A stretch of 64,000 bases of DNA from a virus, in the IMG/VR virus record IMGVR_UViG_3300022602_000036, positions 32,001 to 96,000 of that record; one strand, given 5' to 3'. The notes under the pieces were generated by a model. That model was not told the DNA's origin. It worked only from the letters and a program-made list of their open reading frames with translations, and ran no database searches. The translations under genes and the position numbers were made by a program. Numbering within the stretch: the stretch's first letter is position 1; every line of letters starts with the position of its first letter. Of this stretch, positions 1 through 64,000 are shown in pieces.

Positions 1-1032
1 ATGAAAAGAATAATAACAATATTAGCTATATTATCGTTGACTGGCTGTGCCACTATACAGAAAGCTGGATATGAGTCTAAACCAGAAACAGTGGGTATTA
101 AACTACAAAAAGAGTTTGATACTATACCAGCACCAATGGGCAAGCCTATTACTGTGGCTGTGTATAGTTTTAAAGATCAAACTGGGCAACGCCGTAATAT
201 ACCAAACATTGCTAGTTTTAGTACTGCGGTAACACAGGGTGCTGAGCCGTTTTTAATACGTGCCTTACAGGAAGTAGGACACGGACAATGGTTTGATGTA
301 GTAGAACGTGTTAACGTGGACAACCTAGTTAAAGAGCGTACTATTATCAAACAGATGCGCGATGCCTACGAAGGCACTAATGCTAAACCACTAATGCCCT
401 TACAGTTTGCTGGTGTTATTATGGAAGGTGGTATTATTGGTTATGATAGCAGTATAGAAAGCGGTGGTACAGCTTATAAATGGTTGGGCATTGGTCCACA
501 GACACAGTACAGTAAAGATGTAGTTACAGTTAGTTTGCGAGCAATATCAGTTAACTCTGGTAAAGTTCTAGCCACAGTAACAGAAAGTAAAACAATTTAT
601 TCAACAGCTGATAGTATTGCTGTGCTTAAGTTCTTTAAAGGTGGCACACAATCATTTGAATTTGAAACAGGCTTGACTATAAACGAGCCAACAAGTTTAG
701 CGGTGAAAACTACAATTGAAGCCGCAGTAGTAGAGTTGATCAAAGAAGGTCAACGTAAAGGAATTTGGGACTATAGAACTAATGCTCCACAGGCATTACC
801 TGTAGTACCAAGTACTCCTGTAGCACAACCTCCAGAGCCAGCGGTGGTAACACAACCAATAGCTAAAGAGGAACCAATTGAGGCCAAGGCGGTGGAAGAG
901 CCAACAGCACCAGTGGAAGTAAAACAGGAAACTAAGAAACCACAGGTAAAAAAGAAAACTAATAAACTAATGCCAGTGGTGGATAACGGACCTAAAGTGT
1001 CCAAGGAGCAGATAGATGTTAAATTACATTAA
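1..1032 (+). CDS. csgG: Curli production assembly/transport lipoprotein CsgG-like
   Basis: Lipobox LTGC; CsgG motifs VAVYSFKDQTGQ, FSTAVTQGA, WFDVVER, EGGIIGYD, GLTINEP; Pro/Lys-rich C-terminal extension. Confidence 0.9.
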   Translation: MKRIITILAILSLTGCATIQKAGYESKPETVGIKLQKEFDTIPAPMGKPITVAVYSFKDQTGQRRNIPNIASFSTAVTQGAEPFLIRALQEVGHGQWFDVVERVNVDNLVKERTIIKQMRDAYEGTNAKPLMPLQFAGVIMEGGIIGYDSSIESGGTAYKWLGIGPQTQYSKDVVTVSLRAISVNSGKVLATVTESKTIYSTADSIAVLKFFKGGTQSFEFETGLTINEPTSLAVKTTIEAAVVELIKEGQRKGIWDYRTNAPQALPVVPSTPVAQPPEPAVVTQPIAKEEPIEAKAVEEPTAPVEVKQETKKPQVKKKTNKLMPVVDNGPKVSKEQIDVKLH

Positions 1033-1846
1033 AAGTTTATTCGCAGTGTTATTACTTACTACAAGTGTGGCCTATGCTGACAACAACATCTATATTGATC
1101 AAAGCGGTGACTCTAACACTATCACAGTAACACAAGGTGATGGTAGTGGCAGCACAGGCAGTGACAATATTGGTGGTACAGGCAGCGGCAGTGCCGGCAC
1201 AGGTAATCGTGCTAAAATTTACGGTAACAACAATGTTGTCAACGTAGATCAAGCTGGTACAAGTGATACCTTAAAATTGAATATCAATAACAATGCTACA
1301 AGTGGCTTTACATCAGAAACACGCAATGGTAATACATATAACAAAACATTCAATTATAGCGTAACTGGTGACAGTTCAACTGGTGTTATTAATATTACAG
1401 GTACACCTAGTGGCGGTGCAGCAACAGCCAGCTCAGGCAACCTAGTTAATATTAATCAAAGCGGTAACAGTGCTGGAGTTACTTTAAGTATTACAGGTAG
1501 CACCAACGACGTTACAGCATTAACCAGTGGTGGTAGTAGCAATACACTTACTTCAACAATCACAGGTAGTGGAAATAGTCAAGGTATCAGCCTAACAGGT
1601 GGCGGTAGCAACGCAGCAACACTAACACAAACTGGTGGTAGCAATATTATCAATTTGACCAGTGTTGGCGCAAGCAATACCTACACAGTTAGTCAAACGG
1701 GCACAGGTCACGATGCTGAATTGAGTTTCAATGGTAGTAGCAATACAGTTGCAGTTACACAGCAAGGTAGTACAGGTGTAAGCAACGTTAATGTTACTTC
1801 AGTAGGCAGCAGTAACTCAATCACTATCAACACCAACGCTCACTAA
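1016..1846 (+). CDS. Curlin-like repeat secreted protein
   Basis: Signal peptide, then DNNIYIDQSG and ~22-aa Q-x-G-x-x-N repeats rich in S/T/G/N; follows csgG. Confidence 0.8.
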   Translation: MLNYIKSLFAVLLLTTSVAYADNNIYIDQSGDSNTITVTQGDGSGSTGSDNIGGTGSGSAGTGNRAKIYGNNNVVNVDQAGTSDTLKLNINNNATSGFTSETRNGNTYNKTFNYSVTGDSSTGVINITGTPSGGAATASSGNLVNINQSGNSAGVTLSITGSTNDVTALTSGGSSNTLTSTITGSGNSQGISLTGGGSNAATLTQTGGSNIINLTSVGASNTYTVSQTGTGHDAELSFNGSSNTVAVTQQGSTGVSNVNVTSVGSSNSITINTNAH

Positions 1847-1858
1847 GCGGGGTGTAAA

Positions 1859-2674
1859 ATGCGAGCATGGATATGGGCAGCAGTCTTATTTGTTACGACT
1901 CTGCCCTCTTTTGCTGGCGACAACCAAGCATATATTGATCAATCTGGTCAATTCTCAGATATTTACGTATTACAAGATGGAGTAGGCAATGGCCTATATG
2001 GTATAGGCGGCCCTGCTATTCCCACAAATACAGCTACCATTCATGGTAATGGTAATGTAGTAACCATACAACAAACAGGCTCCAACGATCAACTACAGTT
2101 GAACATGGAAACTTCCAGTATGCCACGTCCGATGACCAATGTTAGTTGTCCTACATGCCCACAACCTGTACAAGGCAACAGTTGGAGTTATAACATTAAT
2201 GGTAACAATGCCAAAGCGGTTATAGATGTCAACGCAGATGGCAAGAATACTTCAGTGAGTAATGGCATGGATGTGTCACAGATAGGTGATAATGCCGTAT
2301 ACAATGGGCGTTTTATTGGCGACCATAACTCAGTGACTGTATCAACTACAGGACTTAACCAAACAGTTAATACAAGCGTAAGCGGTAGTACTAATACACA
2401 GACTACCAGTGCCGCTAATGGTAGTTACAATATTGTCACGGTAACACAATCTGGCACAAATGGCACGGCGCAGACTAACTTAAATGGTACTGCTAATATA
2501 GTCACAGTAAATCAAACAGATGGCGCTGCAAATGGACATCGCACAAACCTAGACATTAGTGGTAATAGTAATACCATTGCTGTTAATCAAAGTAGTCTAG
2601 TAGCAGATAGTAATATAAATCTTAAAACCACTGGCAGTAATAATGTTATCAACATAACGAGTATGTCAAGATGA
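1859..2674 (+). CDS. Curlin-like repeat secreted protein
   Basis: Signal peptide, DNQAYIDQSG, Q-x-G-x-x-N repeats; paralogue of the upstream gene. Confidence 0.8.
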   Translation: MRAWIWAAVLFVTTLPSFAGDNQAYIDQSGQFSDIYVLQDGVGNGLYGIGGPAIPTNTATIHGNGNVVTIQQTGSNDQLQLNMETSSMPRPMTNVSCPTCPQPVQGNSWSYNINGNNAKAVIDVNADGKNTSVSNGMDVSQIGDNAVYNGRFIGDHNSVTVSTTGLNQTVNTSVSGSTNTQTTSAANGSYNIVTVTQSGTNGTAQTNLNGTANIVTVNQTDGAANGHRTNLDISGNSNTIAVNQSSLVADSNINLKTTGSNNVINITSMSR

Positions 2675-3795
2675 AGCAACTACTAATCTTGTTACTTGTC
2701 CCTTTACTAGCCAATGCCGCAGTGGGTACTATCACAGAACAAACAGCCCTGCCTGGTACTATTACTCGTAGTTTTACTGCCATGGAAGGTAAGAAAGGTG
2801 CTGGCATTGAAATGAATGACAAGGTACAGACTACTAAAGGTAAGATTGGCATTACATTCCAAGACGATACTAAAGTAGAAGTTAATGAAAGTAGTAAGTT
2901 AGTCATTGATGATTTTGTATTTGATCCTAAAAAGCCCAGTGCCGGCAAACTGGCTATGAAGTTTACACAGGGCACAGTTCGTTACGCATCAGGTGCTATT
3001 GCGCACAGTAACCCTAACAAAGTAGCACTAAACACGCCTAGCGCGACCATAGCAGTGCGTGGTACAGACTTTACGGCTACAGTAGATGAAATGGGCGAAA
3101 GTACTGTTATTCTACTGCCAAGTTGTCCTAAAGGTTGGGCAGATATAGACAGAGATTGTAAAACAGGTGCCATTGACGTTATTAACGATGCTGGTATGGT
3201 TAGTCTTAATGTAGCCTTTCAAGGCACTAAGGTAGCCAGTCGTACTACAATGCCAATGAAACCAACAGTATTAAACTTGTCACCTGATACGATTAACAAC
3301 CTGCTGATCGTTAGTCCGCCCAAAGAACTACGCAAGGAAGGAATAGAAACTAAAAACATATCAACTAAAAATCCTGCTGATATGTTAAATGTAGACTTTC
3401 TTAAACAAGATTATTTAAAAAATGAGTTTGAAAAAGAAGGCACACCCTTTGGAGATAACCCATTGGCACACCCACTATTAGAACAATACTTCCTTGAAAA
3501 CATTTTTGACATCTTGGCACAACAGCTACAAGAAGAACAAGCTGGACTACTAGCTAACTTGATAGCACCAAGTCAAACTAATAACATACTGCCAGACTAT
3601 AAAAAGTCTACAGGTGTTACTGAAAGTATTGGCGCAAGTGAAGTTACCTTATGCCGTAGTGATGGCAGTAACAATCAATGTATTAGTACTCCTAAAGATC
3701 AAAATAGTCTACTAGTAGAAACACAGGGCGCAGTTACTATTAAAAACCGTGTCAATCAAGGTGCGGGCAGTACTATAACGGTGATACAACGATGA
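2671..3795 (+). CDS. FecR-domain exported protein
   Basis: Signal peptide; D-x-V-x-T, ITFQDDT, TPSATIAVRGTDF motifs typical of FecR domains. Confidence 0.85.
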   Translation: MKQLLILLLVPLLANAAVGTITEQTALPGTITRSFTAMEGKKGAGIEMNDKVQTTKGKIGITFQDDTKVEVNESSKLVIDDFVFDPKKPSAGKLAMKFTQGTVRYASGAIAHSNPNKVALNTPSATIAVRGTDFTATVDEMGESTVILLPSCPKGWADIDRDCKTGAIDVINDAGMVSLNVAFQGTKVASRTTMPMKPTVLNLSPDTINNLLIVSPPKELRKEGIETKNISTKNPADMLNVDFLKQDYLKNEFEKEGTPFGDNPLAHPLLEQYFLENIFDILAQQLQEEQAGLLANLIAPSQTNNILPDYKKSTGVTESIGASEVTLCRSDGSNNQCISTPKDQNSLLVETQGAVTIKNRVNQGAGSTITVIQR

Positions 3796-5267
3796 AAAAG
3801 TTACTGTTAATCTTATTACTTGTATGTTCTAGTGCATGGGCTGACGTTACCCAAGAACATTTTAGCTTCGCACAGGTATTTGATGTACAGTGGTATACCA
3901 GCAACGGCAAATTATATGCCAGCAGTTTCAATTATTTGTATGCCAGTGTCAACGCAAGTGGCCAATTACAAGCGGGCAGACTAACATCTACACAAACTAA
4001 TGCCTATGCATCAGCTGGTGATTATTTGGCTTTTTTTCATAGCTCAACTAATCCTGGAACCTTTGGACTTGGAGTATATGACACTAACAATAATCTAGTT
4101 CGTGTGTTGGACTACACAGGGACCTTTGTGGCTCTGGCAGATGGTGCTATATTCTATAATGGTAATGGCAGTTGGGGTACATTGTTCACTACAGCACAGG
4201 GATATAGTTATGGGCAAGGTGGATCTTGGACTATCACACAGAGTTATCCTAGTAATACCTACATGACTAATTATACTCCGCCTAACACTACTCCCTTAGC
4301 GGCAGGACAGTCGGCGCCACCTGCTGTTACTATAACCAGCAGAGTAAACTCAACAATTACCACAACAGCTACAAGTGGAGCGACGGTCTATACCTACAGT
4401 CAACCTATTACCACTACAACCTATAGTGATGGCTCTCAGACTGTGGTTAACAATGGCAGTGCAGTACTATTAAGCACAACTACTGTGGGTGGGGGCAGTG
4501 GTATTACCAATGCTGAACAAACATCAATGAACATTTCTCGTAATCAGCAGGTCAACTTGCCCACACCCAGCCACGTCTATATAGATCAAATTGGCAGTGG
4601 TGATCATATTAATATCACAGTAAACAATCAGTCTAACCTAATAGGTGGACAAGATCAAACTGCTATGAAAGTTCGTGGCGGCAATAACACAGTTACTATA
4701 CATCAGGGCGACCCTACTAATACATTAAGCACACATAACGTCATAGCCGCAGACCTACTAGGGGGAAGCAATAGTCTAACAGTTAATCAAGGCACAGACG
4801 CAAACGGTAACGGTAGTGGCACAGACTCTGGATATCATTATAGTAGCATATATGTTAGTGGAGTTAACAATTCAGTTAACGTTCAACAGCAGGCCACAGT
4901 TAATAATAACGTAGGCAACTATGCCAGCATCAATGTCACAGGCAATCAGAATAACATAGGTCTAATACAAACTGGTAACTCACCTAAACAGTTATTCACC
5001 GCAGTCTCAGGCAATCAAAATACAGAAACAATTAGTCAAACTGGACTTGGGCAGCATTTTCTAGATGTTAATCTAAATGGAGATGGTAACACTGCTACAG
5101 TAAATCAGTCAGGCAATACAGCCAACACAGCAACCATCAACCTAACCAATGCTGGTGGCCCCGCTAGTGTAAATCTAACACAAACAGGCGGACAAAGTTA
5201 TGGTATAAGTCAAACCTGCGTACAAGCAGGAGGCTGCGGTACTGTGACTGTACGTCAAGGACCGTAA
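3792..5267 (+). CDS. Secreted protein with C-terminal curlin-like repeats
   Basis: Signal peptide, aromatic-rich N-terminal domain, T-rich linker, then VYIDQIG and Q-x-G-N repeats ending in C-x4-C. Confidence 0.75.
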   Translation: MKKLLLILLLVCSSAWADVTQEHFSFAQVFDVQWYTSNGKLYASSFNYLYASVNASGQLQAGRLTSTQTNAYASAGDYLAFFHSSTNPGTFGLGVYDTNNNLVRVLDYTGTFVALADGAIFYNGNGSWGTLFTTAQGYSYGQGGSWTITQSYPSNTYMTNYTPPNTTPLAAGQSAPPAVTITSRVNSTITTTATSGATVYTYSQPITTTTYSDGSQTVVNNGSAVLLSTTTVGGGSGITNAEQTSMNISRNQQVNLPTPSHVYIDQIGSGDHINITVNNQSNLIGGQDQTAMKVRGGNNTVTIHQGDPTNTLSTHNVIAADLLGGSNSLTVNQGTDANGNGSGTDSGYHYSSIYVSGVNNSVNVQQQATVNNNVGNYASINVTGNQNNIGLIQTGNSPKQLFTAVSGNQNTETISQTGLGQHFLDVNLNGDGNTATVNQSGNTANTATINLTNAGGPASVNLTQTGGQSYGISQTCVQAGGCGTVTVRQGP

Positions 5268-5310
5268 CTAAACTGTAATCTAAAATGTAATCTTTTAATA
5301 GGATATTCTT

Positions 5311-5318
5311 TATAAATA
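5311..5318 (+). promoter_or_regulatory. T4-like late promoter TATAAATA
   Basis: Exact TATAAATA upstream of a strong AAGGAGG RBS; the core TAAATA recurs before many genes. Confidence 0.6.
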
Positions 5319-5338
5319 TCTTACTAAAGGAGGACATC

Positions 5339-5500
5339 ATGATGAAACAAAGTAAACTAGTAACTAAGTTGTATCGTGCTTGTCTCGACCACGATACAGA
5401 AGCAATTAAAGAACTACGTAAAAAAGAGTTTCTTAAAATTGTGAAACACAAGGCCGAAGGGAAGCCATTCAACAGCAAATGGTCTATAGTTAGGATCTAA
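5339..5500 (+). CDS. Small basic hypothetical protein (53 aa, MMKQSKLVTKLYRACL...)
   Basis: AAGGAGG RBS, late promoter upstream, terminator downstream; below the ORF-track length cutoff. Confidence 0.7.
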   Translation: MMKQSKLVTKLYRACLDHDTEAIKELRKKEFLKIVKHKAEGKPFNSKWSIVRI

Positions 5501-5506
5501 CTGTAT

Positions 5507-5540
5507 CAATAAAAAGCCCCTTAATTGGGGCTTTTTATTG
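5507..5540. terminator. Bidirectional intrinsic terminator
   Basis: CAATAAAAAGCCCC-ttaatt-GGGGCTTTTTATTG between convergent genes. Confidence 0.9.
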
Positions 5541-5551
5541 AGTTAGTTTTC

Positions 5552-5752
5552 TTATGCGTAGGTATCTGGGTTAATTTTTGTTGCTTCTACTAGCTCGCCT
5601 TCGGCATTGTAGACTTTAACGGTTTGATCAACATCAACTTCAGGTTTTACATCTTTACGTGCAAAACTTAGAGCTTCTTTGATAGTTTCAAACTCATACT
5701 CTATTTGTTCTAGTACGCCTTTGATCCATCTGTTGATTTTAACTAAGCCCAT
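5552..5752 (-). CDS. Hypothetical protein, paralogue of 5755-5997
   Basis: Shares W..G.L, EF....AL.FA, Q..K.Y...G.LV and terminal TYA with its neighbour. Confidence 0.7.
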   Translation of the reverse strand: MGLVKINRWIKGVLEQIEYEFETIKEALSFARKDVKPEVDVDQTVKVYNAEGELVEATKINPDTYA

Positions 5753-5754
5753 GA

Positions 5755-5997
5755 TTAAGCGTAAGTTGAATCCTGACTAGATAACCCAACTGATTGTACT
5801 AGTGAACCGTCTTCGTCATCATATATCTTAATTACTTGTTCTGTTTCAACTTCGTAAATTGTTTTTTGATGATTTACTTCAGCTTGATTAGCAAATGTAA
5901 GAGCCTGTCCTAGATCTTCAAATTCATGATCTTGAACTGTTAAACGACCTCTTTGCCATTTGTGTACTTTAACGTGATGCTTATTGTGATGTGCCAT
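5755..5997 (-). CDS. Hypothetical protein with His-rich N-terminus
   Basis: AAGGA RBS; MAHHNKHH start; paralogue of 5552-5752. Confidence 0.7.
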   Translation of the reverse strand: MAHHNKHHVKVHKWQRGRLTVQDHEFEDLGQALTFANQAEVNHQKTIYEVETEQVIKIYDDEDGSLVQSVGLSSQDSTYA

Positions 5998-6002
5998 TTT
6001 TA

Positions 6003-7055
6003 TTATCCTTTAAAAATTTTTGCCCAAATCTTACGGGTGTTATCTGTGTATTTATTTAAATTTCTTTGATTCAATGCTACATTAACAGCAGCAAAGCGGT
6101 GTGTACGCAGTAGCGCATCAGCAATTTCGTCGCTTTCAGCTGGGCGAGCATTAAACCATCTAGTAGCCCAAGGAATTTCGTAACTGCCCACTACAGGCAC
6201 ACCTTGACTGATCAAGTCAGCTGACACAATATTAAATGTTTCACTGAAGTTACACTGTAGGCCAATGTCCATGGTTGAACAGATTTCTAAGAATCCTTCA
6301 CGTGGAGTCCACTCATGTCCAATTAGTTGATGCCCTTGGCCAGCCAGATGTTGAAATAGCCCACGTAGGTTATGCATCACAGGATCGCCCTTCATTTCAA
6401 TACGGCCCATGTTGATATGGAAACGCAGTTGTTTACCTGCGGTCTGAGCAAACTTAAGAGCTGCTACAGCCTGTACCAAATGATTCTTTAACGGGCGCAC
6501 TGCACCAAAACAGGCAATGTCTACCCAGTATTTGTTCTTGTCATATTTTTTCTGTTTCATTTCTTGCGGATAGAAATTAGGCATGTAGATGATACGGCGC
6601 TGAGTTTCTTCGTCAGTCCACCCCTGTTTGATCTGCAGATAAGTTCTAACTTCATCTAACATGCGAGGAGCATTGACACCAATAACAATATTTTTGAATG
6701 TGACATAGTCGCCAATCCAATCCATGGCCATACCTTCACCAGCCATAAATGGCATTTCACTGTGTAAGCGTATGATCCAAGTTACGTTAGGATGTAGTTT
6801 GGTTAGAATTTCAAACTTTTGCGGAACAACCCAAAGTGCTTCAACAATACAGTGTGTGGGCTTATGGCGTGTTACCAAGCGATCAATGCAGTTGTTGTCT
6901 ATAGCCACTTCCATAGCTGACTCAACTCCCATGTCGTTTAGCATTTGATCAACAAAGCTGGCACTGTTAAACAAGCCTGTGCTAAGGCCCTGCGGACTGT
7001 GTTTAACTGGGTTGAAATCCTCACGCCGCTTGAGGATAAAAAGTACCTTGCTCAT
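6003..7055 (-). CDS. Putative GT-B glycosyltransferase
   Basis: C-terminal FGAVRPLKN and SETFNIVSADLISQGVPVV resemble the GT4 E-x7-E/D region. Confidence 0.6.
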   Translation of the reverse strand: MSKVLFILKRREDFNPVKHSPQGLSTGLFNSASFVDQMLNDMGVESAMEVAIDNNCIDRLVTRHKPTHCIVEALWVVPQKFEILTKLHPNVTWIIRLHSEMPFMAGEGMAMDWIGDYVTFKNIVIGVNAPRMLDEVRTYLQIKQGWTDEETQRRIIYMPNFYPQEMKQKKYDKNKYWVDIACFGAVRPLKNHLVQAVAALKFAQTAGKQLRFHINMGRIEMKGDPVMHNLRGLFQHLAGQGHQLIGHEWTPREGFLEICSTMDIGLQCNFSETFNIVSADLISQGVPVVGSYEIPWATRWFNARPAESDEIADALLRTHRFAAVNVALNQRNLNKYTDNTRKIWAKIFKG

Positions 7056-7143
7056 TGAAAAACCTTTCTAATTGATAATATACAGCTATTTATATCTTAG
7101 ACGATTACGTGTAGATTACATTGATAATTCCTTATTATTTTTG

Positions 7144-7172
7144 TTGACTTTAAGATAAATCTGTTGTATAAT
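7144..7172 (+). promoter_or_regulatory. sigma70-type promoter
   Basis: TTGACT-N17-TATAAT. Confidence 0.8.
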
Positions 7173-7201
7173 AGTTTAAATACTAACGTTTGGAGAAATA
7201 C

Positions 7202-7450
7202 ATGGACAACAAAACCTACAGTAAAGACTTAGATATTCAAAAGATTGAAAACAATGTAGGGGGTAGCCGTTTTGAATTGATATTAATTGCAGCTACACGA
7301 GCCCGTGAAATATCTAATATACGCAATATTGCTAATAGAAATAATCCAGCGTTGAAGTATGATACTAAAATTACCACAGAAGCATTAAAAGAAATTGAAG
7401 ATGGTAAAATAGGCCGCGAATACTTAATGAAAGTAGTCAAAGCAAGATAA
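7202..7450 (+). CDS. rpoZ: RNA polymerase omega subunit-like protein
   Basis: SRFELILIAATRAREI ... TEALKEIEDGKI matches omega conserved regions; GGAG RBS before ATG 7202. Confidence 0.8.
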   Translation: MDNKTYSKDLDIQKIENNVGGSRFELILIAATRAREISNIRNIANRNNPALKYDTKITTEALKEIEDGKIGREYLMKVVKAR

Positions 7451-7471
7451 CTAATAAGCACAAGTTTCTGC

Positions 7472-7696
7472 ATGAAAACCCTGGCAGACCTAGCCGTTGG
7501 CCAAGTAGCAGTGATCAAAGCCTTAGCGTTTGATGATCTAGGTTACCATAAGCGACTATATGGTCTAGGACTGCGAGAGGGTAAAGAAATAAAAATTATT
7601 AGAAAGGGGTTGACAGGTAGCCCACTTCATGTTATAATAGGTACTACTGAATTAGCAATTCGTCAAAAAGAGGCGAAAAATATACATATATTTTAA
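7472..7696 (+). CDS. feoA: FeoA-family protein
   Basis: TLADLAVGQ...KRLYGLGLREG..IIRK..GSPL...LAIRQKEA. Confidence 0.85.
   Translation: MKTLADLAVGQVAVIKALAFDDLGYHKRLYGLGLREGKEIKIIRKGLTGSPLHVIIGTTELAIRQKEAKNIHIF
7610..7638 (+). promoter_or_regulatory. sigma70 consensus promoter inside feoA
   Basis: TTGACA-N17-TATAAT. Confidence 0.7.
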
Positions 7697-7733
7697 TTCG
7701 GTATAAATAAATTTATAAGAAATAAAAAAGAGG

Positions 7734-7762
7734 TTGACACAGTTTATATTAGACTGTATAAT
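7734..7762 (+). promoter_or_regulatory. sigma70 consensus promoter of the tRNA-array leader
   Basis: TTGACA-N17-TATAAT with A-rich upstream sequence. Confidence 0.9.
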
Positions 7763-7805
7763 AGTTTTTATAGTAACAAATTAATTAAAGGAAAGCGAAA
7801 GCAAA

Positions 7806-7958
7806 ATGTTTAACAACAAGCTACATCAATTTAGAGGATCGAAACAAGTGCAAGCACTCGTAACGATATCTTATTGGCTAGCGATTGAGACAACATTAGG
7901 CAATGATCGTGCACCGAATAGTATCGATGGGGTTCGAGAGGGATGGGATGGTTATTAA
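7806..7958 (+). CDS. Putative attenuator leader peptide (50 aa, MFNNKLHQFRGSKQVQALVTISYWLAIETTLGNDRAPNSIDGVREGWDGY)
   Basis: Short ORF between promoter and terminator, AAGGA upstream; its 3' end overlaps the predicted antiterminator arm. Confidence 0.7.
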   Translation: MFNNKLHQFRGSKQVQALVTISYWLAIETTLGNDRAPNSIDGVREGWDGY

Positions 7959-7985
7959 GTAAATAACAAAATCCAAAACTTTAAG

Positions 7986-8018
7986 AACCCTAGAACAGAA
8001 ATGTTACTAGGGTTTTTT
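7986..8018 (+). terminator. Intrinsic terminator (attenuator) upstream of the tRNA array
   Basis: AACCCTAG-AACA-gaaa-TGTT-a-CTAGGGTT followed by a T-tract. Confidence 0.85.
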
Positions 8019-8237
8019 GTTTTATGTGTCAGGGAAACGAGGTCCAAGCAAGGCACATTAAAGATTGTATGTTAAACGGGCGGGACTAGAGGATGGATTA
8101 CCCTTGTGTGGGTAAAAAAATTCTAGTTATAATAAAACACATTGGACGAATATACTTGCTGGGGTCGTATAATGCGGCGCCTTCAATACCAAACACCAGT
8201 GTGCTTTATTATACGCATTCGCAAGAGTGTGTTTAAA

Positions 8238-8311
8238 CTCAGTGTGGTGTAGAGATAACATGCGTGGTTTGGGACCATGTGTCGAAGGTTTGATTCCTTC
8301 CACTGAGACCA
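8238..8311 (+). tRNA. tRNA-Pro(TGG)
   Basis: Cloverleaf, CTCAGTG/CACTGAG acceptor, loop TT-TGG-GA, CCA. Confidence 0.9.
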
Positions 8312-8317
8312 TTTAGC

Positions 8318-8401
8318 GGGTGATGAGCAGCATTGGCGACTGCAGCAGACTGTAAATCTGTGTCCTCTGGAAACTAGGTTCGACTCCTAGATCACCCACC
8401 A
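8318..8401 (+). tRNA. tRNA-Tyr(GTA)
   Basis: GGGTGAT/ATCACCC acceptor, CT-GTA-AA, variable arm, CCA. Confidence 0.9.
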
Positions 8402-8407
8402 AGTTAT

Positions 8408-8502
8408 GTCGCAGTTCCAGTTACATTAATCTCTCAGTTCAAAGCTGTTAGTGTGCAAAGGACACGAGAAAGTCAACTTCTTCTGGGTAGACTGTGACGC
8501 CA
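8408..8502 (+). ncRNA. tRNA-like structured RNA with acceptor-like stem and CCA end, non-cloverleaf
   Basis: GTCGCAGT/ACTGTGAC stem + GCCA; internal hairpins; no canonical T-arm. Confidence 0.6.
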
Positions 8503-8509
8503 AAATTTA

Positions 8510-8583
8510 GGGTCGTTAATTCAATGGGAGAATAGCTGGCTTTTAACCAGTCTACGACGGATCGTAACCGTCACGACTCACCA
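8510..8583 (+). tRNA. tRNA-Lys(TTT)
   Basis: CT-TTT-AA loop, atypical T-loop ATCGTAA, CCA. Confidence 0.9.
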
Positions 8584-8630
8584 AGTATTTTATAGATAGA
8601 GCTAAATAATAGTAATAAGGAGCTCTACCT

Positions 8631-9041
8631 ATGAAGTATTTTAATTGTTTATGTTGCGGAAAAGAAAATATCATTAAAGGCTATAGTTATACAGGAAAAT
8701 ATTGTAATAACAAATGTCAAGCAACACATCGCACAGCTAAATGGTTTGAAGATAATAAATTATTGTTTGAACAAGGTTTACTTAAGCATAGATCAGCAAT
8801 TAAAAAGTTTGTTAAATTAAGAGATGGTGAAATGTGTTCTATTTGCGGACAATCGCCAGAATATAATAACAAGCCGTTAGTTATGATTATAGATCATATT
8901 GATGGTGACGCAAGTAATAATATGCCGGATAATTTTAGATTAGTGTGTCCAAATTGCGACTCGCAGTTAGATACATATAAAGCACGAAATATAGGAAATG
9001 GTCGTGCTACTAAAGGTATGAAATGGTATAGTAGTTTATAA
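8631..9041 (+). CDS. HNH homing endonuclease
   Basis: CSICG...DHIDGDASNNMPDNFRLVCPNC. Confidence 0.9.
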   Translation: MKYFNCLCCGKENIIKGYSYTGKYCNNKCQATHRTAKWFEDNKLLFEQGLLKHRSAIKKFVKLRDGEMCSICGQSPEYNNKPLVMIIDHIDGDASNNMPDNFRLVCPNCDSQLDTYKARNIGNGRATKGMKWYSSL

Positions 9042-9043
9042 AT

Positions 9044-9119
9044 GCGGTATTAGCTCAATCGGGAGAGCACGGCACTGTCACTGCCGAGGTAAGGGGATCG
9101 AAACCCCTATATCGCGCCA
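9044..9119 (+). tRNA. tRNA-Asp(GTC)
   Basis: CGGCA-CT-GTC-AC-TGCCG, G discriminator, CCA. Confidence 0.9.
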
Positions 9120-9127
9120 AATAATTG

Positions 9128-9156
9128 TTGACAGCATTGTCTGTTAGCTATATAAT
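9128..9156 (+). promoter_or_regulatory. sigma70 promoter internal to the tRNA array
   Basis: TTGACA-N17-TATAAT. Confidence 0.8.
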
Positions 9157-9172
9157 GTTTATTAGAGTCATT

Positions 9173-9248
9173 GCTCCCATCGTCTAGAGGCCTAGGACAC
9201 CCGCCTTTCACGCAGGTAACACGAGTTCGAATCTCGTTGGGAGTACCA
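9173..9248 (+). tRNA. tRNA-Glu(TTC)
   Basis: CT-TTC-AC loop, one mismatch in the anticodon stem, CCA. Confidence 0.85.
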
Positions 9249-9261
9249 GTTTTAAAGTTAC

Positions 9262-9336
9262 GGGCTGTTGGTATACTTGGGAACACACCTGCCTTGCACG
9301 CAGGAGTACGGGGTTCGACTCCCCGACGGTCCACCA
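9262..9336 (+). tRNA. tRNA-Ala(TGC)
   Basis: CCTGC-CT-TGC-AC-GCAGG, G3-U70, CCA. Confidence 0.9.
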
Positions 9337-9344
9337 AATTAATT

Positions 9345-9419
9345 GCGCGGTTAGCTCAGCGGGAGAGCAGGGCCCTTACAAGGCCAAGGTCGAAAGTTCA
9401 ATCCTTTCACTGCGCACCA
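9345..9419 (+). tRNA. tRNA-Val(TAC)
   Basis: CT-TAC-AA loop, cloverleaf, CCA. Confidence 0.9.
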
Positions 9420-9442
9420 AGTTAGTAGTAGTAAAGTTTTAT

Positions 9443-9518
9443 TCCGGTCAAGCAAACACGGTGTAGGCGGTGGACTGTTAATCCATGAAGGTTGGTTCGA
9501 TTCCAACGACCGGAGCCA
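9443..9518 (+). tRNA. tRNA-Asn(GTT)
   Basis: GTGGA-CT-GTT-AA-TCCAT, GCCA end. Confidence 0.9.
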
Positions 9519-9525
9519 TTTTTAT

Positions 9526-9599
9526 AGTCTGTTAGTTCAATGGGAGAACAGTCGACTGATAATCGACAAACACTGGATCGTAACCAGTACGGACTACCA
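9526..9599 (+). tRNA. tRNA-Ile(GAT)
   Basis: GTCGA-CT-GAT-AA-TCGAC, T-loop ATCGTAA, CCA. Confidence 0.9.
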
Positions 9600-9604
9600 A
9601 GTAT

Positions 9605-9790
9605 TCCAACCACATCGCGTTTAGGGTGAAGTAGGGCGTGCCAATAAAACCCTGTAAGATCAAAAATACCTACCAAGCAAGGAGGAATCACAGCGCAAGC
9701 TGAAGAACAATGTGGTGACTTGCTACCCGGGAGAAAGCTGTAACATTACGTATTCGAGGTTAGGAGAGTACAGCAAACCGCCCACTTATT
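9605..9790 (+). ncRNA. Putative pseudoknotted ncRNA of unknown class
   Basis: Several complementary helices with crossing pairings in a ~185-nt inter-tRNA spacer. Confidence 0.55.
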
Positions 9791-9792
9791 TT

Positions 9793-9882
9793 GGAAGCGT
9801 GGCAGAGCCTGGCTGATTGCACCTGTCTTGAAAACAGACAAGGGGAAACCCTTCGTGAGTTCGAATCTCACCGCTTCCGCCA
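9793..9882 (+). tRNA. tRNA-Ser(TGA)
   Basis: CT-TGA-AA, long variable arm, GCCA. Confidence 0.9.
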
Positions 9883-9893
9883 AATATTTTTAT

Positions 9894-9985
9894 CCTTCTG
9901 TAGTTCAATGGTAGAACGGCTCCCTTATAAGGAGTGAGTGCTAGATAAGCCGCTAATGGGGGTTCGAGTCCCTCCAGAAGGACCA
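9894..9985 (+). tRNA. tRNA with TAT anticodon (Ile, AUA-reading) and long variable arm
   Basis: GCTCC-CT-TAT-AA-GGAGT, ~22-nt variable region, ACCA. Confidence 0.85.
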
Positions 9986-9987
9986 AT

Positions 9988-10061
9988 GCTCTTATAGTTA
10001 AGTGGCATAACGCATCCATGGTAAGGATGTATTCCAAGTTCGATTCTTGGTGAGAGCACCA
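9988..10061 (+). tRNA. tRNA-Thr(GGT)
   Basis: CATCC-AT-GGT-AA-GGATG, CCA. Confidence 0.9.
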
Positions 10062-10073
10062 AAAAAGTTTAAT

Positions 10074-10147
10074 TGGCTCATGGTGTAGTGGTAGCACAAC
10101 AGGTTTTGATCCTGTTAGTCCTAGTTCGATTCTAGGTGGGCCTGCCA
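10074..10147 (+). tRNA. tRNA-Gln(TTG)
   Basis: ACAGG-TT-TTG-AT-CCTGT, GCCA. Confidence 0.9.
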
Positions 10148-10161
10148 AATAAATAAAGAAC

Positions 10162-10275
10162 AGTCCGGAGCATGCGAGTCCTACGATAAGTAGGAGAAAA
10201 CTCCACTTATAGCTGGAATTTACCAGTGAACCCTATGGACGCATAGGGCTACGGGCATCCTGGGGGACAACTCCA
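10162..10275 (+). ncRNA. Putative multi-hairpin ncRNA of unknown class
   Basis: TCCTAC/GTAGGA, CTGG/CCAG and CCCTATG/CATAGGG hairpins enclosed by ATGC/GCAT and GTCC/GGAC. Confidence 0.5.
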
Positions 10276-10331
10276 ACCTAATTAAAATGGTAGCACAGCA
10301 GTTTTGTATAAATAATATAGTGGAGATAAAA

Positions 10332-10934
10332 ATGTTCTATATTATATACAAGACTACAAATTTAATCGATAATAAAATTTATGTCGGATCGCACCAAACT
10401 AAAGAGTTGAATGACGATTACTTAGGGTCCGGAAAGTATCTTAAGCGTGCTATTTCTAAACACGGAAAGCAAAATTTTACTAAAGAGATTTTACATGTGT
10501 TTGACAATAAACAAGACATGTTTAATAAAGAACGCGAAATAGTAAATGAAGAATTTGTTAAGGATACAAATACATACAATTTCAAAATAGGCGGCTCGGG
10601 TGGTAATCCAGGCATTGTGGGTGCATTTTCTGGTAAAAAACATTCGCAAGAGTCGATTGAAAAAATAAGATTGTCTGCCCTTGCCCAAGGAACAACAGAT
10701 GAAAAAAGAAGAAAATGTTCTGTTAATAATTGGGCAAAACAAGACCCAGACGCATTTAGAAAACACGCATCACGCATAAACAAAGATATCCCTAAAACAG
10801 ATACACATAGAAATGCGCTAGCAAAGGCACAGCTAGGACGAAAGATGATGAACAATGGTACAGTATCTAGTTTTATTAAAGCTGATGATATAAATGAATA
10901 TTTAGAAAAAGGGTGGACACTAGGCCACCATTAA
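10332..10934 (+). CDS. GIY-YIG (Seg-like) homing endonuclease with NUMOD3 motif
   Basis: IIYKTTNLIDNKIYVG, YLGSG..LKRAI.KHG..NF, GKKHSQES; GGAG RBS before ATG 10332. Confidence 0.9.
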   Translation: MFYIIYKTTNLIDNKIYVGSHQTKELNDDYLGSGKYLKRAISKHGKQNFTKEILHVFDNKQDMFNKEREIVNEEFVKDTNTYNFKIGGSGGNPGIVGAFSGKKHSQESIEKIRLSALAQGTTDEKRRKCSVNNWAKQDPDAFRKHASRINKDIPKTDTHRNALAKAQLGRKMMNNGTVSSFIKADDINEYLEKGWTLGHH

Positions 10935-10942
10935 CAATCAAT

Positions 10943-11016
10943 TACCCCATAGTGTAACGGCAGCACGCGAAGCTCCAAACTTCTTAGTCGCGGTTCAAAT
11001 CCGTGTGGGGTAGCCA
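10943..11016 (+). tRNA. tRNA-Trp(CCA)
   Basis: CT-CCA-AA loop, TACCCCA/TGGGGTA acceptor, GCCA. Confidence 0.9.
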
Positions 11017-11023
11017 TTTTTAC

Positions 11024-11101
11024 GCAACGGTACCAGAGTGGCCTAATGGCGGGGACTGCAAATCCCTAAAGCCGCCGGTTCAAATCCGGCCCTGTGCTCC
11101 A
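11024..11101 (+). tRNA. tRNA-Cys(GCA)
   Basis: GGGGA-CT-GCA-AA-TCCCT, U discriminator, imperfect acceptor stem. Confidence 0.8.
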
Positions 11102-11123
11102 AGAATAAATGTAAATATATACT

Positions 11124-11699
11124 ATGTTAACAATGGATTTTATTGACGGCTCATATCCAGATTTCATTCATCGATTAGATGATTTTTTGGAATTGGTCCC
11201 ATCTGGGCATGCTAAATGTTCTAAGAATGATATACTATTTTTATATTCAATCATCTATTCTAAAAAACCAGAAAATGTATTAGAAATAGGCCGTAGTTAT
11301 GGCACATCAACTTTGACTATATGTGGTGCTTTAACGGACAATAATAAAGGTAAATTATATTCAATTGATGTGGAAAACTTATTGCCAAAAGATATAGCAA
11401 ATATAATTGATAAAAGAACTCAATTGATTACTAATTCAAGTGAATACCTATTAGATGAAATCAATGATGTTAAATTTGGTGTTACATTCATTGATGGCGA
11501 TCATTCATACGAGATGGCCAAAAATGATATTATTAAATCCATGACACTATCAGAAGATGAAGCAATCATACTTTGTCATGATTCAGACATGTTAGGAGTA
11601 CAACAGGCTATCAACGAAGTCTGTGGTATGTATCCAACTAGCTTATTAAATTGTGGAGTATTTGGAGAAAAGATCCAAATGCTCATAGTCCGTAAATAA
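11124..11699 (+). CDS. Class I SAM-dependent methyltransferase (Methyltransf_24-like)
   Basis: VLEIGRSYGTST, FIDGDHSYE, ILCHD. Confidence 0.85.
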   Translation: MLTMDFIDGSYPDFIHRLDDFLELVPSGHAKCSKNDILFLYSIIYSKKPENVLEIGRSYGTSTLTICGALTDNNKGKLYSIDVENLLPKDIANIIDKRTQLITNSSEYLLDEINDVKFGVTFIDGDHSYEMAKNDIIKSMTLSEDEAIILCHDSDMLGVQQAINEVCGMYPTSLLNCGVFGEKIQMLIVRK

Positions 11700-11707
11700 T
11701 CCAACAT

Positions 11708-11784
11708 AGCAATATAGCTCAGCTGGCCAGAGCAGATCCTTCATACGGATAAGGTCACTAGTTCGAATCTAGTTATTGCTACCA
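11708..11784 (+). tRNA. tRNA-Met(CAT)
   Basis: TT-CAT-AC loop, cloverleaf, CCA; Met versus Ile2 identity not certain. Confidence 0.8.
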
Positions 11785-11785
11785 T

Positions 11786-11863
11786 GCCTCCATAGCTCAT
11801 TTGGATTAGAGCATTTGGCTACGAACCAAAAGGTGGGGAGTTCGAATCTCTCTGGGGGCTCCA
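11786..11863 (+). tRNA. tRNA-Arg(ACG)
   Basis: TTTGG-CT-ACG-AA-CCAAA, CCA. Confidence 0.9.
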
Positions 11864-11871
11864 GTTTTAAT

Positions 11872-11945
11872 GCAGGATTAGTTTAATGGTAAAACGAAAC
11901 GTTGCCAACGTCTAGTCACGAGTTCGATTCTCGTATCCTGCTCCA
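11872..11945 (+). tRNA. tRNA-Gly(GCC)
   Basis: TT-GCC-AA loop, TCCA end. Confidence 0.9.
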
Positions 11946-11947
11946 AT

Positions 11948-12022
11948 GGTGTCTATAATGTAGCGGTAACATTCAGGATTGTGATTCCTGCATCACGGGT
12001 TCGAACCCCGTTAGACACCCCA
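11948..12022 (+). tRNA. tRNA-His(GTG)
   Basis: CAGGA-TT-GTG-AT-TCCTG, G-1:C73. Confidence 0.9.
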
Positions 12023-12023
12023 C

Positions 12024-12052
12024 TTGACATTTTGATTAAATGACTGTATAAT
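12024..12052 (+). promoter_or_regulatory. sigma70 promoter
   Basis: TTGACA-N17-TATAAT; ATG 6 nt downstream. Confidence 0.85.
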
Positions 12053-12058
12053 ACACAT

Positions 12059-12223
12059 ATGAAAAATAAAAATACATACACCAAGTTCCAAGAAGCAGAA
12101 GATGCTGAAACAGCCTATGCTATGGTATTATCTGGGCAGTGGACTGTTGAACGATTTGCTGAATGGCACGATCAGGTCAAACATATTGAATATATGTATG
12201 CCACAGCAGATGAGAGTTTCTGA
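12059..12223 (+). CDS. Hypothetical protein (54 aa, probably leaderless)
   Basis: ORF MKNKNTYTKFQEAE... at the predicted transcription start; abuts the next ORF. Confidence 0.6.
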   Translation: MKNKNTYTKFQEAEDAETAYAMVLSGQWTVERFAEWHDQVKHIEYMYATADESF

Positions 12224-12481
12224 GTGACTGAAGAACAACAATTAGCCTGGGATATATTAAGCACACCTGACAATGCGGACTTTAAAGAGTACCGCAGAAT
12301 GCACTATGCAACATGGCTAACTAAAGAACGCAAGGTATTACTAATATCTGATATGGAAACAGGTTATATTATTAACTGTATTAACATGCTAGAAGCATTA
12401 GGACAAGAAACTACTTTAGCCTACGCAGGCTTAATTGATGAACTAGGAAGGCGAGGGCATGAATATGAAAACCAAATTTGA
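12224..12481 (+). CDS. Hypothetical protein
   Basis: ORF track, operon packing. Confidence 0.6.
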   Translation: MTEEQQLAWDILSTPDNADFKEYRRMHYATWLTKERKVLLISDMETGYIINCINMLEALGQETTLAYAGLIDELGRRGHEYENQI

Positions 12482-12812
12482 TTGGAATGGTCTAAGTGAT
12501 TTACCTGATGTAAGTCAAGAAGCACTTAAGAACTATTTCTTATATGCTCTACCACCAGGTAGTTTCTTAACCAGTTTGTTAAGTTGCGATCCGTGGACCG
12601 ATGTTATTGCACGTGCAGACCATTGGAACAAAACACGCTTAAAAGAATATTCACTATGGCTACAGGACTTTGCTCCGCCAGGTAGTTGGGGTAGCCAAGA
12701 TATTGTTGCTGATTGGTTGCGTAAAGGTTCTGCTTACGAACAGTTCCAAAAGTCTATGACTTGGGAAATACTACAAGCAAATGAATATGAATCAAAAGAC
12801 TATGACTTCTAA
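12459..12812 (+). CDS. Hypothetical protein
   Basis: ORF track, operon packing. Confidence 0.7.
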   Translation: MNMKTKFDWNGLSDLPDVSQEALKNYFLYALPPGSFLTSLLSCDPWTDVIARADHWNKTRLKEYSLWLQDFAPPGSWGSQDIVADWLRKGSAYEQFQKSMTWEILQANEYESKDYDF

Positions 12813-12996
12813 GCAACAACCAAGTTGGGTTGAGACACGAGAAGCTCTTCGTACACATGTTGAGGAGCCTCCTGTGTTTGTAGGAGAAATGGGCGTCGCA
12901 GGAGTTATAGATGGTCTATTACCCAACGGTGAACCATATGGTTGGTATAAACGTCGTGGTACTAAAGATACCAAGTTCAAAGGCAGGAAAGTTTAA
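12802..12996 (+). CDS. Hypothetical protein
   Basis: ORF track; internal ATG chosen. Confidence 0.6.
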   Translation: MTSKQQPSWVETREALRTHVEEPPVFVGEMGVAGVIDGLLPNGEPYGWYKRRGTKDTKFKGRKV

Positions 12997-13001
12997 ACTG
13001 A

Positions 13002-13196
13002 ATGAATAAGATTAATTTTAGTGTTAATGAGTTTCCAAAATTGTGTAAAGAATTTTATAGGCAAGACTATATTAATTGGATAACATTTTTGTCTGACCTA
13101 GGATATAAGTTTACCTGGCAACATTACGCCAGTAAACGAAAATATGTAGAAATGGACGAAGATGAATTTACTTTATTCTTGTTAAGGTGGGCATAA
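13002..13196 (+). CDS. Hypothetical protein
   Basis: ORF track; ends FLLRWA. Confidence 0.6.
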   Translation: MNKINFSVNEFPKLCKEFYRQDYINWITFLSDLGYKFTWQHYASKRKYVEMDEDEFTLFLLRWA

Positions 13197-13579
13197 TGGA
13201 CTTTACAATTAACCCAGAGTATATGACTAGTGTGACTATTCATAAAGAATGGAATTCTTATACGAATAATGGTCGTGTGCCAACCAATGATGAACTGCTA
13301 TTAATCCTACAAGGTAAAGGTAAGTGTAGTAGCACAAGTTCAGAAGACCACCCAGAGTTTGCCCGTTTGCGTGAGCAGTTAGGCGAGCTAGGTTACATTC
13401 ATATCCAACGTGGTCAGTGGAATGGCGATAGAGTTCTAAAGCCGTTCAAACTTAACGGCAGAAAGTTCAAAGAGGGTGATCGGTTTAGCTGTGGTGCGGC
13501 AATGGGTACGCATCTTGCTGTCCGTGCTAAACACCCAGAATATTATAAGGATGAGTACGATGATGAAACCGTGGATTGA
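13196..13579 (+). CDS. Hypothetical protein
   Basis: TAATG overlap with the upstream gene. Confidence 0.65.
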   Translation: MDFTINPEYMTSVTIHKEWNSYTNNGRVPTNDELLLILQGKGKCSSTSSEDHPEFARLREQLGELGYIHIQRGQWNGDRVLKPFKLNGRKFKEGDRFSCGAAMGTHLAVRAKHPEYYKDEYDDETVD

Positions 13580-13979
13580 AAATATTAGTCTTGATGATGT
13601 TCGCAAGGGATATCACTACGACCCAGGTTTCAACAGTATGCTGATCCAGATTGTAGATCCTGGTGTAGAGTTTCCAACGCCTAAACATCAGTTCCGTAAG
13701 ACCTATCAGTTCTACTTCCTAGACGTAGAAGACAATGAGCCTGACGGTTGTTTGTATGATGCAGCAATTACCAATGAAGATGCTAAAGGTATTGCTGAAG
13801 CATTACGTGAAGCATGGAATGAACATATGAATGTAGTGGTACACTGCCATATGGGTGTAGCACGCAGTGGTGCAGTAGCAGAAGTTGGCGTTATGATTGG
13901 GTTTAGAGATACAGAGAAATTTCGTATTCCTAACTTGATGGTCAAACACAAGCTAATGCACTATTTAGGTTTAGTTTAA
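13560..13979 (+). CDS. Dual-specificity/tyrosine phosphatase-like protein
   Basis: VVHCHMGVARS (HCx5R) motif. Confidence 0.8.
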   Translation: MMKPWIENISLDDVRKGYHYDPGFNSMLIQIVDPGVEFPTPKHQFRKTYQFYFLDVEDNEPDGCLYDAAITNEDAKGIAEALREAWNEHMNVVVHCHMGVARSGAVAEVGVMIGFRDTEKFRIPNLMVKHKLMHYLGLV

Positions 13980-13981
13980 AT

Positions 13982-14057
13982 GCTACCTTAGCTCATCTGG
14001 TAGAGCACCGGCCTGAAGAGTCGGGTGTGCTTGGTTCAAGTCCAAGAGGTAGCACCA
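13982..14057 (+). tRNA. tRNA-Phe(GAA)
   Basis: CCGGC-CT-GAA-GA-GTCGG, CCA. Confidence 0.9.
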
Positions 14058-14077
14058 ACGTTAAATAAAGGTATAAC

Positions 14078-14548
14078 ATGAAAAAATTAGACATCAATTA
14101 TGTCCGTGATTACATAGAATCACAGAGCGCAGAAACCAAAGTCTACATTGGTGGAGACAGCCGTCGTTTCCGTAAAAATGGCAAATGGTATGCTGAATAC
14201 ACCTTGGCAGTGGTTGTACACCTTAACGGTAAAAACGGCTGTAAGATCTTTGGTGAAAGCTCAGTTGAAGTTGACTATGATCAAAAGCGTAGTCGTCCAG
14301 CTATGCGTCTAATGAACGAAGTATATAAGATTTCAGAACTATACCTTAAACTGCACGAAGTATTAGAAGATCGTGAAGTTGAAGTTCACTTAGACATTAA
14401 CCCTGATGAAATGCATGGGTCAAGCTGTGTGGTGCAACAAGCAATTGGTTATATCCGTGGTACCTGTAATGTCATACCATTGGTTAAACCAAATGCGTTT
14501 GCGGCTAGCTATGCGGCAGACCGTCTACATCACGTAGTAAATGGTTGA
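14078..14548 (+). CDS. RNase H-like YkuK-family protein
   Basis: VYIGGDS, RLMNEV, EVHLDIN, KPNAFAASYAAD. Confidence 0.8.
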   Translation: MKKLDINYVRDYIESQSAETKVYIGGDSRRFRKNGKWYAEYTLAVVVHLNGKNGCKIFGESSVEVDYDQKRSRPAMRLMNEVYKISELYLKLHEVLEDREVEVHLDINPDEMHGSSCVVQQAIGYIRGTCNVIPLVKPNAFAASYAADRLHHVVNG

Positions 14549-14573
14549 CACAGCGGCCAAATGAGCGTATAAT
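14545..14573 (+). promoter_or_regulatory. sigma70 promoter for tRNA sub-cluster
   Basis: TTGACA-N17-TATAAT. Confidence 0.8.
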
Positions 14574-14592
14574 ATATGCTTGTTTGGTTAAT

Positions 14593-14666
14593 GCGGGATT
14601 AGTTTAATGGCAGAACAAGAGATTTCCAATCTTTTGGTGAGGGTTCGATTCCCTTATCCCGCTCCA
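14593..14666 (+). tRNA. tRNA-Gly(TCC)
   Basis: TT-TCC-AA loop, TCCA. Confidence 0.9.
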
Positions 14667-14673
14667 TTTTACA

Positions 14674-14750
14674 GGGCCTATAGCTTAATTGGTTGAAGCA
14701 ACAAACTCATAATTTGGAGATTCCTGGTTCAAGTCCAGGTGGGCCCACCA
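14674..14750 (+). tRNA. tRNA(CAT), probably Ile2 (lysidine type)
   Basis: CT-CAT-AA loop; GGGCCTA acceptor resembles Ile tRNAs. Confidence 0.75.
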
Positions 14751-14752
14751 AA

Positions 14753-14827
14753 CCGGTGTTAGTTAAATGGATATAACAGGGGATTTCTACTCCCTAGTTG
14801 GGGGTTCGATTCCCTCACGCCGGACCA
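14753..14827 (+). tRNA. tRNA-Arg(TCT)
   Basis: GGGGA-TT-TCT-AC-TCCCT, CCA. Confidence 0.85.
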
Positions 14828-14834
14828 TAAGTAT

Positions 14835-14863
14835 TTGACATAGTCACTAAAAGGCAGTATAAT
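14835..14863 (+). promoter_or_regulatory. sigma70 promoter
   Basis: TTGACA-N17-TATAAT directly abutting ATG 14864, so it would start inside that ORF and feed the downstream RNAs. Confidence 0.7.
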
Positions 14864-15103
14864 ATGAAATATACGCAAGAAGAGATTATTGAACTGGCCA
14901 AAGAAGTAGAGCTCAGTGATATGATTGATTGGGAAGGCCTGCCTTTAGAAAAAGATAGAATCTATCAAATCGTTGGCAGTCAAGCCTATGAAGTGTATGA
15001 AGAATTTACCAATAGTGCTGATGGTGAAGCAATACTGTTAGCCACAGTAACTAAGTTATTAGTAGAGAATTTTGTTCTTAACCTTAGGGTTAATAACGTT
15101 TAA
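14864..15103 (+). CDS. Hypothetical protein
   Basis: ORF track. Confidence 0.65.
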   Translation: MKYTQEEIIELAKEVELSDMIDWEGLPLEKDRIYQIVGSQAYEVYEEFTNSADGEAILLATVTKLLVENFVLNLRVNNV

Positions 15104-15109
15104 GTTGAT

Positions 15110-15184
15110 AGCGGTGGTGGAGCAATTGGCAGCTCGCCAGCCTCATAAGCTGGAGACCAGGTTCGAGTCCTGCGACCGCAACCA
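15110..15184 (+). tRNA. tRNA-Met(CAT), initiator-like
   Basis: CCAGC-CT-CAT-AA-GCTGG, A11-U24, unpaired first position; irregular acceptor/T stems. Confidence 0.75.
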
Positions 15185-15187
15185 ACA

Positions 15188-15395
15188 CTAGGTTACACTT
15201 TTCCTTAAAGAAAGTGGGTCATTGGTGATACCATAACGCCAGGGTGCGCACGATAAAGTTTAGCGACTACCTCTAAGTCCCATTGCCGGGAGCCTTGAAA
15301 GTATCGTGGGTGTTTTGCTGTTTTTAACCACAAAGCAAACAGACGGACAGAGTAACCGCTCAGTTCTGGGCCAGGTAGTGCTGGTAGCAGGACAC
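15188..15395 (+). ncRNA. Putative ~200-nt structured ncRNA of unknown class
   Basis: GGTTAC/GTAACC, CACTTTT/GAAAGTG, CACGATA/TATCGTG, TTTGCT/AGCAAA and other helices. Confidence 0.55.
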
Positions 15396-15398
15396 AAT

Positions 15399-15474
15399 GC
15401 ATCTATCGTCTAGAGGCCTAGGACACCGCCCTTTCACGGCGGGAACACGAGTTCGAATCTCGTTAGATGTACCA
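15399..15474 (+). tRNA. tRNA-Glu(TTC), second copy
   Basis: CCGCC-CT-TTC-AC-GGCGG, CCA. Confidence 0.9.
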
Positions 15475-15545
15475 ATTAATTTTGGTAATTACAATAAATG
15501 ACATTTTTCAATGTGTTTAGCTAAATAAACATAAGGAGATATAAA

Positions 15546-15998
15546 ATGTTATTAATAGAAGAGTATATTAAACAATCTAAAGAAGCAAGGCAACAACACT
15601 TAGTTTTAACGGAGTCTTGCATAGAAAGAGGTGGCCCACAAAAAGGTGGATTATCTAGTTATTGTAAAGGGCTAATGGCCCATGTATTAGATACGAGTAT
15701 CCCAAGTGGACATAAAATACATATATGCCATGCCTGTAACAATGAAAAGTGTAGTAACCCAAAACATTTATATTGGGGCACTGCACAAGAAAATAGAATA
15801 GATCAGGGCAAAGATAATAGTCCTTGGGATAGAATGGTTGCCAAATATGGGTATGAAGAAGCCTGTAAAATGAATGGTAAAAATAAAAAAGGTAATACCA
15901 ATGGGTCAGGTAATAAAGGTAAACCTAAATCAGAAGAACATAAAAGAAAAATTGCCCTTAATCGTAAGGGTGGTAGAAAGAAAAAAGAAACAGTTTAA
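15546..15998 (+). CDS. HNH (His-Cys) homing endonuclease-like protein with NUMOD3 tail
   Basis: HICHACNNEKCSNPKHLYWGT..EN; GKPKSEEHKRKI. Confidence 0.8.
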   Translation: MLLIEEYIKQSKEARQQHLVLTESCIERGGPQKGGLSSYCKGLMAHVLDTSIPSGHKIHICHACNNEKCSNPKHLYWGTAQENRIDQGKDNSPWDRMVAKYGYEEACKMNGKNKKGNTNGSGNKGKPKSEEHKRKIALNRKGGRKKKETV

Positions 15999-16003
15999 AT
16001 ATT

Positions 16004-16088
16004 GCCCCGATGGTGGAATTGGCAGACACGCTTGTCTTAGAAGCAAGTACCGAAAGGTGTGAGAGTTCAAGTCTCTCTTGGGGCACCA
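16004..16088 (+). tRNA. tRNA-Leu(TAG)
   Basis: CT-TAG-AA loop, variable arm, CCA. Confidence 0.9.
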
Positions 16089-16095
16089 TTAAATT

Positions 16096-16170
16096 GCTGG
16101 ATTAGCTCAGTGGTAGAGCAACCGCCTTGTAAGCGGTAGGTCGTCAGTTCAATCCCGACATCCAGCACCA
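16096..16170 (+). tRNA. tRNA-Thr(TGT)
   Basis: ACCGC-CT-TGT-AA-GCGGT, CCA. Confidence 0.9.
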
Positions 16171-16176
16171 AGAATT

Positions 16177-16270
16177 GGAGAGCTGGCCGAGTGGTCGAAG
16201 GCACTTCCCTGCTAAGGAAGCATACGGGCTTAAACCTGTATCGAGGGTTCGAATCCCTCGCTCTCCGCCA
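16177..16270 (+). tRNA. tRNA-Ser(GCT)
   Basis: CT-GCT-AA loop, long variable arm, GCCA. Confidence 0.9.
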
Positions 16271-16284
16271 ATATAAATATTAAT

Positions 16285-16497
16285 ATGAATCCAACGACAT
16301 CATTTCTAGTAGTACTACTAATCACAGGCTGTGCTGTCCAGCCTACTCCCGCAAAAAATAATAAGCAAGTTGAAACAACACCAAATAAACCAGCGTACAC
16401 ATTGTACGTACCACCAGAAGAAATATGGCCAGAAGATTATCAATCACCCCCAAAAGTCTGTGCTAGCCCATTTAGAGGAAGTATATTAGAAAGATGA
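16285..16497 (+). CDS. Small putative lipoprotein
   Basis: Lipobox LITGC; TATAAATA 5 nt upstream. Confidence 0.6.
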   Translation: MNPTTSFLVVLLITGCAVQPTPAKNNKQVETTPNKPAYTLYVPPEEIWPEDYQSPPKVCASPFRGSILER

Positions 16498-18518
16498 AAA
16501 ACAAACTTAAGAAAATCTTAGTCAGTCCATGGACTGCTCTCATTACTCTAGCTCTTATTGTAGCTGTAGTGTTTCAAGGACCTACATTTGTAGAAAGTGT
16601 TAGGCTCCGATACTTTGACACACTTATTACCAATCAGAAGCCTACTCAAAATAATATCTATACTGTAAACATAGATGAAGCTACCATAGACCGTTATGGT
16701 CAATGGCCATTTAAGCGTGACATCTATGCTAATCTAATTGATCAAATATACGCCCACAATGCTGGCCTAGTTGTTTGGGACGTATTAATGCCAGAAAAGG
16801 ATCGCCAAGGTGGCGATGCAACACTAGCCACAGTGTTAAGAACACAGGCTAATGTTATTCTTACTAACATGCCCGCACAGACCAGCAAGAATATTCCACG
16901 CAAACCAGGTAGTGCTGTAATTGGTGCAGACTATTTAGATACTATCATTAACTATCCAGGCATTATTGCCAACATTCCAGAATTAGAAAATAATGCCATT
17001 GGTGTTGGTATTGCTAACACTATGCCAGAGATTGATGGTGTTAATCGTCGCTTGCCATTGTTTGTGGGCTATAATGGTGGCTTATATCCCAGCGTTCCTT
17101 TAGAAGTACTGCGTGTTATTAGTAATGATGACACATTCCAAGTTAAGCTAAATGAGAATGGCGTTGAGAAAATGCGTGTGCCTAGCTTCCGTCCTATTAG
17201 TACAGACAGCCTAGGTCGTATCTGGGTAGACTGGAGTCAACAGAGTATTCCTGTATCAGCAGTTAACCTACCTAAAGACTTTAAGAAAGGTATTGTTATT
17301 GTAGGTACCAGTGCCGCAGGTATTGGTAATCCAGTAGCAACATCAAAAGGCAGTGTTTGGCCACAAGACATGCAGGCCGCTGTAGTTGCTACGCTGGCTA
17401 ACAATGTAAATATTGAACGTCCTGATTGGGCTCCTGGTGCTGAACTATTAGCACTTGTAGTTATCTCACTTATTATCCTAATATTATCACGTTGGGTATA
17501 TGTTGGCCTAGGTGTAGGTGTTGTATTAACTGCTAGTTTAATTCCAGCAAGCATGTATGTGTTTGCGCACTACAAGTTCTTAATAGATGCTATTGTGCCT
17601 ACAGCAGGTGTAGTTCTTGTTATGCTACACGCTTATGGTGTTAAGTTTGTTAGTGAATTCTTACAGAAACAACAGATCAAGAAACAGTTTGGCAGCTATG
17701 TTAATCCTACTATAGTAGAACGCTTGCAAAAGAATCCAGAGCTGATCAAACTAGGTGGTGAGCGTAAAGAACTATCAATTGTCATGACAGACCTGCGTGG
17801 GTTTACTACCCTAGGCGAATCGTTTGGTGATGATGTAGAAGGACTTACACAGATCATGAACGACTACATGACAGCACTGAGTATTCCTGTGCTTAAGAAT
17901 GACGGTACACTGATCAAGTTCATTGGTGATGCCAGCCTGCACGTTCATGGTGCTCCATTGGATGATGCTAACCATGCCAAGACTGCGGTACGTACAGCAC
18001 TAGAAATGATTGATGCCATTGCTGATTTCAACAAGGAACTAACAGCCAAAGGTCGTCCACCAGTGGGCATGGGTGCTGGTGTTAACACAGGTGAAACTTT
18101 AATTGGTAACATTGGTGCTAAAAGTAAGTTTGGCTATGATGTCTTAGGTGATAGTGTCAGCACTGCGGCACGTTTAGAAGGACAAACTAAGGCCTATGGT
18201 GTATTACTAATCATTGGACCTAAGACTGCTGAGTATTGTAAAGATGACTTCCCTGTGGTATGGTTAGACAACATTGCTGTTAAAGGCAAAACCATCGGCT
18301 TAGATATCTATGCTGTGGGTCATACAGTCGCATACAAACACGAAGAATATAAGAAAGAATATCTACGTGGCAATTGGGTTGCCGCACTTAAATGGGCACG
18401 TGAACTAGAAGCTGATCCAACTGTAGAAATTAAAGAATACTATCACAAGATGATTGAGCGTCTTGAAGAGGGAGTTCCAGCTAACTGGGACGGCACTTAT
18501 CACGCTACGAGCAAATAA
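16494..18518 (+). CDS. CHASE2-domain class III adenylate/guanylate cyclase
   Basis: CHASE2 (VNIDE..YGQWPF.R, DGVNRR), TM helices, cyclase core TDLRGFT, KFIGDA, GDSVSTAARLEG. Confidence 0.92.
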   Translation: MKNKLKKILVSPWTALITLALIVAVVFQGPTFVESVRLRYFDTLITNQKPTQNNIYTVNIDEATIDRYGQWPFKRDIYANLIDQIYAHNAGLVVWDVLMPEKDRQGGDATLATVLRTQANVILTNMPAQTSKNIPRKPGSAVIGADYLDTIINYPGIIANIPELENNAIGVGIANTMPEIDGVNRRLPLFVGYNGGLYPSVPLEVLRVISNDDTFQVKLNENGVEKMRVPSFRPISTDSLGRIWVDWSQQSIPVSAVNLPKDFKKGIVIVGTSAAGIGNPVATSKGSVWPQDMQAAVVATLANNVNIERPDWAPGAELLALVVISLIILILSRWVYVGLGVGVVLTASLIPASMYVFAHYKFLIDAIVPTAGVVLVMLHAYGVKFVSEFLQKQQIKKQFGSYVNPTIVERLQKNPELIKLGGERKELSIVMTDLRGFTTLGESFGDDVEGLTQIMNDYMTALSIPVLKNDGTLIKFIGDASLHVHGAPLDDANHAKTAVRTALEMIDAIADFNKELTAKGRPPVGMGAGVNTGETLIGNIGAKSKFGYDVLGDSVSTAARLEGQTKAYGVLLIIGPKTAEYCKDDFPVVWLDNIAVKGKTIGLDIYAVGHTVAYKHEEYKKEYLRGNWVAALKWARELEADPTVEIKEYYHKMIERLEEGVPANWDGTYHATSK

Positions 18519-19675
18519 TGGAAGAAATTAAATCAATTGGGATCGCTCTAGATCCCAATAATATACCAGCCTTTCTATTAGATTGGGAACTAACCAAAAA
18601 GTGCAATTTGGATTGCAGCTATTGCGAAATAGGTGAAGAAGGAGGGCACGATAACTCGTTACCTCATCCTCCGCTAGATGAATGTTTACAAACTATTGAC
18701 TTTATGTATGAGTACGTTAGCCTATACATGGCCAATAAAAAGCCCACTCAACGTAAGGTAGTATTAAACGTCTATGGCGGCGAAAGTTTGTATCATCCAG
18801 ACATCATTGATATTCTCACTGCCTGCAGAGAAAAATATAAAAAGTATTCCAGCCAATGGGAATTAACTATTACCACCACTACCAATGCTATTGTTAAACA
18901 AAGTATCTGGAGCAAAGTAATAGATCTAATAGATGAATTTACAGTCAGCTATCATGCAGAAAATCTTCCTAAACAAGAAAAGATATTCTTTGAAAATCTA
19001 TTAGAATTAAAGAACAATAACAAGCGTGTAAAATGTGTGGTAATGATGCACACCGTACCTGAGTTATGGATTAAATCATCTGAAGCTGTGGAATTTTGTA
19101 AGCAACACGATATTAGATGTATACCCAAACCATTTGATAATCCAGAACTAGCATACACCGCTGATCAATATTCAAAGTTTAAAACATTTTGGATTTCTAA
19201 TACCAATTCAAAAAATAATCAACCAGCTATAGAACAATTAAATGATATAGCAACAGATACCAGCGATGTTGTAAGCATCTGTGAAGGTCGTGCATGTTGT
19301 GGTGGTAGGAAAATGTCCTTAAACAAAGACTTGAAATCAGCTGTGGTATTTGTGCCTAAACAGGGATTCTTTGGCTGGAACTGTAGTGTAAATTGGTTCT
19401 TCTTATTTGTTCAACAGACCACTGGCAAGGTCTATTTTAATAAAGATTGTAAGATGTCATTCACTGGCAAAGTAGAACCAATTGGCAACTTGAGCAATAG
19501 CTCAGCACTAATCAATAATCTTAAAGAGCAATTTGAAACTAAATCTATGCCTGTGGTCAAGTGTGCAAAATCTATATGCTTCTGCGGGTATTGCGCACCA
19601 AAGGCAGACAACATGGAAGACTTCAAAGAGTTAATTAAACGAAATGTCATAACGGATGTTATTAACTATGAATAA
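18518..19675 (+). CDS. Radical SAM protein with C-terminal Cys cluster
   Basis: CNLDCSYC (CxxxCxxC), GGES, C-terminal C-x4-CFCGYC. Confidence 0.85.
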   Translation: MEEIKSIGIALDPNNIPAFLLDWELTKKCNLDCSYCEIGEEGGHDNSLPHPPLDECLQTIDFMYEYVSLYMANKKPTQRKVVLNVYGGESLYHPDIIDILTACREKYKKYSSQWELTITTTTNAIVKQSIWSKVIDLIDEFTVSYHAENLPKQEKIFFENLLELKNNNKRVKCVVMMHTVPELWIKSSEAVEFCKQHDIRCIPKPFDNPELAYTADQYSKFKTFWISNTNSKNNQPAIEQLNDIATDTSDVVSICEGRACCGGRKMSLNKDLKSAVVFVPKQGFFGWNCSVNWFFLFVQQTTGKVYFNKDCKMSFTGKVEPIGNLSNSSALINNLKEQFETKSMPVVKCAKSICFCGYCAPKADNMEDFKELIKRNVITDVINYE

Positions 19676-20426
19676 AATTATATTTTTTCTTTTGGTATCG
19701 TTTGCAGTTACCGTACAAGCTGGTGTAACTGCTAAGAGCTATTTGGTCACTGATACTCAAGGACAAGTTGTTATTGAGAAAGATGCAGATCAACCACGCC
19801 CTATTGCTAGTATTACTAAACTAATGACCATTATGGTTGTGCTAGATTCTCGCCAGCCGTTAGATGACGTGATTATCTTAGACTATAAGTTAACCCGCCA
19901 ATATCATACACACTTACCTCATAGTGTTAAAACACTTACTCGCCAAGACCTAATTGATCTAGCCATGGTTAAAAGTGATAACTTTGCGGCCTATACTTTA
20001 TGCGCGAACTATCCAGGCGGAGTTGATAGTTGTATAGAGGCTATGAATCTCAAGGCCATCAATCTTGGCATGGCCAACACACACTACACTGATCCCACTG
20101 GCCTAGAGGAAACCAACGTCAGTACAGCTCGCGATTTAATTAAACTTATTATCAGTGCTAAAAGTTATCCCAACATAGTCAGTGCTACTCGACCTAGCGT
20201 TGAGATTAAAGTAAAGAAACATTGGTATCAGGCATTTAATACCAGCCCTATTGTTAGACTACATGACGATGATATTATTGTAAGTAAAACTGGGTATATT
20301 CACCAAAGTGGCGGATGTTTGGTAATGCTGATGAATACGCAGTTAGGTCAGCGTATAATTGCCCTACTTGGAAGTCGCAATGCACATACACGCTTTCCAG
20401 AGGCAGAAGAGCTAATTAAAAGTTAA
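19668..20426 (+). CDS. D-Ala-D-Ala carboxy/endopeptidase (peptidase S11, PbpG-like)
   Basis: ASITK (SxxK), SDN, KTG motifs; signal peptide. Confidence 0.9.
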   Translation: MNKIIFFLLVSFAVTVQAGVTAKSYLVTDTQGQVVIEKDADQPRPIASITKLMTIMVVLDSRQPLDDVIILDYKLTRQYHTHLPHSVKTLTRQDLIDLAMVKSDNFAAYTLCANYPGGVDSCIEAMNLKAINLGMANTHYTDPTGLEETNVSTARDLIKLIISAKSYPNIVSATRPSVEIKVKKHWYQAFNTSPIVRLHDDDIIVSKTGYIHQSGGCLVMLMNTQLGQRIIALLGSRNAHTRFPEAEELIKS

Positions 20427-20752
20427 CCTTCGCCGCTTGATGCGGCTTGGTCGTCTTCTGTTTTAGCTTTATGTACTTTCATATTAATTTCTTTTTCAGC
20501 TTCAACACGTTCGTGTTCAATTGTTTTGCCACGTAGGTGTAAGACTGTGTTTACTTTTTGATTTAAGCGTATTAGGTCATTGTCTAGCATACGTATACGA
20601 TCAATAAGCGCAATCAGCACAGTGTTAGCATCGCTAATCACAGGCTTAACTTCTTTTGTGCTCCATTCCCATACGTATTTGATAATATAGCCCATGCCCA
20701 CTGCCATGACAATGGGGAAGCCATACTTATTGATTAACATTACAATATCCAT
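20423..20752 (-). CDS. Small membrane protein with coiled coil
   Basis: GFPIVMAVGMGY TM segment; related to 22220-22501. Confidence 0.75.
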   Translation of the reverse strand: MDIVMLINKYGFPIVMAVGMGYIIKYVWEWSTKEVKPVISDANTVLIALIDRIRMLDNDLIRLNQKVNTVLHLRGKTIEHERVEAEKEINMKVHKAKTEDDQAASSGEG

Positions 20753-20753
20753 A

Positions 20754-20882
20754 CTACTCCTCTAACGCCTTTTGAATTTGTGCGTTATGTTCCGCTACTC
20801 TATCTTTGATAGAGTCTATCTCAGGAGTCAGCCACCAAAACACCAGTGCTAACCAAAAAATCCAAATTAATGCAACTCTCAT
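20754..20882 (-). CDS. Small membrane protein (42 aa)
   Basis: MRVALIWIFWLALVFWWL... fills the gap between co-oriented genes. Confidence 0.5.
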   Translation of the reverse strand: MRVALIWIFWLALVFWWLTPEIDSIKDRVAEHNAQIQKALEE

Positions 20883-20883
20883 A

Positions 20884-21462
20884 TTAGAACCAAAGGAAAA
20901 GACCTTGGCTCATTAGCAGTATGCCAACTGCGCATACGCCAAAGCTGGTCCAAAATAGTGCCATGCTAACTGCTAAAATACTTGCTGAAAGTAAAACAAT
21001 CGCTAGTTGATATGCTGTGCCAGCGTAGCCAATCCACGGCGATTTTTTCTTAGCATGATCACGTTCTTCTTCTAACTTTTTAGCCTTTTCAAACAGTGCA
21101 GGTTTGCCTTCGTCACCTAGTTCATAATTAGCGGCTTTTTCACTAAACTTTTTAGCCTTGACTGGATCAGAGGTAGTCTGTGCAGCTAGTTCGTATTCTG
21201 TTTGTTTGATTGATTTTGCTTGATAAAAATTCCAAATATCGTTTGCTTTGATAGTGTTGTTCATAATAGTTGAACTTAACCCACCGCCATACCAAACGTT
21301 AAATGCTAGTAAGGCAGCAAAAATATTAATTACTAAGCCAGCGTGTCCTTTGATCTTTGCTTCGCGTTCACTGCGACTAGGGCCGCCTGTGGCCGGAGCT
21401 TTATCATCACCTGGTTTAGGTTCACGTGTTACCATTTTCATTACTGTATCCATTAATGCCAT
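20884..21462 (-). CDS. DUF4337-like membrane protein
   Basis: ANDIWNFYQAKSIKQ and QLAIVLLSASIL motifs, TM helices. Confidence 0.75.
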   Translation of the reverse strand: MALMDTVMKMVTREPKPGDDKAPATGGPSRSEREAKIKGHAGLVINIFAALLAFNVWYGGGLSSTIMNNTIKANDIWNFYQAKSIKQTEYELAAQTTSDPVKAKKFSEKAANYELGDEGKPALFEKAKKLEEERDHAKKKSPWIGYAGTAYQLAIVLLSASILAVSMALFWTSFGVCAVGILLMSQGLFLWF

Positions 21463-21617
21463 TATCTATCTCCTAAAATATCAGCCCAATTAAAAATCCT
21501 AATAACATACCTATAACTAAGAATCTAAACAAATCAGCATCGTGCCAGATTGCTTGTTTCTTTAACCATATTTGGGTATGCTTTGGTTGTTGCTCTAGCC
21601 ATACTTGATGTGGTAAT

Positions 21618-22181
21618 TTAAACATTAATCTCTCCCTTATGAGTTCTCATATGAGAAGCCATTGCATTTGTTGGTATTTCTTTGCCACAATGCTCGCAAG
21701 CCTTTTTAGGATATTTTTTTCCTAGTTGTCCCACGGACATATTTTTTTTACCTTCTTCAGACTTTGGCTTCATAAATGCTTTTTTTGTTTCTTCGCTATA
21801 TCTAACACGAGAACGAGATTTAGCATTTTCTTTTACTCTTTTATCAGTAGATGCTGTAAGTCCTTTGTTCCAAGGGGTTCTACCTTTTCCTGCTACAGAT
21901 ATTTTTTGTTTAATATCATCAGTCAATGAAGGCCCTTCTCCACCATCTGTTTTGTTTTTTAAAATACCAGTGCCCAAATCTTTTCTACCGTATTTTGCAA
22001 TTAGTTCTACTTCTAAATTAAATGCTTCTTGTTCAGTCAACTTATCAGCAACAATTCGTATGCGAGATTTGTCGTTGGGTTTATATGGCCTTTTACAATA
22101 CGCTCTAAACCCACTACCTTTACCTACATAATAAGGAGTGCCATTTTCTCTGAGATATTCATATACATAATATTTGTTCAT
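21618..22181 (-). CDS. GIY-YIG-like homing endonuclease with NUMOD3-like repeats
   Basis: YYVYEY...PYYVGKG, E..LIAKYGR, LKNKTDGGEG, PWNKG, terminal Zn finger. Confidence 0.8.
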   Translation of the reverse strand: MNKYYVYEYLRENGTPYYVGKGSGFRAYCKRPYKPNDKSRIRIVADKLTEQEAFNLEVELIAKYGRKDLGTGILKNKTDGGEGPSLTDDIKQKISVAGKGRTPWNKGLTASTDKRVKENAKSRSRVRYSEETKKAFMKPKSEEGKKNMSVGQLGKKYPKKACEHCGKEIPTNAMASHMRTHKGEINV

Positions 22182-22219
22182 ATATGTATTTATATCTTTG
22201 CGTCATTTTTACGATATAG

Positions 22220-22501
22220 CTAATCGCGACGGGCGTCCGTCTTACCATCTGCACGTGCAATACGATCAGTGTCTGGTCTAAGTCCAAGTGCATTACTTAC
22301 AATAGTATCAATACGGATAACGTCATGGTTCATTGTTTTTACACGATTATCTAAGGCTGTGATAATACCTGCCATGCCCTTGATTGAGCCTAGCACACCC
22401 TGTAGTAATAGTTTAATTGTGAGATAAACGAAATAGCCGCCTGCTAGCGCCACTGCGATAGGAAAACCTAAATCACCTATGAGTTTGAATACATCACCCA
22501 T
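22220..22501 (-). CDS. Small membrane protein
   Basis: LGFPIAVALAGGY TM segment; related to 20423-20752; AGGAG RBS. Confidence 0.75.
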   Translation of the reverse strand: MGDVFKLIGDLGFPIAVALAGGYFVYLTIKLLLQGVLGSIKGMAGIITALDNRVKTMNHDVIRIDTIVSNALGLRPDTDRIARADGKTDARRD

Positions 22502-22558
22502 GTCCTGCTCCTTGAAATACTATTTTTATTATACTAGTATTTATATTTAGGTGAGATT

Positions 22559-23833
22559 TTAATGGGTCAGCACATGATAGATATCATGGTAGTTAATGTG
22601 ACTGTCATCATAGCCTAGATCTTTAAACAAGGTCTTTGCATTAGTGATTAATTCTTGTGTGATTATGTGGCGGAATTCGCCATAAAAGTGATGGAAATTG
22701 TGCAAAACAATAGGTTCTATACGCTTTATGACATCTAATTTTTCATCTTCAGATAAACCGCAATACCATGCCAATTGATCAACTACTGCGGCAGTGCGCT
22801 GATCGTTGTCTTGAATAAGATCGTAGCTTTCATCAATGATTCCATCAAAGGTTTTAAATCCATAACTGCGTAAGTAGGCAAGATTACCTGGTGCAGCCAC
22901 GAGCATAAAAGGTTGCTTGCTGACGATAGGTTTGAATATCTTTTCAGTTAGATGTAGCTTATTGTAGTAAAACACTGTTTCAGTTACAATGTTCCACAGT
23001 GCATCATTTCCTCTAGGAATGTCAGCACTGGCACTACCTGGCAATTCTGCATGGTCTATGACTAATTTATCAACATTAACCAAATGAGTTTCTGCGTGCT
23101 GTTTTGCAAACTCGCTTAGTTTACTATTTGGATCAGCAACTTCATCACGCCAATCATCAAATGCGTTGTCAGTAACATTAAAACTGACTAGCCCTTTGTT
23201 TAATAGACCTTGAGCTTTTAGCAAACTAATCAAGTAAATCCTATAGCTACGATCATAGTTGATAATTCTATTAAACGAGGTAAAATCATAGTCATATGAT
23301 CTGACTATTGATTTATTAAAGTTCAAAGCATAGAATCCACGATACCAATCTAAGGCCGCAAAGCCATGGAAAAAGTAGTAAAGCGGATTCAATTCATAAT
23401 TTTTTAATAGAGTCTGCAGATATTCTGATATTTCAGAAACTACTATTATATGTGGTTCTTTAAAAAAGGTATTAGGATAAGCCAACGTAGTAGCATGAAC
23501 ATCTGGATGATTGGCTGTTTTATCAGTATTAGGATCATTGAAATACAGATTATACAATTCATCTAATGAATATTCTTTAAATTTAGGGTATCTAAGATCT
23601 TCAAAGATTGTAATTCTAGTCAAGGGTTCTGGAGTTTTAAACCAACCAAGTAAATCCTCAACTTCATTTAGGAATGGCTCTTGATCATAGAATAATATTT
23701 TAGAATTGGAACTATTTCTATTAAATACATTTACATTATCTTTAGTCACAACCCCATTGGGACGAAAATATCCCTCTGATTTTGGGAAGACATTTTTTAA
23801 AAAAAATTCGTAGATATGATCAATTTGGAGCAT
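22559..23833 (-). CDS. Putative glycosyltransferase-like protein
   Basis: C-terminal IVTET...LTEKIFKP...PF..GFKTF..IIDESYD, reminiscent of the GT10-like motif; paralogue of 31074-32126. Confidence 0.55.
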   Translation of the reverse strand: MLQIDHIYEFFLKNVFPKSEGYFRPNGVVTKDNVNVFNRNSSNSKILFYDQEPFLNEVEDLLGWFKTPEPLTRITIFEDLRYPKFKEYSLDELYNLYFNDPNTDKTANHPDVHATTLAYPNTFFKEPHIIVVSEISEYLQTLLKNYELNPLYYFFHGFAALDWYRGFYALNFNKSIVRSYDYDFTSFNRIINYDRSYRIYLISLLKAQGLLNKGLVSFNVTDNAFDDWRDEVADPNSKLSEFAKQHAETHLVNVDKLVIDHAELPGSASADIPRGNDALWNIVTETVFYYNKLHLTEKIFKPIVSKQPFMLVAAPGNLAYLRSYGFKTFDGIIDESYDLIQDNDQRTAAVVDQLAWYCGLSEDEKLDVIKRIEPIVLHNFHHFYGEFRHIITQELITNAKTLFKDLGYDDSHINYHDIYHVLTH

Positions 23834-23834
23834 T

Positions 23835-25079
23835 ATGTCAATTCAATTAAAAACAGTAGGATTCATTGGAATCGGTAAATTAGGCCTAGCCTGTGCAGAA
23901 GTAATGGCACAAGAATATGATGTAACTGGCTATGATATTTACCCTAAACACAGTAAGAAGATTAAGATTTCTGATACACTAGAAGGTGCAGTACGAGGCA
24001 AAGACGTAATCTTTGTAGCAGTACAAACACCACATGATCCTGTATATGATGGATCTATTCCTAGTACACATTTGGCTAATAAAGATTTTGATTACACCAT
24101 TGCTAATCAAGTCTTAGCTGACATCAATCAATACGTGACCAAAGATCAACTAGTGGTATTAATCTCAACGGTACTACCTGGCACAACAAGACGTGAATTA
24201 CGTCGTCATATTACCAACGCACGTTTTATCTATAATCCTTACCTAATAGCCATGGGCAGTGTTGCCTGGGATATGGTTAATCCAGAAATGGTTATCATTG
24301 GCACAGAAGATGGTAGCCTAACAGGTGATGCACAATTACTCAAAGACTTCTACCAACCCCTCATGGCTAACAATCCACGCTACGCTATCGGCACATGGGA
24401 CGAAGCAGAAGCTATCAAAGTCTTTTACAATACATTTATATCAACCAAGATTGGCCTAGTTAATATGATACAAGATGTGGCCATGAAGAATGGCAACATG
24501 AATGTAGATGTAGTAACATCTGCCCTAGCAGAATCAACTATACGTATTATGAGTCCTAAGTACATGACCGCAGGCATGGGCGATGCTGGCCCTTGTCATC
24601 CTCGCGATAATATTGCTCTACGATATCTAGCAGAAAGACTAGATCTAGGCTATGATATATTTGACACAGTCATGCACGCTCGTGAAAAGCAAGCAGAGAA
24701 CCTAGCATTATACCTAATAGATTTACAAAACACACACGATATGCCAATTATTATTCATGGCAAGGCCTACAAGCCAGATGTAGATATGTTAGAAGGCAGT
24801 TACAGCTTATTAATTGGTAGTTATCTAGAGGAACATGGCGCACAATACTTGTACAGTGATCCTCTAACAGGCGATACGGTGTATGACGACACCGAAGGTA
24901 TTGTTCTACTAGCACACAATCGTCAGATTACCTACGGCTATACAGGTAACTTGCCAGAACAACAACTATATTTTACACCAGGCCACGGTAGCATTATTGT
25001 AGATCCATGGCGTAGGTACTCTACACGTAACCCATCGTATACTGTTATTCACTACGGAAACACACGTGGACAGATTTAA
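23835..25079 (+). CDS. UDP-glucose/GDP-mannose dehydrogenase family protein
   Basis: GIGKLG Rossmann motif, FVAVQTP, STVLPGT, AEAIK, GPCHPRD, AYKPD. Confidence 0.9.
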   Translation: MSIQLKTVGFIGIGKLGLACAEVMAQEYDVTGYDIYPKHSKKIKISDTLEGAVRGKDVIFVAVQTPHDPVYDGSIPSTHLANKDFDYTIANQVLADINQYVTKDQLVVLISTVLPGTTRRELRRHITNARFIYNPYLIAMGSVAWDMVNPEMVIIGTEDGSLTGDAQLLKDFYQPLMANNPRYAIGTWDEAEAIKVFYNTFISTKIGLVNMIQDVAMKNGNMNVDVVTSALAESTIRIMSPKYMTAGMGDAGPCHPRDNIALRYLAERLDLGYDIFDTVMHAREKQAENLALYLIDLQNTHDMPIIIHGKAYKPDVDMLEGSYSLLIGSYLEEHGAQYLYSDPLTGDTVYDDTEGIVLLAHNRQITYGYTGNLPEQQLYFTPGHGSIIVDPWRRYSTRNPSYTVIHYGNTRGQI

Positions 25080-25572
25080 CATAGAGCCGTTTTGGGGCGA
25101 TGCATATCTGCATTTAGATTATAGCAAAGAACCATTTAACAATCCCAGCGACACTGCACGTTGGACAGACATGGGCTTTGCTGATAACTTTGTGGGCAGC
25201 ATGTGTGATATGCGCAAGACACAGCCTGTATGGAATAATCGTATTATTGCTTACTTTGAAGAACAGCTAAAGTGGAAAGATGTCTGTACTAGTTATTATC
25301 GCATGGATTCGGGTACAATCTTACCTAATCATATAGACACTTATAAACGCTATATTGACGTATTTGAATTAGAAACTACACATCAAAGCATTTATCGTGC
25401 TATTGTGTTTTTAGAAGACTGGGCCAGTGGCCACTATTTAGAAGTAGCAGGTGAACCTGTGGTTAAATGGTCAGCGGGTGATGTGGTAGTATGGTGGTAC
25501 GATACTCCGCACCTAGCGGCTAACATGGGCTACACACCAAGATACACACTACAAGTTACAGGACACGTATGA
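25066..25572 (+). CDS. 2OG-Fe(II)/cupin-fold oxygenase
   Basis: H-x-D (NHID) ... H (PHLAAN) ... R-x-T-L-Q. Confidence 0.7.
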   Translation: MDRFNIEPFWGDAYLHLDYSKEPFNNPSDTARWTDMGFADNFVGSMCDMRKTQPVWNNRIIAYFEEQLKWKDVCTSYYRMDSGTILPNHIDTYKRYIDVFELETTHQSIYRAIVFLEDWASGHYLEVAGEPVVKWSAGDVVVWWYDTPHLAANMGYTPRYTLQVTGHV

Positions 25573-26483
25573 AGATCAGCACAAGTAATGAATGGGGAAA
25601 ACTAAAATCAGTGGTCGTAGGATCAGCAACACATGCCAATTGGCCTAGTACAGATCCTGTGTTTGCTCAGGAAAGTTCTAAGACCACTTGGAAAGAAACA
25701 CCAGTGCCTAGTGGCCCAGTGCCGCAGTGGATCATTGACGAAGCCAATGAGGATCTAGATGACCTAGCCAATGTCTTGACACAAATAGGCGTTGAAGTCC
25801 ATCGTCCCGCAGATATGAACTTTCAAGAGCTAGGTGGCATGTACAATTATTGTCCTAGAGATAGATTGATAATATGGGGTAGCTGTGTAGTTGATCCTGC
25901 TATGATGTATCCTTGCCGTGATCAAGAAATTCAAGCACTACAAGCGGTGACTAATTCAGCACGCATGGTGTTTAATATGCCGCGTGGTCAAGGTATGACC
26001 TTAGATGCCGCTAACATTTGCCGTTTAGGTAACACTTGGTTATACTTAGAAAGCCCCAGCGGCAATCGTAAGGCCTACGAATGGTTATGTCAACAGTTCC
26101 CACAAATCAAAATAGAACTATGTAACTTCTACAGCGGTGTGCATATTGATTCAACCATAGCACCACTGCGTGAAGGGTTAGTTGTATTAAATGCTAGTCG
26201 TGTTAATCAAGTAAACTGCCCAAAAGCCTTTGATGGATGGGAGAAGATTTGGGTACAGGATGTAGTAGCACAGGACTTTTATCAATATCCCTATGCCAGC
26301 AAGTGGGTTGGTATGAATATGCTGAGTGTTGATCCAAACACTGTGATCATTGATGCGGCGCAGACCCAGCTTATTAAAGACCTAGAGCGAGTAGGTATTA
26401 CCAGTATTCCATTAAAATTGCGCCATAGCCGCACACTAGGAGGCAGCTTCCATTGTGTAACGCTTGATTTAGTTAGAGAATAA
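25569..26483 (+). CDS. Amidinotransferase (glycine/inosamine-phosphate amidinotransferase family)
   Basis: NEWGKLKSVVVG, CPRD, DAAN, HIDST, GGSFHCVTLD. Confidence 0.9.
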   Translation: MKISTSNEWGKLKSVVVGSATHANWPSTDPVFAQESSKTTWKETPVPSGPVPQWIIDEANEDLDDLANVLTQIGVEVHRPADMNFQELGGMYNYCPRDRLIIWGSCVVDPAMMYPCRDQEIQALQAVTNSARMVFNMPRGQGMTLDAANICRLGNTWLYLESPSGNRKAYEWLCQQFPQIKIELCNFYSGVHIDSTIAPLREGLVVLNASRVNQVNCPKAFDGWEKIWVQDVVAQDFYQYPYASKWVGMNMLSVDPNTVIIDAAQTQLIKDLERVGITSIPLKLRHSRTLGGSFHCVTLDLVRE

Positions 26484-26498
26484 ACTAAATAGTTACAA

Positions 26499-27242
26499 AT
26501 GGAAACAATTATGCCGCAAGGTTTTGCCACGTATTCTGAAGCCAGTTTAAGTGCTTTCAAATTTAATCCTAAAAGCCAAGAAGTTATTGACAAGAAGCAA
26601 GAAATTCTTCGTTCAATCTCAGAGCATCATGGAGCAGTTCCCACCAGTGTACTGTTCTACGGATTCAGTCCTATGATGTTGGGTGCCAAATATAAACAGA
26701 TAGCTGTTACAGGTATCACAGCAGATACAAAAAAATTCCTAGACACTACAGGAGTTAAATACGTATATATTGCTGATGCAGAATTAAAAGAATATAAAAA
26801 GCAGTTTAATTGGGTAGTGGCCAGCGATGAGTATTTTACCTTTGCCAACTCAGAACAAGAGCAGTTAGATAAAATAAAGTCAGCTAGTGATCTAGCCAAA
26901 GATGTTATTATAACCACCTTACGTGACTATAAGAACCAAGATTTCCGTGATCGTGAATTTAGTCAACCATTGGCAGTTCACGCACACAACGATACAAAAC
27001 TATTTTTAGAGTATCATCATTATGATTTCAATGATAGAAATAGTTGGAGCACCACAGTATATGAGATGCATGGTGCTAATGCAGTGACCACCGGCCCATT
27101 TGCTCGTCGCAGTATGTTTTTCAAGCAGATGGCTAAATTCAGCATTGATGCTGGAGCAAAGAGTTTTTATGTACATAAGAACTTGATGTATAAAAGTTTA
27201 ATCAAGAAAAACTACGAACACGTTATTTCAATTAGTTTCTAA
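26499..27242 (+). CDS. Hypothetical protein, possibly degenerate methyltransferase fold
   Basis: ORF with late promoter; only weak resemblance to class I MTase topology. Confidence 0.55.
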   Translation: METIMPQGFATYSEASLSAFKFNPKSQEVIDKKQEILRSISEHHGAVPTSVLFYGFSPMMLGAKYKQIAVTGITADTKKFLDTTGVKYVYIADAELKEYKKQFNWVVASDEYFTFANSEQEQLDKIKSASDLAKDVIITTLRDYKNQDFRDREFSQPLAVHAHNDTKLFLEYHHYDFNDRNSWSTTVYEMHGANAVTTGPFARRSMFFKQMAKFSIDAGAKSFYVHKNLMYKSLIKKNYEHVISISF

Positions 27243-27260
27243 GTTTTTCAAAGAGGTGTT

Positions 27261-28529
27261 ATGGATATCAATGAACAGTTACAACCTATTGTCGCCAGCA
27301 TCATAGACAGCCTTAAAGGCACTATCGAAGCTGAACTACGCGATCAAATTTCCAATGAAATCGTTGCTAAAATTGCCAATACTGAATTTGACAGCGTTGT
27401 ACAACGCCTTGTTGAACAACAAATCCGTACACGCCTGGACAATTTTAACTTTGTTAGCACCAGCGATGAACAACTGCAAAAGATTGTAGCACAATTAACT
27501 GACCAGATTAATAAAAACCTAACTGCAACTGCTAACCAACAGATCAGCAGCTACATCAATCAAAAACTAGCCGCAGTAAACGTCACAGAAGTTATTGGAG
27601 CATTGGTGCAGAACAAAGTAGGCAGTATGCTACAGACTACCAGCTTCCCAGAAAAAAGTATCAGTCACAACAGCATAGATTTTTCAGGACTAAAGTTAAC
27701 AGGTGACCAGGTCAGCGGCGGTATTATCACAAACTTTGGCAGTACAGGCATAGAAGATCTAAGTACTCGTGTACAGATGACCTTGATGGATCGTGGTACT
27801 GCATTTGAAGGGCCATTGTTTGCTCCACAACTCACAGTCAAAGGTGACATCAGTCTCAATGGCCGTTTGGTGATTAATGGTGAAGTAGCGGCTGATGCCA
27901 AGGGCTTTTTAAAGCTGGTAGAACAAACCAGTCAAGCAGTCAAAGAATTACTAACAGATGATTTATTTTCAGGATTCAGCGACATTATCTTTAAAAAGAT
28001 GCAGGCTGATGGTATTGATCTAGACAAGATCACACAAGGTGGGAAAGAAATTGTCAGTGGTAATAGGCTAGGATACCATATCATTGATACCAACATCAGA
28101 CGTTTGGGTGTGGTTAACGACCTACAGACATCAGGTGAAAATCTATTAGTTGATACCTTGTATGTTACACAGGGACGAGTAGGAGTAAACACCATTGATC
28201 CTACTGCGGTGTTAAGTGTTTGGGACCAAGAAGTTGAAGTGGTAGTGAACAAACGCAGTCAAGACACAGGTTATATTGGCACACCACGTAGTCAACAGTT
28301 GGTCATTGGTGCTAATAACAAACAAAATATTCTATTAGATCCTGATGGTAGTGTAGAAATAGAAAACCTACGCATAGGTAATACTCCTATGAGCTCAGCT
28401 TCGACAATACCAAACTATCCTGCTATCACAGGTACTATAGTTTGGAATGAAAGTCCTATGCCTGGTTCAGCAATTGGCTGGGTTTGTTTGGGCGCAACAC
28501 AGTGGGCAAGTTTTGGTAAAGTAGGTTGA
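27261..28529 (+). CDS. Putative virion protein (helical N-terminus, fibre-like C-terminus)
   Basis: Coiled-coil N-terminus; GRVGVNT.DP and GTIVWN..P..G..IGWVC motifs seen in fibre proteins. Confidence 0.55.
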   Translation: MDINEQLQPIVASIIDSLKGTIEAELRDQISNEIVAKIANTEFDSVVQRLVEQQIRTRLDNFNFVSTSDEQLQKIVAQLTDQINKNLTATANQQISSYINQKLAAVNVTEVIGALVQNKVGSMLQTTSFPEKSISHNSIDFSGLKLTGDQVSGGIITNFGSTGIEDLSTRVQMTLMDRGTAFEGPLFAPQLTVKGDISLNGRLVINGEVAADAKGFLKLVEQTSQAVKELLTDDLFSGFSDIIFKKMQADGIDLDKITQGGKEIVSGNRLGYHIIDTNIRRLGVVNDLQTSGENLLVDTLYVTQGRVGVNTIDPTAVLSVWDQEVEVVVNKRSQDTGYIGTPRSQQLVIGANNKQNILLDPDGSVEIENLRIGNTPMSSASTIPNYPAITGTIVWNESPMPGSAIGWVCLGATQWASFGKVG

Positions 28530-28560
28530 CATAAAGACATTTTGGTGTTATAATAGTTTT

Positions 28561-29604
28561 ATGACATCACAAATCAAACGCATCGGTTTTGCCTGCAAGT
28601 GGATTGATCGCCCTGATCAAGTTGAGGGTATCAAATCCACAGACGCTGCAAAAGAATTCAATACAGGTACTACTACAGTGGCTTGGCTTAATCGTCAATC
28701 CCGCGAAGTAGCTGAACAGCGGCTATGGGACCTAATGGAACAAAACATTATGTCCACTCGCAAACTAATTGAGAGGGTAGGTAACTTAGATGAATCACTT
28801 CGCATGGTACGTATTAGCAGTGACATCTTGCCTGTATATACTGAGTCTAGCTGGTCTTATTATTGGCAGCAAGCTGATGTTAAAAGGCGTTGTGAACAGC
28901 TTTTTGCAGAAGTTGGATTGGTTGCTAAGGATCGTGGTGTACGTTTATCCTTTCATCCTGGTCAGTTTACTGTTTTGGCTAGCGATAATGACGATATTGT
29001 CGCCAGGAGTATAGCAGAGTTTGAGTATCATGCGGACATGATTCGCATGATGGGCTATGGCCAAAAGTTCCAAGACTTTAAATGCAACGTGCATATTGCA
29101 GGTCGTAGAGGCTATCAAGGTATCCTTGATGTCTACCCTAAACTCAGTGTTGAAGCACGCAACACTATTACCATTGAAAACGAGGAAATGAAACATGGTC
29201 TTGATGATTGCCTCAATCTTGTCGATACTGTACCTATTGTTCTTGATATCCACCACCATTGGATCCGCGAAGGGCATTACATTGATCTTAAGGATGCCAG
29301 AATTGCACGCATTCTTGACAGTTGGCGCGGCCTGCGTCCTACGCTACACTATAGTGTATCCAGAGAAGACGTTCTCCCCGCTCATTCATCTAGTACAGCT
29401 CCTAACCACAGCCTACTACTAGAGCAAGGCTACAAGAAAAGTAAGATGCGTGCGCACAGTGACTTCTACTGGAACACTGCTTGTAACGATTGGGCATTGT
29501 CATTCTTAGACAAGTTTGACATCATGTGCGAAAGCAAGGGTAAGAATTTGGCTAGTTTTGCACTATACGAACGTGCTCGGCAACTATCTATAATTGATCT
29601 TTGA
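28561..29604 (+). CDS. uvsE: UV damage endonuclease
   Basis: RIGFAC, RISSD, SFHPGQFTVL, TIEN, DIHHH, AHSD, MCESK; promoter TTGACA-N17-TATAAT at 28526-28554. Confidence 0.9.
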   Translation: MTSQIKRIGFACKWIDRPDQVEGIKSTDAAKEFNTGTTTVAWLNRQSREVAEQRLWDLMEQNIMSTRKLIERVGNLDESLRMVRISSDILPVYTESSWSYYWQQADVKRRCEQLFAEVGLVAKDRGVRLSFHPGQFTVLASDNDDIVARSIAEFEYHADMIRMMGYGQKFQDFKCNVHIAGRRGYQGILDVYPKLSVEARNTITIENEEMKHGLDDCLNLVDTVPIVLDIHHHWIREGHYIDLKDARIARILDSWRGLRPTLHYSVSREDVLPAHSSSTAPNHSLLLEQGYKKSKMRAHSDFYWNTACNDWALSFLDKFDIMCESKGKNLASFALYERARQLSIIDL

Positions 29605-31065
29605 GTTAATATATTCTTTAATTAATTTTTTAGTCTGATGTTGGACTATAAAATGATTTATTTTTTCTGCAGGTGTATTAACAAATTGTTCAATTGATAA
29701 ATTGGTATAGGGCAGGACCTGACCAAACGCCCACCCTGATACAGAATGCTTTATCTGTTTAGTTGCATTCCAATCATTGATAGTTGCAATGGCCCATTTT
29801 AAATCCATGTGATCATTGGCCCAGTGTAATCCTAAAATTTCATCATGCCATGGCAGATTGTTTGTGCGTGCCAGACTTTCTTCAGGCATGCTTATATTTT
29901 CAAGAGGTTTAATTCTGTAGCCTCTTGAAGCCCAATCTTCCCCAATGGTAGATTTGTGACGATCCTCAACAACAATGTTTAATGGATAAAAAGTTGCATG
30001 CTGATCTTGCCAATTGGCATCAACCCAATCAAATGTAGTTTGAATAGTCTCTTTTGTTTCGTGCGGTAATCCAACAATAAAACTCATTACCCCATGATAT
30101 GGAACATATTGTTTGAACCACTGCTTGGCTTCTAACAATCCCTGAGTTAACTTTTCAGTAGGCATGCCTTTGCCTATGCTTTTAGCTGACTGCCAGTTAA
30201 GACTTTCTACACCATAGTGATGCATAAAAAATCTCATTCTCAGTAGATGTTCCCAATCTTCACGACGCGACACTAGCAAATCAGGGCGTATGAATCCCAT
30301 AAAGGTAGGATTAAAGTTTAAATTTTCAACAGCATCTGCAAATTTAATAATTTTTTCTGTGCGATCATTGAATGTTTCATCAGCGGCATAATAATGGCTG
30401 ACTCCCCATTGATCATAATTGTCCTGAAGTTCTTGTTGAAAATCATCTGCGGCTCTAGAATAATCACCTTTGACTCCCAGTATAGGATAAGCGCAGAAGT
30501 CACACTTAAATTTACAACCTCGCCCAATCTCAATACCTAGCCATTCAAATTCACGTATAAAATCTCTAGCTTCGTACTGCACACGCAGACTAGACATTGG
30601 ATAAGCTGGATAGCTGTGTATGGCATTGATAAATTTCTTGCCGTTGTTCCATAGAGAGTATTTGACTTTGTTATTATTACCCAACAGATGAGCTATTACT
30701 TCTAAGATAGCATGTTCGCCATATCCTTCAATGTACCAATCAGCAGGTATAATAATACGTCCTAGGCTTTGCCCGCCCACAACCAGTTTAATTTTAGGAT
30801 ATGTTGCCTTAATCCATATAAACAATTTTTGTATTAATGGACTAGAATAAGAAAATGTTGTGCTACACCCAACAAATACTGTGCGATCATTAAGACGTTC
30901 GCGACAAAGTTCTTGTAATTCTTCTAAAGTCCAAAATTCAATAAAGTCAATTACTTCGGCATCCCATCCTTGTTCACGTAGCCAAGAGGCTATACGATGA
31001 CCGCCTAGACTTCTGCGATATTCTGGTTGATAAGAGCTTAAATTGAAAATTAACGTATGGTGCAC
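29584..31065 (-). CDS. B12-binding-domain radical SAM protein
   Basis: RGCKFKCDFC, ADETFND, GVES, FIVGLPHET; N-terminal cobalamin-binding-like domain; GTG start inferred. Confidence 0.85.
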   Translation of the reverse strand: MHHTLIFNLSSYQPEYRRSLGGHRIASWLREQGWDAEVIDFIEFWTLEELQELCRERLNDRTVFVGCSTTFSYSSPLIQKLFIWIKATYPKIKLVVGGQSLGRIIIPADWYIEGYGEHAILEVIAHLLGNNNKVKYSLWNNGKKFINAIHSYPAYPMSSLRVQYEARDFIREFEWLGIEIGRGCKFKCDFCAYPILGVKGDYSRAADDFQQELQDNYDQWGVSHYYAADETFNDRTEKIIKFADAVENLNFNPTFMGFIRPDLLVSRREDWEHLLRMRFFMHHYGVESLNWQSAKSIGKGMPTEKLTQGLLEAKQWFKQYVPYHGVMSFIVGLPHETKETIQTTFDWVDANWQDQHATFYPLNIVVEDRHKSTIGEDWASRGYRIKPLENISMPEESLARTNNLPWHDEILGLHWANDHMDLKWAIATINDWNATKQIKHSVSGWAFGQVLPYTNLSIEQFVNTPAEKINHFIVQHQTKKLIKEYINSKINYR

Positions 31066-31073
31066 ACTAGTAT

Positions 31074-32126
31074 TTAAACTATAATTGCGCCAAGAGAATT
31101 TAAAAATTCTCCATACCAATCAGTACCTAACATCAAACTTTGGTTATGCTTTGTTATTGGACTAATTTTAGCTAAAAGTTCTTTCTGAGGTTGACCAGCT
31201 AAGAATTTTATCTGTTCACCAATCATTTGGCATCTGATTTTATAATCAGGTTCTAGATCATAACTTTCATCTATGACCGTGTCAAATGTACGAAATCCCA
31301 ATGCACGTAAGTTACGTAGATAGTATTGATTGCTGGCCACTAAAAATAACCTTTCAGCTAGAATAGGTTTGACGATTTTTTCAGTGTTAAAGGTAAAGCG
31401 ATTATCAATCCCCCATGTTTCTGCTACTACTGTGTAGGCTGTTTGGTTATAAATGCTCAATGGAATGATCTGGCTTAATGAAATTATTTGATTGTAGTAT
31501 TTTACTGGGCGTATAGTATGCCTAATAGGCCAATCAGGAATTTCTAATCCTTCACTTTCCCATTGCCACTCAGTGGCGGATTTTTCTTGAAAACTTTCTG
31601 TTATACTAGATATATAGGTTAGAATAACTTTGTCATCTAGGTTATTGTGTTTGATATAAGAAAATATTTCATCACGATGTTTTCTTTCTTGTCCTAATAA
31701 TATGTCAAAATATTTAGGTTTAGCAGTATAAGGAGTTAACTTGTCTAGTAGAAACTGATTATTTTTATAAAACAACGTAGTAGACTCAAACCAATGATGG
31801 TAGTGATAGTAGGTAGCATGATCTAGTTTGAAATTTAAATCACCATTTAAGAACAGGACTATTTTAGGGCGATCAAACTTTTCAATGAAATCTACAGTGA
31901 CATCGTGTAGTTCTGTGACCAGTAGTATTATCTGCTCACTAGAATCATATATTTGGTTGAAAGTTTCTTCTAAATGATCAAAATCTGAATACCTAGGAAA
32001 GGGCGCATGAAATACTGCGGTTTTTGGCCCTGGCGAATCCATATAAACATTAATATTTTTTACTATGGTAATGTTAGGTAATTCTGCCCAACTATCGCAA
32101 ACACTGGTATCACTATAGATAATCAT
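31074..32126 (-). CDS. Putative glycosyltransferase-like protein
   Basis: VVAET...TEKIVKP...GFRTF..VIDESYD; paralogue of 22559-23833; ATG 32126 inferred. Confidence 0.55.
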   Translation of the reverse strand: MIIYSDTSVCDSWAELPNITIVKNINVYMDSPGPKTAVFHAPFPRYSDFDHLEETFNQIYDSSEQIILLVTELHDVTVDFIEKFDRPKIVLFLNGDLNFKLDHATYYHYHHWFESTTLFYKNNQFLLDKLTPYTAKPKYFDILLGQERKHRDEIFSYIKHNNLDDKVILTYISSITESFQEKSATEWQWESEGLEIPDWPIRHTIRPVKYYNQIISLSQIIPLSIYNQTAYTVVAETWGIDNRFTFNTEKIVKPILAERLFLVASNQYYLRNLRALGFRTFDTVIDESYDLEPDYKIRCQMIGEQIKFLAGQPQKELLAKISPITKHNQSLMLGTDWYGEFLNSLGAIIV

Positions 32127-32211
32127 TTTAATATTTAATGAAATTTTGGTTGACACAACCATAAACTGATAGTATAATAACACTTATGTTTTTAAGTATG
32201 AAAGGTCAATC

Positions 32212-32628
32212 ATGGGTTTAGACATGTATGCTTACGTTGCTGCCAAAGCAGGTCAAAATAGTGAATATTGGGACACCTGTGAGTTCAACGAAGAAACTGG
32301 TGAGTATGTTAATCCCAAAGTAAGTAAACCTATTGAAATCGCCTACTGGCGCAAGCATCCAAACCTACATGGTTGGATGTACAATCTCTGGGTCAGTAAA
32401 GGCAATGAAGGTGAGTTCAACGGTGATGAACTAGAGCTGACCTGGGAAGACATTGACCAACTTGAAGAAGATCTCAAACGAGGTCGTGTTAAAGGTGTTG
32501 AAGCAACGGGGTTCTTCTGGGGTGATCCAAGTGATGATTACTACTACGAAGATGATTTAAAATTTATCAAGGAGGCACGCAGCCAGTTGTTCTTAGGCCT
32601 AAAAGTGTTTTATAATAGTTCATGGTAG
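32212..32628 (+). CDS. Conserved phage hypothetical protein
   Basis: MGLDMY...YWRKHP.LHGW...GFF...YNSSW pattern; sigma70 promoter upstream. Confidence 0.75.
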   Translation: MGLDMYAYVAAKAGQNSEYWDTCEFNEETGEYVNPKVSKPIEIAYWRKHPNLHGWMYNLWVSKGNEGEFNGDELELTWEDIDQLEEDLKRGRVKGVEATGFFWGDPSDDYYYEDDLKFIKEARSQLFLGLKVFYNSSW

Positions 32629-32819
32629 ATAAAAATAAATTAGAAGAATTACAGACCCAAATTGGGCTAGTACACGATATCATCAGACACACTGATGTTA
32701 AAGATCCTCGTATGGAAAGTCTGCGAGGACTTTTAGCTACAATGTATCAGAAGTTAAGTGAGTTAGAACCGCCCAGAGATAAATTAGATAAACCGCTACT
32801 AAGTGAAGACAGCCTATGA
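32622..32819 (+). CDS. Hypothetical protein
   Basis: ORF track. Confidence 0.55.
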   Translation: MVDKNKLEELQTQIGLVHDIIRHTDVKDPRMESLRGLLATMYQKLSELEPPRDKLDKPLLSEDSL

Positions 32820-33082
32820 CCGTAAAAGAAATCCAAATAAACGACGACTTCGTGTACAATAACGAAGAAGAAGCCGAAATGGGGCAGTTACATGCCATCC
32901 ACAACAACATGAATGCTATCGCTAACGTGCGCCGCCAATTAGAACAGCAAGCGGCGCAACCAAGCCTTACGCACTGTGAAGAGTGCGGAGATGAAATTCC
33001 AGAAAAGCGTAGGTCAGCTATTCGCGGAGTCAAGCTCTGCGTATTTTGTCAAGAATTACAAGAACGAACAAAAGGAAGATAA
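32816..33082 (+). CDS. TraR/DksA C4-type zinc finger protein
   Basis: CEECGDEIPEKRR...LCVFCQE. Confidence 0.9.
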   Translation: MTVKEIQINDDFVYNNEEEAEMGQLHAIHNNMNAIANVRRQLEQQAAQPSLTHCEECGDEIPEKRRSAIRGVKLCVFCQELQERTKGR

Positions 33083-33703
33083 ATGTCAAATTTAGTCCCA
33101 ATGGTAGTAGAACGTACAAGTCAAGGCGAACGTGCCTATGACATTTATTCACGTCTACTTAAAGATCGTATCGTGATGTTAGATACTGATGTTAATGAAC
33201 ATACAGCCAGTTCAATCGTAGCACAGATGTTATACCTAGAAGCAGAAAATTCAGAAGCAGACATCTTATTCTATATCAACAGTCCAGGTGGCAGTGTAAC
33301 TGCTGGCTTGGCTATCTATGATACTATGCAGTTTATCCGTCCAGATGTGCGTACTATTGTTCTTGGGCAGGCATGTAGTATGGGTAGTTTCCTTGCTCAA
33401 GCAGGTCATCCAGGCAAGCGTTTTGTCTTACCAGAAGCACGTACAATGATCCATCGTGTTAGTTCAGGTACTCCTGGCACACGTGGTAGTGTACACGTAC
33501 AAGATCTACAGTTTGAAGATGCTAAACGTAGTTTTGAAGAAAGTGTGCGCATTAACAAACGTCTAACTGAACTCTATGTCAAACATAATACGCAAGGTAA
33601 GACCTACGAAGAATTGTTTGACACTATGAAGTTTGATACATTCTTATCAGCAGAAGAAGCAGTGGCCTATGGGCTTGCTGACGAGGTGATTACAAAAAGA
33701 TAA
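33083..33703 (+). CDS. clpP: ATP-dependent Clp protease proteolytic subunit
   Basis: [33 protein letters not shown]. Confidence 0.95.
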
Positions 33704-34875
33704 TGTTTTTTCACATTAGCAAAACTGCACAGACTAATTTTAAACATAACTATCAAACTGATCATTTTGTTATAAATTTAGATGATGGGTGGACACAGGT
33801 ACAAGACTACCACGGTGATCTTGTATGGTACAAGGGATATTTAGACAACGCAGATCTAAGTCATTTTGCTGTAAGAATCAGTGAAGAAATATCTCCCACC
33901 CATAGCGGCAATTTTTGTATTATCAAAGTCACTGACAGTGGCCTGCTGATAAGAACTGATAATCTCAGAAGTTTTCCAATTTGGTATGACTATGATCTTG
34001 GATTAACAAATCTGAGAGAAATAGGCAAGTTGCAGTACACTGATGGAATAGTTGGTCTTACCAATAACCTAGAATTAATCCATACTGCATTTGACCCAAT
34101 TGGCTCAATTGACGATTCGCCTGTGTCATTTGATCAGGCAGTTGATCAAATTGACCTTATACTGAAATCAAAAGTTCAACAGTTTATTGAATACAATAGA
34201 CTGCCTTTGCGTGTATTTTTAAGTGGTGGCGTGGATACCGCTCTGCTGTTTTCATATATAAAAAACTACACTGACGACTACCATATAGTTACAAATGGGT
34301 ATATAGAACACGATTATTTTTATCTTAAAAATCACGGGCATTTGAGTAGATTTTGGGCATATAACCAAATTCACTATTGGGCAGAAAATTGTGTGTTGGC
34401 CAGCGGAGCTCCTGGTGATGAATTTACTGCCAGAAATCCTGTAACAGTTGATCAGCTATTGCAGGCCCACGGCTCTTCATTTGTCAAAGTAATGTCTGAG
34501 GAAAGATTTAAAAATAGTCTTAATTATGATTTTTTTAAACGTAGTTACATAGAAAAATTATCCAACACACCCGCACAATCTGCAACACTAGCCGAAGCTA
34601 TAAAACAGTGTTGCGAATACAATGCCAATGACTGGCAACACTGGCATTTAGGAAAAACATTAACTTGGACTCCGTTCAGAGATATGAATATGTTTAAGTT
34701 AGTGGCCAGACTGCCCTTAGAAGATCTCAAACACCAACTAATGGATAGTAGTATTCAAATTGAATTAATACGTAGAAATAGTCCAGAACTGTTGTCTGTA
34801 CTTTCATCTCAAAAAAATGCCCTAAATTACATGGAAAATGTAGTTGGCTATCTACAAAAAATCAAAGACTTATAA
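33703..34875 (+). CDS. Asparagine synthetase-like (PP-loop) protein
   Basis: FLSGGVDT and SGAPGDE motifs after a degenerate Ntn-like domain. Confidence 0.65.
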   Translation: MFFHISKTAQTNFKHNYQTDHFVINLDDGWTQVQDYHGDLVWYKGYLDNADLSHFAVRISEEISPTHSGNFCIIKVTDSGLLIRTDNLRSFPIWYDYDLGLTNLREIGKLQYTDGIVGLTNNLELIHTAFDPIGSIDDSPVSFDQAVDQIDLILKSKVQQFIEYNRLPLRVFLSGGVDTALLFSYIKNYTDDYHIVTNGYIEHDYFYLKNHGHLSRFWAYNQIHYWAENCVLASGAPGDEFTARNPVTVDQLLQAHGSSFVKVMSEERFKNSLNYDFFKRSYIEKLSNTPAQSATLAEAIKQCCEYNANDWQHWHLGKTLTWTPFRDMNMFKLVARLPLEDLKHQLMDSSIQIELIRRNSPELLSVLSSQKNALNYMENVVGYLQKIKDL

Positions 34876-34969
34876 GTCACTGATATTTTCCCTTTTCTGC
34901 TGATTTTGGTTGACTTTTTGGTTAAGTGACTGTATAATATACACATATTAACAATAAGGAACTAGACAA

Positions 34970-35245
34970 ATGCAACTAATTAAACATGATTATCAAGTAG
35001 GCGATGATGTTAGTTACGGTTTCAATGGTGATTGGTATTACGCAGGTAAGGTTGCTCGTATCACTAAAAAGTATCTGACTACATTCACAGGCCATAAGTT
35101 TTATCTAAAAGAATTCCGTTCACGTGTGTATGACTCTGCTACATTTGACTATGTAGATGTTATGAAAGAATACTTTGTCAGTGTGGGCAATGGCACTTGG
35201 ACACTTACCAAAGGCCGCAAAGAAGAGTTGAACCCACACTTTTAA
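34970..35245 (+). CDS. Hypothetical early protein
   Basis: sigma70 promoter and AAGGA RBS upstream. Confidence 0.7.
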   Translation: MQLIKHDYQVGDDVSYGFNGDWYYAGKVARITKKYLTTFTGHKFYLKEFRSRVYDSATFDYVDVMKEYFVSVGNGTWTLTKGRKEELNPHF

Positions 35246-35320
35246 GATTAGATTTTGGTTGACTTTTTGGTTAAAAGAATGTATAATGTTACACATACAC
35301 TAACAACACAGGAGCAATAA

Positions 35321-35641
35321 ATGGACATTCAAGCTATTAAAAATGAAGCACAAACAGCCGCAATTACAGCAGAACAAGCATTTATTGCCCAGCATGGTGA
35401 AATGGCCTACTGTGGTTTTGCTTGGGTAGATGTGTTTGTATCGCGTACTAATTCAAAAGAAGCCAAAGCACTAGCTGAAATGGGCTTTAAGAAAAGCTAT
35501 CGTCCAAAAACAATGAACCTATGGACTTGTGGTAGCTACAATGGTCAAAGCATGGATGTTAAAGAAGCAGGTGCACGTGCTTACGCAGATGTGTTAACCA
35601 AACATGGTTTCCGTGCTTACATGGGTTCACGTGCAGACTAA
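35321..35641 (+). CDS. Conserved phage hypothetical protein
   Basis: CGFAWV...QSMDVKEAGARAYA..L; own promoter and AGGAG RBS. Confidence 0.75.
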   Translation: MDIQAIKNEAQTAAITAEQAFIAQHGEMAYCGFAWVDVFVSRTNSKEAKALAEMGFKKSYRPKTMNLWTCGSYNGQSMDVKEAGARAYADVLTKHGFRAYMGSRAD

Positions 35642-35655
35642 CTAAGGAGCAAACA

Positions 35656-35841
35656 ATGGATAAGGCAATGAAAGTAATTCAGGGCGTTGGTGAAGTTGGT
35701 ATTGATACAGAAGCAAGTCCGGGTAATGGTCGTTGGTATGTCAAGCACTATGCTACTGGGTATGATGTCTGTGGCTTTGACAGTGAACAAGAAGCCTTAG
35801 ATGAACTTGAATATGTTGAAAATGACACTGTAGCGGTATAA
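35656..35841 (+). CDS. Hypothetical protein
   Basis: AAGGAG RBS. Confidence 0.65.
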   Translation: MDKAMKVIQGVGEVGIDTEASPGNGRWYVKHYATGYDVCGFDSEQEALDELEYVENDTVAV

Positions 35842-35882
35842 TTTTGGTTGACAATCAAATCAAAAGGTGCTATAATAGCTTT

Positions 35883-36089
35883 ATGAAATACAATAATTTA
35901 ACAAGAATTTGTGGTGGCAACATCACTCCGCAGGCACTCAAAGGAGTGTTTGCTGATCTAGAATTTCAAACTACTGCCGTAAAGCAAGAGTTTTGGGAGT
36001 ACATGTTTGAGATGGGTGAAGCCTTTGGAGACATTCAAAGCTTCGTAGTTCAAGATAGACAACAACAAGAAGGAGTAGTAAATGTTTAA
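35883..36089 (+). CDS. Hypothetical protein (probably leaderless)
   Basis: ATG 6 nt after TATAAT. Confidence 0.6.
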   Translation: MKYNNLTRICGGNITPQALKGVFADLEFQTTAVKQEFWEYMFEMGEAFGDIQSFVVQDRQQQEGVVNV

Positions 36090-36393
36090 AGTAACAGGTA
36101 TTTCAACGTTAAATGGTAAGACCAAGGTTCGTTTTGCTAATGATCTAGTTAGCCGTGTTAAAATCTTAAACAAAGATGGTCACACAGACATTAACCTTAT
36201 CGAGTTACCAACAGCTATGTCTAAGTTAGACGCTGTAAACTACTTGAAAACCACAGACCTTTACAGTAAATTTGCAGCAGCAATTGACGCGGCAGATGAA
36301 AAGTATGCAGGTCTTGGCACTGTTAAAGTTACTAAGCCTAGCCTAGAAGCAATCAAGGCTCGTGCTGGTATCACTGAAACAGAAGCTGCCTGA
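36082..36393 (+). CDS. Hypothetical protein
   Basis: AAGGAG RBS, terminator downstream. Confidence 0.75.
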   Translation: MFKVTGISTLNGKTKVRFANDLVSRVKILNKDGHTDINLIELPTAMSKLDAVNYLKTTDLYSKFAAAIDAADEKYAGLGTVKVTKPSLEAIKARAGITETEAA

Positions 36394-36407
36394 GTGGAGC
36401 AGGACCT

Positions 36408-36435
36408 AAAAAGCCCGCTCTGACGCGGGCTTTTT
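36408..36435 (+). terminator. Intrinsic terminator
   Basis: AAAAAGCCCGC-tctgac-GCGGGCTTTTT. Confidence 0.85.
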
Positions 36436-36504
36436 ATTTTAGAGTAAATACTGGTGTAAGCGATCTCTTCATAATGATCTGACCGCTAATATGAGGAGAG
36501 TAAA

Positions 36505-36909
36505 ATGCTTAAACACTTAGCGGTTATCAGTCTTTTTGTGTCTTCTACAGCATTAGCAGACACAGTAGTTCAAGAATTATACATGCCTAATGACGCAGGT
36601 GGTTATGTAACGTTAACCATGGATGAATGCAAGTTGGGTGACAGAGTCAAAAAAGATTATCCTTTCCGAACCTATGCTACAGAAGATGAAGAAGGTAAGA
36701 TCAAGCATGAAGGGTGTTGGATACGTCCAAGCACAGATGATGCACCAAAGGTTCAGGGTATGACTATTATTCCGTTGGTTAATACCTATTGGGAAGGTGG
36801 CGATCGTGCTACATTCCAAGCCAGCCAATTTGGACCAATTAAACAGCGTTGGGATTTTAAGCTACCCCCAATAGAAGTTAAGCCAGAACATATACCAAAT
36901 TCAATTTAA
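36505..36909 (+). CDS. Exported hypothetical protein
   Basis: Signal peptide (..STALA), two Cys. Confidence 0.7.
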   Translation: MLKHLAVISLFVSSTALADTVVQELYMPNDAGGYVTLTMDECKLGDRVKKDYPFRTYATEDEEGKIKHEGCWIRPSTDDAPKVQGMTIIPLVNTYWEGGDRATFQASQFGPIKQRWDFKLPPIEVKPEHIPNSI

Positions 36910-37269
36910 TGTATGGGCATACCCATATGATAATAAATATGGTATGGACATTAAAGACTATACTGATGTTGGCGTAACTGAACAGGATTTGAGTAAGGTC
37001 CTCGTCAGTAATGAGCCAACCAACGGTGAACAACAACTTAACAAGGCAACTGGGCAAGTTGAAGTTTACTATAACGGCATGTGGTGCGTACGATGACTTT
37101 TGGCGAAATATTTACTGTTGGGGTAGTGGTGATTATCGTCTGTGTCATGCTAGATGAATTTTTAACAGCCTATGAAGAATACATGGGCAGTGATGACGAA
37201 TAGAGATTAACATGAAAACAATGTACATGGAGACTGTTATGCGATCGTAAACTTTACGAGGAGCATAAT

Positions 37270-37587
37270 ATGTCTAGAACACGTAGACGTAAGCGTGGCG
37301 ACCACACTGATCTAGCTTGGCAAACTAGAGAAATGATCAAAGTCCCAGGCAGATTAATTTGGGTGCCAATGGACCCAAAAACCAAGCAGTATAAACGAGT
37401 AGTAAACAAGTATCACAGTGATGCAGGCACACATAAGTTTAACAACTGTCCACAAGGATGGTGGGTTAACATGGTAATGCAAAGACCACATCGCCGTGAT
37501 GCTAAAAGAAAAATCCAAAAATGGTTGTTGGATCCAGAGTATGAAGTTATACTAAATGCTAAGGAACCACTTCCATATTGGGATTAA
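37270..37587 (+). CDS. Basic hypothetical protein
   Basis: MSRTRRRKRG...; GAGGAG RBS. Confidence 0.7.
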   Translation: MSRTRRRKRGDHTDLAWQTREMIKVPGRLIWVPMDPKTKQYKRVVNKYHSDAGTHKFNNCPQGWWVNMVMQRPHRRDAKRKIQKWLLDPEYEVILNAKEPLPYWD

Positions 37588-37589
37588 AG

Positions 37590-37900
37590 AATTGTTGTAT
37601 GAAGCGAGTCCAAAAACGGACAAGACACGGGTTCGACTCCCGTCGCCTCCACCAAAGCATTTTTGAAAGAGAGTTTTTCGTTGGGGGTGCCATGGTATCG
37701 ATTGACGGCTTAGTAGGCAAGTGGACAACACAGTAGGCGATGACTGTAAATCAAGCAAAATCCGTAAATGCAAAAGCATCTACACTTGGTACTGTAAAAG
37801 TATCTATGGGCCGCGGTTTCCGCTTTGCTCGTGGTACAGAAGCAGTAGCTGCCTAAGAAACAGCAACCACGGGGCAGTTATGCCTTGTTACCCAAAATAA
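37590..37900 (+). ncRNA. ssrA: Circularly permuted (two-piece) tmRNA
   Basis: T-arm + CGCCTCC-ACCA (ends 37654), spacer, then GGGGGTG 5' strand (37683) giving G3-U70; tag frame 37770-37856 AKASTLGTVKVSMGRGFRFARGTEAVAA*; outer boundaries approximate. Confidence 0.9.
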
Positions 37901-37902
37901 CC

Positions 37903-37922
37903 AAACCCGCTTCGGCGGGTTT
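37903..37922 (+). terminator. Intrinsic terminator after tmRNA
   Basis: AAACCCGC-ttcg-GCGGGTTT. Confidence 0.8.
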
Positions 37923-38036
37923 GCTACCTCTAAAAAGAGGTTGACAACAATACCAAATGATACTATAATAGTAACTAGTATGTCGTAGTTGGTTCTACGC
38001 ATACGTTAATTCAACTTTAGGACAAAGGAGAAATAT

Positions 38037-39335
38037 ATGTCACAAGCAACATCTTGGGTTAATCACTTGGCTGCTAACCCTGACCCAAAATATCCTAATC
38101 AAGGATACCCAGAAGTAATTGCTCAACGTTTTGGTAAAGATTTGGACCAAATACTTGGACCAGTATCCCAACGACGACCATATGACCAAATTAGTCAAAC
38201 AGAAGTAGAAAGCAGACTTGAATTAGTTGACGAAAAACTATTCCTTGCTAATATGCGTGGGGGCAAACAGCAACTTCTACAAACATTTTATGATTTGTTA
38301 GAGCACTTAGAAGATACTAAAGCATTATGGGGTATTGATATTCCTTTGATGAATATCATGCCAATGGAAGGCGTTGAACGCCACGCTGTAGAAAAGTTAT
38401 GGATTAACTATCGTTCACAGCGTACATTATATGCACGTCACATTGTTCAGATTGTTTTTAAATTTGATCCATGGAGTGTGTTTAATGGCATTGGGCGCAT
38501 GACTAAAGATTTAAAACGACTGTTTATCAATGATGCCCAACACCGTACTATTGCTTGTATGATTTTTGGTATTAGATATATGTCTGTACAATATCGCATC
38601 AGTGACGATGAAAACGTAGACATTGATCAGTTCTGTGCTTGTAATGTAGATAACCTACCGTCAGAAGCATACGATAACTATCGCAACCGTAAAGAACGTT
38701 GTGATGCTTATATCCAGGCTGATCGTCCACCGATCCGTGAAGATAAGTTTATGTGGGATATCGCACAATGGGCTCAACGTTGGGCTGTTAATATTTGTCG
38801 TGTAGGGGATCCTGTAGCTAACGGTGCAAGAGGTATTAGCCACATGGCAGATTTGTATAAATCTGCACGCATGGGATTTGACGTAATGGACGCTGCGGCA
38901 GCAGTGCTAGTTAAAGTTTACCCAAATGATCCAATGAAGTCAGCAAACTTAGTTGGACTATGCGAGTTATTGAAACAACAAGAACCCGAGTGGTTAGATG
39001 TAGACTACCAAGGTCCAAATAATTCAATCCTAAATCCTAAACTAGAGGATCTAGCTGAGATAATTGGAAAACGTTTTGGTAATGTAAACAAAGGTCAAAA
39101 TTCTGGTACATATCACGACCAATGTAAGCAAGCAATTAACAATTGGTATAAGGAAGCGTTTAATACTTTAAGTAACCCAAGTGGTATTGCACCTGAGGTA
39201 AAAGTTGCACACGCTACATATCACGTATATGATTCTTACAGTACCAAATATAAACTTACTGTGCCTAAAACAGAAAAAGGTGAGACATACAAAGTATTGT
39301 TATCATTCACAGAAGGATACAAAAAATGGATGTAG
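38037..39335 (+). CDS. ParB-like/DGQHR-motif protein
   Basis: LFINDAQHRTIA variant of DGQHR, preceded by YRSQR; own sigma70 promoter at 37941. Confidence 0.6.
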   Translation: MSQATSWVNHLAANPDPKYPNQGYPEVIAQRFGKDLDQILGPVSQRRPYDQISQTEVESRLELVDEKLFLANMRGGKQQLLQTFYDLLEHLEDTKALWGIDIPLMNIMPMEGVERHAVEKLWINYRSQRTLYARHIVQIVFKFDPWSVFNGIGRMTKDLKRLFINDAQHRTIACMIFGIRYMSVQYRISDDENVDIDQFCACNVDNLPSEAYDNYRNRKERCDAYIQADRPPIREDKFMWDIAQWAQRWAVNICRVGDPVANGARGISHMADLYKSARMGFDVMDAAAAVLVKVYPNDPMKSANLVGLCELLKQQEPEWLDVDYQGPNNSILNPKLEDLAEIIGKRFGNVNKGQNSGTYHDQCKQAINNWYKEAFNTLSNPSGIAPEVKVAHATYHVYDSYSTKYKLTVPKTEKGETYKVLLSFTEGYKKWM

Positions 39336-39757
39336 AACTAATTAACCAAAAGATTATTGAAGTAGAAAATAATCCATATCCGGATATGGATGAAGCAACT
39401 TATCTTAATAAAGATATTTGGTTTAAGGTAATTACAGGTAAAATGGATCTTAAAATGGTACAATGTATCTACTGGAGTATGCAACCGGAGTACGATGCAA
39501 CTCCGGAAGAGTTGTACAATATTAGTCCTGATTATCATAATGGTTTTAAGTTTTGTTATGGCCGCGGTAAGAATAGAGTAACTAGTGATGATATATTCTT
39601 ACCTAGTCCAGACCATGTGATTCCGCAAAAACACAACGGTCCGTCTACTATAGACAATCTTAAAATTGTTCCAAAGAAATATAATATTTGGAAACGAGAT
39701 ATGCTTAAAGAGGAATGGAATGACTTTAAAGTATGGATGGATAATCATTTAGAGTAG
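39326..39757 (+). CDS. HNH endonuclease
   Basis: PSPDHVIPQKHNGPSTIDNLKIVPKKYN..K. Confidence 0.8.
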   Translation: MDVELINQKIIEVENNPYPDMDEATYLNKDIWFKVITGKMDLKMVQCIYWSMQPEYDATPEELYNISPDYHNGFKFCYGRGKNRVTSDDIFLPSPDHVIPQKHNGPSTIDNLKIVPKKYNIWKRDMLKEEWNDFKVWMDNHLE

Positions 39758-39873
39758 AAAACACTTGACATAAATAATTCTGCTAGTGTATACTGTATTA
39801 TCAAGTATATACTAGTAGTTTTGTGCCTTCGGGGCAAAACATTTTACTTGCTTAATTAAGGAGAAATAAAATC

Positions 39874-41795
<1,922 letters not shown>

Positions 41796-41822
41796 TTAAC
41801 TACCCAGTTAATTGCTTAAAAG

Positions 41823-41849
41823 AATAGCACCTTCGGGTGCTATTTTTTT
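41823..41849 (+). terminator. Intrinsic terminator
   Basis: AATAGCACC-ttcg-GGTGCTATT-TTTTT. Confidence 0.9.
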
Positions 41850-41925
41850 GTCTTGAACTTTTCAATTCTCTAGGATAAATAACTTAAAGCAAGTAATCAT
41901 TTAACCTTGGGGAATATGGAACCAA

Positions 41926-42168
41926 ATGGCTAACACCAACTTTGTAGTTCAGAACGGCTTAACAGTCGGACCATTAACGATAGATGCAGCAACAGGTAGT
42001 ATTACCACAACAGGTAACTTGTCAGTTGCAGGTCTTACAGCTAATACCACACAAGAAACCCTTACAGCTAATACCGTATCAGTAACGCACGCGGCAGGAT
42101 TAACCATCAATGGAGTCCAAGCCGCCACAGTATCAGATGCGCAAGCATTTGCAATCGCATTAAGTTAA
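41926..42168 (+). CDS. Small virion/fibre-associated protein
   Basis: NFVVQNGLTVG start, AFAIALS end; late promoter upstream. Confidence 0.6.
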   Translation: MANTNFVVQNGLTVGPLTIDAATGSITTTGNLSVAGLTANTTQETLTANTVSVTHAAGLTINGVQAATVSDAQAFAIALS

Positions 42169-42182
42169 TAGGATAACATAAA

Positions 42183-42536
42183 ATGGCAAGTAATTTTTAT
42201 TTAAAAACAAGCAAAAACGCTGGTAACACATGGTCACTGGTAGGTAACTACACTGTAAGTAGCACTGTGTTATCTTCAGTAATACTAGGCATAGCAGTTG
42301 CTAATACCACAGGCTCTACTATTAGTGCCAACGTTGGTATATTCACTGGCAACTATGCCGCTGGTAGTAGTGCAAATATCTATTTGATTTATAATGCACC
42401 TATTTCAGCAGGCGGTACACTAATTCCAGTTGGTGTTGACCAAAAGGTAGTATTACAATCTAATAATGCAGTTTTTGTTCAGACTTCAGCTGCTAACTCA
42501 GCTGACGTAGTAATGAGCGTTTTGGAGCTTTCATAA
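42183..42536 (+). CDS. Virion structural protein
   Basis: Beta-rich; context of the tail-fibre cluster. Confidence 0.6.
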   Translation: MASNFYLKTSKNAGNTWSLVGNYTVSSTVLSSVILGIAVANTTGSTISANVGIFTGNYAAGSSANIYLIYNAPISAGGTLIPVGVDQKVVLQSNNAVFVQTSAANSADVVMSVLELS

Positions 42537-42537
42537 C

Positions 42538-44010
42538 ATGGCATACGTAGGTATACAACCAATTACCCAAACCCTGGCTACTAGTAACCAGTTTTTTAGT
42601 GGTGATGGTACAACCGTAAACTTTACTCTACAACAAAGTGTTGGTAGAGCTTCTGACTTGATTGTACAGGTTGGCAGTACCTTACAAGTTCCATTTACCA
42701 ACTATGTAGCCGCAGGATCAAGTTTAACTTTTGTTACCGCACCAACTGCTGGTACAAACAATATTTCAGTAACATATCTAGCTGGCGCACTTAACACTAT
42801 CAACTTAACAGCCAACGTTTATCCATTGGGCACTAACGTTGCTCCAAGTATTTCAGGCATTGGTGCAAGTACCACAGGTATTTACTGGCCAACAACTACA
42901 TCTTTAGGTGTAACTGCCGCAGGTCAAAATACTATTGTATTTTCAGGCACTCCAACAGCAACCAGCACTACCTCAGGTGCACTACAGGTCAAAGGTGGCG
43001 TTGGTATTACAGGTGCAACTTATGTGGGTGGTACTATATATGCTACCAGCACAACTGGTTCAACTAACCAATCAACTGGCGCACTGGTAGTATCAGGTGG
43101 GGTTGGCGTAACTGGATCTATGTATCTAGGCGGGTCAATGACTGTAGCTGGATCATTTACAGTTGCTGGTGCGTTTAATACCACAGCTACTAACAGTTTA
43201 ACAGTTAACGATCCATTCTTATTCTTAGCTAATACCAACGTAGGTAACGCAGTTGATATTGGTATTGCTGGTACATACAATGATGGTACAGCGCAACGCT
43301 ACACAGGCCTATACAAAACAGCGGCAGACGGTCGTTGGAGATTGTTCAGTAACTTAGTTACTCCTCCAGGCACAACAGTTACTACCAGTGATGGTAGTTA
43401 TGTTTATGCTGACTTGTGGATTGGTAATGCTAACGTTACACAAACTAGTACTTCGACCAGCAGTCAAACAGGCGCACTACAGGTTATGGGTGGCGCGGGT
43501 ATTCGCGGAGCTATCTATGTCAACAGTTTAAACAATGCTATTGCTATTGGTAACGGTGGCACAGCTGGTCAAGGCAATATCGGTACAAGTGGCGCTGGCT
43601 TTAATATTATCTACGCACAGGCAACCACAGCACAATACGCTGACTTGGCAGAAAAATATTTAGCTGATGCCAAATATGCTCCAGGCACAGTGGTATCATT
43701 TGGTGGTGAACAAGAAGTCACACAATCAACAGTTAACATGGACACACGTATAGCTGGTGTAGTGTCTACACAACCAGGATACATCATGAACGAAGGTTTA
43801 GAAGGTAACTATGTAAGTACAGTTGCACTTTATGGTCGTGTTCCTTGTAAGGTTCAAGGTCATATTAACAAAGGTGATATGTTAGTTTCAGCAGGTAACG
43901 GATATGCACGTGCAGAATCTAATCCAGTTGTAGGGTCAGTAATTGGTAAGGCCTTAGAAAGTCACAATGACTTAGAAGGTGTTATTGAAGTAGTAGTGGG
44001 TAGAAACTAG
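42538..44010 (+). CDS. Tail fibre protein with C-terminal autocleaving chaperone-like domain
   Basis: FSGDGTT..FTL; GAL.V.GG.G repeats; YADLAEKY...PGTVV.FGG domain. Confidence 0.75.
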   Translation: MAYVGIQPITQTLATSNQFFSGDGTTVNFTLQQSVGRASDLIVQVGSTLQVPFTNYVAAGSSLTFVTAPTAGTNNISVTYLAGALNTINLTANVYPLGTNVAPSISGIGASTTGIYWPTTTSLGVTAAGQNTIVFSGTPTATSTTSGALQVKGGVGITGATYVGGTIYATSTTGSTNQSTGALVVSGGVGVTGSMYLGGSMTVAGSFTVAGAFNTTATNSLTVNDPFLFLANTNVGNAVDIGIAGTYNDGTAQRYTGLYKTAADGRWRLFSNLVTPPGTTVTTSDGSYVYADLWIGNANVTQTSTSTSSQTGALQVMGGAGIRGAIYVNSLNNAIAIGNGGTAGQGNIGTSGAGFNIIYAQATTAQYADLAEKYLADAKYAPGTVVSFGGEQEVTQSTVNMDTRIAGVVSTQPGYIMNEGLEGNYVSTVALYGRVPCKVQGHINKGDMLVSAGNGYARAESNPVVGSVIGKALESHNDLEGVIEVVVGRN

Positions 44011-44018
44011 GAGATAGT

Positions 44019-44423
44019 ATGTCATACATTGGACAAAGACCACAAGTAGGTAATTTCGTTAAAATTGACGATATTAGTTCACAATTTAACGGTGTTACTG
44101 TGACATTTAACGTTACAGTATCAGGTGCACCATACACACCAGGTAACCCAAACGCTACTATTGTTGGCCTTGGGGGTGCAATACAAAACCCAGGGGTTGA
44201 CTATTTCTTCAGCGGCAGTACTATATCATTTGCTATAGCACCAACTAGTGCCAACAACGGTAAATTTTTCTGTTTGGTATTAGGGGATGTATTAAGCATT
44301 GGTACACCTAGCAACAACAGTATTACAAATGCAATGTTCCAAGCAAACACAATTCAATATGGTTCATTTGCATCAACGACAAAAGCTACACTGTTAGCTA
44401 ATTCATTATTATTTGGGGCATAA
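44019..44423 (+). CDS. Virion structural protein (baseplate/fibre module)
   Basis: DDISSQFNG...F...Q.PGVDY...I.F..AP. Confidence 0.65.
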   Translation: MSYIGQRPQVGNFVKIDDISSQFNGVTVTFNVTVSGAPYTPGNPNATIVGLGGAIQNPGVDYFFSGSTISFAIAPTSANNGKFFCLVLGDVLSIGTPSNNSITNAMFQANTIQYGSFASTTKATLLANSLLFGA

Positions 44424-44426
44424 AAC

Positions 44427-47400
44427 ATGGCAAGACAAGCAATTAAACAATACATATTTGTACCAGGCAACTCAGGGGTTGGCTATGTGCAGATACCTGG
44501 CAACTATTCAAATGGTCAGGTCATAGCGATCTTAGATGCTACAGCACAGACATTCCTTTACAACTTTGCTGATGCAACTTTACAGGGTGTGATTACTTGG
44601 ACACAAGGTCCAAACAGTAACTTCCCAACTAGTATTGATGGTGTAACTACTATTACTTTAAACCTTAATACTACACAATATCCTAGTACTGATAAATTAG
44701 CCGTTTACGTTGAAGCTCCATATCAAGTAGATCGCCCATTTGCTCGTGATGCAGTTGAACGTTTACGTGTAGCTAACCCACAGTCACTAATTGACGCTGA
44801 CTTTGAGTACGGCTTACAAAACACTAAATGGCAAAGTCTATTTACTAACAATGATAACCCAAGTATCTATGAAGTTCCAGGTTCAGACGTTTATGCTAAC
44901 ACAATTTCATACATTAGTTTCTTAGGTAACAGCCTAACATCAGGTGCGGTGGCAGCTGGTTCAAGTAACGTACAGATTATTTCAAACGGCTTTTCACAAG
45001 CAGGTCCAGGTAACAACCAACCTAACTGGACACAAAATGACTTTGCACTATTATTAAACAGTGACCCTGTGGGCAAACCAACACTGACCACATACTTAAC
45101 AACCAACGTAGCTTCGCAGAACCAACGTGGTCTAACAGTGGTTAGCTCAACTGGATTTAATCCAGGTGATAACGTTGTATTGATTTATGCTAATGCACAA
45201 GGTGTTACAGCAACTACATCAACAACTAGTAGCTTGACAGCTGGTCAAACAGCGTTAGCAGTAGCTTCAGGTACACCTATTGTCAACGGTAGTATGATTG
45301 CTGTTAACACTGGTAACATACAATATCCAGTAGAATTGATGGTAGTTACAGCAGGTGGCGGCACAAGTTCGCTAACAGTGGTGCGTAACAGATGGAACAC
45401 TAACTCAGCCAACATTGCTATTGCTTCAGGCGCAGGTATTAGTGTGGTTGGTCAAGCAGAAATGGCCAACGTGGTCAGCGTGCCAAACTCAACAACTATT
45501 AACGTTAACCGTGGCTACCAAAATACATCACCACAAGACAGTATGTACGCTAATACTATTATTACCAAAGCCTACTGGGACGCAGGTGGAGTAAGTGGTA
45601 CCAACGTTGAAATTGTACAGATGACAACAATTGGTACAGCACAGGCTAACATTGCGCAGTTTACACGTGGTGCGATGGGCACAACTCCAATAGCACAAGC
45701 AGGTGCAGGCAGTTTAGTTTTACGTTTATCAGGTATATTCACAGCTGGTAATACTAGTGTTCCATTGGTGGCTATGAACTTAAAAGGTCATAGTTTCAAT
45801 AAATTCTCAGCTATTAGCACACAAAACCACTATACTCCTGTAACAGAAGGACAATATCAAGTCAGTGATGTGTATACTAACTATCTAGACTATGTACCTA
45901 AGAACCCACCAAATACAGCAATTGGTTATCAAGTTAACCGTTGGGACACTTATATTCGTTATGCAGGCTTCTACGGTACAGCTAGCTTGCCACAACTTTC
46001 ATTTACCACAGATGGTGCTAACCCAAGTACAATTACAGCTACTAGTGCTTATGCACATGGTCTATCACCAGGTACACCAATCTTAGCTAACATAGCCGCT
46101 TCAGGCGGTACAGTATTTGGTTTTGGTCCAGCGGTGATTCAGACTATTCCAAGTGCAACCACGTTTACATTTGTGGCCAGAGGTACTGTTACGGGACCTG
46201 TTACAGGTGCTTGTTATGTACGTCCAAACTCATTCTTCACACACCGTGCGGCAGACGGTGGGGTTAACCTAGGTACTGGTACACCACACCATGGTGCGGC
46301 AGCAGCTAGACAGACTAAGAAATATTTCCGTTACCAATCTGGTAAAGGTATTATGTGGACATCAGGTACACTGTTAGGCAGTAACTTTGACATTACCAGC
46401 ATCTCTGCTACAGGTACAGGCGTTGGTAACGTTATTAACATTACCACAGACACAGAACATCAACTACAAATTGGTGCTAATGTTTTAGTGCAACAAATCA
46501 ACACTCTAGGCTATAATGGCTACTATCTAGTACAACAGGTTACTGGATTTAATAGCTTCCAATGTAACGTAACCACACCTTTAGGTAGTACTACTCCGGT
46601 AGTGGGTAACCAACCTAAAATAGCTACAGTTACCTGGGCAGGTGCGAGTGTACGTGCTGGTTTGTTTGATGATCAAAACGGCGTGTACTGGGAAAACAAC
46701 GGAGTAACAATCAGTGTAGTCCTACGTGCAGCTACATTCTATATGACAGGCACAGTGTCAGTTGAGGTTGCTACTAACTTGTGTGCAGGTGACGGTACTT
46801 GCTTGTTTACACAACAGTTTGTTGCAGGTGATAAAATTATCCTACGCGGTATGACACACACTGTAACATCAGTTATTGACGACAACAACCTAACAATTAG
46901 TCCAGTATGGCGCGGCTTAACTAACCAAGTGCGTATTAAACCAAGTAAAGTTATTGAACAACGTTATCCACAAAAATATTGGAACCTTGATCGTCTAGAC
47001 GGCACAGGTCCAAGTGGTTACTTGTTAGATGGCACTAAGATGCAGATGTTGATGATTCAGTACACATGGTACGGTGCTGGTTTCATTGACTTTGGTGTTC
47101 GTGGCCCACGTGGTGATTATATTTTCTGCCATAGAATTATGAACAACAACTTTAACTATCAAGCATATATGCGTTCAGGTAACTTACCGGCACGTTATCA
47201 AGCGATTAATGATACACCATATCAAATCTTGTTAGGTAACAGTGCTACCTATGGTGCTAACTATAGTGGCATTACATCAAGTGATACGACATTCTATATA
47301 CAAGATGCTACACACTTCCCAACACCAACACCAACGCAACCAGTGTGGGTATTGATTGATAACGAAATATTAAAATGTACAGGTATTACCTACGGTAACA

Positions 47401-48305
47401 TTGTTTACTCACCAACTACTTACAGTAACGTACAACCAGCTACAGTAACAGGTGTGACACGTGCAGCTAGCTTTAACCTGTTCCAAGACGGTAAAAACAC
47501 TACATTCTCAGCAGGTAATGCTCAGCCACATAGTGCTAACGTTTCAGTACGTGTAATTAACAGTACATCAGCACCGAGCTTGAACCACTGGGGTAGTGCA
47601 GTTATCCTAGACGGCGGCTTTGACACTGACCGCGGTTACGCTTATACGTACTCAGTAGCTAACGTTGCGTTCCCAACAGGTAGTTCAGCAACATCTAGCA
47701 CTATTACAGCGTTTGCAATGCGTCTAGCACCAAGCGTAAGTAATCAAATTCCAGGTGACTTAGGTACACGTGATCTAGTTAATCGTGCGCAGTTGATTCT
47801 ACAAAACATGATTATTAACTTCTCTGGTAACAACGTCAGCCAAACAACTGGTGCACGTTACCTAGTTGAAGGTATTCTAAATCCAAATAATATCAGTACT
47901 ACCAGCACAACTTGGAGTTACTTATACAACCAGGCATTTAACGCACAGAACAATCCATCAAGTGCTATTCAACCAAGCTACACACAGGTGGCTTCAGGTA
48001 ATATCTTAGGCGCAGCTCAATACACTGGTTCATTGAGTTTCAATGGTTACAGTTACGCTAGTGGTGGTACAAGTTGGGCCACAGGTGGTGAACGTTTGTT
48101 TGCGATTCCAGTTAACTATACCAACTCAGGTCAGCTAGACTTGAGTCAAGTTAAACAGATTGGTAACAGTGGTATTCCAGGATTTAACATCTATCCAGAC
48201 GGTCCAGAGTTACTAGCTATTAACGTTACTGCTCTAGTACCAACAGCAGCTGGTGTTAACGTTACAGGTGAAATTCAAGTTCAGTGGAACGAATCACAAG
48301 CATAA
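44427..48305 (+). CDS. Large virion structural protein
   Basis: 1292 aa; PQSLIDADFEYGLQ, RQTKKYFRYQSGKG, WYGAG motifs of T4-like virion proteins. Confidence 0.75.
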   Translation: MARQAIKQYIFVPGNSGVGYVQIPGNYSNGQVIAILDATAQTFLYNFADATLQGVITWTQGPNSNFPTSIDGVTTITLNLNTTQYPSTDKLAVYVEAPYQVDRPFARDAVERLRVANPQSLIDADFEYGLQNTKWQSLFTNNDNPSIYEVPGSDVYANTISYISFLGNSLTSGAVAAGSSNVQIISNGFSQAGPGNNQPNWTQNDFALLLNSDPVGKPTLTTYLTTNVASQNQRGLTVVSSTGFNPGDNVVLIYANAQGVTATTSTTSSLTAGQTALAVASGTPIVNGSMIAVNTGNIQYPVELMVVTAGGGTSSLTVVRNRWNTNSANIAIASGAGISVVGQAEMANVVSVPNSTTINVNRGYQNTSPQDSMYANTIITKAYWDAGGVSGTNVEIVQMTTIGTAQANIAQFTRGAMGTTPIAQAGAGSLVLRLSGIFTAGNTSVPLVAMNLKGHSFNKFSAISTQNHYTPVTEGQYQVSDVYTNYLDYVPKNPPNTAIGYQVNRWDTYIRYAGFYGTASLPQLSFTTDGANPSTITATSAYAHGLSPGTPILANIAASGGTVFGFGPAVIQTIPSATTFTFVARGTVTGPVTGACYVRPNSFFTHRAADGGVNLGTGTPHHGAAAARQTKKYFRYQSGKGIMWTSGTLLGSNFDITSISATGTGVGNVINITTDTEHQLQIGANVLVQQINTLGYNGYYLVQQVTGFNSFQCNVTTPLGSTTPVVGNQPKIATVTWAGASVRAGLFDDQNGVYWENNGVTISVVLRAATFYMTGTVSVEVATNLCAGDGTCLFTQQFVAGDKIILRGMTHTVTSVIDDNNLTISPVWRGLTNQVRIKPSKVIEQRYPQKYWNLDRLDGTGPSGYLLDGTKMQMLMIQYTWYGAGFIDFGVRGPRGDYIFCHRIMNNNFNYQAYMRSGNLPARYQAINDTPYQILLGNSATYGANYSGITSSDTTFYIQDATHFPTPTPTQPVWVLIDNEILKCTGITYGNIVYSPTTYSNVQPATVTGVTRAASFNLFQDGKNTTFSAGNAQPHSANVSVRVINSTSAPSLNHWGSAVILDGGFDTDRGYAYTYSVANVAFPTGSSATSSTITAFAMRLAPSVSNQIPGDLGTRDLVNRAQLILQNMIINFSGNNVSQTTGARYLVEGILNPNNISTTSTTWSYLYNQAFNAQNNPSSAIQPSYTQVASGNILGAAQYTGSLSFNGYSYASGGTSWATGGERLFAIPVNYTNSGQLDLSQVKQIGNSGIPGFNIYPDGPELLAINVTALVPTAAGVNVTGEIQVQWNESQA

Positions 48306-48325
48306 TTGCAGTATTGTGTTAAAAG

Positions 48326-48350
48326 AAATAGGACCTCAGGGTCCTATTTT
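48326..48350 (+). terminator. Intrinsic terminator
   Basis: AAATAGGACC-tcag-GGTCCTATTTT. Confidence 0.8.
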
Positions 48351-48382
48351 CTTGATAAATACTAGATAATTAAGAGAGCATT

Positions 48383-50536
48383 ATGGCGTTAACCAGAATT
48401 AATCAGGCACAGGTTTTTAACGACGAGTGGAAACAACCAGTCAATGTGGCCACTACCGCTGACGTTGGTAACCTATATCTAGGTAACACACAACCTAATA
48501 CTGTTGATGGAGTATCAACATTCAACGGTATGCGTATTCTAGTAAAAAATCAAACCACAGGATCACAAAATGGTATCTGGGACGTTGTAACTCCTGGTTC
48601 TGGATCAAATGGTTGGTGGATACGCACCACAGACGCCAGCAGTAATCTGTTTATCAAGAGTGGTATGACTGTGGTATCTACACAGGGCAATACCTATGCT
48701 GGTCAAGAATTTCGTTTAACCACAGCTGATCCTATAGTACTAAACAACACAAGTTTAACATTTCAACTGGTGTCAGGTATTCCTGGCGGTGGCAACACAC
48801 AGGTACAGTTTAATGACACCGGATTCCTAAGTGGGACAACAGCATTTACCTACAATAAAGTGTCAAACGTAGTAACGGTCTCTGGTAATCTAACTGTTGG
48901 CAATGTTTATAATCAGGGTAGCGAAACTATTCTTGGTCAGCTGTCAGTTGGCAGTACCATCACTGTCACAGGCAATATATTACCCAGTGCCAACGTTACC
49001 TACAACCTAGGATCGCCAACACAGAAATTTAAGAGTGCTTACTTTAGTGGCAACACTGTGTACATTGGCAGTGAGTCGATGGGCGTTGACCCAAGCGGTA
49101 CTTGGCAGTTTAGCAGTAATGGATCCACAGTAACTTTAGGTGCCAACGCTACATTCAACCCGCCAAGTATTAACGTAACTGGTAATGTATCATCAGCTAT
49201 CGATAACACAGGATTATTAAATTCATCAGGTAACGTCTTAGCCAATACTGTTTCAGCTTATGCATTAAGTGGCTTAATTACCACAGCTGGTCAGACTAAT
49301 ATCACTTCAATTGGTAATCTAACATCATTGAGTGTAGGCGGCACTAGTACCTTTTACTCAGCCCCAATTATTACCCCAACTACTAATGCCACTACCTTAG
49401 GCACAGGTGCACTAATTGTACAAGGTGGTGCTAGCTTTGCTAAAGACGTATATATTGGCGGTAACTTATATGCGGCTAACGTAGTTAGTATAAATTATAG
49501 TTACTTAACAGTCAACGATCCGTTGATCTACCTTCAAGGTAACGTATATCCCTATAACTTTAGTATTGGATTCTATGGTCACTTTATTGGCGGGCCTGCC
49601 AACACATACGCACATACTGGATTTGTACGTTCGTGGACTAATAATGCTTGGTACTTGTTTAGTAATATCGCTGAACCTATTGCAGGCAATGTCAACGTCA
49701 GTGATGGTAATATAATATATGATCCTATTTACACAGGTTCACATACTGTGGTTGGATTTATTAATGCTAATGGTAATGTCTCAGCTAGTACAGTCAACGC
49801 TGGGCAAATTAATACCACAGGTAATGTACTAGCCACTAACGCAGTACTTAACGCATTGACAGTTAATGGTGTGATTAATGCCAGTGGTAACATCTTAGCT
49901 GGCTTTGGTGTGTTCAATGGATTAACTACCAATAACGGTTTAACTGTAAACGGCGGTTGGATTAATAATGCCGGCAATATTGTAGCCACAGGCGGTATCT
50001 TTAACTCTCTAACAGTTAATGGGTTGATCACACAAGGTATTACCACAGCCAATACCGCAACTGCAATATTTACACACGGTAATGATACTAACTTCCAATT
50101 AACAGCACAGAATGGTGTATTATCAAATGCAACCGGTTCAGAAGTAGCACGCTTTGGTATTAACTACAATACAGCAGGTTGGGATAGCTTTACACAATAT
50201 GTACGTGGGGCGTCAAGTCAAAATGGTTACCTAAGTTTCTGGGCAGCTAACGCACCAATAGCTAATGTACAGTCTACTGGCTTAACTGTAACAGGTGTTA
50301 TAAACGCATCAGGTAACATATTATCAACTGGTGCCGTACACAATACCCTAACAGTCAACGGTACAGCAAGCACCAACGTAGCTTCAGTGGCTTCTACAAT
50401 ACTTGCTGGTGCTGTTGGTGTTACTGGTAACATTATTGCCAATGCCAGTGTTATCTATGGTAACACTTCAGGTGGCTATGGTGTGCGTCAATTCTTTAAT
50501 CCTATAACAAATAGTCTAGACACGGTGTTTGGCTAA
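48383..50536 (+). CDS. Tail fibre protein
   Basis: VATT...DGV..GMRILVKNQT..QNGI N-terminal module; GN-rich beta repeats. Confidence 0.75.
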   Translation: MALTRINQAQVFNDEWKQPVNVATTADVGNLYLGNTQPNTVDGVSTFNGMRILVKNQTTGSQNGIWDVVTPGSGSNGWWIRTTDASSNLFIKSGMTVVSTQGNTYAGQEFRLTTADPIVLNNTSLTFQLVSGIPGGGNTQVQFNDTGFLSGTTAFTYNKVSNVVTVSGNLTVGNVYNQGSETILGQLSVGSTITVTGNILPSANVTYNLGSPTQKFKSAYFSGNTVYIGSESMGVDPSGTWQFSSNGSTVTLGANATFNPPSINVTGNVSSAIDNTGLLNSSGNVLANTVSAYALSGLITTAGQTNITSIGNLTSLSVGGTSTFYSAPIITPTTNATTLGTGALIVQGGASFAKDVYIGGNLYAANVVSINYSYLTVNDPLIYLQGNVYPYNFSIGFYGHFIGGPANTYAHTGFVRSWTNNAWYLFSNIAEPIAGNVNVSDGNIIYDPIYTGSHTVVGFINANGNVSASTVNAGQINTTGNVLATNAVLNALTVNGVINASGNILAGFGVFNGLTTNNGLTVNGGWINNAGNIVATGGIFNSLTVNGLITQGITTANTATAIFTHGNDTNFQLTAQNGVLSNATGSEVARFGINYNTAGWDSFTQYVRGASSQNGYLSFWAANAPIANVQSTGLTVTGVINASGNILSTGAVHNTLTVNGTASTNVASVASTILAGAVGVTGNIIANASVIYGNTSGGYGVRQFFNPITNSLDTVFG

Positions 50537-51474
50537 TGGTAACACTGGTTAGTCGTATATCTAGTACTGGTGTTTATTCAACTAATGCTAACTCTACTGT
50601 GGGCATTTTTGACGAAGTTTCTAATGCTGGAGTAAGTAAAAAAGTGTTTGCTAATGGTATGATAATGACCAGTGGCATCTTAGATGAAACTAGTATTGCG
50701 GGCTCAGCTACAGCAATGAGCGAATATCCTAACGGCAACATAGCAGTATCAGGATACTTTGATGAAGTAACAGGTGGGTTGGTAACTAATGGCTTACTGG
50801 CCTACATAGATGCCAGCAAACAAGAAAGCTATGTTAGATCAGGCACTAAAATATTTGATCTAGTCAACCCTGCTAATCCAGCAACTTTAAACGGTGCAGT
50901 TACCTGGGTAGCCAATGGTGCTAATAATAGTAGTAGCTACTGGTGGTGGCCAAGTCAAGCATCAACAAATTACATATCCAGTACAATTACACAAAACTAT
51001 TTAGATTTTACTATTGTTTTCCAACCAGATTTCACACTTAATTCAAATTCTGCACTTGTGGGACTAATTGCTGCAAGCAACGATACTACCACCTATGATG
51101 AAAGTTTGAGATTAAGCGGTGCTAACGGCACAGGACCTTGGACCTTAATTAATCCCGACAATCAAAATGGATGGGCCAATGTTGCTACTACTTTTTATAT
51201 CAATGGAGTGACTAGTACTACCAACGGAGCGGCTATAAATGCAGGTTGGAATGTCTTAGGTGGATATCGTACTAATCAGACCAGCACATTAGCTAATGGT
51301 ACCTTTGGGCCGTTTAGTTATTTCTTAGGCACAGAAGGATACAGCACAGTACGTGACTTTCGCGGCAACATAGCCGCAGTGGCCTTATACAACCGCCAAC
51401 TATCAGCTGGTGAACAGATTAACAATTACAATTATTTTGCAGGTCGTTTTGGCCTACCATACATTGGCAGATAA
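50536..51474 (+). CDS. LamG/ConA-like virion protein
   Basis: VTNGLLAYIDA...SY; FRGNIAAVALYNRQLS.GE..NNY. Confidence 0.75.
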   Translation: MVTLVSRISSTGVYSTNANSTVGIFDEVSNAGVSKKVFANGMIMTSGILDETSIAGSATAMSEYPNGNIAVSGYFDEVTGGLVTNGLLAYIDASKQESYVRSGTKIFDLVNPANPATLNGAVTWVANGANNSSSYWWWPSQASTNYISSTITQNYLDFTIVFQPDFTLNSNSALVGLIAASNDTTTYDESLRLSGANGTGPWTLINPDNQNGWANVATTFYINGVTSTTNGAAINAGWNVLGGYRTNQTSTLANGTFGPFSYFLGTEGYSTVRDFRGNIAAVALYNRQLSAGEQINNYNYFAGRFGLPYIGR

Positions 51475-51484
51475 ATACTAAACT

Positions 51485-52942
51485 ATGGCTAAACTACAAT
51501 CAGGTACAGTAGTCTACGGTAACTTAACTGTAAACACATTTGCAAATATTAACGGTAACCTTATCTTAGGTGCGCAGATATATGCCGCAGGTTCACCTGG
51601 CGTTAACGGACAGGTCCTACAAAATGTAGGCGGTACTGGAGTAGCATGGGCTAACCCTAGTTCAGGCTCTAGTATCTTTAACGGTACTAGTAACGTAACA
51701 GTATTATCATCAGGCAGTAACGTAGTTGTTTCAGTAGCAGGTGCTATTATTGCCAACATTGGCTCAAGTGGTATGACCATTATAGGTGGCTTATCAGCAG
51801 GTTCTATCACAGGTAACGGTGCAGCCTTAACTGGATTGCCTGCAGGTTATAGTAACGTTAATGCCGCAACATATTTGCCAATTTACTCAGGTACGGTGGG
51901 TGCTAGTTTTGTTAACTCAACAGGTAACGTTCTAGCGCAAGCTGGTGTATTTAACGCTCTTGGTATTAACGGTGCTATCACTGGTACTGGCTATATTAAT
52001 ACCACAGCTAATATTTCAACAGCACAACTTAATGCTGGTCAGATTAACACAACTGGCAATATTTTATCAACTGGTGCTGTGCATAACGCACTCACAGTTA
52101 ACGGTGCAACTACTGTAACAGGTAATATTTCAGCTCCTACTATGAATGTTACACATACCACTATAGGTAGTACATACGGAAACCAATCAATTATTGGGGT
52201 ATGGAGTGGAAGTGATGGCAGTAATAACGAATTTTTAGAATTAACTAATACACGTACTGCAGCAGGGTCAACCTGGACTACAGCAGGTTACCGACTACAA
52301 CAAAAAATTGATGCTACATGGATGGGTTATGTACAGTTTAACGGTGCGTCAACTAACGGTGGCATTGCGTTTGGTACTGGTACTAATACTACTAACGCAG
52401 TATCAGTTACAGATAGTGTAAGGATTGACACCAACGGTGTAACCATTGTTGGTCTCAAAAATCAAACAGTAGCAATATCAAACGGTGGCACTAGCGGCGT
52501 AGGTAATATTGGTGCTGCAGGTGCTGTATTTAATACCATATTCGGTAAAGCAACCACAGCACAATACGCTGACTTGGCTGAGATCTATACCAGTGACTTT
52601 GACTATGAACCCGGTACAGTGGTCATCTTTGGCGGCACAGCAGAAGTCACAGTATCAACTCTAAGTCACGACACACGCATAGCTGGAGTGGTAAGTACAA
52701 ACCCAGCATACTTGATGAACAGCACAGAAACTGGCGTAGAAGTAGCACTAATGGGGCGAGTACCTTGCTCTGTACTAGGTCCTGTGGCCAAAGGTGATCG
52801 TCTAGTTGCTAGCCAAACAGCAGGTGTTGCTCAACGACTTAACACCAATTTATACCAACCAGGTTGCATCATTGGCAAGGCCTTAGAAGCCATTGATTCT
52901 GCAACAATTTCAACCATAGAAGTAGTAGTAGGACGCTTATAA
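51485..52942 (+). CDS. Tail fibre protein with C-terminal autocleaving chaperone-like domain
   Basis: Same YADLAE...IEVVVGR domain as 42538-44010. Confidence 0.75.
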   Translation: MAKLQSGTVVYGNLTVNTFANINGNLILGAQIYAAGSPGVNGQVLQNVGGTGVAWANPSSGSSIFNGTSNVTVLSSGSNVVVSVAGAIIANIGSSGMTIIGGLSAGSITGNGAALTGLPAGYSNVNAATYLPIYSGTVGASFVNSTGNVLAQAGVFNALGINGAITGTGYINTTANISTAQLNAGQINTTGNILSTGAVHNALTVNGATTVTGNISAPTMNVTHTTIGSTYGNQSIIGVWSGSDGSNNEFLELTNTRTAAGSTWTTAGYRLQQKIDATWMGYVQFNGASTNGGIAFGTGTNTTNAVSVTDSVRIDTNGVTIVGLKNQTVAISNGGTSGVGNIGAAGAVFNTIFGKATTAQYADLAEIYTSDFDYEPGTVVIFGGTAEVTVSTLSHDTRIAGVVSTNPAYLMNSTETGVEVALMGRVPCSVLGPVAKGDRLVASQTAGVAQRLNTNLYQPGCIIGKALEAIDSATISTIEVVVGRL

Positions 52943-53007
52943 ATCACTTGACTTTTTAACCAAAAGACTGTATAATACAGTTATAAATTAGTTAAAAAGG
53001 TCCAAGT

Positions 53008-53376
53008 TTGAATCAAGTTACTGTTAGAACCCGCTTGTATCAGCCTAGTTTTCACCGTGCAGACTCTTACTGCGAGCACGAAATAACTGGCGAATTACTC
53101 AACACTGTCAAGTGGTTAAAGCCTGACGAATTAGCTATAACGAACCCCCAACACCCAAACGGATTCAGTATCATACAAAAGAAAAATATTCTATGGATGC
53201 GAGATCTAGCTGGTAAAAAATCCACAGTAACAGTAGATCCAGACTATCAGCAGTGGACTGTCAAAGGGTCAAAAGGCAATGAATATCTTGTAATTCGTCA
53301 AAAAGGCCAGTATAATTGTACATGTCCAGGCTTTACATATCGCCATAATTGTCGTCACATCACGGAGGTCCAATGA
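53008..53376 (+). CDS. SWIM zinc finger protein
   Basis: VKGSKGNEY...CTCPGF..RHNCRH. Confidence 0.8.
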   Translation: MNQVTVRTRLYQPSFHRADSYCEHEITGELLNTVKWLKPDELAITNPQHPNGFSIIQKKNILWMRDLAGKKSTVTVDPDYQQWTVKGSKGNEYLVIRQKGQYNCTCPGFTYRHNCRHITEVQ

Positions 53377-54686
53377 ATAATCCTTGGGATATAATCCAAG
53401 AACTAGAATCAGATAACAGTCGCTTGGCTAAAGAAGCAGTCATTGAGCACGAAGCACTAGCAGACAATGTAGAATTCTTTGCTGGCTGTCGTTTGGCATT
53501 AGATGCTATGATTACCTTTGGTGTTAAAAAGGTAGACGAAACTGACTCAGATGGATTTGGATTAACTTGGGCAGAGTTCGCTCAACTAGCTGATGCACTG
53601 GCCAATCGTGAACTAACAGGCAACAATGCACAGTCAGCTATAGAACAAGCACGCAAAAGTTCTACTAAGCTACAATGGAATCTTTGGTATCGTCGTATCT
53701 TAATCAAAGACCTACGCTGTGGAGTCAGTGAAAAAACTGTAAACACTGTGATCAAACGAGCTAAGAAACCTGCTTATGAGATTCCTGTATTCAGTTGTCA
53801 ACTAGCGCATGACTCAGCTAATCATGATGGTAAACTTGCCGGTGCTAAATTAATTGAAGTTAAACTAGATGGTGTTCGTGTAATTACCATTGTTTACCCA
53901 AATGGACAAGTAGATCAATACAGTCGCAATGGTAAAGAGCTGGTAAACTTTCCACACATCAAACAACAGATTGCTTTGCACGCTGATTCATTTAAGGAAC
54001 CTATGGTGCTTGATGGCGAAGTCATGTCAGCTAGTTTCCAAGATCTAATGAAAATGGTACATCGTAAGAGTGATGTTAAAAGCAATGATGCTGTGCTGAA
54101 TTTGTTTGATGTTATTACTCTTAAAGAGTTCCAAGCAGGACAAGGCATTCATAGACAAATTGATCGTAGCATAAGTTTGGCCGCTTGGTATAGTCAAGTA
54201 GCTGATGATATGCCTAATGTTACTGTAGTAGGTCAAGAGCAGGTTAACCTAGATATACCAGCTGGGCAAGCTCGTTTCCTACAGATCAATCAAGAAGCTA
54301 TTGATGGTGGGTACGAAGGTATTATGGTTAAGAATCCATTAGGGATTTATGAATGTAAACGCACTATCAATTGGTTAAAATTAAAACCATTTATTGAAGT
54401 AAGTTTGGAGGTAACAGATGTCGAAGAAGGTACAGGCCGTAACCAAGGCCGTTTGGGGGCTTTGGTATGTAGTGGCCAAGACAATGGCCGTAATATTACT
54501 GTTAACTGCGGTAGCGGGTTTACTGATAACGATCGCGGAGTATTTTGGGCCAACCGTGACAAGTTGGTTGGGCAAGTAGTTGAGGTACGTGCTGATGCTG
54601 TTACGCAAAATCAAGACGGTTCTTACTCCTTACGCTTTCCTAGGTTCTTGCGTTTTAGGGGGTTTGAAGTTGGCGAAAAACTATAA
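53373..54686 (+). CDS. ATP-dependent DNA ligase
   Basis: KLDGVR, LDGEV, EGIMVK, WLKLK, SLRFPRF. Confidence 0.95.
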   Translation: MNNPWDIIQELESDNSRLAKEAVIEHEALADNVEFFAGCRLALDAMITFGVKKVDETDSDGFGLTWAEFAQLADALANRELTGNNAQSAIEQARKSSTKLQWNLWYRRILIKDLRCGVSEKTVNTVIKRAKKPAYEIPVFSCQLAHDSANHDGKLAGAKLIEVKLDGVRVITIVYPNGQVDQYSRNGKELVNFPHIKQQIALHADSFKEPMVLDGEVMSASFQDLMKMVHRKSDVKSNDAVLNLFDVITLKEFQAGQGIHRQIDRSISLAAWYSQVADDMPNVTVVGQEQVNLDIPAGQARFLQINQEAIDGGYEGIMVKNPLGIYECKRTINWLKLKPFIEVSLEVTDVEEGTGRNQGRLGALVCSGQDNGRNITVNCGSGFTDNDRGVFWANRDKLVGQVVEVRADAVTQNQDGSYSLRFPRFLRFRGFEVGEKL

Positions 54687-54930
54687 GTTAGCTCAAGAAG
54701 CTGACAAAGATAAAGTCTACGGTGCTCTTAAAGAGTTCACTCGCAACTCTCGTCTATGGCGTTCAAGTCCAGTTGGTCGTGAATATTGCCACTTGACAGA
54801 AGAAGGCAGAGAAGTTATCATAGACATGATGCAGGATATGTTGCGTACTATTGATATATTAGAACGTAAGGCATTTGATCAACGTGCTAAAGAAATTGTG
54901 TTTGAAACACTGAAAGGTAAAGGTGAATAA
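54670..54930 (+). CDS. Hypothetical protein
   Basis: ORF track; TTG start inferred. Confidence 0.55.
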   Translation: MAKNYKLAQEADKDKVYGALKEFTRNSRLWRSSPVGREYCHLTEEGREVIIDMMQDMLRTIDILERKAFDQRAKEIVFETLKGKGE

Positions 54931-55268
54931 TGGTTGCTGGTATGCGGCGTGATTTCGTAGAAGAACAGAGCGATACTAATCCTGTGGTATACTGTAAGGA
55001 CTGCAAATATTACTATCGTACGTTTGGTATGTGGATGGCTCAAACGGAAGCACGATGTACTCGCGGTCGTCAACCTAAAGTCAATCTTGTCACAGGTAAA
55101 ATAGGGCCGCTTGATTACTATAACTTAGAACGTTGTCAACGTGAGCGGACTAATGAGTATATTGTTAATTGCGGCGAAGAAGGCAAATTTTGGTCTCCTC
55201 GCAAGCCTTCGCCAGAAACCACAATGTTAATGTTAAAAAGAAAGGTACCAAATGATTCTAACTCGTAA
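54930..55268 (+). CDS. Cys-rich hypothetical protein
   Basis: CKDCKY...C...C..ER...CG.EG.FW. Confidence 0.65.
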   Translation: MVAGMRRDFVEEQSDTNPVVYCKDCKYYYRTFGMWMAQTEARCTRGRQPKVNLVTGKIGPLDYYNLERCQRERTNEYIVNCGEEGKFWSPRKPSPETTMLMLKRKVPNDSNS

Positions 55269-55524
55269 TGAACTTATTGAATCACTACAAGATGGTATTG
55301 TAACTGTAACTTTTACCAAAGTAAATGGTGAGGTTCGTACTATGCCTTGTACTCTGCGTGAAGATATTGTTCCACCTAGGCCTACACCTGCTGAAGGTGC
55401 AGAAACTAAAACTAAGAAAAAGAATGATGGTGTAATTAGTGCGTGGTGCATTGATAAAGGTGCATGGCGCAGTTTTCGCTATGATAGTATTGTTAGTCTA
55501 CAGTTTGATGGCAGTGGACAGTAA
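55252..55524 (+). CDS. WYL-like SH3 beta-barrel protein
   Basis: VTFTKVNGEVRTMPCTL...WRSFR. Confidence 0.75.
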   Translation: MILTRNELIESLQDGIVTVTFTKVNGEVRTMPCTLREDIVPPRPTPAEGAETKTKKKNDGVISAWCIDKGAWRSFRYDSIVSLQFDGSGQ

Positions 55525-55624
55525 TTTAACCAAAATAGGTTGACATGTGCGTATTTTTCCGCTATTATATATGTTCATGCTGTATTTTAAATAGCAAACT
55601 TTTAACTCTATGGAGAAGTAACAA

Positions 55625-56011
55625 ATGGCAAAAACTACTAAAGTAACAATGGCAACAGCACCAGCTAAGAAAGCACCTGCTAAGGCTCCAGCAAAAGCAC
55701 CTGCTAAGGCTCCAGCAAAAGCACCTGCTAAGGCACCAGCTAAGGCTCCTAAAAAAGCTTCAGTTAACCTAGCTAAGGTAACTAACCAAAAAGCGTTCTT
55801 AGAAAAATACCTACGTGGTACAGGTCGTACCTTATCAGTAGCGCAAGCAAAAGCTAACTACGGTATTGCAAAATTGTCAGCACGTATTAGTGAAATGCGC
55901 GATGCTGGTTTAGTAATCTACACAGATGAAAACACCTCAGGTAAAGCAACTTACCGTATCGTTGCTCGTGACGTTGCAGGTTCACGTGCTAAAGTGTTTT
56001 CAGCAAACTAA
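55625..56011 (+). CDS. DNA-binding protein with PAKA repeats and winged HTH
   Basis: Tandem APAK repeats, then YGIAKLSARISEMRDAG. Confidence 0.75.
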   Translation: MAKTTKVTMATAPAKKAPAKAPAKAPAKAPAKAPAKAPAKAPKKASVNLAKVTNQKAFLEKYLRGTGRTLSVAQAKANYGIAKLSARISEMRDAGLVIYTDENTSGKATYRIVARDVAGSRAKVFSAN

Positions 56012-56036
56012 TATCTAGGTAGATTTACCAAAGATA

Positions 56037-56062
56037 AAAAAAGCCCCGTTTGGGGCTTTTTT
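56037..56062. terminator. Bidirectional terminator
   Basis: AAAAAAGCCCC-gttt-GGGGCTTTTTT between convergent genes. Confidence 0.85.
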
Positions 56063-56076
56063 GTTGGCTATAGATG

Positions 56077-56397
56077 TTAATTAACAATAGTGGCTAAATC
56101 AATAACGGTTTCATTAGTCCAATTAGTGGTATATGTTATACTGTGTGCTGATTTCCATGCATTGATATCTGCTATTAGCCCTGCGTCTGTTAAAGTATAA
56201 GTTGATACAAAAGAATTAGCTGCATCTGTATTGCTAAAAATCAAAATAGTTTTAGTAGTTGTGCCTGTTTTTTGGTTTAAAGAATTTGCTTCTAAGTAGG
56301 TTGCGATATTTTTAGCCCAATCACTAGCAGTGACTGATGGTGGAAATGGTCCAACGTTATTTGGATCTTCTACTGTAAAAGTATATACTACTGACAT
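56077..56397 (-). CDS. Hypothetical protein
   Basis: AAGGA RBS and late promoter on the minus strand. Confidence 0.65.
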   Translation of the reverse strand: MSVVYTFTVEDPNNVGPFPPSVTASDWAKNIATYLEANSLNQKTGTTTKTILIFSNTDAANSFVSTYTLTDAGLIADINAWKSAHSITYTTNWTNETVIDLATIVN

Positions 56398-56497
56398 ATG
56401 GTATTCCTTATTAAACTGTTATAGTTATTTATCTGATTGACAAACAAATCAAAAGATGTTATAATATACGCATATTAAACAATAAAGAAAGCGAACA

Positions 56498-57076
56498 ATG
56501 AGTACTCGTTTATACGTAGGACTTGGGGCAGCAATTTTTGTAGGTAATATAATCTATGCTCAATATGAAGATAGTCGTATTAGTAGCATAGAAGATAGTG
56601 TTATCCAAATTGGCAGTGATGTAGCAGAAATCAAACAGGCAGTGTTAGAACAACAAACAACGTCAATCAAATACACTAAAAAAGATGTTGAATGCCTAGC
56701 ACGCAATATCTACTACGAAGCAGGTGTAGAGCCGTTAATGGGCAAATATGCTGTGGCCAATGTAACTATTAACCGTGTTAAAAGCGGCTATTGGGGCTCG
56801 CATGTATGTGATGTAGTCTACGCCAAAGACCAGTTTAGTTGGACCAAAGAGAAAAAGCGTGCTTGGATACAACTAAAAGGCAGTAATTGGGCAACTAGCC
56901 GTGCAGTGGCAGAGTCTGCACTAACACAGGGCATTCGTGTTAAGCAATTGAAGCACGCATTATTCTATCACGCAGATTACGTTAGTCCTACTTGGCGTGA
57001 TCGTACTAAACAAGTACTTAAAGTAGGGCAACATATTTTTTACTCACAAGCAAAGGGCAGTAATTTATCAATATGA
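56498..57076 (+). CDS. SleB-like cell wall hydrolase (Hydrolase_2)
   Basis: CLARNIYYEA, AVANVTINRV, QFSW, FYHADYV, GQHIFY. Confidence 0.9.
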   Translation: MSTRLYVGLGAAIFVGNIIYAQYEDSRISSIEDSVIQIGSDVAEIKQAVLEQQTTSIKYTKKDVECLARNIYYEAGVEPLMGKYAVANVTINRVKSGYWGSHVCDVVYAKDQFSWTKEKKRAWIQLKGSNWATSRAVAESALTQGIRVKQLKHALFYHADYVSPTWRDRTKQVLKVGQHIFYSQAKGSNLSI

Positions 57077-57537
57077 AATATTTTAGTTATGGTATGAACA
57101 CAAACTTGGCCAGTATGGCAGTACGCTGCCCAAGTGCTCAGAGTCTAGGAGCTGCTGTTCTACCGCATTATGAATTTGAATTCAAATCATTTGCTACAAT
57201 CTCACCTAAAATGGGCGCAGAAACCCACGGAGTTCTTTGGGAAATCACCCCCGAGTGCGAAAAGAGTTTGGACCGCTTAGAAGGATATCCCGTATACTAC
57301 GGTAAAATTATTGTATGGGTTGAACACAATGGTATGTTGACTCCGGCAATGACCTACCTAATGTATCCAGAAGAAGAACCTAACTATCCAAGTAATAGCT
57401 ATGTGCGTATGTTAGAGGAAGGTTACACAGCACACGGCGTCAGCACAGATCAAATTAATCAAGCATTAGATCATTTAAATAACCACTTTGGTTTGACATC
57501 TGGTCTCAATGACACTACACTATACTCATACACCTAA
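57073..57537 (+). CDS. Gamma-glutamylcyclotransferase (AIG2-like)
   Basis: YFSYGMN...RCP...GVLWEI...LDRLEGYP. Confidence 0.85.
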   Translation: MKYFSYGMNTNLASMAVRCPSAQSLGAAVLPHYEFEFKSFATISPKMGAETHGVLWEITPECEKSLDRLEGYPVYYGKIIVWVEHNGMLTPAMTYLMYPEEEPNYPSNSYVRMLEEGYTAHGVSTDQINQALDHLNNHFGLTSGLNDTTLYSYT

Positions 57538-57548
57538 GGAGAAGCAAC

Positions 57549-58052
57549 ATGGCAATTTGGACCGTTAGTACCTATCATAAAAAATCTTGTCAAGAAACTG
57601 AACATTGGGTTCAGGACGAAGGCGAAGGCAGCATCACTGTTAGGAATGGTTTCCGTTATGGCGAGTGGACTGTAGAAACAGATGACGACAACCCTCCAGA
57701 ATTTGAATTTACAGAAGTACCTGGTGGTGATGGTCGTAAAGACAGTATCAATATGTTGGACTGCGAAGTCAATAATATTGAAAGCGTTGAGCTTGTTGAA
57801 ATGTTTGATGGCGGTTGCTGGTATGATATTACCATTGAAGGGCTTGACGAGGAAGCTGAGGAAGAACTACAAGAGTTTATTGATGAAAACAGCATTTATG
57901 ATCTAGAAGGCCGTGAAGACGACTCTTGGAGCCAAGATGATAGCGAATGGTGGATCTGGGGTCCAATTGAAATTAAAAACGAAGCTGGTGAACGTGTACG
58001 TATTATCTGTGCAGATGATGCTGGTAATACCGTTGACTTTGTGGAAGAATAA
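57549..58052 (+). CDS. Acidic hypothetical protein
   Basis: AAGGAG RBS. Confidence 0.75.
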   Translation: MAIWTVSTYHKKSCQETEHWVQDEGEGSITVRNGFRYGEWTVETDDDNPPEFEFTEVPGGDGRKDSINMLDCEVNNIESVELVEMFDGGCWYDITIEGLDEEAEEELQEFIDENSIYDLEGREDDSWSQDDSEWWIWGPIEIKNEAGERVRIICADDAGNTVDFVEE

Positions 58053-58219
58053 TGTCCAATAATAGTTCTTACGTTGGCATAAAAGTAGAATGCCCAAATG
58101 GCATTATTGGTACAGTTACTCACGAAAACGACGAGTGGATTATTATCCAAGATGATGCTGGTACTGGTGAATATATGTTTACCAAACTTGGTTGCAAAGT
58201 ATTAAAGGATACAGAATAA
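58052..58219 (+). CDS. Hypothetical protein (55 aa)
   Basis: TAATG overlaps at both ends. Confidence 0.55.
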   Translation: MSNNSSYVGIKVECPNGIIGTVTHENDEWIIIQDDAGTGEYMFTKLGCKVLKDTE

Positions 58220-58635
58220 TGTCAGTCCACGTACCTAGTCAAGGTAATTACGGTAATATTACTATAGGTGCTGGTGTTATGTCTACTGCTGGGTCAGCTG
58301 GGTCAGGCACACATACTATCAGTATAACCAATGGTGGTAGTGGGTATCCAAATAGTGTGCTAACCGCCACTGGTACAGGAGCCACTACTTGGGCCAATAA
58401 CACCAGTACTAAAATGAATGTAAAAGGTCAGCTTAACCTAGATGGAGAAGGTGCTGACATTGTTATGAATGGTGTTAGCCTTAAAGGTATCTTAAATGGT
58501 ATCACTGATCGTTTAAGTATCCTACAGCCCAAACCAGATATGTTGGAAAAATATGACAACCTACGTCAGGCCTACGAACACTATAAAACTTTAGAAGCAT
58601 TATTATACGATGATCAAGAACCTAGCAACAAGTAG
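58219..58635 (+). CDS. Hypothetical protein
   Basis: ATG 58219; C-terminal EKY..LRQAYEHYK motif. Confidence 0.65.
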   Translation: MSVHVPSQGNYGNITIGAGVMSTAGSAGSGTHTISITNGGSGYPNSVLTATGTGATTWANNTSTKMNVKGQLNLDGEGADIVMNGVSLKGILNGITDRLSILQPKPDMLEKYDNLRQAYEHYKTLEALLYDDQEPSNK

Positions 58636-58954
58636 TGCCTATGTAACAGTAACAGGAAACTATCCTCCAAACATTTACAATAATGGTATGTTAAATGTTG
58701 GGCAGATAAGATACAATCCTACCAATCAAAACATGGAAGTCTATGATGGCAGCATGTGGCAAGTAATGAGTCAGGGCGTGACTGTTGGCTTAAGTTGGGA
58801 CGCTGATAGTGCTATTCGTTGGGCCATTGAAAAACAGCGAGAAGAAGCTACTCTTAAAGAGCGCATGGAAAAACATCCTGGGCTTAAAGATGCTTATGAG
58901 AAATTTCAAGTGATGGATATTCTTACCAGGGAAGAAGATGGCAAACCCGCGTAA
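58610..58954 (+). CDS. Hypothetical protein
   Basis: GQIRYN...EVYDG..W; EKHPGLKDAYEKF. Confidence 0.7.
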   Translation: MIKNLATSSAYVTVTGNYPPNIYNNGMLNVGQIRYNPTNQNMEVYDGSMWQVMSQGVTVGLSWDADSAIRWAIEKQREEATLKERMEKHPGLKDAYEKFQVMDILTREEDGKPA

Positions 58955-59141
58955 TGGATCATACAATACTGTTGGCCCTGCTGGTTCAGGTGGCAGTGTT
59001 CATCCCACTAACTTTAAGCTAGTAGCAGAAAAACTAGTAGAGTGGGAATGGTACGAACGATTTATAGCACAAAATCCAGATCTTAAACTTCGTTGGGAAC
59101 AACATAAAACATATGAGATATTAAACAATGAGCAAGAGTAA
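58938..59141 (+). CDS. Hypothetical protein
   Basis: ORF track. Confidence 0.55.
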   Translation: MANPRNGSYNTVGPAGSGGSVHPTNFKLVAEKLVEWEWYERFIAQNPDLKLRWEQHKTYEILNNEQE

Positions 59142-59316
59142 ACTAACTATTCGCGTCACAAATCTTGACAAGATCAACAGCATTGCCAATTGGTGCAAGG
59201 CCAATTTAGACCATCACGAATGGGATATGACTCCTATACATATATTCAAACCAGACTATAAATTCCACTTTGAATGTGAGCAAACTCGCTTACAAGTAAT
59301 ACTTCAACACCTATAA
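59128..59316 (+). CDS. Hypothetical protein
   Basis: ORF track. Confidence 0.55.
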   Translation: MSKSKLTIRVTNLDKINSIANWCKANLDHHEWDMTPIHIFKPDYKFHFECEQTRLQVILQHL

Positions 59317-59383
59317 ACCACTTGACAATTTAACCAAAAGATGCTATAATTATACATATAATAACAATTTAGGCATAGATTAT

Positions 59384-59686
59384 ATGGAAATTTTAAAAGC
59401 ATTTTTAACGGTTTACTGTATTATATCAGTTACGTTTACTACCTTTTTCCTAATTAATTTATTTAGAAATATTCGCAAAGAACTTGACATTGCCAAAGGT
59501 GTAGACACTGTTAAGAAAACTATGAAGTTAGTCTATGTAGAAGAAGTATGCGGTATGTTTCATATGTATGATATTGCCACCCATACATTTATCTGTCAAG
59601 CATACACTGAAGAAGAATTGTGGACTACGGCAAAAACTAAATTTCCAGACATGAAAGTAGTTAGTTTAGAAAAGGACAGCAAATGA
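59384..59686 (+). CDS. Membrane-anchored hypothetical protein
   Basis: N-terminal TM helix; sigma70 promoter at 59322. Confidence 0.65.
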   Translation: MEILKAFLTVYCIISVTFTTFFLINLFRNIRKELDIAKGVDTVKKTMKLVYVEEVCGMFHMYDIATHTFICQAYTEEELWTTAKTKFPDMKVVSLEKDSK

Positions 59687-60096
59687 CCATGCACATGTTA
59701 CCGCCTATGTATTCAACAACAGGCAAGAAAAAAGGTAAACAGAAATTCCGTACAGCAGAACAGGCTAACAAAGCTCGTCGTAACGCAGAATCGTGGCAAC
59801 AATTATTGGAGAAATATGATGCTAAAGTGGTGGTGGACAAATCTAAGTCCAACAGAAAAAATACTAGTAAAAGTGTGGTTACTAGTGGGAGTGATTGGCG
59901 TAGCCGTGTTGACCCTAGCCGCCTTACTGATCATATACCAAGTCGTGACACAGGTGTCGCTGTAGCCGCTCGCCCAGCAGACAAAGTCTACACAGGTGAT
60001 GCTATGATTGGTATTGGACAACTACATAAGTCAAACGGTATTCCTGTATTCCGTCAAGAAGATGCTGTCGATGTTAGTAAAATGAGAAGAGGATAA
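59683..60096 (+). CDS. Conserved phage hypothetical protein
   Basis: YTG..MIGIGQLHKSNGIPVF...A.D...MRR. Confidence 0.7.
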   Translation: MTMHMLPPMYSTTGKKKGKQKFRTAEQANKARRNAESWQQLLEKYDAKVVVDKSKSNRKNTSKSVVTSGSDWRSRVDPSRLTDHIPSRDTGVAVAARPADKVYTGDAMIGIGQLHKSNGIPVFRQEDAVDVSKMRRG

Positions 60097-60097
60097 T

Positions 60098-60592
60098 ATG
60101 AACCAAGAATTAATTAATATGGCATTTACTCGTAATCAACTTAGTAAGACTATGACGTTAAATGAAGCATTTTTTCTTTTTCATAAGGAGAATCTTTTAA
60201 ACGTAGGAGAATTAACTGAACGTGCTATTGTAAAACAAGGCAAATTAACACAGCATTCAAAAAACTTTAAAGGTAGTGATTTTAAAGAAGACAACAGCGA
60301 TAGTAAATATGTTCAGGTTCGCTATTATTCTACAGCTTATGCTACTATTGCCGGAATTCAAAATAAAATAGGAACATTGCGGGTTTTGTGTTTTGAACCT
60401 AAACAAAATAAAAATTATTATTTCTTAATTCCTTACAAAGTGTATGCTCCTTACACTTCAGCCAATGATTCATTAAAAATCTATTTTGATATGGAAGGCA
60501 ATCCTAGAAGTCCTAAACGGTCGAATCGTCGATACGATTTATGGGATTATGTATGTACTAAAAAAGAATGGTATAAAAAATTAGCAAAATGA
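60098..60592 (+). CDS. Hypothetical protein
   Basis: ORF track. Confidence 0.65.
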   Translation: MNQELINMAFTRNQLSKTMTLNEAFFLFHKENLLNVGELTERAIVKQGKLTQHSKNFKGSDFKEDNSDSKYVQVRYYSTAYATIAGIQNKIGTLRVLCFEPKQNKNYYFLIPYKVYAPYTSANDSLKIYFDMEGNPRSPKRSNRRYDLWDYVCTKKEWYKKLAK

Positions 60593-60774
60593 AAAAAATA
60601 ATTGGATATATTCTAAGTTGGACATTATATTGGCTAGGTGACTTTACTAGTAAACCTATGCACTACTTTGATTGGGGTTGGTTATATCCTGTGTATAATC
60701 ATCTAATGATTTGGAGCACTGACGTACAAGATTGGTCAGGGTGTGATGGCCCGTGGGGAGAAGTCAATGGGTGA
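60589..60774 (+). CDS. Hypothetical protein
   Basis: ORF track. Confidence 0.55.
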   Translation: MKKIIGYILSWTLYWLGDFTSKPMHYFDWGWLYPVYNHLMIWSTDVQDWSGCDGPWGEVNG

Positions 60775-61051
60775 TGAAAGTCAATGGTATTGGAATGATT
60801 GGAAAGACTACCAATACGCAGTTAAAAAAGACCTTAACGTCGAGTATGAACTTTGGGAAAATACACCTAAAAATAACACTGTTATCTTTAATGCTGGCAC
60901 AGATGACGAAATGCTTAAAATTACTCCTGATGGTTTTTATGTTCGTGGAGTAAAGGTAGAACAAGGCCCAGAGGAAGCAGAAGCAGTATACAAAGCGTTT
61001 AAAGAGTTTATGACTTGGGCTATTATCAGCAGGCCCGAAGAAGAGCAATAA
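60767..61051 (+). CDS. Hypothetical protein
   Basis: GGAG RBS before ATG 60767. Confidence 0.6.
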   Translation: MGDESQWYWNDWKDYQYAVKKDLNVEYELWENTPKNNTVIFNAGTDDEMLKITPDGFYVRGVKVEQGPEEAEAVYKAFKEFMTWAIISRPEEEQ

Positions 61052-61076
61052 ATAGTATATTAAAGGAAAGGATCAA

Positions 61077-61292
61077 TTGGCAAAAGAAGACGTTATAAAA
61101 CTATCAGGAACCGTAGAAGAAGTCTTAGGTAACAGTATGTTCCGTGTGAAATTAGAAAACAATCACATTGTTACCGCATATATTGGAGGTAAACTCCGTA
61201 TGCACACAATTAAGATTATCATGGGTGACGTAGTTGACGTTGAAATGACGCCATATGATTTAACCAAAGCCCGTATTACTTACAGACGATAA
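61077..61292 (+). CDS. infA: Translation initiation factor IF-1
   Basis: [21 protein letters not shown]...[26 protein letters not shown]; TTG start. Confidence 0.95.
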
Positions 61293-61414
61293 GCGTCCAG
61301 CACCAATTTACCTTTAAGCCACATTGGCTGTGCTGTGCAAAAACAAGGAAAGTTCACAACTAGGGGTCCTTGGTAGCCTTGTTGACGACTGGACATAGAT
61401 ATTTATGGAAAATT

Positions 61415-61960
61415 ATGTATAACTTTATTAAATGGACATTAAACGAAGGCAAGGAGCCTAAAACACTTACCCAAACTCCACTGCCTTATGATCGTGGTGC
61501 TCTAGGTAAAAGTCTAAGCAAGGCCACATTAGACTATCACTATGGTAGCCTATACAAAGGCTATGTTGATCGCTACAACAAGGGCGAAGGTGATGCAGAC
61601 TTCAACGAAGCAGGCGCTTTCTTACATGACTTATACTTCACACAATTCCGTGCGCCAAAAAGCTCAAATCTACCCGTAGGTAAAAGTCTAGAGTTAATCA
61701 ATGAACATTTTACAAGTTTTGATAAATTCAAAGAAGCTTTTGAAAAAGAAGCTATGAAGATACAGGGTTCAGGGTGGATCTATCTTTCATACCGTGGCGA
61801 GATTAAAACAATTAAAAATCACGAAGTTAGACGAGATATCGCACTGTTAGTTGACTGGTGGGAGCATGCATGGGCTCTTGACTATAAAGCAGATAAAAAA
61901 GGCTACTTAACTAATCAATGGAAAATCATTGATTGGGACATTATTAATCAAAGGATCTAA
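61415..61960 (+). CDS. Fe/Mn superoxide dismutase (shortened)
   Basis: PLPY, YHYG, FLHDLYF, QGSGW, DWWEHA; metal ligands retained. Confidence 0.85.
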   Translation: MYNFIKWTLNEGKEPKTLTQTPLPYDRGALGKSLSKATLDYHYGSLYKGYVDRYNKGEGDADFNEAGAFLHDLYFTQFRAPKSSNLPVGKSLELINEHFTSFDKFKEAFEKEAMKIQGSGWIYLSYRGEIKTIKNHEVRRDIALLVDWWEHAWALDYKADKKGYLTNQWKIIDWDIINQRI

Positions 61961-62719
61961 ATGCGAACTCCTCTTGTACTAGTTGGTACACGATACAACA
62001 TCTTACCTTTATTAGAAATAGCTGAAGCAACTAATTACGAAGTAATTGGAATTTTAGATCGTTTTTATGTAGGACAGAAATTTGAAGGTATAGATGTTAT
62101 AGGATCTGATCTAGATCTACTAGACAAAGAAAATCAAACCATACAGGATCTTATTAGCACAGCTGAATTTTTTGTCTGTACCTATTTTCCAGGTTATACC
62201 AATACCGATAATCCCAACGAAAACACATTCTTATTAAGATTGCAACGCATTGATTTAGTTAAGCGTGCTGGATGTCAGTTGGCGAATCTAATACACCCCA
62301 AAGCAGATATCAGCAAATATGCCACTGTTGGTAAAAATACGCTAGCACTGTTAAACTCGTATGTTGAGCCTAGATCCACCGTTGAGGATTTTTGTACCCT
62401 TATGCAAGGAGTTGGTATTGGGCACAACAGTATTGTAGGGGAAAATTGTTCATTCTCTGGTGATGGTGGAGTCGCAGGCAGTGTGACCATGGGCAAAAAT
62501 GTCTACGTAGGTGTTAACGTTCGTATATTAAATACCATGGAAAAGAATGTCACAGTAGGTGACAATGTTATTATTGGCCCAGGACTAATAATTATGAAAG
62601 ACATACCTGCAGATACTATTGTGTATCCAAATGGTAAAATGGTTCCTAACTGTGATTTTGATCCAAAAAAATACGAAGGGAACGGAATATTCCCTTCGTA
62701 CCAGCGACTAACTTCTTAA
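61961..62719 (+). CDS. NeuD/PglD-like sugar acetyltransferase (hexapeptide repeats)
   Basis: GILD, ANLIHPKA, IGHNSIVG left-handed beta-helix repeats. Confidence 0.8.
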   Translation: MRTPLVLVGTRYNILPLLEIAEATNYEVIGILDRFYVGQKFEGIDVIGSDLDLLDKENQTIQDLISTAEFFVCTYFPGYTNTDNPNENTFLLRLQRIDLVKRAGCQLANLIHPKADISKYATVGKNTLALLNSYVEPRSTVEDFCTLMQGVGIGHNSIVGENCSFSGDGGVAGSVTMGKNVYVGVNVRILNTMEKNVTVGDNVIIGPGLIIMKDIPADTIVYPNGKMVPNCDFDPKKYEGNGIFPSYQRLTS

Positions 62720-62721
62720 AC

Positions 62722-63768
62722 TTACATCACTTCAATATCAGCAGTGGCAATAGGGAATAGATCAACTCTATGCTTGCGTTCTTGATTGTATTCGTCTTGT
62801 GCAAATGGTAGGTATTCACCTGCTAGTTTATCATAATCAAATTGTAAACGTAGACCTACTCTGTCAGGTAAACGTCCCTTTGCAGGTTCAATTAGTCTAC
62901 GATGTAAGGTAATTGAATTATCAAATATCATAAGGTCACGATCACCTTTGTACCAATGATCATACATGTACTCTGGAACAAAAATACCTTTTTTAATAGT
63001 TTCAAATATCTTTGTGCTTTCTTCTCTAGACATGCCCTCAATATAGTCAAGCGTGGTGATGCCTAAGTGAATACCTTTTACCCCACCAGGGCTAGTAATA
63101 ACCAACGGTACTTTCATATCTGGCTCAGGGCATTGGTTTTCTTTATAAAATGCTTCTTGATCTGGTACTACTTCTGGGTGAACTCCTTTTTCGTGATAGT
63201 TATGTACTACTACCATTTCATCTAGTTCACTGCGGAAACTTTCACTAAGTGATTCATAATAGTCAGTGGTTGTACAAAACCCTGTAGCAGATCCTACGAA
63301 GTTTTCCCATCCCATCAAAGACACTCCAGGAGCAAAACTAACATCTGAACAGGCATTGCTGTGCCAATTCAACTCACCATCTCCAAAGATGCCAATAGAT
63401 TGTCCACGACGATTTTTCTTAGGTGTTACGCGAACTAGTTGCATGTGCTTGTCAATTAACCAACGGCGAGCATTTTGAACTGATTCCATTTCTTCTGCAT
63501 TGAGCTCATTGTTGAATATTAATTCTTTCAATGGCTTTCCATATTTTAAATATAGATTCACTGGACGCGGAAATCTTGGCGTGCCCCATTTTAACATTAG
63601 TTCATTATAACGTGGATAGTCAAGAGTATTACCGCGAATAATAGTAACTAATCCCTGAAGATGTAAATTGCCAATTTCCATCCATTCTTCGTCAGAAATG
63701 GTATTTAAATCTACATCATCAATAAAATGGCCAAACCTTCCCAGGCCAGGAATTTTAGTAATTTTCAT
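62722..63768 (-). CDS. TauD/TfdA-family 2OG-Fe(II) dioxygenase
   Basis: LNWHSN, YESLSE, H.W...DLMIFDNSITLHRR. Confidence 0.85.
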   Translation of the reverse strand: MKITKIPGLGRFGHFIDDVDLNTISDEEWMEIGNLHLQGLVTIIRGNTLDYPRYNELMLKWGTPRFPRPVNLYLKYGKPLKELIFNNELNAEEMESVQNARRWLIDKHMQLVRVTPKKNRRGQSIGIFGDGELNWHSNACSDVSFAPGVSLMGWENFVGSATGFCTTTDYYESLSESFRSELDEMVVVHNYHEKGVHPEVVPDQEAFYKENQCPEPDMKVPLVITSPGGVKGIHLGITTLDYIEGMSREESTKIFETIKKGIFVPEYMYDHWYKGDRDLMIFDNSITLHRRLIEPAKGRLPDRVGLRLQFDYDKLAGEYLPFAQDEYNQERKHRVDLFPIATADIEVM

Positions 63769-64000
63769 AAATTTTCCTCAAATAAATTTTAATTAGATTT
63801 TATTGCTAGTGAGAAATCACACACGGAAGGCGTTCTAATTTAACAAATTAGTAAAAGGATTATTATCCCAGGCGTCTTAGTTTTCCGACGTCGATGAATA
63901 TCGGCGCTGCATAATTATTTATGTTGTTTATAAACGCCAGCTAAATTATACATAGGTTCTGTGCCTAAGTTAAGCATAGCATAGTCATGTACACCTTCGT

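Follow-up and report, generated by a model that had tools for sequence, protein, structure and literature searches.

The window analyzed here, a stretch of 64,000 nucleotides, is part of a 149-kb viral contig of the IMG/VR collection, with an estimated completeness of 42% and a G+C content of 39.5%. The locus under study comprises a promoter, a 50-codon open reading frame (ORF), a terminator, a structured RNA of about 210 nt and a series of tRNA genes, in this order. Directly upstream are encoded a phage RNA polymerase omega-like protein (7190-7447; Pfam RNA_pol_Rpb6, E 1e-9) and a FeoA-domain protein (7472-7693; E 1e-17). The features on which the analysis is based are the following.

7610..7638, + strand: P1, a second perfect sigma70-type promoter with a TG extension (12/12 consensus positions)
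7734..7762, + strand: P2, the leader promoter, TTGACA-17-TATAAT (12/12 matches to the sigma70 consensus)
7789..7795, + strand: Shine-Dalgarno-like AGGAAAG, 13 nt before the ATG, a long spacing and a weak signal
7806..7958, + strand: leader ORF of 50 codons, from ATG to the stop codon TAA (7956-7958), kept in 37/37 relatives
7875..7916, + strand: invariant core and predicted hairpin H1 (TGGC..GCGATT / GATCGT..ACCG) within the ORF, from the RNAalifold consensus
7929..7991, + strand: predicted antiterminator hairpin, GGGGTTC (7929-7935) paired with GAACCCT (7985-7991), from the minimum-energy fold
7986..8023, + strand: intrinsic terminator with a 13-nt loop and a T6-G-T4 tract, with compensatory changes at 3 stem pairs
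8024..8237, + strand: conserved structured RNA without a promoter of its own, with covarying stems in 26 distinct contigs
8238..8583, + strand: first tRNA genes, Pro(UGG), Tyr(GUA) and Lys(UUU), called by ARAGORN

The perfect sigma70 promoter that the original prediction had placed at 7734-7762 is present at these coordinates with all 12 positions matched. P1 sits within the FeoA-like ORF, and a second promoter is found 70-130 nt upstream of the leader promoter in many relatives of the locus. All relatives for which upstream sequence is available have a near-consensus promoter at about -130 nt from the leader core motif. Perfect TTGACA-17-TATAAT promoters are distributed unevenly over the 149-kb contig, with 14 on the + strand and 1 on the - strand, and six of these 14 fall in the tRNA region (10 kb; 7610-14863), where shuffled sequences rarely give any.

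Relatives were sought in several collections. Among cultured phages, near and distant blastn searches and a tblastn search of 50,697 phage records with the leader revealed nothing relevant; the sole match, Ralstonia phage RsoM2USA, covered a tRNA only and was discarded as a relative. An 18-mer scan of bacterial genomes (596 Gb) returned 11 matches, all of them due to chance and without leader context. The leader peptide led to two IMG/VR contigs, an 18-mer from the conserved downstream RNA to 23 loci, and a 22-mer leader pattern to 31 viral and 30 metagenome loci. A scan with GGAAACGAGGTCCA was mostly non-specific and contributed three divergent loci, L038, L064 and L092. Removal of duplicates and of two chance matches (L022 and L152, excluded as relatives) left 34 distinct leader regions identified by DNA motifs (alignment A2), which together with the three divergent ones make up a set of 37 distinct relatives from viral and metagenome contigs. 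Because L038, L064 and L092 were found solely through the downstream RNA, they were not picked on the basis of their leader sequence.

The layout is kept in all 37 sequences, which share ancestry, so that counts of 37 overstate their independence: each has a promoter, an ORF of 41-50 codons, an antiterminator, a terminator and, where the flanks suffice, the structured RNA without its own promoter and then tRNA genes on the same strand. The original prediction had looked to related phages for a conserved ORF and alternative pairing; the 37 relatives keep both, and they display in-frame indels and compensatory changes as well. The carriers are a family of uncultured large phages.

The leader ORF starts 44 nt past the -10 hexamer of P2. 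A recount confirmed its composition as first described, namely 50 codons of which 36 are distinct, encoding 19 amino acids, with Cys missing. The translation signals are modest. AAAGGA is conserved in the 5' region of the relatives, and AGGA lies 13 nt from the ATG in most of them; in L002, a 5-nt deletion shortens the Shine-Dalgarno spacing to 7 nt. In L038 (oriented 5634-5827) and L064 (9589-9775) the ATG follows the -10 hexamer by 7 nt, and the leader ORFs of these two are predicted to be leaderless on the mRNA.

Selection acts on the reading frame in a manner that sets it apart from its surroundings. All seven indel patterns within the ORF are multiples of three (lengths 3, 3, 3, 3, 9, 6 and 6), against only 3 of 30 in the flanks (5'UTR and post-stop region), a contrast with a hypergeometric probability of about 1e-5 (hand calculation). 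Nonsense changes are absent from at least 126 codon-state changes (P ~1e-3, given that a random change in one of these codons makes a stop in about 5% of cases). The pN/pS ratio over the ORF is 1.00 when the invariant core is excluded, and the peptides of L038 and L064, with 15-30% identity to the other leaders, have the same length and the same end position. These comparative data argue for a reading frame under selection that encodes, the core aside, a peptide that is not. The leader peptide matches no Pfam family, and its homologues amount to only 11 tiny hypothetical proteins among 5.8 billion proteins. Neither purifying selection on amino acids nor membership of a family, as expected for a functional small protein gene, was thus found; the conserved frame, the pN/pS of 1.00 and the lack of a Pfam family together point to a regulatory leader ORF and not to a functional small protein. 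On the same sequence evidence, the ORF is presumably translated in vivo.

The intrinsic terminator, claimed beforehand at 7986-8018, was located there by its stem and T-tract, and it is conserved with compensatory pairs. Its 5' arm is AACCCTAG (7986-7993) and its 3' arm CTAGGGTT (8007-8014), and the T-tract runs over 8013-8018 and continues, after a G, with TTTT. The terminator hairpins of the relatives have energies of -10 to -17 kcal/mol.

A hairpin that competes with this terminator had also been proposed. It is the minimum-energy fold of 7900-8025, including the inner helices GGAT/ATCC and GTTATT/AATAAC, while the centroid structure of the same segment is the terminator (z = -3.5 with respect to shuffles). 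Since shuffled upstream sequence (mononucleotide shuffles) pairs at least 7 of the 8 terminator-arm bases in 4-18% of trials, the hairpin of a single window is suggestive only. The comparison of the relatives is more informative. When the nascent RNA is folded up to the terminator loop, the antiterminator is the minimum-energy structure in 37/37 sequences, at -15 to -28 kcal/mol. Its base consists of GGG(G) paired with ACCC(U) of the terminator 5' arm, and the two structures share 5-8 nt of this arm in each of the 37, which makes them mutually exclusive. The helix occurs in at least four variants, each of which keeps its self-complementarity.

Variant A: GGGGTTC / GAACCCT, the window type
Variant B: GGGGATCTTAGTTA / TAACTAAGAACCCT, in most relatives
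Variant C: AGGGTTTAAGT / ACTTAAACCCT, in the L007 and L019 group
Variant D: GGGTCC / GGACCC, in L147 and L153 and, independently, in L092 and L005
Variant E: CCAGGG / CCCTGG or GGGG / CCCC, in L038 and L064

Counted from the CCC anchor, position -2 is a U-A pair in most sequences and a C-G pair in L147/L153 and L092/L005, position -3 is C-G or U-A, and position +3 is G-U, A-U or G-C; one inner pair of the antiterminator passes from G-C to G-U to A-U. The GGG of variant C is read in another codon phase (GAG GGT), which implies conservation of the RNA and not of a glycine. The pairs were counted per sequence from the individual folds, as MAFFT sets the helix variants out of register; RNAalifold applied to the plain alignment recovers the terminator, plus H1 within the ORF. 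The compensatory pattern across the relatives leads us to regard the antiterminator as a real, if computationally defined, structure.

We further analyzed the balance between the two structures with a folding model in which the state energies were taken from the best fold with either the terminator 3' arm or the antiterminator 5' partner blocked. The energy of the terminator state minus that of the antiterminator state is -0.05 ± 1.67 kcal/mol over the 37 sequences, and the two RNA states are thus energetically balanced in this model. The stop codon lies within the antiterminator 5' half in 37/37, at a distance from the 5'-most paired base of 11-16 nt in most sequences and of 25-29 nt in those of the window's type. 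With a ribosome-sized block at the stop codon, the minimum-energy fold is the complete terminator in 35/37 sequences, compared with 13/37 when unblocked, whereas a block of equal size at the Trp codon leaves the antiterminator able to form in all 37. According to the model, the ORF is positioned such that the location of the ribosome would select the RNA structure.

The geometry of the window differs in one respect from the one foreseen. A ribosome at the stop codon had been expected to cover GGGGTTC, and this does not hold for the window, in which the stop (7956-7958) is 21-27 nt downstream of that segment; what a terminating ribosome covers here is the antiterminator's inner half. Among the relatives, most have the stop codon inside the antiterminator arm itself. 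With the block at the stop, the outer helix is still allowed by the simple folding model in 16/37 sequences, the variant of the window included, where the helix that could persist around a stop-bound ribosome comprises 7 bp. A conserved anti-antiterminator pairing of the 2:3 type was sought by eye and in the folds, and none was conserved.

The genes that follow strengthen the case for a conditional terminator. The structured RNA begins right after the T-tract and is the first product dependent on read-through. No promoter-like site is found on the + strand of the window between 7762 and 8905, and no consensus promoter occurs from the terminator to the first tRNA in the relatives. A strong promoter and a good terminator that precede promoterless genes for stable RNAs make sense only if the terminator is conditional.

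The same data bear on a plainer explanation, which would view the locus as an ordinary early gene of small size that has a promoter and a terminator of its own, the hairpin as a structure of the mRNA 3' end, and the tRNAs as transcribed by leakage or from other promoters. Promoter, ORF and terminator would indeed form a complete small transcription unit, and gene callers annotated the leader ORF as a hypothetical protein in a few metagenomes. We consider this explanation highly improbable in view of the pN/pS of 1.0 with no protein conservation outside a core that is invariant as RNA too, the lack of protein family matches, the isoenergetic states, the overlap of hairpin and terminator arm that compensatory changes have preserved, and the absence of a separate promoter for the covarying RNA and the first tRNAs downstream.

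The reading that we favor, with a probability of roughly 0.7, is that of a ribosome-mediated (leader-peptide) transcription attenuator placed ahead of the structured RNA, which has no promoter, and of the first tRNA genes. An attenuator of this type before tRNA genes was the central proposal of the original prediction, and it gains support from the conserved ORF, the compensatory pairing and the in-frame indels. Transcription would start at the consensus sigma70 promoter, and the antiterminator would form first in the nascent RNA, its base sequestering 5-8 nt of the terminator 5' arm. As the structure that forms first also holds this arm, the predicted default without a ribosome is read-through. 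A ribosome that keeps pace with the RNA polymerase would melt or occupy the antiterminator 5' half, so that the terminator could form and transcription would stop at ~8018-8023. If the ribosome is absent, late or stalled within about the first 37 codons, the antiterminator would stay intact, with consequent read-through into the RNA and the tRNAs. The net effect would be that slow translation raises the output of phage tRNA and so puts translational capacity under negative feedback. The sign of this response and the nature of what slows the ribosome are aspects that we infer from the model.

The core of the leader, invariant at the nucleotide level, encodes SYW(L/S)AIE ... NDRxP. It consists of a 22-nt segment, TCT TAT TGG TCA GCG ATT GAG (in the window, CTA replaces TCA), plus AAT GAT CGY, and shows zero synonymous change across 34 sequences, while the neighboring codons have a pS of 0.2. 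The core segments coincide with the arms of H1, in which no compensatory change is seen, only G-C to G-U. The two halves of the core are separated by a variable number of codons, from 1 to 6. The Tyr-Trp-Ser stretch (TATTGGTCA) is retained even in L038 and L064, which have no evident H1. One Pro codon, kept in 37/37 leaders at a distance of 0-15 nt from the antiterminator, varies synonymously (CCG/CCA/CCT), a sign of selection at the amino-acid level. The core, or H1, may act as a pause hairpin for RNA polymerase, as an arrest motif of the nascent peptide or as a binding site. The attenuator model does not account for the invariance of the core, which could be the binding site of another factor.

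If such a factor, a phage or host protein or an RNA, were to bind the core or H1 and to operate the switch, translation would be incidental. The 22-nt segment, invariant as nucleotides and arranged like a hairpin, and the weak Shine-Dalgarno signal would be accommodated by this scenario, but it leaves unexplained the selection on the frame, seen in indels confined to in-frame lengths, in the lack of nonsense changes and in the common length and stop position of unrelated peptides. H1, moreover, has no overlap with the antiterminator that would give binding an obvious route to the switch, it is not evident in L038 and L064, and the region has no Rfam match, T-box included. We therefore hold a factor-dependent switch to be improbable; it and the plain small gene are both weaker explanations, which sit badly with the conserved frame and with the compensatory overlap.

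Closer to the favored reading, the attenuator may be the same and respond to a specific cue, either through an arrest or pause module in the core (SYWSAIE...NDRxP) or through the sensing of prolyl-tRNA at the Pro codon. The core is invariant while the other parts of the peptide drift at a pN/pS of 1.0, its Tyr-Trp-Ser persists in the two most divergent leaders, L038 and L064, and the Pro is universal among the 37 with synonymous variation; in most relatives, moreover, the downstream tRNA series opens with Pro(UGG). Pro is the end point of many arrest peptides, and Pro-tRNA is sensed by the mgtL/mgtP leaders. Against these points, a core without any synonymous change fits a constraint at the RNA level at least as well as one on the peptide, the variable spacings between the core halves and between Pro and antiterminator are awkward for a fixed arrest geometry, and the leader has no run of any one codon. 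On balance, a specific cue appears rather unlikely.

For the ribosome-mediated attenuator, the breadth of its response is a separate question. The leader had been portrayed as a general sensor by virtue of its codon diversity. That it was selected as such is not borne out, since its codon and amino-acid diversity is about that of the neutral expectation (pN/pS 1.0). All 20 amino acids occur in 25 of 32 distinct leader peptides (single-sequence P 0.01-0.04); in a coverage test conditioned on shared ancestry, however, the combined P is 0.09 with random nucleotides as the null and 0.007 with the phage proteome as the null. Selection for coverage of all 20 amino acids was rejected as evidence, as the excess is weak once ancestry is conditioned on. 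The single Cys occurs at nine different alignment columns, as expected under the random-nucleotide null. The mean ln RSCU of the leader is -0.10, compared with 0.18 ± 0.09 in phage genes; this enrichment of rare codons is real, but it is explained by the absence of codon selection and was likewise set aside. A random-like leader, too, would sense broadly; this would be a consequence of its composition and is not evidence of selection.

A wider interpretation, which we put forward tentatively and at somewhat less than even odds, is that of a phage translation homeostat, in which the speed of ribosomes on the mixed-codon leader reports the pool of charged tRNAs, and the element releases phage tRNAs and the structured RNA in proportion. 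This pool may fall through the decay of host tRNAs in infection, through starvation or through anticodon nucleases.

The nearest known counterpart is the whiB7 uORF of mycobacteria, in which efficient translation leads to termination, whereas stalling at any point produces an antiterminator with read-through. Many defects in amino acids, tRNAs, synthetases and ribosomes elicit its response, and in M. smegmatis the uORF contains every amino acid but Cys (bioRxiv 10.1101/2023.06.02.543512). Both are long uORFs of mixed composition before an intrinsic terminator, and the leader of the window likewise lacks only Cys. By contrast, whiB7 is host-encoded (Actinobacteria), has an Ala-rich uORF, and gates the mRNA of a transcription factor with positive feedback, whereas the present element is phage-encoded, shares no sequence similarity with it, gates RNA genes and has a 22-nt invariant core that finds no counterpart in whiB7.

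The trp, his, leu, thr, pheA and ilv leaders resemble the element in having a promoter-proximal ORF and mutually exclusive hairpins between which the ribosome position decides. The enterobacterial leader attenuators have 14-32 codons with runs of regulatory codons and a 1:2 / 2:3 / 3:4 layout, and terminate when there is no translation. The present element, unlike these, is a two-state switch for which read-through is predicted when there is no translation; a run of regulatory codons, the hallmark of the trp/his type, is lacking from its leader. In the vmlR, bmrCD and msr/mef leaders and the toiL uORF of topAI, short uORFs sense translation stress and relieve termination, with toiL acting through Rho; these antibiotic-responsive leaders control resistance or toxin genes, and none is known to be phage-borne or to precede tRNA genes.

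T-boxes also couple the status of tRNA to the choice between terminator and antiterminator. They bind uncharged tRNA directly, have no leader ORF, and contain a conserved T-box sequence and a specifier loop. A T-box riboswitch (RF00230) was discarded as a candidate, with no Rfam match at E values up to 10 on 7765-8240 and up to 1 on 7000-17000. In pyrBI and pyrE, as here, termination in the leader is decided by the proximity of ribosome and RNA polymerase. There, the ribosome reads into the terminator and thereby prevents it; the sign is opposite to that of the present element, whose ORF ends 27 nt or more ahead of the terminator arm. Mechanisms of this kind are known from whiB7, the trp/his leaders and the antibiotic-sensing uORFs, and what is new is the viral carrier, the cargo of tRNAs and structured RNA, and the invariant core. 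In full-text searches, we found no report of attenuation or of a leader peptide ahead of the tRNA genes of a phage.

The tRNA arrays of phages are commonly regarded as constitutive cargo that serves to offset codon-usage mismatch, loss of host tRNAs or anticodon-nuclease defense. A conserved attenuator implies that at least one phage lineage gauges translational capacity and tunes its tRNA output, which would add a regulatory layer to the contest of phage and host over the translation machinery. Leader-peptide attenuation, hitherto associated with amino-acid operons, resistance genes and whiB7, would extend to RNA genes and to viruses. The homeostat, if true, would represent the first known feedback control of virus-encoded tRNAs, and possibly a sensor of host defenses that target tRNA. 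The consensus sigma70 promoter and the plain intrinsic terminator should allow the element to be tested in E. coli despite the lack of cultured phages.

The reach of the attenuator over the tRNA array appears to be limited. The window contains 28 tRNA genes between 8238 and 16270 (ARAGORN), and both this array and the perfect internal promoters at 9128, 12024, 14545 and 14835 were found as announced. Induction of the entire 28-tRNA set had been suggested as well; it does not stand, since these four promoters feed most of the array independently. From the promoter map, direct gating would concern only the ~210-nt RNA and tRNA-Pro/Tyr/Lys(/Asp), which precede the perfect promoter at 9128. No strong + strand terminators are predicted further along the array, so that read-through would also add to the transcription of the remaining genes. 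Wherever the downstream sequence of a relative is long enough, tRNA genes come after the element, in most cases beginning with Pro(UGG).

The structured RNA itself spans ~210-260 nt among its carriers, which include L038, L064, L092 and L147. It is composed of covarying long stems, a variable insertion domain and GNRA loops, with conserved single-stranded GGGCGG and GGAUG segments. Neither the leader nor this RNA matches a family in Rfam. In some relatives, the terminator and the structured RNA are separated by an inserted ORF of 40-60 codons that has a strong AAGGAG ribosome-binding site (L019, on the - strand, L020, L023, L024 and L009; L173, L038 and L064). The inserted ORFs are of two sequence types, and the versions of L173, L038 and L064 look mutually related. 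In these phages, as their gene order suggests, the attenuator would also gate a protein.

Other genes within or beyond the array were noted in passing. An HNH endonuclease ORF (8631-9038; Pfam HNH_3) lies in the tRNA array between tRNA-Lys and tRNA-Asp. A tRNA-Ile with the anticodon TAT (9894-9985) has a length of 92 nt, which implies a long variable arm. A tmRNA gene call at 37562-37947 (ARAGORN, asterisk-flagged) has the tag peptide AKASTLGTVKVSMGRGFRFARGTEAVAA.

Follow-up and report, generated by a model that had tools for sequence, protein, structure and literature searches.

Giant-phage tRNA arrays are large, and their expression and use are poorly understood. In phage T4, the tRNA cluster gives rise to stable RNAs (species 1 and 2, rnaC/rnaD), which we take to be comparable to the element described here; they are small, co-transcribed with the phage tRNAs and freed by the tRNA-processing enzymes, and we know of no description of them as multi-pseudoknotted. 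The manA RNA typically constitutes the 5' leader of protein-coding genes. GOLLD (RF01998) and ROOL (RF03087) are pseudoknotted non-coding RNAs of phages and prophages, with genes that often adjoin tRNA genes (PMC12286853). The element described here occupies a gap in the tRNA array of an uncultured giant phage and consists of two independent RNA modules, termed D and C, which are arranged in tandem 3 nt apart.

The window analysed, a stretch of 64,000 nucleotides, was taken from a 149-kb IMG/VR virus record (IMGVR_UViG_3300022602_000036, positions 32,001 to 96,000) with a completeness of 42% (CheckV). It contains 28 tRNA genes on the plus strand between 8238 and 16270 (ARAGORN/Rfam). The element's site is the 193-nt gap at 9600-9792, which is flanked upstream by tRNA-Ile(GAT) (9526-9599, plus strand), whose CCA end lies 1 nt upstream of the start of module D, and downstream by tRNA-Ser(UGA) (9793-9882, plus strand), a class II tRNA that usually lies downstream of both modules. 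The gap closes with the 8-nt spacer CTTATTTT (9785-9792, plus strand), which is presumably the RNase P leader of tRNA-Ser and whose last base, a U, directly precedes the G+1 of that tRNA. As the original prediction had stated, no credible ORF spans the gap; there are only short frames overlapping the tRNA genes. A sigma-70 promoter with the perfect consensus TTGACA-17-TATAAT (9128-9156, plus strand; 12/12 matches) is followed by the tRNAs Glu, Ala, Val, Asn and Ile, then by modules D and C, and then by Ser, Ile(UAU), Thr and Gln, and the same scan detected no terminator-like site on the plus strand between this promoter and the element. Perfect 12/12 sigma-70 promoters occur at four plus-strand positions in or just before the array (7610-7638, 7734-7762, 9128-9156 and 12024-12052), suggesting strong transcription units that would be read by the host polymerase.

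The array and its surroundings show several further features. HNH and GIY-YIG homing-endonuclease-like genes lie among the tRNA genes (8631-9041, 10287-10934 and 15546-15998), as does the gene for an RNaseH-like DUF458 protein (14078-14548) with 452 relatives in IMG/VR. The end of the array is adjoined by the gene for a 674-aa protein with CHASE2 and adenylate/guanylate cyclase domains (16494-18518), which shows 50-92% identity in related phages. The tRNA with the anticodon UAU (Ile) at 9894-9985 is 92 nt long and possesses a long class II-like variable arm; a UAU-anticodon (Ile) tRNA with a long variable arm also follows tRNA-Ser in two related loci (L002, L027). A permuted (two-piece, beta-type) phage tmRNA is located at 37539-37890 of the window, and a similar tmRNA is found ~420 nt past one copy of module C in another locus (L018); the beta type of the window's tmRNA hints at a host among the Betaproteobacteria.

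The original prediction had posited a complex, pseudoknotted non-coding RNA of ~185 nt on the plus strand, on the basis of complementary stretches that are all present where it had placed them. The minimum free energy of the plus strand (-43.1 kcal/mol) corresponds to z = -0.17, with 74 of 200 shuffles folding equally well, and the minus strand (z = +1.05) shows no folding signal. Searches of Rfam with the whole window at the gathering threshold, and with the 401 bases of 9500-9900 at E <= 10, recovered no family besides tRNA and tmRNA, in agreement with the earlier suggestion that the RNA might be new to that collection. As the gap folds no better than its shuffles and has no Rfam match, the case rests wholly on homologues. 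A 29-mer from the gap identified three near-identical viral contigs, in which the gap is ~97% identical to that of the window and the downstream tRNA-Ser 70-77% identical. The 19-mer TTCGAGGTTAGGAGAGTAC, taken from the 3' third of the gap, identified 21 viral and 14 metagenome contigs and had no occurrence in 185,579 prokaryote genomes; all the viral loci that were scanned with Rfam or ARAGORN proved to be phage tRNA arrays. The flanks of this 19-mer are unalignable between groups of contigs, indicating that C, which makes up the 3' third, is a separate module. Eighty loci retrieved via the RNaseH-like protein of the array were searched with a covariance model of C, and a degenerate pattern scan came next, giving 28 distinct C sequences in all; a search for relatives through the array methyltransferase yielded none. 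A pattern search with the 3' end of tRNA-Ile recovered only the three closest contigs. Copies of D that diverge more were obtained from L051, L063, L005, L069, L068 and L052, and later from L009, L060 and L065. In a MAFFT alignment of nine sequences 94.2% of the cells are paired and 10 pairs covary, with none of 500 shuffles being as good. G-U pairs appear solely when the plus strand is read, which identifies it as the RNA strand. Thus the element displays helix-preserving compensatory changes across homologues, the general hallmark of structured non-coding RNAs, and together with the lack of an ORF these uphold the prediction of a complex pseudoknotted non-coding RNA.

Module D (9601-9724, plus strand; covariance model R3, 128 bits) is a multi-pseudoknotted RNA domain of ~125 nt. 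The 17 distinct homologues give 597 cells, of which 97.7% are paired, with compensatory changes at 22 of the 38 positions. A null was obtained by shuffling the 3' strands among 14 sequences: the real set shows 98.2% pairing and 22 compensatory positions, versus at most 89.6% and at most 19 in the shuffles. Placing the strands by hand favours pairing, a bias that is limited by their colinearity and by the independent MAFFT-based count; a script found the same strand order in 14 sequences, and the strands of L009, L060 and L065 were placed by eye. The module contains seven helices, with two sets of mutually crossing pairings (X1/H1/H3 and S1/S2/K). Helix X1 pairs ATTCC (9603-9607) with GGAAT (9684-9688), crosses H1 and H3, and is 100% paired over 7 positions, 4 of which covary; its compensatory variants replace ATTCC/GGAAT by ATCTTT/AAAGAT, ATTCTCT/AGAGAAT or ATTTCCT/AGGAAAT. 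Helix H1 (ACCACAT, 9609-9615, with ATGTGGT, 9710-9716) is likewise 100% paired over 7 positions, with covariation at 3. Helix H3 (AGCAAG, 9676-9681, with CTTGCT, 9719-9724), which crosses H1 and X1, is 100% paired and covaries at 5 of its 6 positions. Between the strands of H1 lies the hairpin H4, CAGC-GCAA-GCTG (9691-9694 with 9699-9702; 4 positions, 1 covarying, 100% paired), for which other lineages substitute CAAC...GTTG or CATC...GATG hairpins.

The second crossing set comprises S1, S2 and K. Helix S2 pairs AGGGT (9623-9627) with ACCCT (9649-9653; 5 positions, 2 covarying, 97.6% paired). The 5' strand of helix K, GTAGG (9631-9635), lies inside the S2 loop and pairs with CCTAC (9669-9673; 5 positions, 4 covarying, 95.3% paired), with variants GTAGG/CCTAC, GTAGC/GCTAC, GTGG/CCAC, ACAGC/GCTGT and CGGC/GCCG. 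Helix S1 (CGCG, 9616-9619, with CGTG, 9637-9640; 4 positions, 3 covarying), which crosses both S2 and K, is the weakest helix of the module (88.2% paired) and fails in L065. As all three cross one another, they may represent alternative rather than simultaneous pairings, with S1 perhaps alternating with K. Two other candidate helices were discarded: the hairpin GTA (9654-56)/TAC (9671-73), the 3' strand of which belongs to the far more strongly covarying K, and GTATT/AATAC (9601-05/9665-69), which is not kept in L021 and L022. In one relative (L063) a promoter-like TTGACG-18-TATAAT (12840-12880) overlaps the 3' strands of H1 and H3, and a 24-nt AU-rich spacer separates D from C.

Module C (9728-9784, plus strand; models R1 and R2, 86-88 bits) is a 57-nt pseudoknot closed by a helix, P1. 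In 28 distinct cores 97.2% of the cells are paired, 11 of the 14 pairs covary and none of 500 shuffles is as good; when the partners are slid by one to three columns as a control, pairing falls to 24-47%. P1 pairs CGGG (9728-9731) with CCCA (9781-9784) and has three covarying positions (G-C, A-U, U-A). It is followed by the junction AGAAA (9732-9736), which is invariant in all 28 variants, and by helix P2 (GCTGTA, 9737-9742, with TACAGC, 9769-9774), all six pairs of which covary at 98.2% pairing. The loop L1 (9743-9757) contains six variable bases and then an invariant TATTCG. The pseudoknot helix P3 (GGTT, 9758-9761, with AACC, 9776-9779) crosses P2 and is 100% paired, with two adjacent compensatory changes (GGTT/AACC to GGGA/TCCC) in a single lineage (L073/L074/L075/L139); an initial version of P3 (A9743-U9760, C9744-G9759) was abandoned, as L073 shows that GGTT pairs with AACC. 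The loop L2, AGGAGAG (9762-9768), is invariant in its AGGAGA. The 3' strand of the module (9769-9784) is thus continuous, and its partners are, in turn, three separate upstream segments belonging to P2, P3 and P1. This strand order suggests that the three helices can stack coaxially, with AGAAA spanning P3 to join P1 and P2, and AGGAGAG spanning P2; we propose that these two strands occupy the grooves.

Five of the six pairings of the original prediction hold among the homologues: the helices H1, H3 and H4 of module D and P2 of module C were correctly recognised, and TAGGGT/ACCCTG survives in its core as S2. The pairing proposed between the loop of this hairpin and the far 3' end (AAGT-a-GGGCG with CGCCC-ACTT) does not survive, being 73.6% paired, devoid of compensatory change and broken by every variant. 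Its 3' partner is in reality the 3' strand of P1, which covaries, and its 5' partner falls partly within helices K and S1. Consequently, one of the two pseudoknots originally envisaged, that of H3 crossing H1, is retained and the other is lost, while the first reading had missed five helices, three of them in module D (X1, S1, K) and two in module C (P1, P3).

The invariant stretches of C comprise AGAAA, TATTCG, AGGAGA and a few single bases; 41 of 62 columns are invariant in an alignment of 16 sequences, and substitutions are concentrated in the paired positions and the first six bases of L1. The TTCGA in L1 is not a conserved T-loop, its last A being a U in L073. This weakens a reading of C as a double T-loop of the kind that docks on the tRNA elbow, and a test of the element for tRNA or tRNA-like character (ARAGORN, RF00005) recognised only the flanking tRNA-Ile and tRNA-Ser. 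The idea that the variable part of L1 acts as a specifier codon was dropped, as it is unrelated to the anticodon of the neighbouring tRNA. The presence of near-identical cores within unalignable flanks, the shuffling of the modules among different contexts, and the homing endonuclease genes scattered through the array could all be explained if what is conserved were not a functional RNA but a selfish element or one acting at the DNA level, for instance a cassette for recombination or the target of a homing endonuclease. We consider this most improbable, given the many compensatory double substitutions, the restriction of G-U pairs to one strand, and the concentration of variation in paired positions and one loop segment, a pattern that marks selection on RNA pairing and not recent spread.

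The combination in these modules of small size, pseudoknots and strictly invariant junction bases is typical of small self-cleaving ribozymes, and D begins 0-4 nt past the tRNA CCA end among its homologues. One or both modules might accordingly belong to a new class of self-cleaving ribozymes and serve to cut the tRNA polycistron. The strand order of D, in which X1, H1 and H4 resemble P1, P2 and P4 of the HDV-like ribozymes, is also reminiscent of the latter, in that X1, H1, ..., X1', H4, H1' recalls their nested double pseudoknot. However, the place of the 3-bp P3 and the short loop L3, between H1 and X1', is taken by additional pseudoknots (S1, S2, K and H3) spanning 68 nt, so that the defining core of the HDV-like fold is absent, and no HDV-like model matches. 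A group-I-like reading of the strand order was rejected on similar grounds, the likeness being one of topology, with the defining core absent and no model match. More generally, no ribozyme family matches at E <= 10, and comparison with sequences and models identified no cleavage site or catalytic core in either D or C; the original characterisation of the fold as typical of ribozymes holds as a likeness in complexity. As the distance from C to the 5' end of the tRNA varies, C cannot set that end, and RNase P along with the 3' trimming enzymes already accounts for every cut that is needed. We therefore regard a ribozyme as unlikely.

Module C was found solely in tRNA arrays belonging to a single clade of uncultured phages, of which the only complete genome measures 329 kb. 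All the large records of the clade that were searched whole, whether partial or complete, contain it (G000-G004, G010, G014), as do loci from two more large records (G015, G016). It is absent from five complete phages of ~130-170 kb that possess the array RNaseH-like protein at ~70% identity; the nearest cultured carrier of this protein is the Stenotrophomonas phage DLP6 (62.5% identity). A blastn comparison of the element with 50,697 GenBank phage records returned only three 31-base matches (E ~0.6), all inside protein-coding genes, blastn against these phages gave nothing else but the tRNAs, and the element's sequence was not found in the literature searched. The clade is narrow, and hence many of the variants share ancestry. 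Within it the identity of C is 86-100%, against 55-93% for the adjacent tRNA-Ser gene, or 60-93% for tRNA-Ser(UGA), and the array proteins of the C-bearing phages show 50-92% amino-acid identity.

The phages of this clade display a range of module arrangements. In four loci (L009, L060, L065, L132) D without C lies directly between tRNA-Ile(GAT) and tRNA-Ser(UGA), and C is located elsewhere behind its own promoter. Conversely, C without D occurs in at least four contexts: 1) after a promoter and followed by module B (~95 nt) and an initiator-like tRNA-Met; 2) between a promoter and tRNA-Ser(GCU); 3) after tRNA-Phe and followed by module X (~105 nt) and tRNA-Ser(UGA); and 4) between tRNA-Ser(UGA) and tRNA-Ser(GCU). 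The complete 329-kb genome, which is bounded by terminal repeats (G010), has one C, located only upstream of tRNA-Met, and no D. Thus, what had been taken for a single RNA of ~185 nt is indeed structured RNA filling the gap, but it is made up of two modules (9601-9724 and 9728-9784) that are separable in relatives. Of the companion modules, X (L012:4274-4394; also L005, L021, L044, L051, L063 and L069) is non-coding, shows ~95% identity between lineages, has its own hairpins and a possible pseudoknot, is always positioned between C and tRNA-Ser, and is absent from the window. Module B (L012:995-1086; also L011, L065, L073, L132 and L134) is structured and follows C, and is itself followed by the initiator-like tRNA-Met or by tRNA-Ser. 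In L134 its hairpin is a canonical tRNA T-arm (GCGG-TTCGACT-CCGC).

In some lineages a promoter is positioned ~20-25 nt upstream of C. This placement close behind a promoter, and the compact pseudoknot with an A-rich strand crossing a helix, would suit a riboswitch-type aptamer that binds a ligand and tunes the output of the tRNA operon. On the other hand, there is no expression platform in the form of a terminator, sequestered start site or ORF between C and the tRNA, no riboswitch model in Rfam matches, and the C of the window lies in the middle of a transcription unit. Taken together, these features make an aptamer of this type very unlikely.

In 27 of the 34 copies of C the closest tRNA is tRNA-Ser, with both the UGA and the GCU isoacceptors represented, and in the remaining 7 it is tRNA-Met, while the tRNA on its other side varies (Ile, Phe, Gln, Lys, Tyr, Trp or Asp). 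D and X are likewise found 5' of tRNA-Ser. Shared descent accounts for part of this linkage, but its persistence through many rearrangements suggests that there may be a functional tie. The modules could, for instance, be cis-acting leader elements for the class II tRNA-Ser (and in one lineage for the initiator-like tRNA-Met), which would guide or time tRNA folding, RNase P cleavage or stability and then be discarded. Such a role would account for the constancy of tRNA-Ser, in two isoacceptors, beside an otherwise changing neighbourhood, and for the location of D, even when alone, directly 5' of tRNA-Ser(UGA) and of X always between C and tRNA-Ser. It is also consistent with the distance of just 2-9 nt from the end of C or D to the G+1 of the next tRNA, with a U at position -1, in the copies where no other module is inserted. 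However, inserted modules of 93-127 nt can part C from the tRNA, C lies 3' of tRNA-Ser in two loci (L130, L142), and the tRNA-Ser genes of the complete genome lack C, the sole copy of which is upstream of tRNA-Met. Moreover, an invariance exceeding that of the tRNA itself is above the apparent needs of a folding aid, and shared descent of a block comprising C and tRNA-Ser could produce the linkage without any function. On balance, we view a cis-acting leader as possible but rather doubtful.

Building on the observed structures, strand, modularity, conservation and tRNA-Ser linkage, we tentatively favour, with nearly even credence, a stable RNA that would use the invariant loops of C to engage a partner, either protein or RNA. 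Judging by their position, D and C would be transcribed on the plus strand within the tRNA polycistron, and tRNA processing would probably free them as one stable RNA of ~190 nt, the 5' end of which would be set by the 3' trimming of the upstream tRNA-Ile and the 3' end by the RNase P cut at the G+1 of tRNA-Ser. C might then be the constant functional unit, in which the rigid pseudoknot presents the invariant bases as a binding surface, whereas D and, in other phages, X and B would serve as accessory domains that can be exchanged. More speculatively, the putative partner could be a protein or RNA of translation or tRNA metabolism, with C serving as a scaffold for a ribonucleoprotein or as a decoy; that the RNA acts in trans, and on what, is a matter of speculation, and no protein emerged as a candidate for this role. 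That C, D and X stay so persistently linked to tRNA-Ser counts against a trans-acting RNA, since this fits a cis role more naturally.

The occurrence within tRNA arrays of modules that are steadier than the tRNAs themselves and are tied to tRNA-Ser points to a previously unrecognised RNA player, with candidate roles in the takeover of translation by the phage or in tRNA maturation. We think it improbable that C, alone or with D, represents a new catalytic or tRNA-directed class of RNA. If so, it would be a small self-cleaving ribozyme, or a cofactor recognising the precursors of class II tRNA-Ser or initiator tRNA, and the giant phages would control tRNA maturation for themselves, without reliance on the host. 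The helix coordinates, the compensatory changes and the natural arrangements with D only, C only or both make direct tests possible.

A comparison with known RNAs places the modules apart from any single family. An Rfam scan of 13 related loci recovered only tRNA and tmRNA, and no match to GOLLD, ROOL or any other catalogued RNA. D and C thus match no catalogued RNA family or fold, which by itself does not establish a new mechanism. A survey of structured RNAs in IMG/VR describes 8,495 unnamed candidates (PMC10690425), one of which could correspond to the D and C modules. Among regulatory RNAs, the preQ1-II, SAM-II/V and fluoride aptamers are like C in being compact pseudoknots with a purine-rich strand crossing a helix and invariant unpaired bases; C differs in its additional enclosing helix P1, and none of their models matches. 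RNase P RNA (RF00010) was considered, as the 11-nt string AGCAAACCGCC and several 7-8-mers are common to the element and E. coli rnpB. This kinship was rejected, since 48 of 1000 dinucleotide shuffles align equally well, the shared words are non-colinear and RF00010 does not match. The YrlA-type Y RNAs (RF02553), which associate with Rsr/Ro60, resemble the C family in joining a constant element to variable, partly tRNA-like attachments. Their only match (20 bits, E 0.7) falls over two tRNAs of L012 with none at the element, and no TROVE/Ro60 gene was matched in five phage records, four of which are estimated by CheckV to be less than 50% complete.

Other parallels come from phages. The manA RNA, which the original prediction had put forward as a possible identity, resembles D and C as a structured RNA associated with phages and at times located close to tRNAs, but its model does not match at the gathering threshold or at E <= 10, and there is no ORF at the element for which it could provide a leader. 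The T4 stable RNAs show no blastn similarity to the element among the 50,697 GenBank phage records. GOLLD and ROOL share with D and C a non-coding nature, elaborate pseudoknots, a phage origin and a neighbourhood of tRNA genes, whereas they are ~400-800 nt long and form homo-oligomeric cages, as against ~125 nt for D, 57 nt for C and 193 nt for the entire gap, and their models do not match. By context and style, GOLLD and ROOL, together with the T4 RNAs, are nonetheless the nearest known counterparts of the element, and D and C enlarge the small repertoire of natural ornate RNAs by two compact pseudoknot folds.
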